Source of the DNA: Candidatus Woesearchaeota archaeon
GTDB lineage: Archaea > Nanobdellota > Nanobdellia > Woesearchaeales > UBA10216
Direction: 5' to 3'
DNA: 64,000 nucleotides
Assembly: GCA_016180065.1 (NCBI GenBank)
Contig: JACPBY010000013.1
Span: forward strand, 2,746-66,745
How positions within the stretch are numbered: the first letter of the stretch is position 1; each line of letters opens with the position of its first letter. Made by a program: the position numbers and the translations under genes. The notes under the pieces were generated by a model. It did no database searches. It saw only the letters and a list, made by a program, of their open reading frames with translations, and was not told where the DNA came from. Below, piece after piece: positions 1 through 64,000 of the stretch.

Positions 1-196
1 CTCATGATGAGAACTGTCAACAGCAGCGAGATTACAAAAAAGATGACCGAATACCGTATGACAAGCCTGATGTTGCCCACCTTCCCGCCTTCTATGGCAA
101 AATTTATGGAACTTTTCAAAGAAGAACAACTGCAACATTATAAACTTTTTCGTGTTAATCCCAAAAGCAGCCATACTTTGGTTGGCGGGTTTTGAA

Positions 197-269
197 TGGG
201 CTCGCCCAGATTCGAACTGGGGACATCTTCCACGTCAAGGAAGCATCATAACCACTAGATCACGAGCCC
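197..269 (-). tRNA. tRNA-Val (anticodon GAC)
   Basis: Reverse complement folds as a cloverleaf: acceptor GGGCUCG/CGAGCCC, D-loop with GG, anticodon arm CUUCC-UUGACGU-GGAAG, T-arm CCCAG-UUCGAAU-CUGGG, discriminator A. No encoded CCA. Confidence 0.9.
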
Positions 270-298
270 GAAACGGAGATGAGCGAAGTCTTAGGCGA

Positions 299-307
299 TT
301 TATAAAA
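299..307 (-). promoter_or_regulatory. TATA-box-like element upstream of tRNA-Val
   Basis: TTTTATAAA on the minus strand, about 30-38 nt upstream of the tRNA 5' end. The spacing fits an archaeal TATA box. Confidence 0.4.
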
Positions 308-376
308 TCTGCGGTTTCCTGCCGGAAATGAAACAAAAATAAAGAAAAAAGAAAGAAAAAGAAGCCCTTGCCCGCC

Positions 377-769
377 TTACTTGCGCTCGGCAAGCACGAA
401 TATGGACTTCAGCGCTACAACGATGGTTGCCGGCACGACAAACACAAGGATTGAGTCAAGCATTGACCCAAGGTACATGCCAACCTGCACCACGCCGCTT
501 ACCACTGAGCCGCCCAGTGCTGCAACGAGCACAAGCGCGACCGATGCAAGCAGGAAAGAGTTTGTTTCTTTCATGGTAACGTTAAGCAGCCCAACTATCG
601 TGCCCAACAGCACGAGGAATGATGTTACTGTAGGGTTTGCCCTGTCTGGCAAAAGGGCTCCTGTAATCAGGGCAATGACAACACCCAGCAGGAAAGCCCA
701 GCTACCTACTGCCTGTAAAGAGCTATCTGAAGCTTTAGCCACTGAACCAGCTTTAGCCATTTTTTGCAC
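377..769 (-). CDS. small integral membrane protein (hypothetical)
   Basis: 130-aa ORF with about four hydrophobic helices (LLGVVIALITGALL, FLVLLGTIVGLL, LLASVALVLVAALGG, ILVFVVPATIVVAL). The antisense ORF 381-782 is S/T/P-rich and less plausible. Confidence 0.6.
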   Translation of the reverse strand: MQKMAKAGSVAKASDSSLQAVGSWAFLLGVVIALITGALLPDRANPTVTSFLVLLGTIVGLLNVTMKETNSFLLASVALVLVAALGGSVVSGVVQVGMYLGSMLDSILVFVVPATIVVALKSIFVLAERK

Positions 770-905
770 CCTCCTTTTTTAGTTTTTTTGGCTTCTAACC
801 GCTTAAACCTGCTGGATGTTCTTGCGTTGCTTAGTATTTAAACTTTATGGTGGACTAGTCGTATAATGAGGCAATGGCTGAGCCAGCAAGTTCTCAAGAA
901 ATAAG

Positions 906-1253
906 TCATGACATCTTATACACGATTACTGTTGGCATTTGTTCTGAAAGCGAGGAAAGCCGCGCTGCAAGTTTTTTTATAACACCAAGAACTTCCCGTA
1001 GTTCCCAGTTCATTATGCCTTCTCGCTCTTCAGCCATTGCTATAAAGGAAAGCTTTTTCTGGAGGTCTTCAAGGTATGCAAGATGGTCCATGCATTCTGA
1101 GCGTTCATTGTAACTGCCTGCATCCATGCTGTGCTCAATCTCCGCAAGGCTGCGCGCCTCATAATCCGGCAGGGCGTAAGCCTTTTTGCTGTAGCTGCGC
1201 CTCAGGTCACTAAGCGAATACCCGTACTCAACATCATAGTCCTCAAATGCCAT
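906..1253 (-). CDS. hypothetical protein
   Basis: 115-aa ORF with balanced composition. It is preferred over the overlapping plus-strand 79-aa ORF, which is S-rich. Confidence 0.45.
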   Translation of the reverse strand: MAFEDYDVEYGYSLSDLRRSYSKKAYALPDYEARSLAEIEHSMDAGSYNERSECMDHLAYLEDLQKKLSFIAMAEEREGIMNWELREVLGVIKKLAARLSSLSEQMPTVIVYKMS

Positions 1254-1493
1254 CTTTTGCTCCCCGCTGTGTAAAGCTGTTGCGCCTGCTGTGCTATCCA
1301 GCGTCGTTTCTCAGAAAAACGGAAAAGCATCCGAACTTAAGCTTGATAAGGCTTTGAATCATAAATAACTTTGGCTTATATATTATAAAATTTATAAAAA
1401 ACAAGATTTTATAAAAATATTCGTAGTTTATAGAACGTACTGAACAAATACCTTGCAGATGCAAAATAAGCAATGCAAGGGAAGAATAAGAAA

Positions 1494-1566
1494 AGCCTCT
1501 ACCGGGATTTGCACCCGGGACCTCGTCCTTACCAAGGACGCGCGCTAGCTACTGCGCCATAGAGGC
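1494..1566 (-). tRNA. tRNA-Thr (anticodon GGU), non-canonical T-loop
   Basis: Reverse complement: acceptor GCCUCUA/UAGAGGC, D-arm GCGC-AGUAGCUA-GCGC, anticodon arm CGUCC-UUGGUAA-GGACG, T-arm CCGGG-UGCAAAU-CCCGG (G at position 55). Confidence 0.85.
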
Positions 1567-1708
1567 ATGACCTTTTTAGGAAAAACAAGCTCAAGCATGG
1601 CTTGAGTTGCACCCCGCCCAGAAGGCTGGTGTGGGTCAATCAAAAAAACGTGTAAGAAGTTTTTATTTAAACTTAATTGTTGCATATGCCCTGAGTGATT
1701 AATTGCAG

Positions 1709-2248
1709 TCACAGCTTCAGCAGCTCGGGCCTTCTCATTGCGCCGTACTCGTACTGGTAAAGGTTCAGGAAGGCCTTGATTGTTGCGTTGAGCTGGAGGC
1801 AGTTCTCAACAAGGAGCTCCTCATACTGCGTGCTGTAAGTGCGGTAGATGAACTTGTCAAACAAAGTGCGGATGAAGAAGTAGAACGGCTTTGCCTCCCA
1901 CCTGTCTTCGTAGTCTGTGTCAAGGTAGCCGTCCATGACTATCGTAATCTTGCCTTTGTTGAGCGTTGTCCTGATTCCATCATTTTCAACCACAACGTCT
2001 TTCATGTTGAGTATCCTGATGTTCAGCCTGATAACGTGCCTGGCGTAGTCTGTTATCTTCTTCCACGGCAGGAGCTCAAGGTCTATGTACCTGCCTCCCG
2101 GCTTCACATGCTCCTGGTTCCTGGCTTCCCTGGTGTCAAAGCCCTTATCCTTGAGCCACTGGTTCATCAGCGAGTATAGCTCGTGAAGGTTAAACAGCCC
2201 CTCATAGCCCAGTTTCATGTGGTCAATGACCAGCCTTCTTTCGCCCAT
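1709..2248 (-). CDS. hypothetical protein, tandem paralog A
   Basis: 179-aa ORF. It aligns by eye with the adjacent 216-aa ORF (F.L..LY..M..W.K...F...E, then a beta-rich block ending in an aromatic-rich helix). Confidence 0.65.
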   Translation of the reverse strand: MGERRLVIDHMKLGYEGLFNLHELYSLMNQWLKDKGFDTREARNQEHVKPGGRYIDLELLPWKKITDYARHVIRLNIRILNMKDVVVENDGIRTTLNKGKITIVMDGYLDTDYEDRWEAKPFYFFIRTLFDKFIYRTYSTQYEELLVENCLQLNATIKAFLNLYQYEYGAMRRPELLKL

Positions 2249-2250
2249 TT

Positions 2251-2901
2251 TTACCTTGCCCCGAACTTCAGGAATTCTTTAAGCGTTCCGTAAAGGTCGT
2301 AAAGCTCATAATAAAGCCTGTCCCAGTAAAGACCCTGGACTTCCCTCAGTATAATCCACCTTTGGAAAACCCTCAGGATTCTTCTTTCGATGTTTGTAGC
2401 TGTCCATCTCTTCTGGCCAAAAATGTCAGCATAAGGTGCCTCTATGTCCCCATCCACGGTTACTATCATCCTGACGTTTGCCATCTTCTTTTTCCTGCCG
2501 TTTTGTATGACCTCGACATTGTAGTCTCCCCACATGTGCACATAGACGAACACAAGCTCCTTCACGAAGCTTGTCCTTTTCCTCTCAGCCTCCCACTCAA
2601 TCCTCAGCTCAGGCGGCTTTGACTTGTAAAGCTTCTCGTGCAGCTCAAACCTTCTTTCCTTAAACCACAGTGCCATTGTCTTGTAAAAGCCGTCAAGGTC
2701 AAACATGCCCTTGTATTTTATCCTGTGGGTGTACCAGCCCTGCCTTGTGCTGTAAGGAGCTGCTTTTGGCATGTGCACAGGCAGCGGCCCTTTGGCTGGC
2801 AGGCCTTCCTCCTCTTTCTTCACGCCTAAAACAGGGATAGCCTGCATTATACTTTGCAGAAGACCTCTTTTTGCATCAGCCATGCGGCATATTGTTGGCA
2901 A
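2251..2901 (-). CDS. hypothetical protein, tandem paralog B
   Basis: 216-aa ORF ending 3 nt upstream of paralog A, with the same domain pattern plus an N-terminal extension. Confidence 0.65.
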   Translation of the reverse strand: MPTICRMADAKRGLLQSIMQAIPVLGVKKEEEGLPAKGPLPVHMPKAAPYSTRQGWYTHRIKYKGMFDLDGFYKTMALWFKERRFELHEKLYKSKPPELRIEWEAERKRTSFVKELVFVYVHMWGDYNVEVIQNGRKKKMANVRMIVTVDGDIEAPYADIFGQKRWTATNIERRILRVFQRWIILREVQGLYWDRLYYELYDLYGTLKEFLKFGAR

Positions 2902-2929
2902 AATTGTTTATAAACGTTTCGGATTCGGC

Positions 2930-3517
2930 TCAGTAGAACCCTATGCTGGAGACGAACCTTTTCCTGCTTCCCGAGCATTTTGTGCAGAGAAAATCCCCTT
3001 CAACGTCATAAAGCTTCGGGAAGAACTGGCCGCAGTTGTCGCATGTTCCCTCAAGGGGGTAGCGGCCGCCGGTAAGCTTCTGCTCCTCCTCTCTCAGGAC
3101 AAGCTTGTCAACCAGCAGCTCGAAGAGCTGGGGCTGAATCTTAAGAATGTCCTTCATTGTCAGCAGGCCCACAAGCTTGTTGCCATTCTCACGGTCAATG
3201 ACTGGCAGTTGCCTGATTTCGTAATCATGCATGAGCATGAGTGCATCATAAATGTCCTTTTTCGGCTCAATCACAGGCACGTTCGTGAGCATAACATCCG
3301 CAGCAGTTGTAGAATCCACGTCCAGCCCTTCAGCAAGAACTTCTCTTATCAGGACATCGTCAGTTATGTGCCCTTTTAGCAGGTCGTTTTCCTTAACCAC
3401 GAGGGAGCTGACGTTGCTGTCACGCATAAGCCTTGCGCATTCCCGCACGGCCATGGCAGGGCTTACAGCAATGGGCTTCCTTGTCATGAGATCGCAGACT
3501 TTGTAGCCGGTTTGCAC
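2930..3517 (-). CDS. CBS-domain pair protein with C-terminal zinc ribbon
   Basis: Two CBS-like repeats (VCDLMTRKPIAVSP...SSLVV; AADVMLTNVPVIEP...RQLPVID...GLLTMKDIL) followed by CDNCG...CTKC. Confidence 0.85.
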   Translation of the reverse strand: MQTGYKVCDLMTRKPIAVSPAMAVRECARLMRDSNVSSLVVKENDLLKGHITDDVLIREVLAEGLDVDSTTAADVMLTNVPVIEPKKDIYDALMLMHDYEIRQLPVIDRENGNKLVGLLTMKDILKIQPQLFELLVDKLVLREEEQKLTGGRYPLEGTCDNCGQFFPKLYDVEGDFLCTKCSGSRKRFVSSIGFY

Positions 3518-3618
3518 GTTGTTCCCCCTCTCTTAATGCCCAAAACCTTTTCATTAATAAACTTAATGATGCAAATTTATATAAAACTTAATAAGCACTG
3601 AAAAATACCGATTCACGC

Positions 3619-3759
3619 ATGGTTGCTGCAGCTGCAGATGCAAACGCAGGGCATGGGCCTGAGCTTTGCCCAAGATGCCATGAGGTAATGGTTGAGGCAT
3701 ACTGCAAGGTAACCTGCGTTAACTGCGGATTCATGCGGGACTGCAACGACCAGTGGTAA
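3619..3759 (+). CDS. small Cys-rich zinc-ribbon-like protein (46 aa, below the ORF-track cutoff)
   Basis: Manual translation gives MVAAAADANAGHGPELCPRCHEVMVEAYCKVTCVNCGFMRDCNDQW. It contains CxxC and CxxC pairs and ends 2 nt before the next ORF start. Confidence 0.35.
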   Translation: MVAAAADANAGHGPELCPRCHEVMVEAYCKVTCVNCGFMRDCNDQW

Positions 3760-3761
3760 AA

Positions 3762-4361
3762 ATGAGATTTCACCAACCACAGCAAGAAGGCAACAACAGC
3801 AAAAATAGCCTTGCTGAGGCAGTTGCGGAAGAGCACCCAAAACACCTTGCTGCTGTTGCCGAGCAGCAGATAATGGCAATGCACAGCCATCGTGATGGCA
3901 GCCAGGTTGAGCTGCACCAGCTCGGCTCTCAGGAATTCATACAGCAGTCCATTGGCAGTAGCCTGGAAGGGAAGCTGTCAAGCAGCAATTTCAGCGGCGA
4001 AAGCGATTCCGAAAAACAATTCTGGCAGAAGCAGAATGACTTGAGCGCTGTAAAGATTGAATACGAAAAGAAGCAGTCGCAGAACCAGCCTCACCAGATG
4101 TACGGCAACCAACAGTCAGTTACCGGCGCAGCAGGGGCACGGCATGACACGATAATGATGGGCTGCAATTGCGGCTCAGAATGGACAGTAACAGGCCAAA
4201 GCATGAGCGGTGATAAAAGCGATGGCTCGGCCGGTGCAGGGTTTGCTGTCAAGGTGGAGGCCTATGTCTCGGGAGCAGCGCAGGCAGCAGGCTATGCTGT
4301 TTCAGGAGGCAAAAACCCGAAATACGGGGCACCAGGCTCGCAACAGGAAGACTACAGATAA
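3762..4361 (+). CDS. hypothetical Q/S/G-rich protein
   Basis: About 199-aa ORF from the ATG at 3762. It is low-complexity, and competing antisense ORFs exist, so coding status is uncertain. Confidence 0.3.
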   Translation: MRFHQPQQEGNNSKNSLAEAVAEEHPKHLAAVAEQQIMAMHSHRDGSQVELHQLGSQEFIQQSIGSSLEGKLSSSNFSGESDSEKQFWQKQNDLSAVKIEYEKKQSQNQPHQMYGNQQSVTGAAGARHDTIMMGCNCGSEWTVTGQSMSGDKSDGSAGAGFAVKVEAYVSGAAQAAGYAVSGGKNPKYGAPGSQQEDYR

Positions 4362-4381
4362 CTTTTAACCTCCTGGCGTAA

Positions 4382-6460
4382 CTAGTAATTTACCAGAATC
4401 TCAATGTCCCTTCCGAATATCCTTTTCAGGTCCTCAAAGAGCTTCTCCCTGATGAATGTCCTCTGCGGGATGGCTTTGCTTGCAAGGGCTGCCTCAAGCT
4501 CTTCCTGGCTTGACTCTGCTTCTGCAGCCAATCCGCCTTCTTCTGTAATCTTTGCCTTTGAAACCTCTTTCTGCTGCTGGTCAACATCCCTCACTATGAA
4601 TGCGTCGGACTCGAGAAGCACGACCTCGCCAAACTTGTTGCCGTACTTCACCCTGACCTTTGCCCTTTCCAGCTCCCTGCCCCGCTTTCTCTGGACATAC
4701 TCGAGAAGGGCTGTTGTGAATTCAGCAGAGTCCTTCTTGACCTTTTCAATCTCTGCCTTGTTGAGCTTCTTTGCCTCGTAGTCCTTCTTGGCCTTAATTA
4801 TGGCATTCAGCATTCTCAGGTACTTCACGCCTATCCTGTTCTTGCTTATCAGCTCGTCCTCAAAAGTGCTGACCAGCTCTGTGTCATCAACCTTCTCAAT
4901 CCCCTCCAGCTTGAGGGCGTCCCTTATCATTGTAACGGCAGTGTCGTATGACCTGATTATGCCTTCCTCTTCCTTCACCTGCTGGATTTCCTTGAACAGC
5001 CCTCCAATCCTCTTAAGGTATTTGTCGCAGTCGGCAAGGAGCTTGTCAACCTCAACTCCTGTTATGTCTTTCCTGTCGCCGTGCTCAAGGTCCTTCCTGA
5101 GCTTGATGACCGCTTCAAGAGTGCCAACATACTGCTCCTCAAGCAGCTTGCTGTTCTTCACGAAAATCTCCCTCACAACCTCAGGGGTTTCTTTTGGAGT
5201 GGGCGGGGGAATGCCGTAAAGCATGATTGCAGCCTGCGTGGGGGTTATGATTGACCAGAACAGGTCCTCCATGCCAATTTCCTTAAGCTTGAACCTCACC
5301 CTTTCAAGCAGCTGCTCCCCTGAGCTCATGTAAAGCTCAATGGCTTCAGAGCTTGGCTTCACCCTGCCCATCTGGAGGAGCTGCTTCCACGGCATGAAAA
5401 TGCCCCTGTCGTACAATGGGACACCGTCCCTCAGAAACGTGAAAATGATTGGGTTGGCGTCCTTGATTGATTCCCAGAAGTCAGTCAGGATGTAAACCTG
5501 GATGTTTATCTTATTTCTCACGCCGGTCATCTCGCCAGCCTCGATGCCCATGCCGATTATGATTGCCCTAAGCTTGTCCTTAAGCTCAATCCTTGACATC
5601 CTCTTGACATCAGTGTCGTCAACAACGATAAAGACGTCAATGTCTGACTTTTCAGTGGCCCTGCCCTGAGTCAGCGAGCCTGCAAGAACGTAGCTGACTA
5701 TGTAGCGCTCAAACTTCCTGATAACCATCTGCTTGTGGATTTCAGAGATTCTCACGGCTGCAAGCATGCCTGTATCGTAAATTGGAGCAGAGGTCGCAAT
5801 AAGCTGGACAAGGTCATACTTCCCGTCAAAGCAGTTCTGCCACAACTCTGAAAGGATTATGGACTGGACAACAAACTTCTTGTCAGCATCGGAAGCCATG
5901 CCCTGGATTATAGCGGTGAGCTTGGTTTTCAGCTCGTCCTTGGTCATCTTCTTGCTGTCAGAATCATCAATCAAAATGAGAATGTTGACCTGGTCCTGCG
6001 GAGGCAGTTGCTGCTGCAACTGCTGCTGCGATTGCAAATTTCCGTCTTCGCCGTTTCCTTCCTGCTGCTGTGGCTGCTGCTGAATTGGCTGCATCTGTGC
6101 CATCTGCGGCTGCAGCGTCGGGGGAAGCTGGCCTGGCGCAAACATGCCTGGCTGCTGAGGCATTGGAGGGGGAAGCAATGCAATGCCCATGACATACTTG
6201 TCAAACTTCGCAAGAAGGGCTCCTTTGAACTTGTCAAGCTTCACCTTCATCTCGCGAAGCTTCTCCTGCGCCTCCTTCGGCAGCTTGGATGCCAGAAGCT
6301 CGAATTCATCAACTGCCGCTGCAGCTGATGTGGCTGCGGCTCCGGCTGCTTTCTCAATCTCAGAAGCATCATACTTCGGCTTCTCATCAACTGCTGCAGC
6401 AGGAGCTTTGTAATTGCTGACGTTGCCGCCTTTACGCGTGCCACTTTTCTTTTTCGCCAT
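4382..6460 (-). CDS. large nucleotidyltransferase-domain protein (Pol-beta superfamily) with a P/Q-rich linker
   Basis: 692 aa. It has a GS-x9-SDIDVFIVVDD NTase signature preceded by a degenerate duplicate (ILILIDDSDSKKM...), a PQ-rich low-complexity segment, and a long helical C-terminal half. Confidence 0.75.
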   Translation of the reverse strand: MAKKKSGTRKGGNVSNYKAPAAAVDEKPKYDASEIEKAAGAAATSAAAAVDEFELLASKLPKEAQEKLREMKVKLDKFKGALLAKFDKYVMGIALLPPPMPQQPGMFAPGQLPPTLQPQMAQMQPIQQQPQQQEGNGEDGNLQSQQQLQQQLPPQDQVNILILIDDSDSKKMTKDELKTKLTAIIQGMASDADKKFVVQSIILSELWQNCFDGKYDLVQLIATSAPIYDTGMLAAVRISEIHKQMVIRKFERYIVSYVLAGSLTQGRATEKSDIDVFIVVDDTDVKRMSRIELKDKLRAIIIGMGIEAGEMTGVRNKINIQVYILTDFWESIKDANPIIFTFLRDGVPLYDRGIFMPWKQLLQMGRVKPSSEAIELYMSSGEQLLERVRFKLKEIGMEDLFWSIITPTQAAIMLYGIPPPTPKETPEVVREIFVKNSKLLEEQYVGTLEAVIKLRKDLEHGDRKDITGVEVDKLLADCDKYLKRIGGLFKEIQQVKEEEGIIRSYDTAVTMIRDALKLEGIEKVDDTELVSTFEDELISKNRIGVKYLRMLNAIIKAKKDYEAKKLNKAEIEKVKKDSAEFTTALLEYVQRKRGRELERAKVRVKYGNKFGEVVLLESDAFIVRDVDQQQKEVSKAKITEEGGLAAEAESSQEELEAALASKAIPQRTFIREKLFEDLKRIFGRDIEILVNY

Positions 6461-6648
6461 CTCTTCTGGCGTGATTTGGGAGACTATTTAAATGTTTGGT
6501 GATGCTGATTTTGATCGATTCCTGTCAAGTATTTACAAGAAAGTGATTAATGCAGAAAAACTTTAAATACATGGGCTTAAGGAGGATTCGTTGACTATGC
6601 GTTTTATTTCGTTAAGCGAATAAAAATAAATCGCGAGGTGTTTGAAAA

Positions 6649-7353
6649 ATGACAATTGATGACATACTGGATAAGGCACTTTCCCCTGAGCATGGGCGCA
6701 CAGCTGCAGAATTACAGGAATATATTTCAAACATACGCGTTCCCCTGCTTATTGACTTCTTTAAGCAAGGAATGACCCCTGCCGACAGGGCAGCCTTTGA
6801 ACACCTCCCAATACAGGACCAGGCAAAGCAATTGCAGGATAAGCATTACATGCTAAAGCCAGACTTGGCGGAGAAATTTGTCAATTACCTTTCTGTGGCT
6901 GTTCTCAAGAGGATAAGCACGCCCATGGGCAGCCAGCTGGAGACGGCTATTGCAAGGATGAATGACGCTACTCTGAGCGTAAATGACAGACATGCGGCTG
7001 CTGTAGAAGTAGAGCATCTACATACCATATTACACAGCTACGGTTTTAACCCTGCTGAGATGATTGAAAAGGGAAGAAAAGAAGGCTTCAGCCCACAGCT
7101 TTGGAATGACTCCCTGAAGAACTTGGGCGAGTATTACAGAATTAAGCAGCAGAATGCTGCAATGGCCTTAGTAACCCCTGATCAGGCAGAGCACTACCTG
7201 ACAACAACAGTAAATCCTGCCACAGGGCTTAAAGTAACTGATGTAAAAGCTGAAGGAATTGCGGCAATGAAATCAGTAGCCCTGTTGTTCAGGCAATATC
7301 AGAAAGGCGGAGACGTTGAAGGCTTCAAGAAACAGATGCACCAGTACCATTAA
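6649..7353 (+). CDS. hypothetical protein
   Basis: 234-aa ORF with normal composition and an AGGTG-like motif upstream. No domain recognised. Confidence 0.55.
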   Translation: MTIDDILDKALSPEHGRTAAELQEYISNIRVPLLIDFFKQGMTPADRAAFEHLPIQDQAKQLQDKHYMLKPDLAEKFVNYLSVAVLKRISTPMGSQLETAIARMNDATLSVNDRHAAAVEVEHLHTILHSYGFNPAEMIEKGRKEGFSPQLWNDSLKNLGEYYRIKQQNAAMALVTPDQAEHYLTTTVNPATGLKVTDVKAEGIAAMKSVALLFRQYQKGGDVEGFKKQMHQYH

Positions 7354-7459
7354 GCCTAATTTTTTCTTTCATCTTTTTTATTTTACAAACCTATAAATAC
7401 CACTGCGCCGCTGCGGGTAAGCTGGGCAGCATTTGTAGGCGGCTCGGTGAGTTTTTGAA

Positions 7460-9421
7460 ATGGCAGCAGCAAATGATAAGAAGAGCGGCAAAGGCGATGC
7501 TAAAGCTTCAGCAGCCGCAAAAGAAGAGATTAAAATCACATTTCCTGACGGCGCTTCCAGGGAGTTTCTGAAAGGCACAACACCCCTTGAGGTAGCCAGA
7601 ACAATCAGCCGCGGCCTTGCTGAGGAGGCTGTCGCTGCGAAGGTGAATGGCGTCCTGTGGGATTTGACAAGAGCGATTGAATGTGATGCATCACTGCAGC
7701 TGTTGAAGTTTGATTCTGCAGAGGGAAAAAGCGTGTTCTGGCATTCTGCTGCCCATATCATGGCGCAGGCAATTACCAGGCTGTTCCCGTTTGCCAAGCT
7801 GACAATCGGCCCAACATTTGAAAGCGGCTTCTACTATGACATTGAGCATGAGCCATTCAAGCCTGACGACCTGGTGAAGGTAGAAGAGGAGATGGCCAAG
7901 GTTGTTGCTGAAAAGCTGGAAATGAAGCGGGATGTCCTGGCGAAGGAAGAGGCGCTGAAGCTGTTCAAGGACAACAGCTACAAGGTTGAGATAATAAACG
8001 AGGACGTGAAAACAGGAGAAGAAATAACCGCTTACAGGCAGGGAACCTTTGTTGACCTGTGCCACGGCCCTCATGTCCCAAACACCAGCTATGTGAAGGC
8101 GTTCAAGCTTACCAAGATTTCAGGAGCATACTGGAGGGGCGATGCAAAGAACAAGCCGCTTCAGAGAGTCTACGGCATAGCTTTCCCGAGCAGGAAGCAA
8201 CTTGACGATTACTCACTGATGCTGCAGGAGGCTGAGAAGCGCGACCACCGCAAACTCGGGAAAGACCTGGAGCTGTTCATGTTCCATGACTGGAGCCCCG
8301 GAAGTGCGTTCTTCCTGCCAAAAGGCACTGTAATCTACAATGAGCTGATAAGCTTTGTGAGAGAAGAATACCGCAAAAGAGGGTATAAAGAAGTTATTAC
8401 ACCTCAGCTTTTCAACAAGGCTTTATGGGAACTCTCAGGGCACTGGCAGCATTACAAGGAAAACATGTTTGTGCTGAATGTTGACAATGAGGAATTCAGC
8501 CTCAAGCCCATGAACTGCCCGAGCCATGTCCTGATGTTCAAGAGCAGGACAAGGAGTTATCGCGAGCTTCCATTAAGGATTGCGGACTTCTGCAACCTCC
8601 ACAGGAACGAGCTCAAAGGTGTTTTGGGAGGGCTGACAAGGGTGAGAAAATTCTCGCAGGATGACAGCCACATATTCTGCACAAATGAGCAAATCAGCTC
8701 AGAGATAATGCAGCTGCTGGACTTTGTGAAGTTCATTTACGTTGACACGTTCAAGTTTGAGTTCAAGACAAAGCTCAGCACAAAGCCCGAAAAATCAATG
8801 GGCGACCCCAAGCTGTGGGACCTGGCTGAAAAGGCGCTTGAAGACGCCCTAAAGGCGAGCAACCTGAAGTACGAGATAAAGGCGGGTGAAGGCGCGTTTT
8901 ACGGCCCAAAGATAGACTTTGACGTCCGCGATTCAATCGGAAGGGACTGGCAGCTTGCAACAATCCAGCTTGACTTCCAGATGCCGCTGAAAATGGAGGC
9001 AGAATATGAGGGGCAGGACGGCAAGAGGCACACCGCAGTAATGATACACAGAGCATTGCTTGGCAGCCTGGAAAGGTTCATTGGGGTGCTCACAGAGCAC
9101 TACGCAGGCAAATTCCCGCTCTGGCTTAGCCCTGAGCAGGTCAGGATTTTAACTGTTGCGGACAGGTTCAATGACTATGCAGGCAAGCTCAGGCAGAAAT
9201 ACCTTGATGCCGGAATAAGGGCTGAAGTTGATGACAAGGCGGAAAGCGTGCCCTACAAGGTAAGGGAGGCAGAGCTGGACAAGGTCAACTACATAATCGT
9301 TGTTGGAGAGAAAGAAGTGGCAGCCAAGACGGTAACTGTAAGGAAAGGAAAGGAACAGTGTACTGTGGATGCGGAGAAATTCTTGCAGCAGATATTGAGA
9401 GAGATAAAGGAAAAAGTATAA
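7460..9421 (+). CDS. thrS: threonyl-tRNA synthetase
   Basis: 653 aa. It contains an N-terminal TGS-like domain, an editing-domain HSAAHIMAQA motif, class II catalytic core motifs (FRNE-type HRNELKG, GEGAFYGPKID) and a C-terminal anticodon-binding domain. Confidence 0.97.
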   Translation: MAAANDKKSGKGDAKASAAAKEEIKITFPDGASREFLKGTTPLEVARTISRGLAEEAVAAKVNGVLWDLTRAIECDASLQLLKFDSAEGKSVFWHSAAHIMAQAITRLFPFAKLTIGPTFESGFYYDIEHEPFKPDDLVKVEEEMAKVVAEKLEMKRDVLAKEEALKLFKDNSYKVEIINEDVKTGEEITAYRQGTFVDLCHGPHVPNTSYVKAFKLTKISGAYWRGDAKNKPLQRVYGIAFPSRKQLDDYSLMLQEAEKRDHRKLGKDLELFMFHDWSPGSAFFLPKGTVIYNELISFVREEYRKRGYKEVITPQLFNKALWELSGHWQHYKENMFVLNVDNEEFSLKPMNCPSHVLMFKSRTRSYRELPLRIADFCNLHRNELKGVLGGLTRVRKFSQDDSHIFCTNEQISSEIMQLLDFVKFIYVDTFKFEFKTKLSTKPEKSMGDPKLWDLAEKALEDALKASNLKYEIKAGEGAFYGPKIDFDVRDSIGRDWQLATIQLDFQMPLKMEAEYEGQDGKRHTAVMIHRALLGSLERFIGVLTEHYAGKFPLWLSPEQVRILTVADRFNDYAGKLRQKYLDAGIRAEVDDKAESVPYKVREAELDKVNYIIVVGEKEVAAKTVTVRKGKEQCTVDAEKFLQQILREIKEKV

Positions 9422-9469
9422 ATATAAGTTATACTTTAGTACAACTTCTAGTATGACTGGTGATGCAGA

Positions 9470-9736
9470 ATGATGGCGAAGATGAGGATGGGCCCGAAAG
9501 GGCAGGTGGTTATCCCGAAGATGTTCCGGGATGATTTAGGGCTTAAGCCTGGCGCGAGCGTGGTTATGGACTATAATAAAAATAAGCTTGTCATTAGTAA
9601 GGCAGCTTCTGACTTTGTTGAACTAGCAGAATCAATAGCCAAGTCATCCCCTAAAGTGAAACTTACAATGGAAGATATAAGGAAGGGTTACTTCCAACAA
9701 CTGGATGAAAGGCATGCTCGCATACATAGACAGTAA
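9470..9736 (+). CDS. vapB: AbrB/SpoVT-type antitoxin (VapB)
   Basis: Has the GPKGQVVIPKMFRDDLGLKPG swapped-hairpin motif and overlaps the downstream PIN gene. Confidence 0.8.
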   Translation: MMAKMRMGPKGQVVIPKMFRDDLGLKPGASVVMDYNKNKLVISKAASDFVELAESIAKSSPKVKLTMEDIRKGYFQQLDERHARIHRQ

Positions 9737-10148
9737 CGTCTTAATATTCGCTGGCACTGCAGACAACCGTCTTGGAGATGATTCGCGAAGGCTCATAAAG
9801 AGCATAATACAAGGAAACGTGAGAGGAATAACGGCTTCTCTGACCTTTGACGAAGTATTCTACCAAATTAGCAAGAGCAAAAAACGTGCCACAGCTATTA
9901 CGTATTGTGAAAACTTCTTGGCACTGCCAAACTTGGAGTTCCTAAGCGTTAACATGGCAACTATTGAAGAAGCCCTCGAACTTCTTAAGAAGCATAACCT
10001 GGAGCCGAGAGACGCAATTCATGCCGCCATAGCGTTTAGCCGCAATGCTGACTGGTTTGTAACAGAAGATGCAGCCTTCTCAAAGGTTGCAGGGCTCAAG
10101 GCAGTTAGTATTGAAAAAGCTTTGAAGGAAATTGAAGAGAGAATTTGA
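9705..10148 (+). CDS. vapC: PIN-domain toxin (VapC)
   Basis: Acidic PIN quartet context present: YIDSNVLIF, FDEVFYQ, PRDAIHAAIA, FVTEDAAF. Confidence 0.85.
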   Translation: MKGMLAYIDSNVLIFAGTADNRLGDDSRRLIKSIIQGNVRGITASLTFDEVFYQISKSKKRATAITYCENFLALPNLEFLSVNMATIEEALELLKKHNLEPRDAIHAAIAFSRNADWFVTEDAAFSKVAGLKAVSIEKALKEIEERI

Positions 10149-10166
10149 AAAACCGCCATACCTTAA

Positions 10167-10361
10167 ATGGGACAGCAGGAAGTAAGCGACTTTTTGAAAA
10201 AATACAGGACAAAGTGGTTCACCTCAAAGGAGATTGCCAAAAGCCTGAAAGTATCCACCGGCTCTGTCATAAACAACCTGTCAAAGCTCAGGAAGAGCAA
10301 GCAGGTGCTTTTCAAGAAGGCAGGCAGGGCAAACCAGTACATTTACAAATACAAGCCATGA
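10167..10361 (+). CDS. small winged-helix DNA-binding protein
   Basis: 64 aa. FTSKEIAKSLKVSTGSVINNLSKLRKSKQV looks like an HTH followed by a wing. Confidence 0.6.
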   Translation: MGQQEVSDFLKKYRTKWFTSKEIAKSLKVSTGSVINNLSKLRKSKQVLFKKAGRANQYIYKYKP

Positions 10362-10400
10362 ACAAGCCTTGGCATTCCCTTCAAAAACGCTGATGCCAGC

Positions 10401-10664
10401 ATGATGATAGTGAAGCTCAAGGCGCCGGGCATCGTTGCCATGATTCTCTTCATACCGCTTATCATGGCTTTAGGGCTGATTCTCGCATTTATCGTGCCCC
10501 TGCTCGCATTGGTGACAGCGCTGTCCGCAACCCTGTTTTTGGGCATGTTCATCCTTGCAAAGATTGGGTGTGTAAAGCAAAGAGTTGAGATTGGCAGCAG
10601 CGATGAAAAACAGCCTTCTAAACTGCAGAAGAAACGCACAGTTGAAGTCAAGGACTACACTTAG
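10401..10664 (+). CDS. small membrane protein
   Basis: 87 aa with two long hydrophobic helices and a basic tail. Confidence 0.5.
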   Translation: MMIVKLKAPGIVAMILFIPLIMALGLILAFIVPLLALVTALSATLFLGMFILAKIGCVKQRVEIGSSDEKQPSKLQKKRTVEVKDYT

Positions 10665-10691
10665 TATAGGACAAAAATAACGCATATTTTA

Positions 10692-11680
10692 TATAGTTGT
10701 TATGTTCTGTTGCTTGTATGATAAACCTACAAACACGCGAGCTTGTTCTTAAATGGGACAAGGAAGGGAAGAAACAAGAACAAATCGCAGCACTTGTTGG
10801 CTGCGATCAGTCGTCGATAAGTCGATTGATTAGGAAATACAAGAAGACGGGTAGCGTCAAAAATCTGCCTCGCAGCGGCAGACCAACGCCGTTGACTAAA
10901 AAAACTCTTGCCAAACTTAAGACTGAATTGACAACAAAAGTTAAAGCTGCAAATGAGCATTATTGTTCAATCGATACCAAGCATTTTTCAGATTTAATTG
11001 GAGAAAAAGTTAAGAGAAAATACTCCACTAGACATGTCCGGAGGCTGCTGCACAAGCTCGATTTCTCAAGAATAACGCCAAGGTCGAAACACATAAAGAA
11101 CGACCCTGAAAAGGTGCAGTTATTCAGGGAGGATTTTAAAAAAAACTTGAAACGCAGTACATGGGTGTTGAAGTTGTAGCGTTGGATGAAGCAAGCTTTC
11201 ACCTTGAAACAACTTACAAGAAGATATGGTTTCCTCGAGGAGAAACCCCGCAAGGAGCATTCTTTTGGAGTGCTAAAAAACTGACCACATTTGGTGCATT
11301 AACCAGCAGCCACAGATTTTACTACGACTTTTACGATGCACAAAACAGCATGACCTTCAAGCATTTTCTCTGGACTTTATTCAGCAAATTGGGTAAGAAA
11401 AAGAAGTATTTGTTGCTGCTTGATAACGTCGGGTATCATAAAACCTCGTGCATAAAAAACTTCATCCAAGAGCACCCCAACATCAGCGTCGAGTACATTC
11501 CACCCTACTCACCTGAGCTGAATCCCATAGAAACTTGCTGGAAAGTTACCAAAGGTAGTGTAACAAAATCTCAGTATTTTGAAAATATTGATGCTATGCA
11601 AGAGGCATTGGAAACGTTCTGGGCAGACCATAAATTCATGCAAGATTTTATGCATTACTTATGTCCCTAACTAACTGTAA
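10692..11680 (+). mobile_element. IS630-family insertion sequence (boundaries approximate)
   Basis: Carries an IS630/Tc1-type transposase. Weak terminal inverted repeats TATAGTTGTTATG (10692) and CCTAACTAACTGTA (11666-11679), both next to TA dinucleotides. Confidence 0.65.
10718..11670 (+). CDS. IS630-family DDE transposase, two frames joined at an A8 slippery run
   Basis: ORF1 holds the HTH region (QIAALVGCDQSSISRLIRKY, GRPTPL). ORF2 holds the DDE_3 region (ALDEASF, LLDNVGYH, ELNPIE). ORF2 is in the -1 frame, and the overlap contains A8 at 11138-11145. A -1 slip gives ...EDFKKKLETQYMGVEVVALDE. Confidence 0.8.
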
Positions 11681-11717
11681 GATAAATTTATTAATAGCCG
11701 TTAAGCTCTTCTTTATC

Positions 11718-12767
11718 ATGAATTTTGAAAATAGCAAGTATGTGAATAGCGTTGAAAAAACGCTCCACACTTTTCTTCCTGGCAAGATTACGACAGATTG
11801 GGTAGAGAAAGCAATTGGGAAGGCAAAGTGGGAGCAGGATACTGAAGCGCTAACAAAAGCTGTCAGTGAACCTGTATGGGATTTCCTGGACAGGGGAGGC
11901 AAGCGGTGGAGACCCGTCTTGATGATGGTCTGCTGCGAGGCAGTTGGCGGAAACACAAGCAAAATCTTGCCATTTACAGTCATCCCTGAACTCATCCACA
12001 ACGGCACATTAATCATTGATGACATCGAGGACAATTCTGAGCTGCGAAGGGGCAAGCCGGTGCTGCACAAGCGGTTTGGCGTTGATATTGCTGTAAACGC
12101 AGGGAACGCAATCTACTTCCTCCCTTATGTTGCAATCCAGAACTCAGACCTGCCGGATGAGACTAAAAGGAAGGCGTACGAAATAATCAGCACCCAGCTG
12201 CTCAAGTGCCACTTTGGCCAGGCAATTGACATATGGTGGCACAGTGGAAAGTCGGGGAAAATCCCGACTCTAGAAGAATATCTGCAGATGTGCGCTGACA
12301 AGAGCGGCTCACTGGCGTGCATGGCAGCAAAGCTTGGAGCATTGCTTGGAGGAGGGACTGATGAGCAGGTCCAGGCCTTGGGTAACTTTGCTGAAGCAGG
12401 AGGGGTTGTTTTCCAGATACAGGATGATATCCTCAACCTTGCAGAAAACCAGAGCATAGGAAAAGAAATTGGGGATGACATTAACGAGGGGAAACGCACA
12501 CTGCTTGTGATTCACACGCTTAATGTTGCCTCAGAAGCTGAAAAGAAACGGCTGTTAGAGTTACTCGACATGCACACCAAGGATGAAAAACTGCTAAAGG
12601 AGGCAATCAATATCATAAAAAAGCACGGTTCAATCGAATATGCAAAGAAGACTGCCATCGGGCTTGCTGAAGATGCACTGAAAACGATTGATGAAGTACT
12701 CCTAGAGTCTGAGGCAAAAAAAGAACTTCGCGCGCTGGTAAAGCTGGTCCTGAATCAGATTGTATGA
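11718..12767 (+). CDS. idsA: geranylgeranyl diphosphate synthase (trans-polyprenyl synthetase)
   Basis: First Asp-rich motif IIDDIEDNSELRRGKP and second motif FQIQDDILN. The start is placed at ATG 11718 because the upstream extension lies inside the IS end. Confidence 0.9.
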   Translation: MNFENSKYVNSVEKTLHTFLPGKITTDWVEKAIGKAKWEQDTEALTKAVSEPVWDFLDRGGKRWRPVLMMVCCEAVGGNTSKILPFTVIPELIHNGTLIIDDIEDNSELRRGKPVLHKRFGVDIAVNAGNAIYFLPYVAIQNSDLPDETKRKAYEIISTQLLKCHFGQAIDIWWHSGKSGKIPTLEEYLQMCADKSGSLACMAAKLGALLGGGTDEQVQALGNFAEAGGVVFQIQDDILNLAENQSIGKEIGDDINEGKRTLLVIHTLNVASEAEKKRLLELLDMHTKDEKLLKEAINIIKKHGSIEYAKKTAIGLAEDALKTIDEVLLESEAKKELRALVKLVLNQIV

Positions 12768-12896
12768 TTGTTGACAAGTCGCAGGGTCAAATATCCCGCA
12801 CTTCAGTGCGATTTGTCAATCCCAAACACACGTCGCCTTGCGGCGACGGTGCCCCGCCGTGCATTGCCTCGACGTGGGACTTGCAGGCAGGTTTTG

Positions 12897-13649
12897 TTAT
12901 CTTCCAAACCGTCTGTGCCTCTGCCTGAACTCCTCAATAACCTGCACCAGGTCCTGCTTTTTAAACTCAGGCCAGAACTTCTCAAGGAAGAAAAGCTCGG
13001 CGTATGAGCTTTGGTAAAGCAGGAAGCCGCTCAGCCGCTTTTCCCCGCCTGTCCGGATTATGAGGTCGGGGTCTTCTGGCATGTAAAGGTAGCGCTTGAA
13101 CGTTTCGTCATTGACTTCATCAGCTGAAATCTTGCCGCCTGCAACGTCAGCAGCCATCTTTCTTGCAGCGTCAACTATCTCCTGCCTCCCGCCGTAAGCC
13201 ATGCAGAAGTTCACAATCAGCCCTTTGTTGCCTGCGGTTTTTTCCATCAGTTCAAGCATGAGCTTCCTTACTTCTTCAGGGAACATTCCCAGCCTGCCAA
13301 GAAACCTTACTTTGATGCCAAGCTTGCTGCCCTTTTCCTGCAGTTTTTCATCATTTCTCAACTGTTTGCAGCCTTCCCTGAACAGCTTCATGATGTAGTC
13401 AAACTCCTCCTTTGGCCTGTTAAAGTTGTCAACAGAAAAGGCGTATAGCGTTACTTCTTCCACGCCAAGCTCAGCAGCCCAGTCCAGAAGCTTCTCAACC
13501 TTCTCCTTCCCCCACTGGTGCCCCATCCAGGGCTTTAGCATCAGCTTTTTGGCAAACCTGCGGTTGCCGTCAAGGATTATTGCGATGTGCTTAGGATTGG
13601 GGTTCATATCTTTTGCTGCTGCCGCTTGCGCGGCTTTTCGGTTTGGCAT
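12897..13649 (-). CDS. uppS: cis-prenyltransferase (undecaprenyl/di-trans,poly-cis-polyprenyl diphosphate synthase)
   Basis: HIAIILDGNRRFAKK, TLYAFSVDNFNRP, RTGGEKRLSGFLLYQSSYAELFF and QRHRRFG motifs. Confidence 0.93.
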   Translation of the reverse strand: MPNRKAAQAAAAKDMNPNPKHIAIILDGNRRFAKKLMLKPWMGHQWGKEKVEKLLDWAAELGVEEVTLYAFSVDNFNRPKEEFDYIMKLFREGCKQLRNDEKLQEKGSKLGIKVRFLGRLGMFPEEVRKLMLELMEKTAGNKGLIVNFCMAYGGRQEIVDAARKMAADVAGGKISADEVNDETFKRYLYMPEDPDLIIRTGGEKRLSGFLLYQSSYAELFFLEKFWPEFKKQDLVQVIEEFRQRHRRFGR

Positions 13650-13762
13650 TTGTTTCCTTACCTGCTCTTCTGGGGAGGTTTATAAATATTTTTGTCCACG
13701 CACAACACACAGCAGCAAGATTTAAATAATGCAGCCTGAGCAGAGGGCATGGTGAAAAAAGA

Positions 13763-14443
13763 ATGGTGAAAATAGCTCCATCAATACTTTCTGCTGACTT
13801 CGGCAGGCTTGCTGACGAGATAAGGAAGGTTGAGAAGTACGTTGACATGATGCACATCGACGTCATGGACGGGCATTTCGTGCCGAACATAACATTTGGC
13901 CCGCCGGTTGTGAGAAGCATAAGGGTCGTTACAAAGCTGCCATTCGACGTGCACCTGATGGTAGAGCAGCCGGACAACTACATTGACCAGTTCATAGACG
14001 CAGGCGCAAACATCCTTACAGTGCATGCAGAGACAGCAGTGCACCTTAACAGGACAATAAGCAGCATAAGGAAAAAAGGTGCGAAGGCTGCAGTCGCGCT
14101 TAACCCATCCACGCCGCTAACCGCCCTGGACCACGTGCTTCAGGATGTTGGCATGGTCCTTATCATGACAGTCAACCCAGGCTTTGGCGGGCAGTCATTT
14201 ATAAAAAGTATGCTTCCAAAAATCAAGAAGCTCAGGGAAACCATTGACCGGGAAAAGCTGGAAGTTGAGATAGAGGTTGACGGCGGCATAAACTCTGATA
14301 CAGCGCGGCAGGCGGTTGCAGCAGGCGCAGACATAGTGGTTGCAGGCTCATACATTTACGAAAGCGCAGACATGGCTGCGGCAATCAGCAGCCTAAGAGG
14401 CACAACAAGAGAATCTACACCAAGTGCGAAGAAAAAAAATTAA
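13763..14443 (+). CDS. rpe: ribulose-phosphate 3-epimerase
   Basis: IAPSILSADFGRLADE, HIDVMDGHFVPNITFG, MTVNPGFGGQSF and VDGGIN motifs. Confidence 0.95.
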   Translation: MVKIAPSILSADFGRLADEIRKVEKYVDMMHIDVMDGHFVPNITFGPPVVRSIRVVTKLPFDVHLMVEQPDNYIDQFIDAGANILTVHAETAVHLNRTISSIRKKGAKAAVALNPSTPLTALDHVLQDVGMVLIMTVNPGFGGQSFIKSMLPKIKKLRETIDREKLEVEIEVDGGINSDTARQAVAAGADIVVAGSYIYESADMAAAISSLRGTTRESTPSAKKKN

Positions 14444-14462
14444 AAGAAAAAAGAAGGAAGGC

Positions 14463-14693
14463 TTATCTTCCTCTTGCCATCTTGGCCCTGGAGATGTCGC
14501 CCTGCTTGTCGATGAAGTAGAGGTATCCTTTCTCCTTCTTTGCGCCAACCTTGGCAACAACCTCCTGCTTCTGGGCTCCTTTCTTTTTTCCGCCCCGGAC
14601 CATCTTTGCCCTGGCAACGTTGCCCCTCTTGTCAACAAAATAGAGGTATCCGTCCTGCTTCTTTACGCCGACTTTCGCAACTTTCTGCGCCAT
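14463..14693 (-). CDS. small highly basic protein with two 41-aa internal repeats
   Basis: 76 aa. VAKVGVKKQDGYLYFVDKRGNVARAKM is repeated as VAKVGAKKEKGYLYFIDKQGDISRAKM. The DNA repeat units are about 14478-14558 and 14601-14681. Confidence 0.6.
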   Translation of the reverse strand: MAQKVAKVGVKKQDGYLYFVDKRGNVARAKMVRGGKKKGAQKQEVVAKVGAKKEKGYLYFIDKQGDISRAKMARGR

Positions 14694-14838
14694 TCATTAC
14701 ACCCCCGTTTTTTGGTTCAACTGTTTTTTGCGTTTCGCGTTTAGCGCGAATCCCCCGCTCTCCTTTTTTATCGAGGAGAAACTGTTGTTTTGCGCATACT
14801 TCTATTTAAACTTTGCTATTTTTGCGACGGAAGAGCAG

Positions 14839-15318
14839 TCACTTCCTTGTGAAAAGCTCGTCAGCAGCGGCAAGGTATTCCTTCACGCGCTGGATGACGC
14901 TTTGGAAAAGAAATTTCTCAATTTTCTCCGCGAATATTTCAGAGGCGCTGAGAAACTCGCTAATCCTGTAGCGGCTTTTCACCTTCTCGACAAGCATGAT
15001 ATTCCTGAGCCGCTTTATCTGGCGCCTTATATTGGACTGGGCTATTCCCTGAAGCTGGAGCTTATGGAGCTTCCTGTTGATAATGACCTTTTTTTCTATC
15101 TCCTCAACGCTCAGGAGCTGCTTTCTTTTCCCGCTCTTGAAAAGAATGTGCAGGACATCAACAACAACATCCCTCGAGTCGCCAGGCTGCAGCAGGCCCA
15201 GGCTAAGGCACAGCCTCTTAACCATCTCGCGTTCCTTCCTTGTCTGGGGCTTCTCATATTTCCTCAGCGTAAGCTCAAACAGCGGAGTATCGCTTGAAAC
15301 CTTTTTTCCAGCTTTCAT
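14839..15318 (-). CDS. putative winged-helix transcription regulator
   Basis: 159 aa. The central segment RDVVVDVLHILFKSGKRKQLLSVEEIEKKV...IRRQIKRLRNIMLVEK resembles a wHTH. No firm family call. Confidence 0.55.
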   Translation of the reverse strand: MKAGKKVSSDTPLFELTLRKYEKPQTRKEREMVKRLCLSLGLLQPGDSRDVVVDVLHILFKSGKRKQLLSVEEIEKKVIINRKLHKLQLQGIAQSNIRRQIKRLRNIMLVEKVKSRYRISEFLSASEIFAEKIEKFLFQSVIQRVKEYLAAADELFTRK

Positions 15319-15409
15319 GTGGCAGTCAGCCCGTGCACACCCAACAACATTTACTAAAACTTTTAAGAAATAAGTATATATAGTTTTCTATCGCCTTTTT
15401 TCTTTTTCT

Positions 15410-15595
15410 ATAATCTGATTTTCCACCAATCTCTGATTGGTGGTGTTTGTTTGTGGAAAATCAGGGTCTGAGCAAAACCACCCGAGCCCGAAGGGGCGAG
15501 CATGCAAATCGGCAGCAGCCGCAATTCAGCAGAGGCTGAATGCGCAATCGGGCGCATCCCGATTTGCGATTGACGAATTAAACAATTATTTTTTT
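15410..15595 (+). ncRNA. candidate structured ncRNA of unknown class
   Basis: A GC-rich island in an AT-rich spacer. TATATATA at 15375-15382 lies about 25-30 nt upstream, and a T7 run at 15589-15595 follows. Hairpins: CUGAUUUUCCAC/GUGGAAAAUCAG with a competing CCACCAAUC-UCU-GAUUGGUGG, GCCC-GAAG-GGGC, GCAAUUCAGC-AGAG-GCUGAAUGC, and GCGCAAUCGGG-CGCAU-CCCGAUUUGCG. Confidence 0.35.
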
Positions 15596-15954
15596 GAAGG
15601 CAAATGAAGGGAACTGGAAAAAGCATTTGGAGCACCAAAATAATTTTATTGCATCAGCATTTTGCGGTGAAACATGAAAAGGATGCATTAAAGAAACTTT
15701 TTATCAAAACCTTTTGCCGAAAATTTTTCTGGAAATCCGGAAAATCGTTAAGTTTAAATATAAGCGTTCATAATATTGGTTCTTATAAAAAAGTGTGTGC
15801 AAAAGATTGGTTTAGATGAACACGAATAACCCAGTGAGTGATGCAGATTTGTATGGAACTTTCTGTATTCTTCCGCAAAGAAATACTGCAAAGGCTATCC
15901 TCCCTCTTCATTCTCAGGATTTTTCCCAAAAAAGCGAGGTGAGCAACCAGTAAA

Positions 15955-16389
15955 ATGTTTGGGCCACACTTAACACTTGACCTGTACGGGTGCGACAAGA
16001 AAAAGCTTGACGACTATGATTTCATCATGGGCATGCTGAACGAGATGCCTGAAATGCTGGGGATGCACAAGTTCTCAACCCCGCAGCTTACAAAGATACC
16101 AATCCAGCCGAACTCGTTTGACAAGGGAGGGCTGACAGGCTTTGTCATACTCATTGAAAGCCACATTGCAATACACACCTTCCCCTCTGACGGATATGCA
16201 TCCTTTGACATCTTCTCCTGTAAATATTTCAGCGACGAGAAGGCAATCGCATACCTTACCGGCATGCTTGAAGCTGAAAGAGTGGAGAAGAACATGATTG
16301 AGCGGGGAAGGGACTTTGTCAAGCACTACCCCAGAAACGTGCAGAAGGCAGCGACCATAGTAAAGAAGGAAAGGGCGCTGCTGCAGTAG
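15955..16389 (+). CDS. speH: pyruvoyl-dependent decarboxylase of the AdoMetDC (SpeH/SpeD class 1b) fold
   Basis: 144 aa. FGPHLTLDLYGC and the self-cleavage context VILIESHIAIHTFP match small archaeal/bacterial S-adenosylmethionine decarboxylase proenzymes. Confidence 0.85.
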   Translation: MFGPHLTLDLYGCDKKKLDDYDFIMGMLNEMPEMLGMHKFSTPQLTKIPIQPNSFDKGGLTGFVILIESHIAIHTFPSDGYASFDIFSCKYFSDEKAIAYLTGMLEAERVEKNMIERGRDFVKHYPRNVQKAATIVKKERALLQ

Positions 16390-16391
16390 TT

Positions 16392-16500
16392 TTCTTCAAT
16401 GGGTGTTTACCCCGCCTCTCTGGGGTGATATGATTTCCCATTGAAGAACCAACAATCCAACGACTTACATACCCCACAGCTTGCCGTGGTTGGGTTGTTG
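16392..16500 (+). promoter_or_regulatory. twin long hairpins in the speH-speB spacer
   Basis: Hairpin 1 pairs UUCUUCAAUGGG (16392-16403) with CCCAUUGAAGAA (16437-16448), 12/12 bp, and has an inner CCCC...GGGG. Hairpin 2 pairs CAACAAUCCAAC (16450-16461) with GUUGGGUUGUUG (16489-16500), 12 bp including one G-U that pairs only on the plus strand. Confidence 0.4.
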
Positions 16501-16554
16501 ATTTCAGCAATATTTTAATACCAGTATCTGCTTCTTTCCGCCAGGCTGATTGTC

Positions 16555-17445
16555 ATGGCACCCAAGAACCCGCACTTTTACGTTCCATTTAATTTCGGAG
16601 CAATACCGCACGAGCTTGCAGACTACGGCAAGGCAAAGGTGGTAATACTGCCTGTGCCTTACGACGCAACCACTACTTTCCAGCCAGGAACCAGGAATGG
16701 TCCAAGGGCGATAATTGAAGCTTCAAGGTGCCTTGAGTTCTATGATGAGGAAACAGGGAAGAACTTTTCTGAATTGGGAATCTGCACGCTTGACGAGCTG
16801 GAAACTGTTGACGACGCCCGGAAGATGGCGGACAGGATATATGAGGCGGCCAAAACGCTGTTAAGCGACGGCAAAACAGTTGTAATGCTGGGCGGGGAGC
16901 ACTCCATCAGCAGCGGCTCGGTAAAGGCGCATATGGAAAAATATCCGGACTTGTCGGTGCTGCACATAGATGCGCATGCTGACCTGAGGGATGAGCTTTC
17001 CGGGAACCGCTATAATCATGGCTGCGTGGCCAGGCGCATCTCTGAGATGTGCCCTGTCGTTTCAGTCGGGGTAAGAAGCATTGCAGAGGAGGAGGCCAGG
17101 CACATCAGCAGCAGCAAAGGCAGGATAAAAGTGTTTTTCGCAAAAGACATCCAGAACGGCAGCAAATGGATGGATGATGCTGTAACCAGCCTTGGCAAGA
17201 ATGTTTATGTCACGCTTGACCTTGACGCCTTTGACACTTCAATCATGCCTGCTGTCGGCACTCCGCAGCCAGGGGGCATGCAGTGGTACCAGATGCTTGA
17301 ATTCATGAGAAAAATCGCTGCCGTAAAAAATGTTGTAGGTTTTGACGTCACAGAGCTTATGCCCATACAGGGAAACCATGCCCCTGACGTGCTGGCAGCA
17401 AAGGTCGTTTGCAAGATGATCAGCTACTTCTTCTCCAGGCAGTAG
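16555..17445 (+). CDS. speB: agmatinase (arginase/ureohydrolase family)
   Basis: Metal-ligand motifs GGEHSIS, HIDAHADL and TLDLDAFD. The length and N-terminus are typical of archaeal agmatinases. Confidence 0.92.
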   Translation: MAPKNPHFYVPFNFGAIPHELADYGKAKVVILPVPYDATTTFQPGTRNGPRAIIEASRCLEFYDEETGKNFSELGICTLDELETVDDARKMADRIYEAAKTLLSDGKTVVMLGGEHSISSGSVKAHMEKYPDLSVLHIDAHADLRDELSGNRYNHGCVARRISEMCPVVSVGVRSIAEEEARHISSSKGRIKVFFAKDIQNGSKWMDDAVTSLGKNVYVTLDLDAFDTSIMPAVGTPQPGGMQWYQMLEFMRKIAAVKNVVGFDVTELMPIQGNHAPDVLAAKVVCKMISYFFSRQ

Positions 17446-18350
17446 CTGGTTAGAAGCTTTACCGGGTGGTATGAAAGCTTTACCCGCTTCAGGTAGTCGA
17501 CGTTAAAGTCGTCCTGGGCATTGAGGAATTCATAGGATGATAGATGCCTTGCAAACTCCCTGAAAATAAATTCGGAAGCGCCGTTAAGGGCGGGATTTGT
17601 CTTTTCAATGATGTTGCTGCACATGCTGGCCGTGAGGGGCTCGCCCAAGCTTATCCCTGCAACCTTCCCGTCCACTTTGACTACAATGCCTTTTACCCCC
17701 AGCTCAGGTGATGAGCCGACCAGCTTTTTTGCAACCTCTGTTTCCGAGTCAATCTCATACCTGCACGAATCAGGAATGGTTTCCTCCTTCTGTTCCCGCC
17801 AGAGGTCTATCAGTTCCAAACATTCGCTCGCATGCTTTTTGAAGTCAAATTCCTCAACAGCATAGTCATAATTCTTCATGAAGAAGTTAGCCTTGTGCCT
17901 CTTGGAATCAAATTGCCCGCCTTTTAAACCTATAAGGTCCTGTGTCCTGTAAACATAGTCCTGCGTCCAGTAGCCAAGGCTGCAGCTTAGTTCATTTGCA
18001 ACAGATTCATATTCACTTTTCAGGCAATCAGGTATGTAAATCGCTGCAGGCTTTGCAACCGCGCCTGCTCTTTTGTTGAGCATTTCCACGTGGTCAAAGC
18101 ACACTGCAATCGTCTCGCCAAGCTTGCCGCCTCCAACCGGCGGGCCCCACAGGACATGCCTATCCTTCAAAAAGCCAAAAACGCAAAGGTTGCCGTTTAT
18201 GACTGTCCAAGTGTGCTTCATAGGCCCTGCCCAGATGTGCCTCATCGTGAACGTGGTGTCTGCCAAAGGCTCCTCTACCGCCCTAAAAAAGTTCTGAAAG
18301 ACAGCCTTGTGCCTGATGGAAACATTCCTGTTCTCAGCAAAAGCCAGCAC
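17424..18350 (-). CDS. DUF2156-like protein (MprF C-terminal / aminoacyl-tRNA transferase-like GNAT fold)
   Basis: 308 aa. The pattern G.QFDSKRHKANFFMKNYDYAVEEF plus a C-terminal acetyltransferase-like half resembles the phosphatidylglycerol lysyltransferase C-terminal domain family. Recognised from memory. Confidence 0.65.
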   Translation of the reverse strand: MLAFAENRNVSIRHKAVFQNFFRAVEEPLADTTFTMRHIWAGPMKHTWTVINGNLCVFGFLKDRHVLWGPPVGGGKLGETIAVCFDHVEMLNKRAGAVAKPAAIYIPDCLKSEYESVANELSCSLGYWTQDYVYRTQDLIGLKGGQFDSKRHKANFFMKNYDYAVEEFDFKKHASECLELIDLWREQKEETIPDSCRYEIDSETEVAKKLVGSSPELGVKGIVVKVDGKVAGISLGEPLTASMCSNIIEKTNPALNGASEFIFREFARHLSSYEFLNAQDDFNVDYLKRVKLSYHPVKLLTSYCLEKK

Positions 18351-18474
18351 CTTTACGCCTCTTTGTTATGAATGACATTTACTGCGCATCCGTGTATAAA
18401 AATTTTTTGAAACAAAACGCAGAAAACGCAATCATAGCAAAAATTTTAAATATCCTTTTGCTGAGAAGAAACGT

Positions 18475-19281
18475 ATGGATTTTGGAGAGCGGCATCACGG
18501 CTTCAGCCTGTCAGACATAGCTTACAGGCTTTCCGGCAAAAAGGCAGTTGTGGAGAGCGAAGTAATAAACGGCCGCAAGCTTAACGTAATATTTACCTTC
18601 TTCAGCAAGGCAAGCTTTGAGAGTGACCAGAAGGAATGGGCTGATTACCAGAAAAAAGTTTATGCTGCGCGGGAGAAAGGCCAGAAAGAAGAGGGATTCA
18701 AGTTTTATGATTTTTACAATACCTTAAGGAGGAAAATAGGCTACAGCGAATTCATCAAGATCTCCATTCCGTTCTTTTCAAGGATAATCTTCCAGGCATT
18801 TGCAGACCATCCTGACTTTTTCTACGACAAGAAGGAAATCACTGTGCAGGTGATGATTAAGCCAGCCGGAAGGTGGGAGGAGGAAACAAAGGGAAAGTTC
18901 TCCTTTGCGGGCGCCTACCCATACTCGCCTGTAGAGATGTTTGCAGACAAGGCACTAAAGGAAGGAATACTTGACATGGACAACTATTACACACAGTTCA
19001 GCGGCTTTTACGTCCTTCAGGCGATAGTTGCCCCTCACATTTTTTTCAGGAGGATAGACTACAACTTTCTTTACAAGTTTATAGTCCATGAGCTTGACCA
19101 TTACCATACATGCGCCCTGAACTACTACAGCTATGAGCGGGGGCTTAAGGACAGGCTTGGCCCAAACGACATGGTCTTAACCTATGAAGAGTTCGCCTCC
19201 TTGTGGAAGCAGGCAGAGAAGAATTATGATGCTGCAGAGCTTGCAAAAGTCAAGAAGGCAGGATATTACCCGATAGACTGA
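18475..19281 (+). CDS. hypothetical protein with an HExxH motif (possible metallopeptidase)
   Basis: 268 aa. It contains FIVHELDHYHT. No other family signature recognised. Confidence 0.5.
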   Translation: MDFGERHHGFSLSDIAYRLSGKKAVVESEVINGRKLNVIFTFFSKASFESDQKEWADYQKKVYAAREKGQKEEGFKFYDFYNTLRRKIGYSEFIKISIPFFSRIIFQAFADHPDFFYDKKEITVQVMIKPAGRWEEETKGKFSFAGAYPYSPVEMFADKALKEGILDMDNYYTQFSGFYVLQAIVAPHIFFRRIDYNFLYKFIVHELDHYHTCALNYYSYERGLKDRLGPNDMVLTYEEFASLWKQAEKNYDAAELAKVKKAGYYPID

Positions 19282-19319
19282 AACAAACTTTAAAAATCCG
19301 GCAGCAAAAACAGCTTGCG

Positions 19320-20261
19320 ATGGAGATAATAGCAGACGTTGAAGGGGCAAGCGATGAGATAAAGAGGTGCATAAGCAGGTTTGGCCATTCGCCTGAACAT
19401 AACTACGCTTATCTCCTGGCTAACGGGAAACAGTGGGGAAAGCCCCTGTTTTTGGAATCTGAAGGCGGCTACGGAGTTTTTATAGCGCACAACGAGGCCA
19501 GTGGCGAAGCCTTTATGCTTTCTGAGGCGCTTGCGCCCCGCGAGAAACAGGTTGAATTGCTGCACGAAGCGCTTGACACATGCTTCAGCAAACTTGGCAT
19601 TACAAAGCTCGTTGTGGACCAATCCGAGGCTTTAAGGGCAGCAACATTGAAATCGCTTAGAAACGGCAGCTACAGGGCATTGCGGCCAAGTTACCCGCTT
19701 TACTGGCCGGTGTTTGATATGGAACGCTGGGATGGAGACACAATGTCGGGGGAAGGCTGGAAAAAGCTCAGGAACATAAAGAACCGGTTCTACAAAGAAC
19801 ATTCTGTTGAGGTTGTTGACACCAAGCTGATTGACAGGGAAGCTTTGAAGAAAATTGTAAGCGACTGGATTGCGCGAAGAAGGCTTTTAAGCCTGGGAGC
19901 AAGCAGGGAAAACTCCAACTTCATCTACTACAAGACGTACATCAACATTCTTGACCTTGAGTTTGAAGGGATGAAACTCGCCAAAACGCTTGTTGTCGAC
20001 GGGCGGCCATGCACCATAACCGCGGGATGGGAAACACCCAATTCCAACAAGGGATATTATTCAGGTGTCGGGATATGCGACTACAGTTTTGAAGGGCTGG
20101 GTGAGATTGCAAACCTCGAAGACCTGTGGAGCCTGAAGAAGAAAGGATACAGGCTGGTGGAATTCGGGGGAAGCACGCTTCCCCTGCTGAGGTTCAAGCT
20201 GAAATTCAGGCCGCATTTTGCCTACATGACGCACACTTACGGTATCGTCAGGAAGAATTAA
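19320..20261 (+). CDS. DUF2156-like protein, second copy
   Basis: 313 aa. GEGWKKLRNIKNRFYKEHSVEVVD and its overall layout parallel the 17424-18350 protein. Confidence 0.6.
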   Translation: MEIIADVEGASDEIKRCISRFGHSPEHNYAYLLANGKQWGKPLFLESEGGYGVFIAHNEASGEAFMLSEALAPREKQVELLHEALDTCFSKLGITKLVVDQSEALRAATLKSLRNGSYRALRPSYPLYWPVFDMERWDGDTMSGEGWKKLRNIKNRFYKEHSVEVVDTKLIDREALKKIVSDWIARRRLLSLGASRENSNFIYYKTYINILDLEFEGMKLAKTLVVDGRPCTITAGWETPNSNKGYYSGVGICDYSFEGLGEIANLEDLWSLKKKGYRLVEFGGSTLPLLRFKLKFRPHFAYMTHTYGIVRKN

Positions 20262-21025
20262 CCCTGCCTCTTCCGGCCGACAAACACAAACCCGCCGCTC
20301 AGCCACTTGAGAAGGGGGCTGGCAACCTTGCCCTGCCGGAAGGACAAGTAAAACTTTATTACAACAGCCAAGGCAGCATTCCTGAACAGGCCCTCAAGTT
20401 CATCCGGCCTGAATGCATGCACATAGGAATTGCCCAAATCGCTGCCATGATAGTAATAGCAGTCCCCCTTCTCAAGGCCGCCAGGCCTGCAGAACAGGTC
20501 CCTAAGCAGCCATAGCAGGTCACCGGGCTTTTCCAGGGTGCCAAGCGGGCTGTGGGCATGAACCACCACAAGGCCGCCGGGCTTTGTGACCCTTGCAAAC
20601 TCACGCATGGCCTTTTGACGGTTGGCATTACCCGGTATGCAGCCCAGGCTGCTGTACATGCAAATCACATAGTCAAAGGAGTTATCCCTTATGCCATCGA
20701 GGCAGGTAACGTCCAAATTGTAAAGCTTGGCCTTCAGGCCTGCAGCTTTCAGGTCCTTCCTGACAAATTCAACCATGTGCCTGTTGTAGTCGTTGCCGTA
20801 AACGTCAAAGCCTTTTCCTGCAAAATAGAGAACATGCCTCCCCCTTGCCATCATGGCATCAAACAAGCTGCCTTTTCCTGGCAAAATGCTATCAAGGAGC
20901 GCAGTATCAAGCCTGAAATGCGCATCCATTGAGGATTCTGCATCATAGAAGCGCTCAGCATAGTCCCTGCTTTTGCTTTCAGCAGCAACAGCCTCTGCTA
21001 TCCTTTCCCTGATGTTCTCTGCCAT
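20258..21025 (-). CDS. class I SAM-dependent methyltransferase-like protein
   Basis: 255 aa. Rossmann-like VLYFAGKGFDVYGNDY, DYVICMYSSLG and KPGGLVVVHAHS. Motif I is degenerate. Confidence 0.7.
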   Translation of the reverse strand: MAENIRERIAEAVAAESKSRDYAERFYDAESSMDAHFRLDTALLDSILPGKGSLFDAMMARGRHVLYFAGKGFDVYGNDYNRHMVEFVRKDLKAAGLKAKLYNLDVTCLDGIRDNSFDYVICMYSSLGCIPGNANRQKAMREFARVTKPGGLVVVHAHSPLGTLEKPGDLLWLLRDLFCRPGGLEKGDCYYYHGSDLGNSYVHAFRPDELEGLFRNAALAVVIKFYLSFRQGKVASPLLKWLSGGFVFVGRKRQG

Positions 21026-21427
21026 TTAGTACGGCGCCTTTATTCTCAAATTTGGCACTCTTGCGTAATCGGAGACGTTCCTTGTGCAAAGCAGGGCTTT
21101 TGCCTCCAATGCGGTTGCGGCTATTATAGCATCTACAATGGACAGGCCGTATTTTCGCCTTAACGCACCACCCAGCCGTGCCAATTCGTTGGTGACCAGC
21201 ACTTTTTTGCCAATCGATAAAAAAGCAATAGCTTTCTCTTCATTCTTATTATCCTCGCAATCTTTTCCAGCAAGGACTTCCGCCTCAGTGAGGGCGGAGT
21301 AATAAATGCTGAACCGCTTGTTCCTTGCAATTGAGCTGAACCATTCAATCGACCTTTTTACATTCCGCAGGGTATCTATGAAAAGGTCCGTATCTATGAC
21401 GAGGGCGGTTGTTCCATCCTCGCTCAT
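21026..21427 (-). CDS. vapC: PIN-domain toxin (VapC)
   Basis: LVIDTDLFIDTL, TEAEVLAG, IVDAIIAATA and CTRNVSDY. It overlaps the upstream antitoxin by 4 nt. Confidence 0.85.
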   Translation of the reverse strand: MSEDGTTALVIDTDLFIDTLRNVKRSIEWFSSIARNKRFSIYYSALTEAEVLAGKDCEDNKNEEKAIAFLSIGKKVLVTNELARLGGALRRKYGLSIVDAIIAATALEAKALLCTRNVSDYARVPNLRIKAPY

Positions 21428-21672
21428 ATGCCCAGCCTCTTTGCCCTCTTCTCATACTCAGCCCTCATGCCTCTCACGTATTCGACAGAGTCCTTAACCT
21501 TTTTCCAGGTGCCAGCTGCCTCGTTAATGACATTTTCCTCAAATTTTTTAATCACAAGCCCTTCTTCCCTCAGGCTTACCAGCAGCGTATCCCCCACATT
21601 GATGCTGAACAGCTTTCTTGCGTCTTTCGGAAGCGTTATCTGGTAATTCCTCGTCACTTTCGCCATGCCCAT
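21424..21672 (-). CDS. vapB: AbrB/SpoVT-type antitoxin (VapB)
   Basis: KVTRNYQITLPKDARKLFSINVGDTLLV swapped-hairpin motif. Confidence 0.8.
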   Translation of the reverse strand: MGMAKVTRNYQITLPKDARKLFSINVGDTLLVSLREEGLVIKKFEENVINEAAGTWKKVKDSVEYVRGMRAEYEKRAKRLGI

Positions 21673-21818
21673 GCTAGTCACCTGCCCGTTTTTAACTAAA
21701 GTAGTTTAGTAATTTTATGTTGGAATAATTAGTAAACTCATATTTAAACTTTTCTGTCAAGCGCCCCACAGGCAACACCAAATGGCCGCCCAAAAGCCAG
21801 CCCGAATAAAATTAGTTT

Positions 21819-22190
21819 CTACTTTTTCTTGTAACCAAACTTTTTATCGTAATCCTTATGGTTGATAACGTCCAGAACAAAGCAGATAACTTCGATTTGG
21901 TCTCCCTTAATAGTATAAAGCATCCTCCAATAATTGGCTAATTCAACCCTCCACAAGTTGCTAACCTTATACATTCCAATATACTCCTGCGGAATAAGCG
22001 CTTTCGGAATATTGTTCCCGTAGAACGGATTCGCTTTGATGAAGTCAATCTTCTGCTTGATGGAACGCAACAATTGGATTTCTTCAGTGCTTTCCTTCCC
22101 TTCCATTAGCTGCTGGCCAACCATCTCATTCAGCTTTTTGTATTCAGAGTCGGCCTCGCCAAGAAGAATAACCCTAACCGGCTTATTCAT
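21819..22190 (-). CDS. RelE/ParE-superfamily toxin-like protein
   Basis: The C-terminal LWRVELANYWRMLYTIKGDQIEVICFVLDVINHKDYDKKFG is typical of RelE/StbE-like toxins. 4-nt overlap with the upstream gene. Confidence 0.65.
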   Translation of the reverse strand: MNKPVRVILLGEADSEYKKLNEMVGQQLMEGKESTEEIQLLRSIKQKIDFIKANPFYGNNIPKALIPQEYIGMYKVSNLWRVELANYWRMLYTIKGDQIEVICFVLDVINHKDYDKKFGYKKK

Positions 22191-22468
22191 ACCTCAGTCC
22201 CTCTCTTAATCAACTCATCCAACTCTTTTCTTTCTGTAAAAACCCAAAGAATGCCTTTAGTGCCAATAACAATTTTCCCGCTCAACTGTAGGTAATCTAA
22301 AATTCGAAGCAAAGTCTGATGCATAACCTTCTTTGGAAGTTTCCTCTTCAAATCCGCCAAAGTCACTAATTCACCATTCTTCAATGTTTCTTCAACCATA
22401 AGAATAGTGTTCAAATTAGGGGAATGAGCCAACTTTTCCCTTCCCTTAATAACAACAGTTTGAGTCAT
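22187..22468 (-). CDS. putative antitoxin / wHTH partner of the RelE-like gene
   Basis: 93 aa, translationally coupled to the toxin. LVTLADLKRKLPKKVMHQTLLRILDYLQLSGKIV looks like a winged helix. Confidence 0.55.
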   Translation of the reverse strand: MTQTVVIKGREKLAHSPNLNTILMVEETLKNGELVTLADLKRKLPKKVMHQTLLRILDYLQLSGKIVIGTKGILWVFTERKELDELIKRGTEV

Positions 22469-22534
22469 TTTACATATCCAATTGGTATAAGTTTATGTTT
22501 ATTAAGTATACATCTATATAAACTTTTCGGTTAT

Positions 22535-22824
22535 TCAACCCTCCAAAACCTTAAGCATCTGCGGGCATATGCACTTTGCATTCCCGAAGCGCAGCCACAC
22601 AACCGTGTTCAACAAAAAAGCCCTGAAATTGAAGAACATGAACATCAGCCCAAGACCACTGGGAATCAACGTCAGAAAAGCCCGAGCATATAACTGAAAG
22701 GGCAGCTTGAAAAAGAGCAGCATCCTGCCGGTAAGAACAAAACCGTATAAGCAAGCTGCTCAAAAGTCAACCCAAATAAAATCTTCTCTTTATACTGTAG
22801 CTCCTGAGGTATTTCATAAGGCAT
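22535..22824 (-). pseudogene. PrgI-like small membrane protein gene, frameshifted
   Basis: From ATG 22824 the sequence reads MPYEIPQELQYKEKILFGLTFEQLAYTVLFLPAG, then hits a stop. The hydrophobic continuation (M)LLFFKLPFQLYARAFLTLIPSGLGLMFMFFNF...WLRF is in another frame (ORF 22535-22723). The N-terminal pattern resembles PrgI/VirB3-like proteins, from memory. Confidence 0.4.
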
Positions 22825-22875
22825 TTTATCACCCTGTCCAAAAAATATTAAAATGCGCAGACTGTTGACAGAAGA

Positions 22876-23352
22876 ATGGAAAAAGAAGCCTTAATATCAG
22901 ATGACGGACTTTATCGATATTGGCTTTCGAGATGTTGGGATGAAACCAAAAAATCATGCTGTTTTCTAATGCTTAATCCGAGTACGGCTGATGACAAGAT
23001 TGATGATAGAACTATCAAAAGATGCATAGATTTTGCGAAAAGGTGGAGATATGGGTCCTTAATTGTTGTAAACCTTTTTGCCTACCGGTCGACAGATAGT
23101 GACAAACTCAAAGGAGTTTCTGAACCAATTGGAAAAGAAAATGACTTTCATATTTCTGATTGCATTGCTAAAGCTGATATCGTGATCTGTGCATGGGGAC
23201 AAAAAGGGAAACTACTTAACAGGAATAGACAAGTAATAAATCGTCTCAAAGAAAAAAACATTAAGCTTTATTATCTTAAGAAGACCAAAAATGGTGAGCC
23301 TTGGCATCCGCTTTTCGTCAGTAAGACATCGCTACCCCGATTGTATGATTGA
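22876..23352 (+). CDS. DUF1643 domain protein
   Basis: LMLNPSTADDKIDDRTIKRCIDFAKRWRYGSLIVVNLFAYRSTD and ICAWG match the DUF1643 pattern. Confidence 0.75.
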   Translation: MEKEALISDDGLYRYWLSRCWDETKKSCCFLMLNPSTADDKIDDRTIKRCIDFAKRWRYGSLIVVNLFAYRSTDSDKLKGVSEPIGKENDFHISDCIAKADIVICAWGQKGKLLNRNRQVINRLKEKNIKLYYLKKTKNGEPWHPLFVSKTSLPRLYD

Positions 23353-23428
23353 TAATAAGGTCGTTATCCCTTTTGGTGCACTATCCTTGGTTGGCTCCTG
23401 ACCAGTTGGTGAAAAGCCGGGCAAAAAG

Positions 23429-26400
23429 TTACTTTGTGATTGTAAGGAAAATCTCTACGTTCTGCCCCTTAACCCTGGCAACCGCTTCGTTGCTGAAAGT
23501 TCCCTGCTCAGGCCTTTTTTCTGCAAACTCAAGCTTGAATGCACCGACCTTTGACTTTATGTCAGCAATGTAGTCGCTTAAAGTGCCTTTTAGCTGCTGT
23601 AAGTCAGGCGGAAGAGCGATAGCTATTGAAATCGTTTGCTCTTTTGTCAGCCCGGCATCCTTCCTTGCCTGCTGAATCCTGCGAATCAGCTCACGGGCAT
23701 AGCCCTCAGCTTCCATTTCCTCTGTGGTGTCTGTGTCAACATACAGCTCAGCATACTCGGACCTGGCAGCAACATAATTGCCGGGAATTTCATCTTCGGT
23801 TATCATGTGCTCCTTTGTGATGGAAACCATCTGGCCGTCAACATCCAGCCTGAAGCTGCCTTCTTTTTCAATGTGTTGCAACATTGCGGACGAGCTGTGC
23901 ATTGCGAGATTGGCAATAATCTTTGGGGTGAGGAATGCCCCAAATTCCGGCTCAAGCCTGCTGTAATCAGCCTTGACCTTTTGCCTGGCTTCCCTGAAAA
24001 CATCAGAAAGCGTCAGTTCCTTTACGTTGCCCTGCTTCTTGATTATTTCAGAAAGGCATCTTACAGCCTGCTTTACTTTCTCATCTTTGGTAATGACAGA
24101 AACCCTTTTTACAGGCCAGCGAAGGCCGCGCTGCATGTGGTCCCGGGCAGACATTACAGCTTCCACCAGGCTCCGGACAATCGCCATCTGCTGCTCCAGC
24201 CCGGCATCCACCACCTCAGCCTTGGGCCACTCTGCAAGGTGCACACTGGCTGCTTTTTCCCTGACAAGAAGCTGGTAAAGCTCCTCACTGACGTAAGGGG
24301 CAAAAGGCGCAAGGAGCTTCACAATTCTTGAAATTACATGCCTGAATGTGTATTGCAGTGCATCATCAGGCATTCCAGACCTGTCCCTCACCAGCTTTAT
24401 GTACCACCTTGAGAAATCATCCGCTACAAAGGACTTCAGCTCCTGCACGCAAGCATGGTACTCGTGCCTGCTTAAGGCGCTGTCAACAGATGCAGTTACA
24501 GAATTGGCCCGGGAGATAATCCATTTGTCCTCAATCTTCAGCGGTGAATCCTTGGCCGTTGCAGCCTTGTTTAAAATTTCTGACGCAAAGTAGCAGCTGT
24601 TCCACAGCACAGTAAGGAATGGAGTTATGCTTTCATTGACAATCCCGTAGCTGAACCGCTTGGGAGCCTCAGGGGAGGTGCTGCAGAACTGCAGCCTCAC
24701 AGCGTCAACCCCCACCTTTTCAAAAACCTCCCACGGGTTGAGGATGTTGCCCTTGCTCTTGCTCATTTTTTCGCCATTCTCGTCAACGACATGGCCAGCG
24801 CAGACAACGCTCCTATAGGCGAGGTCGTCAAAAAGCAGGGCTCCAAGGACATGCAGGGTATAAAACCAGCCCCGGGTCTGGTCAATGGCTTCAGCGATAA
24901 AGCTGTATGGAAAACTTTTCTGGAAAAGCTCTTTGCTGCCTTTTTCAAACGGGTAATGAAGCTGGGCAAATGTTGCAGAGCCTGAGTCATACCAGCAGTC
25001 AATCACATAAGGCACTCTTGACATCTCAGAGCTGCATTTCGGGCATTTAAGCTTGACCTCATCAATAAAAGGCCTGTGAAGGTCTATCTCTTCGTCTTTG
25101 AGCGGCTTCAGAGCTTTTTCCTTAAGCTCCTTAATGCTGCCAATCGCAATTTCCCCTTCGCAGCCATTGCTTCCGCATTTCCAAATAGGCAAAGGCGTGC
25201 CCCAGAACTTATTCCTGCTTAGTGCCCAGTCCTTTACATTGGCAAGCCAGTCCCCAAACCTGCCCTGCTTTATGTTGTCAGGATACCATGCAATTTTCTC
25301 GTTCAAATCCAGCAGCCGCTGCTTATGCTTGCTGACCGCTATGAACCATGACCTGATGGCATAGTAAAGCAGCGCTGTCCCGCAGCGCCAGCAAAAAGGA
25401 TAGCTGTGCGTGTAGTTCTCCCTGCTGAAAAGCGCGCCGTCCTTTTCAAGGCGCTCAATCACTAACGGGTTTGCGTCCTGCACGCCCAAGCCTGCAAAGT
25501 CCTCAATATCCTTTGCATAGCGGCCATCATCATTGACAGGCTGCACAAACGCCAGGCCGTGCTTTTTGCAGTTTTCGTAGTCCTCCTCGCCAAACGCAGG
25601 AGCCTGGTGGACAATGCCTGTGCCTTCCTCAGTTGTCACAAAACCAGCCAGGGTGACAACCCAGGCGGGCTTGTCAAGCTTATCAGCAAAATAGCCAAAC
25701 AGCGGCACATACGCCTTGCCGTCAAGTGCAGAGCCCTGCATTTCCTCAATTATGGCAGGATTTTTGAAATGTTTCCCAACAAGGTCCTTTGCCAGCACAA
25801 ATTGCTTGCCTGGCCATGCAGAATCCTCAACAACAGCGTAAGTGATGTCAGGATGGACAGCCAGAGCTATGTTGCCCGGCACAGTCCATGGCGTTGTTGT
25901 CCAGGCAAGAAAGTAACGGCCAGGGCTTTCTTTTAGCTGGAACATCGTTGTTATTGCAGGCTCGGTAACATCCTCGTAGCCAAGCGCAACCTCATGGCTG
26001 CTCAGAGGGGTCCCACAGCGAGGGCAATAAGGCACAACCTTGAAGTCCTCATACAGCAGCCCCTTCTTATGCAGCTGTTGCAGGCTCCACCACACGCTTT
26101 CCACATACTCATTCTTCAGCGTCACATAAGGGTTTTCCAGGTCAATCCAGAAAGCCATCTTCTCAGTCAGCCTGTCCCACTCACTGATGAACGAGAAAAC
26201 ATCATTGCGGCAAATTGCGTTAAACTTTCCAATGCCGTAATTCACGACATCCTTCTTGGTTGCCAGCTCCAGCTTTTTCTCAACCTGGACTTCCACAGGC
26301 AGGCCATGGCAGTCCCAGCCGGCCTTTCTCGGCACTGAAAAGCCCTTCATGAACTTATAGCGGCAGACAAGGTCCTTTATGGTGCGCATCTCAACATGGT

Positions 26401-26596
26401 GCAGGCCGGGAGGGGCATTGGCTGTCGGTGGGCCCTCAAGAAAGCTGAACAAAGGCTTCTTCTCATCATAAGCCAAAGCAGCCTCAACAACGCCCCTTTC
26501 CTTCCAAAGCCTTGAAACATTCTCCTCTATGCGCTTGAAGTCATAAGCTCTTGGGAAAGGATTTGACTGAGATTCAGCGGCCATGGGCAGTGGCAA
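23429..26596 (-). CDS. ileS: isoleucyl-tRNA synthetase (type 2, archaeal/eukaryote-like)
   Basis: 1055 aa. GPPTAN...GLHHV at the HIGH position, GWDCHGLPVE, a CP1 editing region (TTTPWT) and KMSKSKGN. Confidence 0.97.
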   Translation of the reverse strand: MPLPMAAESQSNPFPRAYDFKRIEENVSRLWKERGVVEAALAYDEKKPLFSFLEGPPTANAPPGLHHVEMRTIKDLVCRYKFMKGFSVPRKAGWDCHGLPVEVQVEKKLELATKKDVVNYGIGKFNAICRNDVFSFISEWDRLTEKMAFWIDLENPYVTLKNEYVESVWWSLQQLHKKGLLYEDFKVVPYCPRCGTPLSSHEVALGYEDVTEPAITTMFQLKESPGRYFLAWTTTPWTVPGNIALAVHPDITYAVVEDSAWPGKQFVLAKDLVGKHFKNPAIIEEMQGSALDGKAYVPLFGYFADKLDKPAWVVTLAGFVTTEEGTGIVHQAPAFGEEDYENCKKHGLAFVQPVNDDGRYAKDIEDFAGLGVQDANPLVIERLEKDGALFSRENYTHSYPFCWRCGTALLYYAIRSWFIAVSKHKQRLLDLNEKIAWYPDNIKQGRFGDWLANVKDWALSRNKFWGTPLPIWKCGSNGCEGEIAIGSIKELKEKALKPLKDEEIDLHRPFIDEVKLKCPKCSSEMSRVPYVIDCWYDSGSATFAQLHYPFEKGSKELFQKSFPYSFIAEAIDQTRGWFYTLHVLGALLFDDLAYRSVVCAGHVVDENGEKMSKSKGNILNPWEVFEKVGVDAVRLQFCSTSPEAPKRFSYGIVNESITPFLTVLWNSCYFASEILNKAATAKDSPLKIEDKWIISRANSVTASVDSALSRHEYHACVQELKSFVADDFSRWYIKLVRDRSGMPDDALQYTFRHVISRIVKLLAPFAPYVSEELYQLLVREKAASVHLAEWPKAEVVDAGLEQQMAIVRSLVEAVMSARDHMQRGLRWPVKRVSVITKDEKVKQAVRCLSEIIKKQGNVKELTLSDVFREARQKVKADYSRLEPEFGAFLTPKIIANLAMHSSSAMLQHIEKEGSFRLDVDGQMVSITKEHMITEDEIPGNYVAARSEYAELYVDTDTTEEMEAEGYARELIRRIQQARKDAGLTKEQTISIAIALPPDLQQLKGTLSDYIADIKSKVGAFKLEFAEKRPEQGTFSNEAVARVKGQNVEIFLTITK

Positions 26597-26900
26597 CCAG
26601 AAAACGGTATAAATAGTTTTTGGAAAACTTCATGAAACGCCTTTCATTATGCCTGTCAGCTTGACCAGTGTCCTGATGCCCCAAATAAGGAGCGGGATGG
26701 CTATGGCAAGGGCTATCCAGTTTGACATGTCCTTAAAGTCTACGATTAAAAAAGCCTTCCAGTTCATTGAAATTGCAAATTCCGGGATATTGCCTTAAAA
26801 ACATGATGCGTAACTTGGCAGTAGAAACAGAAAATTTTAAATAACACGGCTGGCAAAAGCGTTCAAAACGCCAAACAGCGCCATACCTGAAGGTTTTAGA

Positions 26901-27317
26901 ATGAAACGAAACGTGCCTGCCATTGTTGCAAGAGGCATACTTGCCAAGGTGCCTGCGCATGTAAGCTTCTGGCTGTGCACCAACGAAAACCTCAGAAGCC
27001 TTGTTGAGCTTTCAGAAGCCCTTGCCATGGCTACAGATGATGTCTTCCGCTACCACGTCAACCGCGACAAGAACGACTTTGAGGCGTGGATTAGGGAAAT
27101 TGTAAAAGACAAGGACCTGGCAAGGGAAATTGCACGGGTCAAGACAAAGGAAACCCTCATAAGGAAGATTTCTGAGCGCACTGACGAGCTTAAGACGGTT
27201 CTCAAGAGAAATATACCTAAAAAAAGGCGGCAACGGCCCAAAATCACCAGACGGGCAGCAAGAAAAGGAAAAAAAATGACTGTGAAAAGCGGCAGGGGCA
27301 GCAAAAGAAGGAAATGA
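26901..27317 (+). CDS. hypothetical protein with a basic C-terminal tail
   Basis: 138 aa. The N-terminal block FWLCTNENLRSLVELSEALAMATDDVFRYHVNRDKNDFEAWI is followed by a K/R-rich tail. Confidence 0.55.
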   Translation: MKRNVPAIVARGILAKVPAHVSFWLCTNENLRSLVELSEALAMATDDVFRYHVNRDKNDFEAWIREIVKDKDLAREIARVKTKETLIRKISERTDELKTVLKRNIPKKRRQRPKITRRAARKGKKMTVKSGRGSKRRK

Positions 27318-27362
27318 GCCAACAATAAGTTTTTATAATGCCTCTTTTTCTCCAGGCTCTCA

Positions 27363-27677
27363 ATGGTAAAACGCGTAGGAACCTCAAGGCGCAAGGCAAA
27401 GCACATGTTTTCCGTGCCTAAGAAGGAGAAAGGCAAGCTTCCTGTAAGCGAATTCGTCAAAAAGCTTGAGACCGGCGAGCAGGTGCAGCTCAACCTGAAG
27501 CCATCAATTACCAAAGGAGCATACTTCAGAAGGTTCAGGGGCAGGATGGGGACAGTCGTTGGCATGCAGGGAAGCTGCTATAAGGTAAAGATAAAAGATG
27601 GCGGGAAGGATAAGGAACTGATTGTAGGGGCTGTTCACCTCAGGAAAGCAAATGCAGCTGCGGCCAAAGCGGAGTGA
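27363..27677 (+). CDS. rpl21e: 50S ribosomal protein L21e
   Basis: 104 aa. The pattern GTSRRKAKHMF...GEQVQLNLKPSITKGAYFRRFRGRMGTVVG...YKVKI matches L21e. Confidence 0.9.
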   Translation: MVKRVGTSRRKAKHMFSVPKKEKGKLPVSEFVKKLETGEQVQLNLKPSITKGAYFRRFRGRMGTVVGMQGSCYKVKIKDGGKDKELIVGAVHLRKANAAAAKAE

Positions 27678-27683
27678 AAAAAG

Positions 27684-28034
27684 ATGGAGCCAAAGACAAT
27701 AAGCCAGACGCCAATAACCCTTGCAGAACTGAAGGAAGAAATAGCCAAAATAAAGCAGCGCGAGAAAGAGCCCAGCATAAGGATTACCAGAATGGAGGAG
27801 TACATCAACTCATTTGCCGAGATAAGCCCTGAAGCCGGGAAAGAGCTTCACGCAGCCATTGCCAAGCTTACCATAAACAGGCTGAAAGAAGAGCACATAT
27901 GCAAAATAGTTGATATGCTTCCCAAAACACCAAACGAGCTGAAAGTAGTGCTCCAGGGCTACGGCATAAGCCTCACAAACGACGCAAGCGGCAAGATAAT
28001 CGAACGGGTTAACGAGACGTTGGCGAAGAAGTAG
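27684..28034 (+). CDS. rpoF: DNA-directed RNA polymerase subunit F (Rpo4)
   Basis: 116 aa, immediately after rpl21e as in many archaea. PITLAELKEEI...YINSFAEISPEAGKELHAAIAKL...ICKIVDMLPKTPNELKVVL fits the Rpo4 helical pattern. Confidence 0.72.
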   Translation: MEPKTISQTPITLAELKEEIAKIKQREKEPSIRITRMEEYINSFAEISPEAGKELHAAIAKLTINRLKEEHICKIVDMLPKTPNELKVVLQGYGISLTNDASGKIIERVNETLAKK

Positions 28035-28228
28035 GCAGATTTTCTCAGGTATTAGCTTCTAGTTTCGGAGTAGCCGCAGATTCAAGGCTTGAAGGCTTGT
28101 GATACCAATCAACTCGTCTTGAAAAAGGAACTAAACCTACTCTGTTTTTCCACATCCCAATAAGCTCGTTGTCCAGAGGCTCTTTTGACCTGTGGTCAAG
28201 AACTAATGGTCCACGCTCTGTTTTACCC

Positions 28229-28897
28229 TTAGCGTTTAGCGGCTCTAACTATGCTTTTATATCTTGTCAACTCTGCAACTTTCATGCCAACAGCCTCATT
28301 TACGATGGTTCTGAGCGTAGAGACTATCTGCTGCTCACACACCTTAACTTCACCTTTCCTTTGCTCAGACAAGAAATGATAAGAGTCAGATATTGGCACT
28401 ATTTCGCCAGTAACTGTTCCACTATCATCAATAGCCGGCATACCCGCCAGTATCCTTCCTCTCTGAATCTCTCCGACACTCATAGGCTCATCTTTCTCTT
28501 CAGACAACTTTAAAGTCTGGTTAGCAATTGAAACCACAGTGTCTGGCAGAACCATGAATCGCTCATAACCTGAGCTGTGAATCTTTTCGTGTTCCCGCGC
28601 AGTCAATAAAGAAGGACCATACCGATAGCCTTTCTCAAGCCAAAGGTCAAGCGCTTGGCCAAACAATGGTTTTGCCCTCTCAACTAAGTCATGGTAGCCG
28701 AGTGCTTGTAACTTTTGATGGCCTTCAACATGAATGTCACTCCAGCCACTTGTGCTGTGAAAAAACGAAGAAATAAAATCAGGGATTTTACAGACTTCTT
28801 GACCCATAACTGTGATTGTTTCCCCTATTTCCCTATTTACTCTGTCTAGTACATCCTCCAATCTAAGCTTTCGTTGCCCCTCCTCTTCACTAGCCAT
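28229..28897 (-). CDS. hypothetical protein
   Basis: 222-aa ORF with normal composition. No domain recognised. It lies in an apparent insertion between rpoF and the DUF655 gene. Confidence 0.55.
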   Translation of the reverse strand: MASEEEGQRKLRLEDVLDRVNREIGETITVMGQEVCKIPDFISSFFHSTSGWSDIHVEGHQKLQALGYHDLVERAKPLFGQALDLWLEKGYRYGPSLLTAREHEKIHSSGYERFMVLPDTVVSIANQTLKLSEEKDEPMSVGEIQRGRILAGMPAIDDSGTVTGEIVPISDSYHFLSEQRKGEVKVCEQQIVSTLRTIVNEAVGMKVAELTRYKSIVRAAKR

Positions 28898-29003
28898 AAT
28901 CCATTCGTTTCAAAGCCACTATTTAAATCTTACGATTTTGTGTCATTATAAAGTAGTAAACAAATGGAGATTAAGAGCTTCAGCAACTGCCCAGATTCAT
29001 CAG

Positions 29004-29396
29004 TCACTTCACAAACTCCACGTTTTCCAGTCCTTCAAACATGCTATCTCCGGTTAGGAAAACTAAGCCTTTTTCTTTTGCAGAAACGTAGCCGATGCAG
29101 TCTGTCATTGAAAGGTTCTCGCCTTTATGTTTTTTCCTGAACTTGCTTGCTTTTTTGATCATTTCAACGTCAAAGCTCTGCAGATGCGGAGCGTACTTTT
29201 CAATTTCGGCATCGGCGAACATTTCATTCCCAGATCTGAGAAAATACTGGTGAAGCTCAAAAAGGTTGAGCTTTGTTGTAAAGAAAGCCATGCCCGCATA
29301 CTTCGCGAAAGCCACATCGCCTTCATAAATCTCTATAATTGCGTAAGTGTCAAAGAAAAACTTACCACTCTTTGTAGAGCGTTCTTCTGAATTCAT
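29004..29396 (-). CDS. vapC: PIN-domain toxin (VapC)
   Basis: FFFDTYAIIEI, NLFELHQY, MTDCIGYVSA and FLTGDSMF. Confidence 0.8.
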   Translation of the reverse strand: MNSEERSTKSGKFFFDTYAIIEIYEGDVAFAKYAGMAFFTTKLNLFELHQYFLRSGNEMFADAEIEKYAPHLQSFDVEMIKKASKFRKKHKGENLSMTDCIGYVSAKEKGLVFLTGDSMFEGLENVEFVK

Positions 29397-29598
29397 CCTT
29401 CCACTCCTGTGCTGTTTTTCTTTCACCCTTGCCTTTCAGCTTGCCAAAAGCTTGTTTCAAGACGTCACTTTTTCCTGTAGGGCGTAAGCTCATAACAAAC
29501 TCACTCTTCTCTTGGGCTCCCATCTCCTTCACCATCTCTTTCGGGATAACAAGCCCCAAAGAGCTACCCCACTTCTTTGCCTTAACAAGGGTTTCCAT
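29362..29598 (-). CDS. AbrB/MazE-type antitoxin
   Basis: AKKWGSSLGLVIPKEMVKEMGAQEKSEFVMSL. It overlaps the PIN gene. Confidence 0.75.
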   Translation of the reverse strand: METLVKAKKWGSSLGLVIPKEMVKEMGAQEKSEFVMSLRPTGKSDVLKQAFGKLKGKGERKTAQEWKDEFRRTLYKEW

Positions 29599-29858
29599 CT
29601 TTCAATCAGTTAGTTAGATATGATATAACTAATATAAATAGTTTGCTACTTTTATTTTGTTTATGTTTAGAGAAATGTTCTATATTCACTGCTCCAAGGA
29701 TGATAGTCAAAGTGGCTTAACCCATCTGCCAGCAGCCATGTGCAAAAGTTTTTTATATACCTCTTCTGAATTTACCTGAAAAACACAGTTAGGGGGATAG
29801 CATTAAGATAGTTTGAAGAGCAGCAGAAGAATGCCTGAATCAACGGAGTTGGTGGGAG

Positions 29859-30422
29859 ATGGAACAGCAAAGGACAAGAGAAGAGTGTGCCATAGTGCTG
29901 GACTTCCTGCCAAACGGCTACCCTTTTGACCCAAGACCCAGCTACGTGAAAACTGCCATAGTGCAGGCCCTTGGCAAGGAGCACTTTGTTCTTCTGGAGC
30001 TTGTGCCGAAAAAGGAAATCACGCTCCAGCCGCATGAAGAGATTTACATCGGCGAAGGAAAAAGGGACAAGATACACCACATAAACGGCAGGCTTTCCCC
30101 AAACAAGCTGACGCCAACAGCAAAGGCAGAGCTTGAGTTCGTAATAGCTAACATCATAAAGGCGAACGAGGCAAGGTTTGTCAGCTTCTTCAACACAGCA
30201 CAGCCGTTAAGCACAAGGATGCACAGCCTTGAGCTTTTGCCAGGAATGGGAAAGAAAAGGATGTGGGAAATACTGGAAGCGAAAGAGCAGAAGCCCTTTG
30301 AGGGCTTCAAGGAAATGAAGGGAAGGCTTAAGCTCCTTCCGGACCCGGAAAAAGCCATAGAAAAAAGGATACTTCTCGAAATCACCGAGCCACAGAAGCA
30401 CTACCTGTTTGTGGAGCGGTAG
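29859..30422 (+). CDS. DUF655-family putative RNA-binding protein
   Basis: 187 aa. The pattern AIVLDFLPNGYP...LLELVPK...IYIGEGKRDKI...RLSPNKLTPTAKAELE...FFN.AQP...RMHSLELLPGMGKK matches the DUF655 family usually linked to rpoF. Confidence 0.85.
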   Translation: MEQQRTREECAIVLDFLPNGYPFDPRPSYVKTAIVQALGKEHFVLLELVPKKEITLQPHEEIYIGEGKRDKIHHINGRLSPNKLTPTAKAELEFVIANIIKANEARFVSFFNTAQPLSTRMHSLELLPGMGKKRMWEILEAKEQKPFEGFKEMKGRLKLLPDPEKAIEKRILLEITEPQKHYLFVER

Positions 30423-30620
30423 CTACTCAAACCCTTCCCTTTCTGTGCTCCAATAGCCAACAAGGAACGCAGCCTCGTTGTCACTTAACTCGTCGTTCTC
30501 AAGAAGCTCCTCAATCCAGCCTCCATCGTCATCCTCATTTTCGTAATACACCGCCAAAGCAGGCTTAACTTCAGTTTCAGGCTTAAGATGCAAGCCATTG
30601 CTGTCTTCGCTATCGTCCAT
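30423..30620 (-). CDS. small acidic hypothetical protein
   Basis: 65 aa from the internal ATG (MDDSEDSNGLHLKPETE...), very acidic. The longer 155-aa reading overlaps the divergent membrane gene and is unlikely. Confidence 0.3.
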   Translation of the reverse strand: MDDSEDSNGLHLKPETEVKPALAVYYENEDDDGGWIEELLENDELSDNEAAFLVGYWSTEREGFE

Positions 30621-30790
30621 GCAAACCACCTCTGTTATTTGCCTGAAGCACAATACCCAACTTCTCCAGGCATAAGCACAATCAGGAAGGCACATTATAA
30701 CTAGCTTGTGAAGCAAAAATAGTGACGTAAAATATGTATTGGAAGTCCATATTCCAAAACTTTTTAAAAAGCTGTACCTTTGAGCAACGC

Positions 30791-31462
30791 ATGGTTCACA
30801 TTCCAATAGAAGGCCACATATTTTTCCTGATAGGCCTTGTGCTTGGTTTCCTGTCATCCATATGCGCACTTTACATAGCAGCCTATACATTCAGGGGCTA
30901 CCTTCTGACACGCAACAGGGCAAGCATGTTCTTTTCTGCTTCATTCTTCCTGTTGGGGTTCGGCCTTCTTGGCCGGACGCTGTTCAACTACATCAACGTT
31001 GCTCACCTCCCCGGACTGTTCAACTTTATACCCCAAGGACCGTTCCAGGATTTTCTCGCCATATCCTCAATTTTCCTTGTGAACTCAGGCTATATCATGC
31101 TGACAGCGCTCTTCTTCCGGATAACCAGCAAAAGGGTAACACTCCTGTTATTCGTGCTGCTCGCGCTGCTTACGGTTAGCAGCCAAAGCGCATACCTGAC
31201 AGGCCAGGTGCTTCCTGTCATCCTGCTAGCCTTTGTGCTAACCCACGCGATTGAGAATTTGTTCAAAAAAAAGACTGCCAACGCATTTCTGGTGTTGTCA
31301 TCATTCGCGCTGCTATTCGTGAGCGACATGTTCTTCCTTTTAATACCTGAATCAATTATCTTCTACTTTGTGGGCAACTCGCTGAGGCTGCTTGCATACC
31401 TGCAGTTGCTGGCAAATATATGGCTGGTGTTGAAACATGACATCAAAAAGGGCAAAGCCTGA
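30791..31462 (+). CDS. polytopic membrane protein (hypothetical)
   Basis: About 223 aa with about seven hydrophobic helices. Confidence 0.6.
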   Translation: MVHIPIEGHIFFLIGLVLGFLSSICALYIAAYTFRGYLLTRNRASMFFSASFFLLGFGLLGRTLFNYINVAHLPGLFNFIPQGPFQDFLAISSIFLVNSGYIMLTALFFRITSKRVTLLLFVLLALLTVSSQSAYLTGQVLPVILLAFVLTHAIENLFKKKTANAFLVLSSFALLFVSDMFFLLIPESIIFYFVGNSLRLLAYLQLLANIWLVLKHDIKKGKA

Positions 31463-31718
31463 CATAATATTTGACATCCTCTCAGCAATAAGCGAGAGCG
31501 AGGGCAGCATGAAGCCGACAAGGCTGCTCTACAAGTCAAACCTCTCATATGCCCGGCTTAAGCTCTACCTTGAAAGCCTTATAAAACAAGGGCTGCTTGC
31601 CGTGAAGAAGGAAGGCGACCGCAAGCTGATCTCTCTGACGCAGAAAGGCTATGACTATGTCGCAAAATACAGGCAGCTGAAAGAGTTCATCGAGTCGTTT
31701 GGGGTAACGGAAATTTAA
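31437..31718 (+). CDS. winged-helix DNA-binding protein (HTH_45-like)
   Basis: PDIIFDILSAISESEGSMKPTRLLYKSNLSYARLKLYLESLIKQGLL...LTQKGYDYV matches the archaeal wHTH pattern. Confidence 0.7.
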   Translation: MTSKRAKPDIIFDILSAISESEGSMKPTRLLYKSNLSYARLKLYLESLIKQGLLAVKKEGDRKLISLTQKGYDYVAKYRQLKEFIESFGVTEI

Positions 31719-31784
31719 GCGTGCAATTCTCAAGCGTAAAGTATAAATATCAGTACGACTTAGTTGGTTCTTTGGTGAGAAAAA

Positions 31785-32048
31785 GTGATAATTAAAGTTA
31801 AACTAGGTGGAAAAGGGCAGGTTGTCATACCAAAAATAGTCAGGGAAAGCATAGGGCTCAGGGAGAACTCCACTGCGCTGCTTGAGGTAAAAGAAAAAAA
31901 GGTAGAGATAAGGCCCCTTTCTGCAGAGGACATAGTGGAAAAAGCCAGTGAAATGGCAAGGAAATATGGCGGAAATGTGTCAAAGTGGATATTCGGAGAC
32001 AGATTGTACGAGGAGGAATTTGGCAAAAGCTACGGCGATGGCAAATGA
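31785..32048 (+). CDS. vapB: AbrB/SpoVT-type antitoxin (VapB)
   Basis: GGKGQVVIPKIVRESIGLRENSTALLEV. Its stop overlaps the vapC ATG (ATGA). Confidence 0.8.
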   Translation: MIIKVKLGGKGQVVIPKIVRESIGLRENSTALLEVKEKKVEIRPLSAEDIVEKASEMARKYGGNVSKWIFGDRLYEEEFGKSYGDGK

Positions 32049-32180
32049 TTTACTTAGACGCAAACTTCTTTGTTTTCTGCTTTTTTGACCAGTCAGAGAA
32101 GGGCAAGAATTCCCGCTCATTGCTACAGCAGATAGTTGATGGCAAGGAAGCGGCAACTTCGGCTTTGGCACTGGATGAGG

Positions 32181-32189
32181 TTATGTGGG
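32181..32189 (+). repeat. target-site duplication, left copy (TTATGTGGG)
   Basis: A 9-bp direct repeat flanks the IS. It is identical to 33194-33202. Confidence 0.8.
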
Positions 32190-33193
32190 GATACCGTCTA
32201 CTAAACGAATGATTAATATATGAGTGAATCTATTTCTATGCAATCAGAGGTGTGACCTATGGATTGCATATACTGTAAGTCAAAGAATGTTGTTGAAAAT
32301 GGCAAAAGATACAGGAAAGTAAGAGTAAAACAGAGTTATCTCTGTAACAATTGCCGAAGGCAATTCGTGGAACCTGATGGTTTTGAAAGAATGCGACATT
32401 TACCAGAAGATGTTGTTCGAGCTGTTCACTTGCATGATGATGGTCTTTCATTGTCAAAGGTGCAAAACCAGATGTGGCAGCATGATGGAGTAAAGGTTAC
32501 ACGTTGGACAATTGCAGAATGGCATACAAAGTTTGGTGTTTTTTTAAAATCCGCTAAGCGAGCAAGTCACGCCAACCATAAAGGGGCGAGTTCATTATGA
32601 CGAAAAATACGTAACTGTTGATGAAAAACATTGTTACGATTTGAATGCTGCCGACAGCAAAACCAAATACATTCTGGCTCATTCACTCGTCGAGAAAAGA
32701 ACATTACCTGCGTGCGTTGATTTCCTGAGACAAATCAAGAAATCGTGTTATAAACAAATTTTGGAAGTGTTTCTCAAAGAGAAACACAAGAAGGCAAAAG
32801 ACCGAAGGCTCATGACATTTGTTTGTGATGGCTACTGGCCTTACAGACTGGCATTCAACAAGCTCTTTTACGGAGTTGCCAAACTAGTGTTTGGAGTGCC
32901 AATCGCTAACAAAAAACACGGTGTGAAGCACAACAACAATCCAATCGAGCGGTACAATCAAAACCTTGATGACCGCATTAAAGTGATGAGAAACTTCAAG
33001 AGTTTCTCATGTGCGAAATCTTTTTTTGACCTTCACCGGATTTGCAGGAATTTCATCAATCCCTGCATGCAGCTTAAAGGTAAAACACCCGCAGAAGCCG
33101 CAGAAATAAAGCTTCCACTTGGAAGAAACAAGTTACTGGCTTTAATCAGGCATATGGCTAAACAGAAGCATCATTCGTCAAGATGACAATGTC
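32190..33193 (+). mobile_element. IS6-like insertion sequence (1004 bp)
   Basis: Imperfect terminal inverted repeats of about 25 bp: GATACCGTCTACTAAACGAATGAT, versus GACATTGTCATCTTGACGAATGAT for the reverse complement of the right end. It is flanked by an 8-9 bp direct repeat and carries a Zn-finger plus DDE transposase. Confidence 0.85.
32259..33186 (+). CDS. IS6-like transposase in two frames
   Basis: ORF1 (32259-32600) has an N-terminal Zn finger, CIYCKS...CNNC. ORF2 (open from 32548, to 33186) has DEKYV, CDGYWPY and NNNPIERYN DDE-type motifs. The frame change is +1, and the overlap contains T7A4 at 32539-32549, so this is either a frameshift pseudogene or a programmed slip. Confidence 0.72.
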
Positions 33194-33202
33194 TTATGTG
33201 GG
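33194..33202 (+). repeat. target-site duplication, right copy (TTATGTGGG)
   Basis: Identical to 32181-32189 and immediately outside the right IS end. Confidence 0.8.
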
Positions 33203-33510
33203 CAACAGTTAAAAACGGCAGAAAAGAAGCCCTGCGCCAGCTAATCGAGGGAATCTACGCCATACCGAATCTGGCAATAAGGGAAGTGGGCTCAGAGATT
33301 CCCCTCAGCGCGTTGAATTTTATTGACGAATCCGGCCTTAAGCCAAGGGACGCCTTTCATGCCGCCATCATGCGCAGCTTAGGACTCACTGAGATAGTCA
33401 GCGACGACCATGATTTTGACAAAGTAAAAAGGATTAGACGAATTGAGCTTTAAGCAACCGCAGAAAAGCAGCCTACTTCTTTGCCTCCTTCGTTTCCCCC
33501 TCATTTTTTT

Positions 33511-33565
33511 TTGGAGCAAAGTATTTATACTCTGCGAGAAATAAAGCCCAGCGATGAAAGAGGAA
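33511..33565 (+). repeat. 55-bp cassette-start block, copy 1
   Basis: TTGGAGCAAAGTATTTATACTCTGCGAGAAATAAAGCCCAGCGATGAAAGAGGAA matches 35152-35206 at 54/55. It contains a TATA-like ATTTATA about 27 nt before the ATG, which suggests a leaderless transcript. Confidence 0.9.
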
Positions 33566-33928
33566 ATTAAGCTATGGTGGAGCTATGCGGAAGCTGACCT
33601 GAAAACAGCAGAGCATGCAGCTGAAGCAGGTGACTATTACGCAGCGGGTTTCTGGGCGCAACAGGCAGTTGAGAAAGGGCTGAAGGCGCTTGTCCTCTAC
33701 AAAGGTTCTGAATTCAGGAAAATTCATGATTTGGAAACGCTTGCAAAAAAAGTTGATGCAACTGCTGCCATAATCGATAAATGCAAGAAAATAAGCCCTG
33801 CCTACACAATAGCGAGATATCCTGATGCTGCTCTAAAACCAGCAAAGTCAGTAACTAAAGAAGAAGCTGAAGAACTTGTTAAGCTTGCAAAGGAGGTTTT
33901 GGAATGGGCAAAAAACCAAATGAGATAG
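33554..33928 (+). CDS. HEPN domain protein (cassette 1)
   Basis: 124 aa. WWSYAEADLKTAEHA...AVEKGLKALVL...HDLETLAKKV...RYPD fits the HEPN pattern. It overlaps the MNT gene. Confidence 0.85.
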   Translation: MKEEIKLWWSYAEADLKTAEHAAEAGDYYAAGFWAQQAVEKGLKALVLYKGSEFRKIHDLETLAKKVDATAAIIDKCKKISPAYTIARYPDAALKPAKSVTKEEAEELVKLAKEVLEWAKNQMR

Positions 33929-34224
33929 TTAAGGAACTGAGAAAATTCAAGCTGAAGCTGATAAAGCACATTGCAGTCCAGAAGATGATACTTTTTGGCT
34001 CAACAGCCCGCGGGCAAGCGGGGAAAGACAGTGATATAGACCTCATATTTGTATCGCCCCAATTTAAGGGCGTATCTCCCCTGGGAAGAGCTTATGCTGT
34101 TTCAAAGCAATGGGACCTTGACTACCCCAAAGACTTCCTGTGCTACACCCCAGCTGAATTCCGAAAAATGGAAAAGCTCAGCATCGTGGTCAGGGAAGCA
34201 ATCAGGGAAGGCATAGAAATATGA
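33904..34224 (+). CDS. minimal nucleotidyltransferase (MNT, cassette 1)
   Basis: 106 aa with the LFGSTARGQAGKDSDIDLIFV signature. Confidence 0.88.
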   Translation: MGKKPNEIVKELRKFKLKLIKHIAVQKMILFGSTARGQAGKDSDIDLIFVSPQFKGVSPLGRAYAVSKQWDLDYPKDFLCYTPAEFRKMEKLSIVVREAIREGIEI

Positions 34225-34237
34225 ACTTTGTTTCTGT
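34141..34237 (+). repeat. 97-bp cassette-junction block, copy 1
   Basis: 97/97 identical to 35785-35881. It covers the last 28 MNT codons, the stop, and ATGAACTTTGTTTCTGT of the next ORF. Confidence 0.95.
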
Positions 34238-34245
34238 CCTCTAAA

Positions 34246-35064
34246 ATGGGCATTGGGACCAAACTGAAAATAGGGGTTGTGGTAGCGCTTGTGGGTTTAG
34301 CTGCGCTTGTAGACAATACCCAAGTTTCACTTCCTCCGAGCCACATCACTGCTAGCGGTTTCCCGTCTTATATTCAGGATGCCCGTGGCTTAGCGCTCCA
34401 GCCGTGCCTGGGCGTTAACCCTGATGGTTCAGGCAAGGCCGACAAGTTTTGCATTCTTAGTGACGGTGTCAATTACGACCTTACTGCTCCGATAAGTTTT
34501 CCGGACAACTTCCCTGCTGAATTCTTTTACTGGACTGCTGATTCGTATCTCGCTTTTTCGGAAGGCGGAAGTGCGCTGATGGTTCTCGCACTTGAAGGCG
34601 CGTTTGCCGGAGAAGAAGCAGTTGCTGGTGAGCAGTCGGTCTTTGCCAGGGTAAGATTCAGACTTGATGTTCCTGAAACCGGAACCTATACAGTTGCTTT
34701 TCCTTTCGGCACAAGAACATATGTTGTTGATGCCCTTGAGCCAGGCCCTGAGATAAGGGACACGTCAGACATAGGATGCTTTGCATTAGGAACTGGGGTT
34801 TTGTCATGCGACCCGAATGTTCCTCTAGGCAACACCAACAACTTTGGGCTTGCGCGGTTAGGCCTGTTAGGGCCATTCCTCAGAGCAGTGAGCCCGGCAC
34901 CTCCAGCAGGATACCTGGGCAATCCAGCAGTTCTCCAGACTGTTACTGGAGGCACAAACGGAAACACCTTCAGGGTTCAGGGGCCATCTGCAGCTTCAAC
35001 TGCTGAAACAAACATGTTCGCGGTTTCAGGCAAAATCGCCACGAGACACCATCCCTACAAATAA
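34246..35064 (+). CDS. secreted or membrane-anchored hypothetical protein (cassette 1 cargo)
   Basis: 272 aa from ATG 34246, with the N-terminal hydrophobic segment KIGVVVALVGLAALV. The conserved coupled start at 34221 is cut off after 7 codons in this copy. Confidence 0.6.
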   Translation: MGIGTKLKIGVVVALVGLAALVDNTQVSLPPSHITASGFPSYIQDARGLALQPCLGVNPDGSGKADKFCILSDGVNYDLTAPISFPDNFPAEFFYWTADSYLAFSEGGSALMVLALEGAFAGEEAVAGEQSVFARVRFRLDVPETGTYTVAFPFGTRTYVVDALEPGPEIRDTSDIGCFALGTGVLSCDPNVPLGNTNNFGLARLGLLGPFLRAVSPAPPAGYLGNPAVLQTVTGGTNGNTFRVQGPSAASTAETNMFAVSGKIATRHHPYK

Positions 35065-35069
35065 CCCGC

Positions 35070-35150
35070 CTATTCCTGCTCCTTCCCTTCCCTCACTTTA
35101 ATAACGATAACCTTGCCCTGACTCTCAATGAACGTTACCGTGCTGCTTAT
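35070..35150 (-). pseudogene. relic of the aIF5A 3' end
   Basis: The minus-strand translation ...KISSTVTFIESQGKVIVIKVREGKEQE* parallels the true aIF5A C-terminus ...VVTFIEIQGKIIVIEIREGKEQE*. The first 27 nt are identical to 36779-36805. Confidence 0.78.
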
Positions 35151-35151
35151 C

Positions 35152-35206
35152 TTGGAGCAAAATATTTATACTCTGCGAGAAATAAAGCCCAGCGATGAAA
35201 GAGGAA
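35152..35206 (+). repeat. 55-bp cassette-start block, copy 2
   Basis: 54/55 identical to 33511-33565. Confidence 0.9.
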
Positions 35207-35572
35207 GTAAAAATATGGTGGGAGCAAGCCAAACGAGATTTACTCAGTGCAGAGCATGCGCTGCAGTCAGAGGATTATTACCAAGTGGCGTATTTGGCGC
35301 ACCAAACCGTTGAAAAAGCCCTAAAGGCTTTATTGCTTGACAGAAAAGGAGGTTTCTCTAAAGGTCATGATTTGCCATATTATGCAAAACAGTTAGATGT
35401 TCCAAGCAGTATAATGAGCGCTTGCGAGCAACTCAATCCTGTGTATTTAAAATCACGTTACCCTGACGTTGCCGGAACTTCGCCTTTTGAGCTTTTTTCT
35501 CGTTCTGATGCAATTAAAGCAGTCACAGCTGCAAAGGAGGTAATCGAATGGGCAAAACACCTGTTCAAGTGA
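35195..35572 (+). CDS. HEPN domain protein (cassette 2)
   Basis: 125 aa. WWEQAKRDLLSAEHA...TVEKALKALLL...HDLPYYAKQL...RYPD. By eye it is roughly 40-45% identical to the cassette 1 HEPN. Confidence 0.85.
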   Translation: MKEEVKIWWEQAKRDLLSAEHALQSEDYYQVAYLAHQTVEKALKALLLDRKGGFSKGHDLPYYAKQLDVPSSIMSACEQLNPVYLKSRYPDVAGTSPFELFSRSDAIKAVTAAKEVIEWAKHLFK

Positions 35573-35868
35573 CAAAGGACTTGAAGCTTTTTAAGGAGCG
35601 TGTAACTAGAAAAATCAAGGTTAGCAAGCTGCTGCTGTTTGGCTCAATGGCACGCGGCACCAACCGCAAAGATAGCGATGTTGATGTTATACTTGTTTCG
35701 CCAAATTTTAAGAAGCAGAGATGGATTAAAAGAGCCCCTCCCTTATACAAATTTTGGCCGTACAACCGCCCGTTTGAATTATTGTGCTACACCCCAGCTG
35801 AATTCCGAAAAATGGAAAAGCTCAGCATCGTGGTCAGGGAAGCAATCAGGGAAGGCATAGAAATATGA
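35548..35868 (+). CDS. minimal nucleotidyltransferase (MNT, cassette 2)
   Basis: 106 aa with LFGSMARGTNRKDSDVDVILV. The last 28 aa are identical to the cassette 1 MNT. Confidence 0.88.
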   Translation: MGKTPVQVTKDLKLFKERVTRKIKVSKLLLFGSMARGTNRKDSDVDVILVSPNFKKQRWIKRAPPLYKFWPYNRPFELLCYTPAEFRKMEKLSIVVREAIREGIEI

Positions 35869-35881
35869 ACTTTGTTTCTGT
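35785..35881 (+). repeat. 97-bp cassette-junction block, copy 2
   Basis: 97/97 identical to 34141-34237. Confidence 0.95.
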
Positions 35882-36698
35882 TAAAATAACAATGAGGAAC
35901 GTTGCAACAGCAGCAGGATTGGCAGTCGCTTTAGCAGTTGGCGTATTGGCGCGTCCTAGCTTGGAAACGCTTGTGAACACAGTCAACCCCCCTTCCCAAA
36001 CTGCTTTTGAGCAGCTTTACCTTGTGAATCCCAGAGATGTTACTAAAGTCATAGTAGCGCCTCCTTTGCCTAAAGGTGTAAATTATTTTTTATCTACAAT
36101 AAGAGAAGACGCATTTATAACAAGTAATATCCACCCTAAATGGCTGGGTAGTGATTTTGCAAAATTATCTGATGATGCCTTAATAACCTCGCCTGCAGTT
36201 AGCCGCGGGGGTAGCGGTTTAGTAGAGCGAATGCGTCATCCATTTTCAAAAAGGGAGTACCGGTTATTCGGTGGCAGTATAGGCTATTTATGTTCTGAAG
36301 GAATTGCATATACCCCGGCTGGTTCGGTTAGTTACGGTTGTAATCTGAAGGGCTTTACAACTTTGGTCCTACCCTACAATTACGTTGACGATAACCAAAA
36401 AAATCCTTTCCCAGTCATATTCTCACCAATAATAACCCTTCCCCGGGGTGTCTCCTTACCAGAGCATACGTTGACGATACATACAGGAAATAGTAAATTT
36501 ACTATTTATGTGCCGGCAGTAAGTGCTGTTGATCGAGAATCAGTAGTTATTTTTGTCGTTGCAAAAGACGGCTCCACTTACTACTCAAAGCATGGCCTTC
36601 CTTTTAAGTTGGGGCAGGAACTGAGCGGCAATGGAGGTATGACATCCTTTAACCTTGACCCCTCAATGCTGGCAAGAGCAGCGCCAAACTGCAACTAA
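35865..36698 (+). CDS. secreted or membrane-anchored hypothetical protein (cassette 2 cargo)
   Basis: 277 aa. Its start overlaps the MNT stop (ATGA). It has the N-terminal hydrophobic segment AAGLAVALAVGVLA and no visible similarity to the cassette 1 cargo. Confidence 0.6.
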   Translation: MNFVSVKITMRNVATAAGLAVALAVGVLARPSLETLVNTVNPPSQTAFEQLYLVNPRDVTKVIVAPPLPKGVNYFLSTIREDAFITSNIHPKWLGSDFAKLSDDALITSPAVSRGGSGLVERMRHPFSKREYRLFGGSIGYLCSEGIAYTPAGSVSYGCNLKGFTTLVLPYNYVDDNQKNPFPVIFSPIITLPRGVSLPEHTLTIHTGNSKFTIYVPAVSAVDRESVVIFVVAKDGSTYYSKHGLPFKLGQELSGNGGMTSFNLDPSMLARAAPNCN

Positions 36699-36781
36699 AA
36701 TAGATAAGCGCTCTTGTTTTCATCTTCCGTAGAAGCCGGTTTTTATTGGAAATATAAACTACCCGGACCCGATAAACACGC

Positions 36782-37204
36782 CTATTCCTGCTCCTTCCCT
36801 TCCCTTATCTCAATCACGATAATCTTTCCCTGAATTTCAATGAACGTAACCACGCTTCCTTCACTTATCTGCTCAAACTGTTCCTTTGTGACTGCCGCAT
36901 TCAGCGTCTCGTAGCTCATAAGGTCCATTATCTGGATTTGCTCCGGCGGTATTTTAGCCACAACCTGCCCCTTCTTGTTGACTATTTCAATGTCCTCAAG
37001 GTTCTCATGGTGGCCAAGCGTAAGCGTTTCTGCCCTGCCTGAGAAGATGCCCTGTACGGTCAGCTTTGTCTTGGAGTGCATGTGGGTTCCGGTTGTGACC
37101 CTTTCCTTTTGTGTGACCTTGGCAGGCTCACCCCTGTTCATTATGCACGTTCCAACCTTTGCGTCTGCAACCTTAATCATAGGCTTTGCGGACAAAGCAG
37201 CCAT
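36782..37204 (-). CDS. translation initiation factor 5A (aIF5A), Thr at the expected hypusine position
   Basis: 140 aa. It aligns with archaeal aIF5A (GEPAKV...TTGTHMHSKTKLTVQGIFSG...IQIMDLMSYETL), but the canonical (S/T)GKHG(S/H)AK loop reads TGTHMHSK. Confidence 0.88.
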   Translation of the reverse strand: MAALSAKPMIKVADAKVGTCIMNRGEPAKVTQKERVTTGTHMHSKTKLTVQGIFSGRAETLTLGHHENLEDIEIVNKKGQVVAKIPPEQIQIMDLMSYETLNAAVTKEQFEQISEGSVVTFIEIQGKIIVIEIREGKEQE

Positions 37205-37243
37205 TTAAATAGTTTTGGCATGCTTTAAAAATAAAGTTAGAAC

Positions 37244-37624
37244 TTAGTTTAAGAATAACGTTCTCAGATACTGCTGCTGAAGCAGGGGTTCGGGTCCCAG
37301 TTTTTCCTTCGGGACATCTTTCAAATCCGCCCATAAACCTACAATTAGTTCACAGAGACTGTCGCCTGCCTCTTCCGGAGTTTTGCCTCTGCCGACCAAG
37401 GCGTTGCCCGTAGGCGCTCCGTTCTCATATTGTGTAGAAGGCAAATAATGCGTGGCAGAATACTCAACTACAACCCCTTGTTCTCTATGCCCGATAACTG
37501 CAATTTCCAGCGGTTTGCTTAACCGATAGTCAGGAATCTGTAGAATCACTCTGTGTGCAGCTAGGTCAGAAACATCGGCTCCAATATCGACATCGTATAA
37601 CTTGCCCAACGAGTCATCCACCAT
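37244..37624 (-). CDS. hypothetical protein
   Basis: About 126 aa from MVDDSLGKLY. There is a faint HicB/UPF0150-like stretch (GRGKTPEEAGDSLCELI). Low certainty. Confidence 0.4.
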   Translation of the reverse strand: MVDDSLGKLYDVDIGADVSDLAAHRVILQIPDYRLSKPLEIAVIGHREQGVVVEYSATHYLPSTQYENGAPTGNALVGRGKTPEEAGDSLCELIVGLWADLKDVPKEKLGPEPLLQQQYLRTLFLN

Positions 37625-38027
37625 GATATTAGGGAATTGCGCCACGTTTAAAAAGTTAACGCAAATCCTCACTTTCCAGCATAGTGCCTAAACTATGAAG
37701 GTTGTTGCTGTTAGCTGCCACATCCTCTGCCATTACTCCTTCCCTGCATCCTGCTGCGCTGAAATAACAGCGTTTAAACCCTCACTTCTGCGCTCCTTCC
37801 GCACGTCCACATGCTTGTTGGGTTTACTGCAGCTGGCGTTTTGCCTGAATTGCTTGCTGGCAGTTTTGATGCTGCTTGCTGCCAAAGTATGCTTAAAACA
37901 TTCAATAGAAATAATGACAGGATTATTTAATTTATTATTAAATATTAAGTATCTAAATCTATCATAATTTTATTAGATATTCTGATTAATTATTAAATTA
38001 TTTGTATGACAATCTAATGAGAAATCC

Positions 38028-38840
38028 TTACAGGCTGTCCAGCGGGCTCTTCACTTTCCTTAATTCTTCCGTCGACACTTTTGTGTAAATCTGCGTTGTC
38101 TGGAGGTTTGAATGCCCGAGCAGCTCCTGTATCTTCCTTATGCTTTCGCCGCTTTCAAGAAGGTGGGTTGCGAAGCTGTGCCTTAATGTGTGAGGGCTGA
38201 CTGTTTTGGCCAGCCCTGCCCTTCTTGCTGATGTTGCAACGATTTTCTGTATGTTCCTGGCAGATAAAGGCTTCCCTGACTTGTTCGTAAAAAGGTGTTC
38301 TGTGTTTTTGCCATTCATGTGCTGTTTCAGGTGTTCAATAATGCCTTCTGAGAGTATGAACAGCCTGTCCTTGCCGCCTTTGCCATCCCTTACCCAGCCT
38401 ATCTTCTGGTCAAGCTCCAGGTTCTTTGTGGTGAGGTTGCAGCATTCGCTCACTCTCAGGCCGGAGGAGTAAAGCATCATAAGGATGAGCCTGCTTTTTG
38501 CAGTTGGTGCAGAGTCTATGAGCCTTTTAACCTCCTCTCTTGCAAGCACAGTAGGCAGCTTCTTTTGTATCTTTGGCGTTTTCAGGGTTACAATGCTTTT
38601 CTTCAGGACCCCGTCATAGTAGAACTTGAGCGCTGCCCTTACCAGTGCAACAGTGGCTGAATTCTTCCTTTTGTCCCCTATCAGGTTCGCAAGGTATGCC
38701 TTGATGTCATCTTCTGTAACAGCATCAGGCGCTTTGTTTGCAAACGAGAGGAACTTGCCGTTGTAGAAAAGGTAGCTTTTAACCGTCCTTTCGCTGAAGC
38801 CACGAAGCTTAAGCTCTGTTTCAAGCTGTTCAAGAACCAT
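38028..38840 (-). CDS. xerA: tyrosine recombinase (XerA/XerC/XerD type)
   Basis: 270 aa. N-terminal SAM-like core-binding domain, catalytic ARNIQK...R, HTLRHSFATHLLESG and LLGHSNLQTTQIYTKV. Confidence 0.9.
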   Translation of the reverse strand: MVLEQLETELKLRGFSERTVKSYLFYNGKFLSFANKAPDAVTEDDIKAYLANLIGDKRKNSATVALVRAALKFYYDGVLKKSIVTLKTPKIQKKLPTVLAREEVKRLIDSAPTAKSRLILMMLYSSGLRVSECCNLTTKNLELDQKIGWVRDGKGGKDRLFILSEGIIEHLKQHMNGKNTEHLFTNKSGKPLSARNIQKIVATSARRAGLAKTVSPHTLRHSFATHLLESGESIRKIQELLGHSNLQTTQIYTKVSTEELRKVKSPLDSL

Positions 38841-38945
38841 TCGGACTTTATGCGAACAGTAATATTTAAAGCTTTGTGAAGGCTATATGGTGCCTGCGGA
38901 AATTAAAAGCAGGTTTAAATACTCTCCATTATTCTCTGGCATAAA

Positions 38946-39278
38946 ATGACAAAGCCAAGCCTCAAACAAACCTATCCTGATAGCAAACTGGAGCTTGTTC
39001 TGCAAGAAGGGTCTCATCCGTGGGCTCCAATTGCCGTGTCATTAGAAGGCAACGACATTACGAGCAGATTTAATGTGTACAGGAGGGAAAAAGGAGAGCC
39101 GCGCACCTATCTGGGAGAGTTTGGGCTAAGCGCAGAGCCGACTGATGGGAACATTGTAAGAAAATGGTACGACGATCGGATTGCTGGCGTTGTACTCGAG
39201 TGGAATGATGACAGAAGCAGAACAGATCAGTTTTACGAAGGCACAAGAGAGACAAACTTTGCTTATGCATTCCCCTGA
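38946..39278 (+). CDS. hypothetical protein
   Basis: 110-aa ORF with no recognised domain. Confidence 0.45.
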   Translation: MTKPSLKQTYPDSKLELVLQEGSHPWAPIAVSLEGNDITSRFNVYRREKGEPRTYLGEFGLSAEPTDGNIVRKWYDDRIAGVVLEWNDDRSRTDQFYEGTRETNFAYAFP

Positions 39279-39332
39279 TTCTCGAAACTAGCCAGATAAA
39301 GACCAGATAAAAAATAAAAGAAAGGGCTGTAT

Positions 39333-39554
39333 TTACTTCTTGCCGAACATGCCGTAGAGCATGTAGAGGGCAGACAATCCGACCAGGACATAAACCACTT
39401 TCTCAATGGCTCCGCCGGCTATACTGCCTAAAACAAGCTTAACAACATTCAGGTCTGATCCGGCAAAACCTCCAACGCCAACAAGTCCCCAATTTAGCCC
39501 TCCAACGAGGACCAACCACTTGGAAACTGTATCAAGCTGTCCCATTCCTGCCAT
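39333..39554 (-). CDS. DUF378 small membrane protein
   Basis: LVLVGGLNWGLVGVGGF...DLNVVKLV...VYVLVGLSALY matches the DUF378 pattern. Confidence 0.75.
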   Translation of the reverse strand: MAGMGQLDTVSKWLVLVGGLNWGLVGVGGFAGSDLNVVKLVLGSIAGGAIEKVVYVLVGLSALYMLYGMFGKK

Positions 39555-39653
39555 TCACAAACACCTCCTTATAATGGTTTTAACCATTCTGGGAAGAGGG
39601 GGTATATAAGATTATCTGTGATGCACTAGCGAATGGCCATGGCAAAACTTTAA

Positions 39654-40166
39654 ATGCAAAGCCCAGTTCCCCTTCCATCCATGCCTGATACGTATAAGCC
39701 AATACTGGAAACACTGGATAAAATGGTGAGAAACGCAGGGCTTGAGCTTAGCCTTGACTTTAGCTGCACTGACCTATCAGAAGTCCTGCTTCAGGACACC
39801 AATAACAAAGGCAGAATAGAAGCTGCGGTCATCCAATACCTTGTAAGCGGCCCAGGAGGTGAACTCGCTATCATCAGGCGTGTGGAGCTGCCAAACGATG
39901 GAGAGCTGAAACGCAAATTGGAAAACGCCCCAAAAGCCAGCATATATGCTGGAGACATTGCCATGCATTATGCCCCTGCCGAACAATTAAGGATTAGCTT
40001 TTGGCAGGTTACAGGCAGCAGCATTGGGATGGAGATAGCTCCTGATGGAAGCATCACCACAGATTCGCCAGAACTCCTGACAGCTCCAAACGGGGGCATG
40101 AGCTACCGGGCGGCGTTCAGAGTGCTTCTGGGCCTCGTGAAGAGGATACCTGCAGAAGCTAACTAG
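39654..40166 (+). CDS. hypothetical protein
   Basis: 170-aa ORF with no recognised domain. Confidence 0.45.
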   Translation: MQSPVPLPSMPDTYKPILETLDKMVRNAGLELSLDFSCTDLSEVLLQDTNNKGRIEAAVIQYLVSGPGGELAIIRRVELPNDGELKRKLENAPKASIYAGDIAMHYAPAEQLRISFWQVTGSSIGMEIAPDGSITTDSPELLTAPNGGMSYRAAFRVLLGLVKRIPAEAN

Positions 40167-40246
40167 AACAAAACAGGTTCTGATAATGTATATTAGCTGT
40201 AGTTCGTTAGAAAATTATAAATACGAACCTGATAAAAGTTACAAAA

Positions 40247-40699
40247 ATGAGGTTTATTAGATGTGCAAACTGTGGAAAAGAGGATGAACACCACGCAAAA
40301 GGCCTGTGCTTTAACTGCTACAGGAAACTGGTTTGGCAACCAAAGAAAAAGGAATGCCCTTCTTGCAAACAGGTTAAGGTTATTCACGCAAAAGGCTACT
40401 GCGAGTACTGCTATAACAAAATCTTCTATACCGAATACTCCCGCTTGGCATCTAGGAAGCAGTATTCCGGCATAACAAAGGAAGTCTTTGACAAGCTGCC
40501 AAAAAAGTGCCTTATCTGTGGCTTTGATAAGATATTTGATGTTCACCACCTGGTTGCCAAGTCAAAAGGCGGCAGCCATACGCTTGATAATCTCATAGTG
40601 CTTTGTCCTAATCACCACAAGATGCTGCATCATGCGGACTACAGGCAGGAAATGCTGGCTCTAATAAGTGAAAGAATGGACAAAAGCACTCATAACTAA
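40247..40699 (+). CDS. HNH endonuclease with two N-terminal CxxC...CxxC zinc knuckles
   Basis: CANCGK...HAKGLCFNCY, CPSCKQ...HAKGYCEYCY, then DVHHLVAKSKGGSHTLDNLIVLCPNHHKMLHH. Confidence 0.85.
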   Translation: MRFIRCANCGKEDEHHAKGLCFNCYRKLVWQPKKKECPSCKQVKVIHAKGYCEYCYNKIFYTEYSRLASRKQYSGITKEVFDKLPKKCLICGFDKIFDVHHLVAKSKGGSHTLDNLIVLCPNHHKMLHHADYRQEMLALISERMDKSTHN

Positions 40700-41153
40700 G
40701 GGAAATTAGACGTATGTTTGTGCCGAATTAGCCGAAAAGTGGTATTTGCGAATTGCCTTTACTCCAAAGGTATGCAAGAATCGCCAAAACTACAAGGAAA
40801 ACGGCTATTGTTGCAAAACCAGCTGCGACCTTACTCATTTGTATTCCCTTTCAGAAAAGAGAATTCTGCCTGACAACCTTATAGTTTGATGTCTTCTTTT
40901 TAGTCTTCTGCCGCTTTGCCTTTAGCACGGTTTTCTGCCAAAACTTCTCTCTTTTGCTGTTTTTTGGAGATTCGGCGACCAAAGAGGTCAGTTTTCACTA
41001 CATTGCCGAAAATGTCTCGCATCGACTAGATCATTGGAGTCAAACTTCTTAAACCTTTCGCAAACCCGCCTGTTTTTGCCTCTTTTACGCTGCTGGGCCG
41101 GGCTGGAGCAGCTTGTTTTGGCGGTTTTGAGGCTTTTGGCATTGAAATGAGGT

Positions 41154-41268
41154 TTAGTGAGGTTTTTTGTAGATGTTGCCCCTGTGGTCTGCTAGCTGAA
41201 CCAGCAGAACCTTGTTTTTGAAGTCAACATCTACCAGCAGCCGGATGCCAATCAGCGGAGTAAGTCAT
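41154..41268 (-). pseudogene. RelE/ParE-like toxin relic (internal deletion or frameshift)
   Basis: ATG 41268 gives MTYSADWHPAAGRC*. A second frame carries a typical RelE C-terminus, (L)IGIRLLVDVDFKNKVLLVQLADHRGNIYKKPH*. The ATG overlaps the upstream ORF stop (ATGA). Confidence 0.45.
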
Positions 41269-41459
41269 CTTAAAAATTCTTTTTCCATCTCTTTTTGGCT
41301 GACGTATTCAGACCTGGGCGTTTTTCTGGCCTGTTCCAACTCCTTCTTAGCAGATTCACTAAGCTCAAAGTCCTCCTCGACAAGCCGTGTCAATTTCCTC
41401 AGCTGAAGCTTAATCTCTTCAACATCAGCATAAACCCTTTCCAACGTTGCTGTTGCCAT
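41265..41459 (-). CDS. putative antitoxin (helical, 64 aa)
   Basis: MATATLERVYADVEEIKLQLRKLTRLVEEDFELSESAKKELEQARKT.... It is coupled to the RelE relic. The longer 114-aa reading overlaps the upstream gene. Confidence 0.45.
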   Translation of the reverse strand: MATATLERVYADVEEIKLQLRKLTRLVEEDFELSESAKKELEQARKTPRSEYVSQKEMEKEFLR

Positions 41460-41478
41460 AACAATAATCAAGAATAAG

Positions 41479-41805
41479 CTAATATAAAAACGTATCGCCG
41501 CTGCAAAAACCTCTGTTTTCGGCTCTTTTCGGGCTCTGGATGTGAACCTTAAAAATTGTGTTAGCCGCCTTAATCTTGTGCTGCTTTGGATAGCTGTAGA
41601 TGACATCAATTTCGTCGGTAATGCCTGAATACGGTAGCTTTCCTTTGAAACGCTTTTGCTCGCTTAAAAAGTGCTTCCTGCAGAGGTAGCTCCAGCCTTT
41701 GTTCTTATATTTCCCTTCCAGAAGAGAGCGGTAGACTTCCTTGTACGCTTTATTTTTGCATGTTCCGTGATAATCGCAACTTGCTCGCATACTTAGTCGA
41801 CTCAA
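41479..41805 (-). CDS. hypothetical Cys/His-containing protein
   Basis: 108 aa. CDYHGTCKNKAY...GWSYLCRKHF may bind metal. 4-nt overlap with the upstream gene. Confidence 0.45.
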   Translation of the reverse strand: MSRLSMRASCDYHGTCKNKAYKEVYRSLLEGKYKNKGWSYLCRKHFLSEQKRFKGKLPYSGITDEIDVIYSYPKQHKIKAANTIFKVHIQSPKRAENRGFCSGDTFLY

Positions 41806-42134
41806 ATCGTTATAACTATCCTGTTCCTGCCTTCGGGATGCACCATTACTGTCTGGCCTTTCTGGAGGTTGACGAACTCTGCAACCTTCTTGCTGATGCG
41901 GATATCCAGGGAGTCGCCGGACTTGCCAACAGTTGTAGATGCTGCAAGGCCGTATAAGCCCTTTTCCTTGGCTGCTTCGTCAATTCTGGCAGAGGTTTCC
42001 TCGGTGAACACTTCCTCGCCGCACTTGGAGCACACTTCAGCTGGAAACTTTCCCAGGCTGACGCCAAACATGCCAAAGTCCACATTCCTCTCAACCAGCT
42101 TCCCGCCGCACTCGTCACACTTGTCCCTTATCAT
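41802..42134 (-). CDS. zinc-ribbon (YgiT/MqsA-like) plus AbrB-like antitoxin
   Basis: CDECGGKLVERNV...VCSKCGEEVFT is followed by a SpoVT/AbrB-like C-terminus (LDIRISKKVAEFVNLQKGQTVMVHPEG). It is coupled to the DUF4258 gene. Confidence 0.62.
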   Translation of the reverse strand: MIRDKCDECGGKLVERNVDFGMFGVSLGKFPAEVCSKCGEEVFTEETSARIDEAAKEKGLYGLAASTTVGKSGDSLDIRISKKVAEFVNLQKGQTVMVHPEGRNRIVITI

Positions 42135-42331
42135 TTCACCATCACCGTCTTAACCTTGTAAACTCCCTGCTTGATTATCCGGTAGGCTACTGCAAAGTAA
42201 GTGTACGTCGCTAAATAGCCTTCTGTTTGCCTAACGGCAGCGCCTTTGCTTATTGCTTCTTTAATCATGCCAACTGAAATTCCCTTCTCAGCCATGCGCT
42301 CCTTGGCGTGTCTAGTCAGCAAAATAATCAT
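42131..42331 (-). CDS. DUF4258-family toxin-like protein
   Basis: 66 aa. LTRHAKERMAEKGISVGMIKEAISKG fits the DUF4258 N-terminal pattern. Confidence 0.68.
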   Translation of the reverse strand: MIILLTRHAKERMAEKGISVGMIKEAISKGAAVRQTEGYLATYTYFAVAYRIIKQGVYKVKTVMVK

Positions 42332-42388
42332 GATAATCCTAATAATAGGAATAGGATATATTTATACTTTTCGTCAACTGCCTGTTAA

Positions 42389-42460
42389 TGGGAATAAGGA
42401 GAATCTGACTCCCGGCCTTCCGCATATCAGACGGACGCTCTGCTACTGAGCTATATTCCC
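42389..42460 (-). tRNA. tRNA-Ile (anticodon GAU), non-canonical D- and T-loops
   Basis: Reverse complement: acceptor GGGAAUA/UAUUCCC, D-arm GCUC-AGUAGCA-GAGC, anticodon arm UCCGU-CUGAUAU-GCGGA, T-arm GGGAG-UCAGAUU-CUCCU. Confidence 0.78.
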
Positions 42461-42464
42461 GAAG

Positions 42465-42537
42465 TCTGGGCTGCCGGGGTTGCACCGGCCTCAACAGCGG
42501 GTTACAGCCGCCTGGCGCACTCCGCGCCTTAGCCCAG
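42465..42537 (-). tRNA. tRNA-Tyr (anticodon GUA)
   Basis: Reverse complement: acceptor CUGGGCU/AGCCCAG with the C1-G72 pair typical of archaeal tRNA-Tyr, D-arm GGCG-CGGAGUG-CGCC, anticodon arm GGCGG-CUGUAAC-CCGCU, T-arm GCCGG-UGCAACC-CCGGC. Its 3' end lies 4 nt upstream (in transcript orientation) of the tRNA-Ile 5' end. Confidence 0.8.
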
Positions 42538-42722
42538 GAACATGATAAGCTGCAGAAAACACACAACAAAAAGAAGTGTCATAGAGATTACTAAAAGCAG
42601 CCTATGAGGGAGAACCTAGCTATAACTAATCAGAAACATTACGCCTACCGGCATTCGCTTGTCCTCTTCACGATGCCGTGCATTCATATTTGCAGTAAAA
42701 ACCAGCTGCTATATAAATTTTT

Positions 42723-43256
42723 TCAGCGCCTGTGGGCCAAATGGTTCAAGCTTCTGGCTGTAGCGTAGAAAACAGGCTCGCGACCACCATGAATAAGCAT
42801 CATAAACGGCCACTTTTGGTAAGCGGTTGCCACAAACCTGTCAAGGCCTTCCCCAAGGCCAACCGGCACGTTGATGGCAGATGGCGAGCAAATTGCAGCA
42901 AGCAAAGGAAAATTCCTGACATTTATTTGATTTTGCAGCCTCTTCACTTCTTTCGGCGTCGGAGTGTATGTGCTCATGCAAACCACTCTTTGATACGTGG
43001 AAGCGGGATTGGAATGTGACACAGCAACGAGCGCTTCGATATTCATTCCCTCATCTTGGAGAGAGATGGCAGAAACCCGGACAGTGGGATGCGCGTTTGC
43101 AATGCCGCCAATCCGGGAAGGCTCTAAATTTGCAGTGTACAGCAGATGCCCTTCAGGGTCAACCATCATGTTGCCTGTAAGGCTAACACGCCTTTTAAGG
43201 GCAGGCCATCTGCTTTCAGGTACCCAGAGACAAGCAACATTTTGAGCATTAGGCAT
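42723..43256 (-). CDS. hypothetical protein
   Basis: 177-aa ORF with no recognised domain. Confidence 0.45.
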   Translation of the reverse strand: MPNAQNVACLWVPESRWPALKRRVSLTGNMMVDPEGHLLYTANLEPSRIGGIANAHPTVRVSAISLQDEGMNIEALVAVSHSNPASTYQRVVCMSTYTPTPKEVKRLQNQINVRNFPLLAAICSPSAINVPVGLGEGLDRFVATAYQKWPFMMLIHGGREPVFYATARSLNHLAHRR

Positions 43257-43288
43257 AAGCTTGGCTAATCAGGAACCCTTTTTAAGTG

Positions 43289-43909
43289 TTATGCTAAGCT
43301 TTTCTTCCCGTGCCGTCTGATATGCCTGTAAGCGTAGTAGGCAACTGCAACGACGATAAGAACGATAACCAGAACATCAAGCTGGCTGCTGTACTTGTGG
43401 ACAGCCTCCCACCTCTCGCGAAGCTGCATGCCAACCCACAAGAGAAAGCTGTTCCAGGCGGTTGCGCCTACTGCGGTGAAGAGGACAAACTTCTTCAGGT
43501 CCATCTTCGCAAGGCCTGCTGGAATAGAGATAAGATGGCGGATGACTGGGATAAAGCGGCTGATTAGTATGGTAATGCTGCCGCGCTTTTCAAACCAGCG
43601 CTGCGTCCAGTCAAGCTCATCCTTATCCAGGAAGACAAACCTGCCGAACTTGTGGATAAGCTCCTTCTCGCCGAAATAAGCGATTGCGTATGAAATCAAT
43701 GACCCCGTAATTGATGCAAGGCTGCTGGCGATTATAACAAGCCAAAGATTGAGCTTGCCATCTGCGACGAGGAAGCCTGCAAAAGGCATCACAAGCTCAC
43801 TAGGAACTGGAGCGACCATGCTCTCCAGCGTCATAAGAACAAAGACGCCGAGATAGCCGGTTGAAGCAATAACTGAAGTGAATAACCCGCTGAGGCGCTC
43901 GAAAAGCAT
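43289..43909 (-). CDS. dedA: DedA-family membrane protein
   Basis: GYLGVFVLMTLESMVAPVPSELVMPFAGFL and FIPVIRHLISIPAG motifs. Confidence 0.85.
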   Translation of the reverse strand: MLFERLSGLFTSVIASTGYLGVFVLMTLESMVAPVPSELVMPFAGFLVADGKLNLWLVIIASSLASITGSLISYAIAYFGEKELIHKFGRFVFLDKDELDWTQRWFEKRGSITILISRFIPVIRHLISIPAGLAKMDLKKFVLFTAVGATAWNSFLLWVGMQLRERWEAVHKYSSQLDVLVIVLIVVAVAYYAYRHIRRHGKKSLA

Positions 43910-43977
43910 GCAAAAAATACCTTGCTGTTGCTATAAAAAAGTTTAGTTTTATAAAGCGCAGCCCATTCCTTGCACTT

Positions 43978-53250: not shown

Positions 53251-54510
53251 ATGTCAGAACTTGGGGCAGTTGCAGACCTGGCGCAGGCGTTCAACACTGC
53301 GAACAGGCTGGGAAAAGAGGTGGGTAACATGATTGGCGAACTTGATGGAAATGCGGCTGGCAACGGCAACGGGAAGAGCAATGGGCATGCAAAAGCACCT
53401 GCAAGGAAGAGCCTGTACAAGCGCAATGGCAAAAGCTGTCTGAACGGCGATGCGGACTTTTCAGACATCTACACTGACAGCCTATCAGGAAGCCAATCAG
53501 CAGCCAAGGCACCGGCTTGCTACCAGAGTGTTATGGAGCACATGGCAGAGCTAAGCAGGCTGAAACGCCAGGTTGAGTATCATGCGAAGGTGCAGGCAAG
53601 CAAACCCCTGCAGATGGCTGAGCAGGCAAAGCAAAAGCTGCACGAAGCAACCTCACACGGATTCCTGAGCATTTTTCACAATGCAATTCCTGAGCCAGTT
53701 CCCAAGCTTGAAACGCTTGTCAGCAGGGAAATGGGAGCAATGAACGCCATGCAAAAACAGGTTGGCAAGGCAGTGCACCATTCAGACGATATTGTCAAAA
53801 CGCTTGCAGCCTATGACAGCGAAACCCTTCTTGAGTTTGAAGAGGCAAGAAAGGCAATCGGTGCCCTCGAAAAAAAACTGGCAAGAGCCCAGAAAGACAA
53901 AATAGTTCTGGAAGGCCAGCTAAGCCAGGCTTCAAAAGACGACCCTGCATATGTACAGATGCAGATAAGCTTCAATAATGCTGAAAGGAAGGAAAAAGAC
54001 TTCCTAAACAAGCTGGAGCAGGCAGGGCAGAGGCTTGTTTATGCCCACAAGCAAAGCGAGCAGGTAAAGGTAAAGGAGGCTGTTGTAAGGGCAGGGCTGC
54101 ACGAGCTTAGGCTTGTAAACTCCTATGTGACAAGGTTCCTGGACTTTGTAACAAGAACAAGGGCAGCCGACAGCCTGATTCCGCAGCTCGTGCAGACAGC
54201 AGAGGCCATAAGTGACTCTTATGACGTGCTTAAGGGCATAGTTGAAGCCGGAAACTCCGCAACAACACAATCTGTCCAGAGGCTGGCGCAGGCCATAGGA
54301 ACAATAAACTACACAGTCCTGCCGAACACCATCCGCGAAGGGAAAAAGCAGCAGGCAGTGCTCGAGAGGATAGACAGGAGGACGAGCTTCTACGAACAGG
54401 CAGTAACGCTGCTGAGAGGAGAGCCAGCTGCAGCAGGCGCAGACTACGCTGTGGCGCGGCAGGGGAAGCAGCAGGCAGGCGAGGCAAAGCCTGCCATAAC
54501 TGCAAATTAG
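53251..54510 (+). CDS. long helical/coiled-coil hypothetical protein
   Basis: 419 aa from ATG 53251. That start avoids overlap with the previous gene. The protein is helix-rich and Q/A/K-rich, with no domain recognised. Confidence 0.55.
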   Translation: MSELGAVADLAQAFNTANRLGKEVGNMIGELDGNAAGNGNGKSNGHAKAPARKSLYKRNGKSCLNGDADFSDIYTDSLSGSQSAAKAPACYQSVMEHMAELSRLKRQVEYHAKVQASKPLQMAEQAKQKLHEATSHGFLSIFHNAIPEPVPKLETLVSREMGAMNAMQKQVGKAVHHSDDIVKTLAAYDSETLLEFEEARKAIGALEKKLARAQKDKIVLEGQLSQASKDDPAYVQMQISFNNAERKEKDFLNKLEQAGQRLVYAHKQSEQVKVKEAVVRAGLHELRLVNSYVTRFLDFVTRTRAADSLIPQLVQTAEAISDSYDVLKGIVEAGNSATTQSVQRLAQAIGTINYTVLPNTIREGKKQQAVLERIDRRTSFYEQAVTLLRGEPAAAGADYAVARQGKQQAGEAKPAITAN

Positions 54511-54572
54511 CAACAATGAATGTTAAAAAAGGTACATGAGAAAATGAAAGAGATTACGGTTGATGCCAGGAA

Positions 54573-55133
54573 TTAAACCGCAAACTCCCTGACTGTCCTT
54601 TGGCTGAGCTTCACAATATTCCCCTTTGCCTGCCTCTCCTTGAAAGGTTTGTCAAGGGAAAGGTAAGCGGTGTAATTAACATAGCGCTTCGTTACCGGAA
54701 CGCCTTTCTCAATCAGGTTGGTAACATACCCCCTTGCAAGGAACTCACTCTCCTTCAGGGCAGAGGCGATTTCCCTGTAAGTCAAAGGCTTTTCGTCAGA
54801 TGCAGTGTACATCAATAAGAAAACTGCCTTTTCCTTTTCGTCAAGCTCAATGCTATGGGCAACGCTTTGCTGAAAAGGGGCGTTCCCGAAAGCAGCCAAA
54901 GCAAGCTGAAGATGCTCCATCTGGGCCTCAAGCCTGTCAACCTTTGCCTCAAGCCTGCAGAGAAGCTCATAGTTAGCCTCAACCTCGTTCGTGTTGTCGT
55001 TAATGCTTTCCAGATGGTCGTCAAATTCTTCCCTGACGCCTTCAAGGGCAGCATCCAAGCGCTGCCTTAATGCTTCAACGGCAGAATCACCTGGGCTAAC
55101 ATTGCTAAACCTACTGAACACACTTCTTTCCAC
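54573..55133 (-). CDS. coiled-coil plus C-terminal winged-helix protein (putative regulator)
   Basis: About 186 aa from GTG 55133, preceded by GGGGGTGG. The C-terminal segment KEKAVFLLMYTASDEKPLTYREIASALKESEFLARGYVTNLIEKGVPV looks like a wHTH. Confidence 0.5.
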   Translation of the reverse strand: MERSVFSRFSNVSPGDSAVEALRQRLDAALEGVREEFDDHLESINDNTNEVEANYELLCRLEAKVDRLEAQMEHLQLALAAFGNAPFQQSVAHSIELDEKEKAVFLLMYTASDEKPLTYREIASALKESEFLARGYVTNLIEKGVPVTKRYVNYTAYLSLDKPFKERQAKGNIVKLSQRTVREFAV

Positions 55134-55386
55134 CTTAATCCACCCCCGATAAACTATGCAACACAATAAGGGAACCCTACGCTCCCTTATCAACCCTCCA
55201 CAGTGACAGCGTCCCAACCAACAACAATCCGGAAGAGGAGCCCGTGAATTCCCAATGCCAGCTTTAAATAGTTTTCTGTGGAGGAAAAGATAGGTTGAGG
55301 GCGGGATTCGCTTAAGCGTTTGTCAATAAAGCCATCTCAGTCCAGCAGGAGCAGCAATTAAATAGTAAAACCGTTCAACAAGCGCT

Positions 55387-56019
55387 ATGAATGCGCCGAA
55401 AAGCAAATCCCAGCTTGCAATCCTGCTGTCAAGGCTCGCGGTGTTTGAAAATCCCCTGCTTATGAAGGAGCAGTATGCAACTGATTCAGAGGCTGCTGCC
55501 GAGGCAGTGTGGTTTGCATACATGAATGCAGATGTTGAAGAGAAAGTTGTGGCCGATTTTGGGTGCGGCACAGGGATGCTGGGGATAGCTGCGCTGCTTA
55601 TGAAGGCGGACAAGGTTTTTTTTGTTGACAGTGATAAAGGCGCGATTGAAATCTGCAGCAGGAACATTGCAGCGGCTGCCGGCAGGGAAACTGCAGCGAA
55701 AACAATGCTCATCGCGAGCGATGTTGCAGAGTTCAGCCAGAAAGTTGACACTGTTGTGCAGAACCCTCCATTTGGCACAAAGACAAGGCATGCTGACCGA
55801 AAGTTTTTGCTGCAGGCGTTCAAGTCATCGGATGTTGTTTATTCGTTTCACAAGATAGAAACAGCGGATTTTGTCAAAAAAATCGCTGCCGATAACGGCT
55901 TTGCGGTAACAAACATCCTGCCTATGCGGCTGCAGCTGAAGAACACTTACGACTTTCACAGATCAAAGCTCCGAAGGATTGAGGTAGGCTGGTTCAGGAT
56001 TTCGCGAAAGACACTTTAA
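55387..56019 (+). CDS. NPPF-motif class I methyltransferase (METTL5/HemK-like)
   Basis: Motif I VADFGCGTGMLGI, followed by VVQNPPFGTK. Confidence 0.8.
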   Translation: MNAPKSKSQLAILLSRLAVFENPLLMKEQYATDSEAAAEAVWFAYMNADVEEKVVADFGCGTGMLGIAALLMKADKVFFVDSDKGAIEICSRNIAAAAGRETAAKTMLIASDVAEFSQKVDTVVQNPPFGTKTRHADRKFLLQAFKSSDVVYSFHKIETADFVKKIAADNGFAVTNILPMRLQLKNTYDFHRSKLRRIEVGWFRISRKTL

Positions 56020-56035
56020 AAGCAATGAATAAGCG

Positions 56036-56236
56036 CTATAACCGCCTGCCCATGCGCAGCAGCTTGTCAACGTTCTGCCTTGCAGAAGCTTCAGGCCTGG
56101 CAGCGCCTTTTGCACTGCTTTTCATCATTGAAAACTGAACGGCTGCGAACAGCTTGCCGCAGATAAAGCCTATTGCAAACACAAGCAAAAATGTTGCGGC
56201 CTCTGTTAATGTTGCGCTGCTGATGCCAAAGCCCAT
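56036..56236 (-). CDS. small membrane protein (hypothetical)
   Basis: 66 aa with one hydrophobic helix and a basic tail. Weak call. Confidence 0.3.
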   Translation of the reverse strand: MGFGISSATLTEAATFLLVFAIGFICGKLFAAVQFSMMKSSAKGAARPEASARQNVDKLLRMGRRL

Positions 56237-56425
56237 GATGCCAGAAACCAGCAGGCCATATACAAATGCTTCCCAAGCTATTTTTGGAAGGATTAAGCCC
56301 TACAATAGACTGCTTGTTGTGGGTCAGTGCACATATTGTATGACCCATGAAATAGCACACAGAACGTATGGCCTGTCTTGTAAGATATGAAACATGCAGA
56401 AAAAGGCGCAGATACAAAGAAACAG

Positions 56426-57340
56426 TCAGTATGGCTTCTGCAGCGGCAAAGCAGCGGTCTTTGCCTCTACCTCATTTGTAACAGCCCAGTCAACCAGCGT
56501 TTCTGAAAGCTGCTGCAGCAGTGCCTTAATCCTGTGCGCATGGATATCCTTATCATTGAACACGTCAACTGCCGAAAGCACTTCAGATGCGAACGATGCA
56601 GCAGAGCGGTAATTGAGCTCGTCGAGGCACTTGAGGAGGCTAAGCAGCACGTTATGGACCGGTTCGCCAAGGCTCTTGCTTTGCCTCCCAGTAGCCAGGA
56701 TAAGGTGGTCAGCCAGGCCTTCCAGGCTTTTTGAAACCAATGCAATGTAGAACAGCTCAATATGGCGAAGCTTTGAGGCCCTTTTGAACATGAGCGCGCT
56801 TATCGCAGACTTCTGGATGAGGGTGTTGCTCCGGTCAATCTCCTCCTCATACCTGCTGACAAGCTCTTTTGCCTCATTGGCCTGTATGACCTTTGCCATG
56901 TTCACCACTTTTCTAATCATGGTCCTTAGAAGCACATCAGGATCCTCAACGCTTATGGCAGACTCGCAGCTTATGTAGTCATCGCCAAACTCAACCAGCT
57001 CAATGCTGCTCAAAAGCCTTTTCTGGTCAAGAATCTCCAGGCTTGAGATGGGCTTGTTGAGCTTTATCCGGAAAGACCTGACAGGGTTAAGGTAAGAGGC
57101 AACAACAAACATGTTCACAACCCTGCTGTCAACCTTGCCGTTGCTTTCAGAAAGGCTGAGTGCCAGCTGCTTGTCCTCCGCAACTTTCGGCATAGAGGAA
57201 ACAATGAGCTTTCCATCGCTGGAAGTGTCAAGCGCGAGCTGGGCATTCTGGCTTATTCCGTTAGACTTGCACCACGCTGCAGGCAGGTAAAGGTAAAACG
57301 TATTGCCTGACCGCTGCACTTTACGTATTTCCATTAGCAA
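56426..57340 (-). CDS. PhoU-like regulator with an N-terminal AbrB/SpoVT domain
   Basis: EIRKVQRSGNTFYLYLPAAWCKSNGI (AbrB-like) is followed by two helical PhoU-like repeats, a common archaeal architecture. Confidence 0.78.
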   Translation of the reverse strand: MLMEIRKVQRSGNTFYLYLPAAWCKSNGISQNAQLALDTSSDGKLIVSSMPKVAEDKQLALSLSESNGKVDSRVVNMFVVASYLNPVRSFRIKLNKPISSLEILDQKRLLSSIELVEFGDDYISCESAISVEDPDVLLRTMIRKVVNMAKVIQANEAKELVSRYEEEIDRSNTLIQKSAISALMFKRASKLRHIELFYIALVSKSLEGLADHLILATGRQSKSLGEPVHNVLLSLLKCLDELNYRSAASFASEVLSAVDVFNDKDIHAHRIKALLQQLSETLVDWAVTNEVEAKTAALPLQKPY

Positions 57341-57573
57341 TTCCCCTTAACAGGCATTGGCAATTGGTTATACTTATAAACATTTTGGTCTATATAAAAT
57401 TAATAAAATTCCGGCTGGCAGGCCATTAAGGAAGTCCGCTCAAGGCTTAGGTGCAGCGTTACCTTTATATACTTGCCAAAAATTCGCGGCTTTAGTACCT
57501 GTCTGGTCCTTCAAAAACAGAAGAAGCTCAGGCGTACTAAAAGCATTGGAAAACATCAGAGGGTGAAAAGCAA

Positions 57574-57753
57574 ATGGGATTTGGAGAAAGGTCAGGAGGA
57601 GGCGGTGGCTTCAGGGGCGGCGGCTTTGGGCCAAGAGAGATGCACAAGGCAACTTGCTCAGACTGCGGGCAGGAATGCGAAGTGCCATTCAAGCCGGCTG
57701 AAGGAAAGCCTGTTTACTGCAGGGACTGCTACCAGAAGCACAAGAAATTCTGA
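57574..57753 (+). CDS. RGG-rich CxxC-x17-CxxC zinc-ribbon protein (59 aa, below the ORF-track cutoff)
   Basis: Manual translation: MGFGERSGGGGGFRGGGFGPREMHKATCSDCGQECEVPFKPAEGKPVYCRDCYQKHKKF. A GAGGGTGA Shine-Dalgarno-like motif lies upstream. The VPFKP...PVYCRDC pattern matches a known small-protein family. Confidence 0.65.
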   Translation: MGFGERSGGGGGFRGGGFGPREMHKATCSDCGQECEVPFKPAEGKPVYCRDCYQKHKKF

Positions 57754-57785
57754 TTATAGCTTACTTCTTTTTTTCTTTTATTCTT

Positions 57786-58682
57786 CTACATTTCTTCAAG
57801 CCGCTTCATCCTTTCACTAATAGGGGGATGCGTTGAGAACAAGCTGGCAAAAAAGCCTTTGCTCTTCCTGAACGGCGTAGAGATAAACAGGTGCGCTGTA
57901 GCCTTATTGGCTGTGTCAACAAGAGGGTCTGGATCGCGAGCTATCTTTCCAAGTGCATTCGCAAGGCCAGGAGGATACCTGGTCAGCACAGCAGCATTGG
58001 CGTCAGCCAGAAACTCCCTTCTTCTGCTTATCGCAAGCTTAATAAGCTCGCCAATCAAAGGCGTAAGCACAGCCAAGGCAAGGCCGACAAGGATCAATGC
58101 CACCGTTGCCTGGTTTCCCTCCCTCTTCCTGCCCTTGCCTCCCCACAAGAATGTCCTCAGCAGCATATCGCTCAAAAGAGTCACAATCCCAACCAGGACG
58201 ACAGTGAGCATCATGAACCTCACATCATAATTTTTGATGTGCGACATCTCATGCGCTACAACGCCTTCAAGCTCCTGCCGGTTCATCACCTTCAGAAGGC
58301 CTGTTGTCACAGCTATTGACGCATGCCTTGGATCCCTGCCTGTTGCGAAAGCGTTAAGCGCGGAGTCCTCAATAACATAAGCATTAGGAACCGGAATTCC
58401 CGCAGCTATCGCCAAGCCTTCCAAAGTGTGGTAAAGATAAGGATGCTCCTGCCGGGTAACCGGCTTTGCGCCTGAAATGCCCAGAACAAGCCTGTCTCCG
58501 GAATAAAACCCTATAAGCGAGTAAACAGTGGAAACAGCGACAGCAACTCCTAAACCAAGGTATGCGCTGCCATAGATAACGCCGAACACCGCACCCAAAA
58601 CACCTATCAGAAAAATGAAAACTGACAAAAGCAACAGCGACTTCAGCTTGTTGCTGCCGACCTCATCAAACATCAGCCGCAT
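57786..58682 (-). CDS. htpX: HtpX-type M48 zinc metalloprotease
   Basis: HEMSHIKNYD, four TM helices, and a C-terminal STHPPISERM. Confidence 0.93.
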   Translation of the reverse strand: MRLMFDEVGSNKLKSLLLLSVFIFLIGVLGAVFGVIYGSAYLGLGVAVAVSTVYSLIGFYSGDRLVLGISGAKPVTRQEHPYLYHTLEGLAIAAGIPVPNAYVIEDSALNAFATGRDPRHASIAVTTGLLKVMNRQELEGVVAHEMSHIKNYDVRFMMLTVVLVGIVTLLSDMLLRTFLWGGKGRKREGNQATVALILVGLALAVLTPLIGELIKLAISRRREFLADANAAVLTRYPPGLANALGKIARDPDPLVDTANKATAHLFISTPFRKSKGFFASLFSTHPPISERMKRLEEM

Positions 58683-59237
58683 TTAGAACTCAACCTTGAC
58701 AGCCTTTCTCTCGCTTTCCTCTGCCCTGAAAAGCTCCTCCTGCCTGAAGCTGAACATTGAAGCGAGGATGTTGCTGGGAAAAGACTGGATTTTGTTGTTG
58801 AGCACCATCACCATGTCGTTGTAGTGCTGCCTTGAGTATGCGATTTTGCTCTCAGTGCCTGAAAGCTCTTCCTGAAGCTGCATGAAATTTTCATTAGCCT
58901 TAAGCGTCGGGTAGCTCTCAGCAACAGCAAACAGCGACTTAAGCGTGTCTGTGAGCATGTTGGAAGCCTTTGCCTTCTCCTGCATCGTAGCAGCGGACAT
59001 TATGGCAGTCCTTGCCTTTGTGACGTTTTCCAGCACGCCTTTCTCATGCTTCATGTAGCCCTTCACAGCCTCAACCAAGTTGGGTATAAGGTCATTCCTT
59101 CTCTTAAGCTGAACATCAATCTGCGAAAACGAATTCCTGACCTGGTTCCTCAGGCTGATAAGGCTGTTATAAGTGAGGATGATGAAAAGCAGCACAACCG
59201 CAGCAACAACGCCAATTATGACAGCAACACTTACCAT
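58683..59237 (-). CDS. lemA: LemA family protein
   Basis: N-terminal TM helix, [33 protein letters not shown], and [10 protein letters not shown]. It is adjacent to htpX, as is usual. Confidence 0.92.
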
Positions 59238-59343
59238 ACACTGCCGGCTTTCCTGCCACTATTTAAATGTTTTTGAATCCGCCGGGCAACTCCCCGCCAA
59301 AGATTTTTTAATCACCACTGCCTTTGCAGAACCAATGCCAAGA

Positions 59344-60420
59344 ATGATAATGCACATAGACCTCGACGCATTTTACGCAGCCGTTGAGCAGCGCGAGCAC
59401 CCCGAATGGAAAGGGCTGCCTGTTGTTGTGGGGGCTGACCCGAAAGGCGGTAAAGGGAGAGGAGTGGTGATGACTTGCAGCTATGAGGCAAGGAAGTTTG
59501 GCATCCGCTCTGCAATGCCAATCTCAAGAGCCTACAAGCTCTGCCCAACGGCAGTATTCACGCCGCCAAACTTCCCGCTTTACCTGGCAGCATCTGAAGC
59601 AGTGATGGGCATCCTCCGCAGCTACGGCAGCAAGTTCGAGCAGGTCAGCATAGACGAGGCGTTCATTGACGTAACAGCAAAAATTGGCTGCAGCAAAAGT
59701 GAAATAGAAAAATTTGCGGCGGCAATAAAAAACGAAATTCGCGAAAAGGAAAGACTGGGCTGCAGCATCGGCGTTGCCTCAAACAAGCTTGTTGCCAAGA
59801 TGGCTTCAGACTACAAAAAGCCTGACGGGTTAACAATCGTTGACTTTGGCAAAGAGAAAGAATTTCTGTCGCTGCTGCCTGTGCGAAAATTGATTGGCGT
59901 TGGGGAGAAAACTGAGGCTGTGCTGAAGGAGATTGGCGTTGATACAATTGGGGAACTGGCAGCAGTGCCTGAAGAGTCCATGCAGAAGCAGTTCGGCAAG
60001 TACGGCATTTACCTGCACGAAGCCGCGAACGGCATGGACAACAGCGAGGTTGAAGAGAATTATGAGATGAAGTCAATCAGCCGCAACTTAACATTTGAGG
60101 AAGACACAAAAGACGAACTGCTAATATTTGCAGCAGTTGACGAAATGACAGAAGACGCCCGCAGTTCGTTGATGCAAAACAGCTTCTGCTGCAGGACCAT
60201 CGGCGTAAGGATAAGGTTTGAAGACTTTGAAACCCACACAAAGGAGAAAACCTTGGGAGAAGCAACAACTGACCTTGGAATAATGAAAAAATTGGCAAGG
60301 CAGCTGCTCCAGCCCTTCCTCAGCGATGCCAGGAAGGTAAGGCAGGTCGGGATAAGGCTTACCCACCTCGAGACAAAGGATAACAAGCAGCGCCTAGTAA
60401 ATGAATACATCTCAAAGTGA
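59344..60420 (+). CDS. dinB: DNA polymerase IV (Y-family, DinB/Dpo4)
   Basis: MIMHIDLDAFYAAVEQRE, SIDEAFIDVT, GVASNKLVAKMASDYKKPDG and the little-finger domain. The upstream extension of the ORF overlaps lemA and is discarded. Confidence 0.93.
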   Translation: MIMHIDLDAFYAAVEQREHPEWKGLPVVVGADPKGGKGRGVVMTCSYEARKFGIRSAMPISRAYKLCPTAVFTPPNFPLYLAASEAVMGILRSYGSKFEQVSIDEAFIDVTAKIGCSKSEIEKFAAAIKNEIREKERLGCSIGVASNKLVAKMASDYKKPDGLTIVDFGKEKEFLSLLPVRKLIGVGEKTEAVLKEIGVDTIGELAAVPEESMQKQFGKYGIYLHEAANGMDNSEVEENYEMKSISRNLTFEEDTKDELLIFAAVDEMTEDARSSLMQNSFCCRTIGVRIRFEDFETHTKEKTLGEATTDLGIMKKLARQLLQPFLSDARKVRQVGIRLTHLETKDNKQRLVNEYISK

Positions 60421-60564
60421 AATGATTAATCTCAAGCCTTCCGATAAACCTCAACTATGCCCGTGCCATCACTATCCAACCATTCAAACCCGCAGCTGTC
60501 TATTGGCTTTCTTTTAAGAAGTGGGCATGAAGCAGAAGGCGGTTGCAGAGTATCTAATCTAACA

Positions 60565-62859
60565 TCAGCCGGGCTGCACGCTGAACCTGAGCAGCCTGTT
60601 GGACCACTTGACCTCCCCAACCCAAAGGAAACTGCCATCAAAGGAAACAAAAGAAGGCATGAACAGGCCGCTCTTTGTGCTTGACGGGTAGTTGCTCTGG
60701 AAATCTTTCTGCCCAATGACAATATCCGGCTCGCCAAGCTCGCTTTCCGGGAACTTTGTCCAGACAAGTACCCTGTTGTTGCCCACATCGCCCACAAACA
60801 GGCTGTCCTTGTAAATAAAAACTCCCTGAGGCATTGCGAGGCGGGCATGTTGAGGCAGGCCAAACCAGTCCTGGCTGCCTGTTGAGTGGTCTGTAATTTT
60901 TATCTGGAAGTCAGCAGGCTGGCCGTTTGCCACGGGAATGCTTTTCCAGACCAGAATCCTGTTATTGGCAGAATCTGCAACCACGAGCCTTTTGCCATCA
61001 GTTGATATTTGATATGGAGAATCAAGCTGGTTCAGCCCCTCACCTGCGGAAGTTGAGTCAAAATCAGGCTGTCCAAGGACCAAGTCAGCAGGCGTCTGGT
61101 TGCCTGCAGGAATGCTTTTCCAGACCAAAATGCGGTTATTGCCCCAGTCGCTTGCAAACAAGCGCTTGCCATCTGACGCAACACTGACCGGATTGTTTAG
61201 CTCTGCCCTGCCTTTGCCGTTCCTCCACCACTCAAGGCCGGTTGACGTGCCCAGTATGACATCAGGAAGTTTGTTATCCACAGCAGGCACTTTATTCCAA
61301 ATCAGGATTCTTCCAGCTTCCCTGTTGGCAGCGATAAGCCTTTCGCCTGAAATTATGGCCTGCTGCACGCCTCCGAGCCATGTCGCGTTGATAACCACAT
61401 CCGCCTCTGCCTTGCTTTCATCAGGCAAGTGGTTGTAAATATATATTCTCCTCCCGAAATCGCAGCCTATGGCCAGCTGTTCACCATTCGAGAACACTCC
61501 TGGCCCGCCGCAGCTGTTCCTTGCCATGAATATGTTAACGCCGGAGCCGGGCTGGCCCAAAACAACATCAGCCTTGACGCCAGGCTCTGTTGGAATCTTG
61601 TTGAAGATAAGCACCCTGTTGTTGTTCGTGTCAGCAACAATCAGCCTTGTGCCGTCACTTGCAACCCCAAAGGGACCGGACATGCCATCCGCATCTGAAG
61701 TTGGGCGCGTTTGCCCTATTCTCAAATCCTCTTTCTCGCCATGTTCGGGAAAGCTGTTCCAGATGTAAACCTGATGGGCGCTTGAAGCGAACAATCTGTT
61801 GTCTTTTATCGCTACCCCCATTATGTCATTGTAAGGCTCGTCCTCAACCCGCTTCACTATGATGCTGAAGCCTGCAGGCTGTCCATTTTTAGCCGGAAAG
61901 CCGTTCCACACAAAAGCGCGCTTTGCGCTGTAATCGCCCACTATCAAGTGCTTTCCATCAAAAGCTACAGCCCTTGGCGTTCCCAAATCAGCCATCGGAT
62001 TTTCAGGCTGCTGCCCAAACCTTGCGGAAAAATTCTCATAGCCCAGCACCAAATCAGCAGGCTGGTTGTTTTCTGTCGGGAAGGAATTCCAGACCAGAAC
62101 AGAGCCGTCTACAGTGCTTGTCACGATGACCTTCTGCCCATCTGTCCAGATGTCCCAGGGCCAGTAAATCCTTTTCTCAGGGTCTCGTTCATTCTTCAGG
62201 TCAAAATAGTTTGGCCATCTGCCAAAATCATCAGCCCCAAGAACTATGTCTGCAGGCTGGCCGTTCCTTGTCGGGAAGGAATTCCAGACCAGAACGCGAT
62301 CATTGAAGCCGTCCCCTACCAGCAGCCTTGTCCCGTCTGTCGCAACAGCCATAGGCCAGTTCATCCTGCTGGCGCCAAGCCCCGGCGTGTTGGAATAAAA
62401 ATCATCCTGCCCCAGCACAAGGTCAGGCAGATGGTTACTTTCTCCTGGTATTTCGTTCCAGACAAGCACACGATTGTTCCACGTGTCTGAAACAATCAGC
62501 CGTTTGCCATCGGTTGCAACTTTTCCCGGATGATTCAGCACAAGCGGCCCGCCGCTCTCGCCAAAGCCTGTTGCATAGAGGACAACGCCAGCATCCTGCC
62601 CTGTCCTGAACCAGCCGGTTGGCTTTTCAGCCACAAACTTGTAAGGCTTTGCCTCAACCTTTACCTCCAGCTGCTGGAACAGCTGATGTTGCGACTGCTG
62701 CGGTGGTTCCTGAAGCGCTTCCTGCTGCAGCTGTTGAGGTGGAATTTGCGGTGGTGATGGTGGCTGTTGTCCTGGCTGCACCGGAGTGCATGACGCTAAG
62801 ATGGCCAAGCTTAAAACGAGAACCGCTAAAACAACTCCAAGCCCTGCCTCTTTTTCCAT
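60565..62859 (-). CDS. secreted lipoprotein with 12 NHL-like beta-propeller repeats
   Basis: Signal and lipobox LAVLVLSLAILASC, a P/Q-rich linker, then 12 repeats of the form D..NNRVLVW..(I/F)P...GQPADLVLGQ.DF (for example WNNRVLVWNEIP, GNNRILVWKSIP, GNNRVLVWTKFP). Confidence 0.8.
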   Translation of the reverse strand: MEKEAGLGVVLAVLVLSLAILASCTPVQPGQQPPSPPQIPPQQLQQEALQEPPQQSQHQLFQQLEVKVEAKPYKFVAEKPTGWFRTGQDAGVVLYATGFGESGGPLVLNHPGKVATDGKRLIVSDTWNNRVLVWNEIPGESNHLPDLVLGQDDFYSNTPGLGASRMNWPMAVATDGTRLLVGDGFNDRVLVWNSFPTRNGQPADIVLGADDFGRWPNYFDLKNERDPEKRIYWPWDIWTDGQKVIVTSTVDGSVLVWNSFPTENNQPADLVLGYENFSARFGQQPENPMADLGTPRAVAFDGKHLIVGDYSAKRAFVWNGFPAKNGQPAGFSIIVKRVEDEPYNDIMGVAIKDNRLFASSAHQVYIWNSFPEHGEKEDLRIGQTRPTSDADGMSGPFGVASDGTRLIVADTNNNRVLIFNKIPTEPGVKADVVLGQPGSGVNIFMARNSCGGPGVFSNGEQLAIGCDFGRRIYIYNHLPDESKAEADVVINATWLGGVQQAIISGERLIAANREAGRILIWNKVPAVDNKLPDVILGTSTGLEWWRNGKGRAELNNPVSVASDGKRLFASDWGNNRILVWKSIPAGNQTPADLVLGQPDFDSTSAGEGLNQLDSPYQISTDGKRLVVADSANNRILVWKSIPVANGQPADFQIKITDHSTGSQDWFGLPQHARLAMPQGVFIYKDSLFVGDVGNNRVLVWTKFPESELGEPDIVIGQKDFQSNYPSSTKSGLFMPSFVSFDGSFLWVGEVKWSNRLLRFSVQPG

Positions 62860-62948
62860 CGCAGCCAAGCCTGCAGGATGAAGTTTATAAAACTTGTTTC
62901 CAAGCATCGTTTTGCAGCAAAACTTTAAAAATCACCCATGTTGCTGCA

Positions 62949-63542
62949 ATGCCGATGAAGTTGAATGCATTGGCAATAGCAGCGCTTGCAATCGCGGCTG
63001 CACTGCTGGCAGCAGGATGCTCAGGGCAGAATAAAGAGGCGAACCAGATGAACCCGCTTGTTGTCATTGAAACAACCAAAGGAACGATAGAAATAGAGCT
63101 TTACCCGCAGCAGGCTCCTGTTACTGTAGAGAATTTCCTCAAATACATGAATGACGGCTTTTACGACGGCACAATATTCCACAGAGTCATTCCCGGCTTC
63201 ATGGTGCAGGGAGGGGGATTTACTGCTGACAGCGCCCAAAAGCCAACCGACGAGCCGATAAAGCTTGAGTCAAACAACGGGCTGAAGAATGAGATTGGCA
63301 CAGTGGCAATGGCCAGAACAATGGTCCCGGACAGCGCAACAAGCCAGTTCTTCATCAACATTGCCAACAATGAATTTCTCAACTACGCCCCCGGCAACGA
63401 CGGCTATGCTGTCTTCGGAAAGGTCGCCAGCGGCATGGAAGCTGTCAACGCCATAGCAGCAGTACAGACCGGCAGCAGGGGAGGCAACTCAGACTGGCCT
63501 GTCAAGGACGTCGTTATCACGAAGGCGTATGCGAAAAAATAG
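62949..63542 (+). CDS. ppiB: cyclophilin-type peptidyl-prolyl isomerase, lipoprotein
   Basis: Signal and lipobox LLAAGCSG, then TTKGTIEIELYPQQAPVTVENF, FHRVIPGFMVQGGGF and SQFFIN. Confidence 0.92.
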   Translation: MPMKLNALAIAALAIAAALLAAGCSGQNKEANQMNPLVVIETTKGTIEIELYPQQAPVTVENFLKYMNDGFYDGTIFHRVIPGFMVQGGGFTADSAQKPTDEPIKLESNNGLKNEIGTVAMARTMVPDSATSQFFINIANNEFLNYAPGNDGYAVFGKVASGMEAVNAIAAVQTGSRGGNSDWPVKDVVITKAYAKK

Positions 63543-63647
63543 CAAATTCTTCCACGCAGCAACAACCTTTAAAAACCGCCCCTTGTTCGTTCTGACTAAC
63601 CATTTTCGGAGAACGGTTTTTGATAAACCTTTTTCGCAAAAAGGTTT

Positions 63648-63779
63648 GCCCCGTTCGTTCAGTCCGGTCAAGGACACGGCCCTTTCGAATGACCCATCTC
63701 GCCGCAGCGAGTGTGGCTTGACCAAAAAACGACGTCGTAAGGAAAGGCCGGGACGCGGGTTCAAATCCCGCACGGGGCA
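63648..63779 (+). tRNA. tRNA-Glu (anticodon UUC) with a 57-nt canonical 37/38 intron
   Basis: Acceptor GCCCCGU/ACGGGGC, D-arm GUUC-AGUCCGGUCAA-GGAC, anticodon stem CGGCC/GGCCG, loop CUUUCG|A after removing 63688-63744. BHB: H is CUUU/AAGG, the bulges are CGA and AAA, and h' is AUGAC/GUCGU. T-arm GCGGG-UUCAAAU-CCCGC, 4-nt variable loop. Confidence 0.88.
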
Positions 63780-63876
63780 TCATTCATTTGTCTAAGGCAT
63801 TAAAAACAGGGCTCCGGTCTGCGAACAGCCCGCATAGAGTTAACTTTTAATACGCACGCCTGTTCCTTGCTTTCTT

Positions 63877-64000
63877 ATGAGGGCTGGCCCTGCGATTGGT
63901 CCTACTATTTTTCCTGTTGTTCCTGCTGCAGCCCTAAACTGGCTCTTTGACACATTCACGCTTTACGGGCCTGAGACCCTTCATGGAAGCGACAGGGTTG
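63877..64000 (+). CDS. 5' end of an unidentified ORF running off the window
   Basis: ATG at 63877, open to the window edge (MRAGPAIGPTIFPVVPAAALNWLFDTF...). Too short to judge. Confidence 0.25.
   Translation, partial: MRAGPAIGPTIFPVVPAAALNWLFDTFTLYGPETLHGSDRV

Follow-up and report, generated by a model that had tools for sequence, protein, structure and literature searches.

Local recombination at two tandem HEPN-MNT toxin-antitoxin units adjoining aIF5A in a groundwater Woesearchaeon

The stretch of 64,000 nucleotides analysed here (the window) includes a chromosomal region of a groundwater Woesearchaeon that is rich in toxin-antitoxin (TA) genes, and within it two units lie head-to-tail (unit 1, 33511-35146; unit 2, 35152-36858) in a tandem array that ends against aIF5A. 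Each unit runs from a TATA promoter through a HEPN gene and an overlapping MNT gene to an open reading frame (ORF) with one N-terminal hydrophobic segment, referred to below as the cargo; the ORF list, the Pfam matches and the exact blocks shared by the units all agree with an initial annotation that had recognised two three-gene units of a single architecture. The TATA-like element which that annotation placed about 27 nt before each HEPN ATG is present as TTTATA, with a measured spacing of 24 nt in both units, and the HEPN ATG is probably leaderless. HEPN1 (124 aa; 33554..33928, + strand) and HEPN2 (125 aa; 35195..35572, + strand) match Pfam PF05168 with E = 6e-30 and 6e-25, respectively, while MNT1, with its intact GS...DxD nucleotidyltransferase motif (106 aa; 33904..34224, + strand), and MNT2 (106 aa; 35548..35868, + strand) match PF01909 (NTP_transf_2) with E = 1e-11 and 2.5e-11. 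The MNT gene overlaps the upstream HEPN gene by 25 nt in both units, and each pair is a self-contained toxin-antitoxin operon composed of TATA box, ATG, HEPN gene, overlapping MNT gene and T-rich post-stop tract.

The HEPN-MNT two-gene TA class was reviewed by Makarova et al. 2009 (PMC2701414), and its characterised members are the type VII HepT/MntA systems (PMC7641770, PMC4621449). The present pairs resemble HEPN-MNT modules in that an overlapping operon encodes a small HEPN protein together with a minimal nucleotidyltransferase whose GS-x(n)-DxD motif is intact, and in their multi-copy, patchy occurrence among other TA pairs (VapBC, MazEF, PIN). Unlike HepT/MntA, however, these HEPN proteins fall in PF05168 and do not contain the conserved Rx4-6H motif, the gene order is HEPN followed by MNT, and the MNT score lies below the NCBIfam MntA cut-off; the toxicity or AMPylation mode of this subfamily may be suggested by analogy with the characterised members.

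Cargo 1 (272 aa; 34246..35064, + strand) comprises a signal or anchor segment and an uncharacterised beta-rich secreted domain. It has 39 homologues, the named ones bacterial, with signal peptides in all five that were read, and its AF2 model (pLDDT 78) found no match in the PDB. Cargo 2 (35865..36698, + strand; alternative start at 35892) is an orphan secreted or anchored protein of 277 aa as fused here, whose sole significant homologue is cargo 2 itself; variants of 275 and 274 aa are on record. The single N-terminal hydropathy peak falls at residues 9-23 in cargo 1 and 13-27 in cargo 2. That the two cargo proteins have no detectable similarity, as first noted by eye, is borne out by BLASTP (E = 0.84) and by profile comparison (hhalign probability 0.3%).

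Three blocks of common DNA punctuate the array. Block A (33511..33565 and 35152..35206, + strand) carries TTTATA (33524-33529 and 35165-35170), the 24-nt spacer and the first 4 HEPN codons; its copies are identical at 54/55 positions, exactly as described for the 55-bp promoter block, with an exact core of 44 nt. Block B (34140..34237 and 35784..35881, + strand), which takes in the final 28 MNT codons with their stop, followed by 13 nt of T-rich, terminator-like post-stop sequence, is identical at 98/98 positions, one base longer than the perfect 97 originally reported, and the right edge of its second copy is an abrupt junction with cargo 2. Block C (35063-35144 and 36775-36856; 69/82 identical, 84%) includes the reported 27-nt identical run and corresponds to the 3' end of aIF5A. 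The intact aIF5A gene (36782..37204, - strand) is convergent with cargo 2, gives partial matches to NF003076, TIGR00037 and PF21485, and is 100% identical on 6 Logan contigs. Unit 1 does end in an aIF5A C-terminal relic (35063..35146, - strand; 69/82 to 36775-36856), which retains the frame over 24 codons plus stop, where 26 codons had been claimed, and which translates as STVTFIESQGKVIVIKVREGKEQE against SVVTFIEIQGKIIVIEIREGKEQE for aIF5A itself. The relic is followed directly by the second copy of block A, and it marks the right breakpoint of a segmental duplication.

The window contains exactly two copies of block A and two of block B, where 0 matches are expected by chance, and block C is likewise a two-copy family there. 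The initial annotation had proposed that blocks of this kind be sought elsewhere; no match was found in species-representative genomes, JGI metagenomes, IMG/VR or the other fetched loci. Between the blocks the units are strongly diverged, with a core nucleotide identity of 52% and saturated synonymous sites. The HEPN proteins are 44% identical, as are the first 78 aa of the MNT proteins, in line with the 40-50% estimated earlier; that estimate does not extend to MNT as a whole, which reaches 58% overall with 28/28 residues identical at the C-terminus. Three age classes thus coexist, namely blocks A and B (98-100%), the aIF5A relic (84%) and the cores (52%), and because they do, a single duplication followed by uniform drift is ruled out, as had been argued from the start. 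Outside the blocks, different codons are used at 36 of the 77 codons that specify identical residues (47%), as opposed to 1 of 29 in block B (28 codons plus the stop), which argues that recent copying, and not constraint at the protein level, lies behind the identity of the blocks.

Homology between unit 1 and two related loci, L122 and L123, starts at the HEPN ATG and ends at 34235, at the edge of block B, and the post-stop motif TTTGTTTCT is common to all three. The position of the TATA box is kept in L122, L123 and a further locus, L124, but the sequence of the TATA-to-ATG spacer, 100% identical between units 1 and 2, is not. In L122 and L123 the orthologous blocks show differences at 24-42% of positions, and the identity of module ends in other genomes to the blocks is no higher than 58-76%; block B is 76% identical to L122 as compared with 84% for the remainder of unit 1. 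The L123 locus, on a second DPANN contig, carries module fragments as well as tandem modules: two divergent HEPN-MNT pairs in tandem have a 22-nt promoter block and a 19-nt post-stop block in common at 95%, and a 109-nt MNT 3' relic is also present.

Unit 1 does not have its closest kin in unit 2. HEPN1 is 84% identical to the HEPN protein of L122 and 73% to that of L123, and HEPN2 ranks only 11th of 49 among HEPN1 relatives; a close relative of HEPN2 itself was absent from every collection searched (best outside identity 43-44%). MNT1 is 68-83% identical to P0049-P0056, and over its first 78 aa the identity is 69-87% with P0049-P0058, 45-57% with upwards of 30 metagenomic MNTs and only 44% with MNT2, such that both genes of unit 1 have many closer relatives elsewhere than in the neighbouring unit. 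Conservation within the MNT family is highest at the C-terminus (approximately 60-70% protein identity), and the C-terminal signature M(K/E)KLS(I/V)VV encoded by block B is restricted to the MNT1 clade. By these comparisons MNT2 is a chimera, to which a divergent lineage contributes the first 78 aa and the MNT1 clade the last 28 (protein end KLSIVVREAIREGIEI).

Independent Logan assemblies from at least five read sets contain cargo 2 and aIF5A at 99.8-100% identity with a different upstream junction (contigs from SRR12113419, SRR12113431 and SRR12113425, the first of them also found in two further samples). Three of these contigs (L001, L115 and L121) match the window from 35881 onward and part from it exactly at 35880/35881. 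Their junction starts precisely where block B ends on the right, and recombination at the block edges, suspected in the initial annotation, is therefore real and recent. The variant upstream sequence reads ...CTGCTGCTGTTTTCTCCCT[G/C]TAAAATGGGCT, is homologous to the unit-1 spacer (19/26) and gives cargo 2 the start ATGGGC (MGFKITMRNV...). The variant contigs begin exactly 30 nt (k-1, Logan k being 31) before a discriminating base, and these contig starts, going solely by contig end positions, point to a graph branch at which the variant junction block occurs in two contexts; on that basis there would be three haplotypes with three different tract ends. A further contig, L114, is the exact junction expected from recombination between the block A copies and reproduces cargo 1-relic-block A and block A-HEPN1-MNT1-block B at 100%, although a k = 31 graph path running across the 44-nt repeat of a low-coverage sample could account for it, and it ends in adapter sequence.

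The explanation we consider rather probable is an old segmental duplication, after which cores were replaced and, recently, short tracts were copied from one tandem unit to the other by gene conversion. The first step is evident in the anatomy: duplication of about 1.65 kb, with its right breakpoint 24-26 codons inside aIF5A, gave the tandem layout and the relic. Subsequently, unrelated alleles may have taken the place of TA cores and cargo bodies, at least one of each, as suggested by age classes that put the cores long before the relic, with the cargo spacer and ATGGGC start still homologous. Recent conversion would then have copied the promoter and 5' end (55 nt) into the other unit, along with the MNT 3' end and post-stop tract (98 nt, of MNT1-clade origin), a step that the population variants support, and probably started from short stretches that were already alike (the TATA box and MKEE codons, the LCYTP motif and the T-rich tract). 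It is this last event that would have turned MNT2 into a chimeric antitoxin and joined cargo 2 to an ATG overlapping the MNT stop. Simple two-sided conversion is insufficient at the unit 2 edge, however, since microhomology between the right edge of block B there and the variant allele is limited to 1-4 nt and 11-16 nt must have been lost; the junction calls in addition for an illegitimate join or a subsequent deletion. Both copies of block B could derive from a third MNT1-clade allele, given that the block is only 76% identical to L122 when the rest of unit 1 reaches 84%. On the whole we are inclined to regard the blocks as traces left by concerted evolution at a TA locus prone to recombination, and not as parts of a dedicated machine.

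The cassette model proposed earlier can be taken as population-level exchange at this locus, in which strains would repeatedly swap TA cores and secreted bodies through blocks A, B and C as homology arms, perhaps by way of excised circles, and surface proteins would vary jointly with an addictive TA pair. The scaffold-and-slot layout (promoter, MNT 3' end with spacer and ATGGGC, and aIF5A end, with unrelated inserts between) is what such exchange would leave, as are the strain polymorphism exactly at the block edge and the lack of any record of HEPN2 and MNT2 in the read sets carrying cargo 2, and L114 would serve as a circle or unequal-crossover product of the block A copies. Yet the blocks are missing from all other fetched loci and from IMG/VR, only two cargo types were seen, and the nearby recombinase, an ordinary Xer-type protein, is not tied to the units. 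Cargo 2, moreover, stays beside aIF5A in every haplotype seen (6 of 6 independent contigs), at odds with a cargo that is swapped together with its own TA pair. Linkage of TA pair and cargo was not seen in L122, L123 or L124, the first of which is the nearest HEPN1-MNT1 relative, nor in L130, the nearest relative of cargo 1; no such linkage was evident in 85 related HEPN-MNT loci either, of which only 7 have an ORF with a hydrophobic N-terminus next to them on the downstream side. Integron-like features are absent as well. The proposed system for swapping TA-linked secreted cargo is thus not supported, and we regard exchange of this kind as unlikely.

Conversion could be dispensed with if HEPN-MNT pairs were mobile modules with family-typical ends, a promoter on one side and a T-rich terminator on the other, and one such module, already bearing an MNT1-type 3' end, was inserted directly upstream of cargo 2; the shared blocks would then be no more than module ends. 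Whole-module insertion with a shared end is an alternative in that the block B edge coincides with the end of L122/L123 homology at 34235; the abrupt, illegitimate-looking junction with cargo 2 and the fragments and tandem modules of L123 would also fit. Against this, ends elsewhere reach 58-76% while those here are at 98-100%, the non-conserved spacer and all synonymous sites included, the switch of clade lies in the middle of MNT2, and the aIF5A relic directly before block A is left unexplained. We therefore hold module insertion to be quite improbable.

There is also the matter of the assembly, as the MAG contig could be chimeric or mis-joined at repeats, in which case block B of unit 2, or the whole of unit 2, would not be real. 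HEPN2, MNT2 and the 277-aa form of cargo 2 are on record from the MAG only, the MAG contig is the sole support for the HEPN2-MNT2 core and for both junctions from block B to cargo, at least five independent read sets have another junction, and mis-joins classically arise at exact repeats such as those of 44 and 98 nt. However, the block B/cargo 2 join and the variant allele have no k-mer in common (at most 4 nt), and a de Bruijn chimera cannot create such a join; no Ns interrupt the contig here, and the reading frame continues across the join; L114 independently reproduces the unit 1 junctions at 100%; and the relic, at 84% and not 100%, shows that the tandem layout is no collapsed repeat. An artefact is thus very unlikely. 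Purifying selection on function with no recombination involved, for example on an autoregulatory operator and promoter and on an essential MNT C-terminal helix and terminator, for which the conserved TATA position, post-stop T-rich motif and MNT C-terminus speak, is effectively refuted by the 28 of 29 identical codons in block B versus 47% differing elsewhere, by the divergence of the L122/L123 blocks and by a 24-nt spacer unconserved between genomes.

Family and process are both already known, and while no new kind of system is involved, the locus is a clear case of local recombination at two TA units. TA genes and secreted proteins of unassigned role are typical integron cassette cargo, and short same-orientation units with near-identical blocks between them, 1.2 kb from a tyrosine recombinase gene, recall integron arrays, including archaeal ones. 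Here, though, an attC-like folded site was not found, the recombinase matches XerA, not IntI, each unit has a promoter of its own, and one junction is a housekeeping-gene relic, which argues for duplication and not site-specific insertion. In the orphan toxin-immunity arrays 3' of rhs and cdiA, short conserved junctions let parts of modules be replaced; the present array is similar in its tandem modules of toxin and cognate protector with short conserved junction sequences, but has no large delivery gene with an exchanged tip, consists of complete operons with their own promoters, and bears its conserved block in the antitoxin-like gene. Short-tract gene conversion leading to concerted evolution of tandem or dispersed paralogues is general in prokaryotes, and the likeness here extends to identical tracts, synonymous and non-coding positions included, inside diverged paralogues, to a tract phylogeny in conflict with the remainder of the gene, and to tract ends that vary by strain. 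In contrast to the usual case, the partners are approximately 52% identical outside the patches, such that conversion must start from very short islands, and one tract end is an illegitimate join.

A final point concerns the translational starts. The cargo had been given an "ATGA-coupled start", which is a by-product of the ATA-TGA at the MNT stop; the variants show ATGGGC to be the native cargo start in both units. The same stop context generates a 7-codon mini-ORF, MNFVSVL* (34221..34244, + strand), which is probably non-functional; L122 reads ATA-TAA at this position, with no ATG. The mini-ORF and the restart at 34246 are both present as noted, but the recombination scar they were taken to mark in unit 1 lies in unit 2.

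The locus lies in chromosomal DNA of a Candidatus Woesearchaeota MAG, in which housekeeping genes (IleRS, L21e, Rpb4, DUF655, aIF5A and XerA) are interspersed with many TA genes: besides HEPN-MNT, these are MazEF, a VapBC pair that an insertion sequence (IS) interrupts, and two PIN genes that stand alone. All elements described in the initial annotation are present between 33511 and 36858: two head-to-tail units (33511-35146 and 35152-36858), each with a HEPN gene, an MNT gene and a cargo ORF, and a convergent aIF5A gene at the right end of the array. HEPN1 and HEPN2 match PF05168 (E = 6e-30 and 6e-25), MNT1 and MNT2 match PF01909 (E = 1e-11 and 2.5e-11), and in both units the HEPN and MNT genes overlap by 25 nt, an arrangement that recurs in related loci. 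The cargo ORFs (272 aa and 277 aa) each carry one N-terminal hydrophobic segment; cargo 1 is recorded at NCBI as MBI2144422 (locus tag HYU17_04715), its contig being 68.8 kb long. Rfam and tRNA scans returned no RNA gene in the region of the two units. By the domain matches and the overlap within one operon, both units belong at the Pfam level to the known class of HEPN-MNT two-gene TA modules. The MNT motif hG[GS]-x(9-13)-Dh[DE]h is intact (FGSTARGQAGKDSDIDL and FGSMARGTNRKDSDVDV), with G32, S33, D44 and D46 invariant, while the HEPN family invariants are E40, K41, K44, H58, R88 and Y89. In type VII systems the nucleotidyltransferase neutralises a toxic HEPN protein by AMPylating it. Unlike the type VII HepT toxin, which has a conserved Rx4-6H, HEPN1 contains no R-x(4-6)-H, and the one found at residues 14-21 of HEPN2 falls in a column that is not conserved (A14 in HEPN1). 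The type VII MntA model NF047752 scores the MNT protein at 31.5 bits against a cut-off of 60, matching residues 21-54 only; being of PF05168 type, without a conserved Rx4-6H and below the MntA cut-off, the pairs are not filed as HepT/MntA.

Three blocks are shared between the units: block A, the promoter and first four HEPN codons (54/55 identical); block B, the last 28 MNT codons with the stop and post-stop sequence (98/98); and block C, the aIF5A 3' end compared with a relic copy between the units (69/82). Between these blocks nucleotide identity falls to about 52%, HEPN1 and HEPN2 are 44% identical as proteins, and MNT1 and MNT2 are 44% identical over their first 78 residues and 28/28 at the C-terminus. 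The near-perfect identity of blocks A and B holds on alignment, as does the low similarity of the HEPN and MNT proteins between them, which was first judged by eye. Blocks A and B occur in exactly two copies each in the 64 kb, where 0 are expected by chance, and block C is likewise a two-copy family. The aIF5A relic reported earlier is real, but the 27-nt identical run within it is of marginal significance (P = 0.045 against random placement of the 13 mismatches) and was not counted as a block of its own. Where the units encode the same residue, a different codon is used at 36/77 positions outside the blocks and at 1/29 inside block B. Promoter geometry in three contigs with related HEPN-MNT loci (L122, L123 and L124) matches that of the units, with TTATTTATA at -32 to -24 of the HEPN ATG; the 24-nt spacer from TATA to ATG is unrelated across genomes and 100% identical between the two units, and mismatches to the blocks make up 24-42% of positions in the orthologous segments of L122 and L123. 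Identical tracts, silent sites included, that are flanked by diverged sequence argue for gene conversion or concerted evolution. Selection alone is ruled out by the silent sites, and the identity of the blocks is a result of recent copying, not of constraint.

Block B also alters what MNT2 appears to be. The 28 C-terminal residues it encodes carry the signature M(K/E)KLS(I/V)VV...EGIEI, which among 41 relatives occurs only in proteins with an MNT1-type N-terminal domain, and MNT2 joins this MNT1-clade C-terminus to a divergent N-terminal part. The tract therefore has a phylogeny that differs from that of the rest of the gene, as gene conversion would leave it, and MNT2 is a chimera. The left edge of block B sits at the LCYTP motif, the family's most conserved stretch. 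The donor was either unit 1 or another MNT1-clade allele, block B being 76% identical to L122 as against 84% for the rest of unit 1. Were the chimeric MNT2 still to neutralise HEPN2, or to cross-neutralise HEPN1, it would show which part of MNT holds partner specificity.

The cores themselves are older than the blocks that frame them would suggest. MNT1 is 68-83% identical to P0049-P0056, MNT1-like proteins from other metagenomes; in the region where it shares only 44% with MNT2, its identity to upwards of 30 JGI sequences is 45-57%. HEPN1 is 84% and 73% identical to the HEPN proteins of L122 and L123, respectively, while HEPN2 ranks 11th of 49 among HEPN1 relatives; no collection yielded a relative of HEPN2, or of the N-terminal part of MNT2, that exceeds about 50% identity. 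These comparisons indicate that the two TA cores are not recent duplicates of each other. Immediately after the aIF5A 3' relic (35063-35146) the repeat begins (at 35147, with block A from 35152), and such a relic of a truncated flanking gene, at a novel junction of right end with left end, argues for tandem segmental duplication. As the relic is only 16% diverged and its reading frame is intact, the duplication that gave the tandem layout is much younger than the split of the cores, and at least one TA core and one cargo body would have been swapped out afterwards. It is reasonable to postulate a history in which the duplicated layout of two HEPN-MNT modules was reshaped by core replacement and then by recent short-tract conversion.

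Logan assemblies of nearby run numbers, putatively originating from a Northern California groundwater study (PMC7906910), provided contigs independent of the window MAG; such contigs are built with k = 31, with singleton k-mers dropped and neighbouring contigs overlapping by 30 nt (PMC12424806). Six distinct contigs, from six read sets, carry cargo 2, aIF5A and the gene that follows at 99.8-100% identity; one of these contigs is also recorded for two further samples. The 5' end of cargo 2 is covered by three of the six (at least five read sets once the two further samples are included), and all three part from the window exactly where block B ends on the right, at 35880/35881. There the variant junction reads ...(AAGTTTAAATT)CTGCTGCTGTTTTCTCCCT[G/C]TAAAATGGGCT, then TTAAAATAACAATGAGG. 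It is homologous to the unit-1 spacer (..TTTGTTTCTGTCCTCTAAAATGGGCATT) at 19/26 positions and gives cargo 2 the ATGGGC start context seen in cargo 1, with a TTTAAAT box ahead of that start (-32 to -26). It follows that ATGGGC is the native cargo start in both units; the ATG that overlaps the MNT stop is a by-product of ATA-TGA, in place of which L122 has ATA-TAA, and the fusion MNFVSV-KITMRNV of the window is a derived state. The conserved coupled start proposed in the initial annotation, with a recombination scar in copy 1, is accordingly not upheld, the departure from the native arrangement lying in unit 2. None of the 41 MNT relatives ends as the variant's reading frame implies. Two of the variant contigs (L001 and L121) start exactly 30 nt before the G/C polymorphism, and the start of L115 lies exactly 30 nt ahead of the base at which cargo 2 first departs from cargo 1 (ATGGGC-T vs ATGGGC-A), as expected from a branch in the graph there. 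Going by these contig ends, a second gene in those samples, most simply cargo 1, would also be preceded by the variant junction block; each haplotype would then carry its own junction block common to both units, with three different right-hand ends, a signature of concerted evolution. Whatever their history, the TA modules here differ between strains that are otherwise 99.8-100% identical.

Neither BLASTP nor hhalign profile comparison detected similarity between cargo 1 and cargo 2, as had been claimed from inspection. Cargo 1 belongs to an uncharacterised secreted-protein family whose source-named homologues are bacterial, and upstream of its closest homologue there is no MNT gene but a 274-nt stretch of non-coding, AT-rich DNA. 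Its predicted structure (pLDDT 78) has no neighbour in the PDB at E <= 0.001; the single-sequence model of cargo 2 (pLDDT 35) is unusable. Cargo 2 is an orphan, retrieving from 1.84 billion representative proteins itself and four matches in giant proteins (two of cadherin type), which are weak and repeat-like and were treated as unreliable. The closest HEPN1-MNT1 relative, on L122, is about 82-84% identical in nucleotides over the whole module, with homology that begins at the HEPN ATG and ends 11 nt beyond the MNT stop. The gene upstream of it shares 48% identity at its end with the Sso10a-like ORF of the window (31437-31718), and the gene downstream is unrelated and has a TATA box of its own. 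L123 carries two tandem HEPN-MNT pairs beside MazEF, and L124 a single pair before a membrane protease-like gene. A same-strand downstream ORF with a hydrophobic N-terminus was present in 7/85 related loci with enough downstream sequence, and the link between TA module and cargo is local to the window.

When MNT C-terminal peptides were scanned against 185,579 species-representative genomes (the source MAG not among them) and JGI metagenomes, the best relatives were 40-58% identical. Among the loci retrieved, blastn detected no copy of the blocks, which the initial annotation proposed to look for elsewhere, and exact cores of block A, block B and the variant junction gave 0 matches in IMG/VR. 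The whole region had no blastn match among plasmids, and exact-protein look-up found no record outside NCBI for MNT1, MNT2, HEPN2 or cargo 1. The divergent tandem modules of L123 share a 22-nt promoter block (95%) and a 19-nt T-rich post-stop block (95%); at a distance of 1.7 kb there is also a 109-nt relic from the 3' end of an MNT gene (84%). The window is thus not alone in having divergent HEPN-MNT cores with short ends in common, which fits modules that recombine at their ends. This DPANN-like contig (1-3096, Logan SRR22388048) also carries a truncated HEPN, and at the DNA level its MazEF shares 71.5% identity with window 45455-46019.

A broader reading, to which we give little credence, holds that the short blocks (the promoter; the MNT 3' end with the cargo promoter and start; the aIF5A end) make up a standing scaffold for recombination, by which whole TA cores and secreted-protein bodies could be exchanged or amplified among co-occurring Woesearchaeota strains. 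Unit 1 would also be excised as a circle via the 44-55-nt repeat, and swapping of the antitoxin C-terminus would alter which HEPN each MNT protects against. The junction of such an excision is the one seen in L114 (SRR12113383), in which window 34937-35206 is joined to 33566-34203 with zero mismatch, in the order cargo 1, relic, block A with the unit-2 SNP, HEPN1 and MNT1, the product expected from recombination between the block A copies. L114 may represent either an excised circle or an unequal crossover. A low-coverage graph traversed across the 44-nt repeat would account for it just as well, since the contig ends, at 909-927, in the Nextera adapter CTGTCTCTTATACACATCT; such an end points to untrimmed reads and low coverage in that Logan assembly and bears on the trust to be placed in the recombinant junction. 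A dedicated cargo-swapping system is unlikely even in its weak form, a recombination-prone scaffold used by co-occurring strains.

An assembly chimera at the join of block B with cargo 2 is unlikely: the unit 2 core and this join are known from the MAG alone, but the join shares at most 4 nt with the variant allele, and a shared k-mer cannot create it. An integron-like array was rejected on its lack of attC-like folds, its XerA-type recombinase and the housekeeping-gene relic that forms one junction. Single-strand DNA folds at the four junction regions have z-scores of -0.8 to +0.7, the junctions contain no inverted repeats, and the unit borders show no recognisable dif-like or attC-like site. 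The recombinase ORF (38028-38840), 1.2 kb from the array past aIF5A and an unknown 142-aa ORF, scores 264 against a cut-off of 220 with NF040815 (XerA), and 219 against 265, in two stretches, with TIGR02249 (integron integrase).

The locus reveals no new defence or secretion system; the original observation stands and its interpretation is supported in part. It is a well-resolved case of micro-evolution among TA modules, with strain-level mosaicism, in the small genomes of DPANN archaea. Here the modules behave as promoter-to-terminator units in tandem that swap short patches, yielding chimeric antitoxins and an altered start of the neighbouring secreted-protein gene.

Several features of the surrounding sequence may be recorded. 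The interrupted VapBC pair (31785-33453) comprises an AbrB-type VapB (31785-32048) and a PIN-domain VapC in two pieces (31985-32212 and 33196-33453), split by an IS of about 990 bp with imperfect 18-nt terminal inverted repeats (32196-32213 and 33170-33187) that encodes a zinc-finger ORF (32259-32600) and a DDE_Tnp_IS240 ORF (32641-33186). A small HNH endonuclease with a double zinc ribbon (40247-40699) lies in the TA-rich stretch. Compared by eye with a Methanocaldococcus sequence, residues 39-42 of the aIF5A homologue (37079-37090, minus strand) read G-T-H-M in place of the G-K-H-G hypusination loop normal in archaeal aIF5A, and the modified lysine appears to be replaced by threonine. The homologue scores below the curated aIF5A cut-offs (70 vs 138 bits). 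Four to five diverged copies of a 60-72-nt unit between 60908 and 62469, spaced 174-195 nt apart with one gap of 786-969 nt, probably reflect a gene for a repeat-domain protein. ARAGORN calls an 86-nt tRNA-Ile (50321-50406) that is absent from the Rfam calls at gathering score; conversely, a 132-nt tRNA called by Rfam (63648-63779) escapes ARAGORN, probably owing to an intron.
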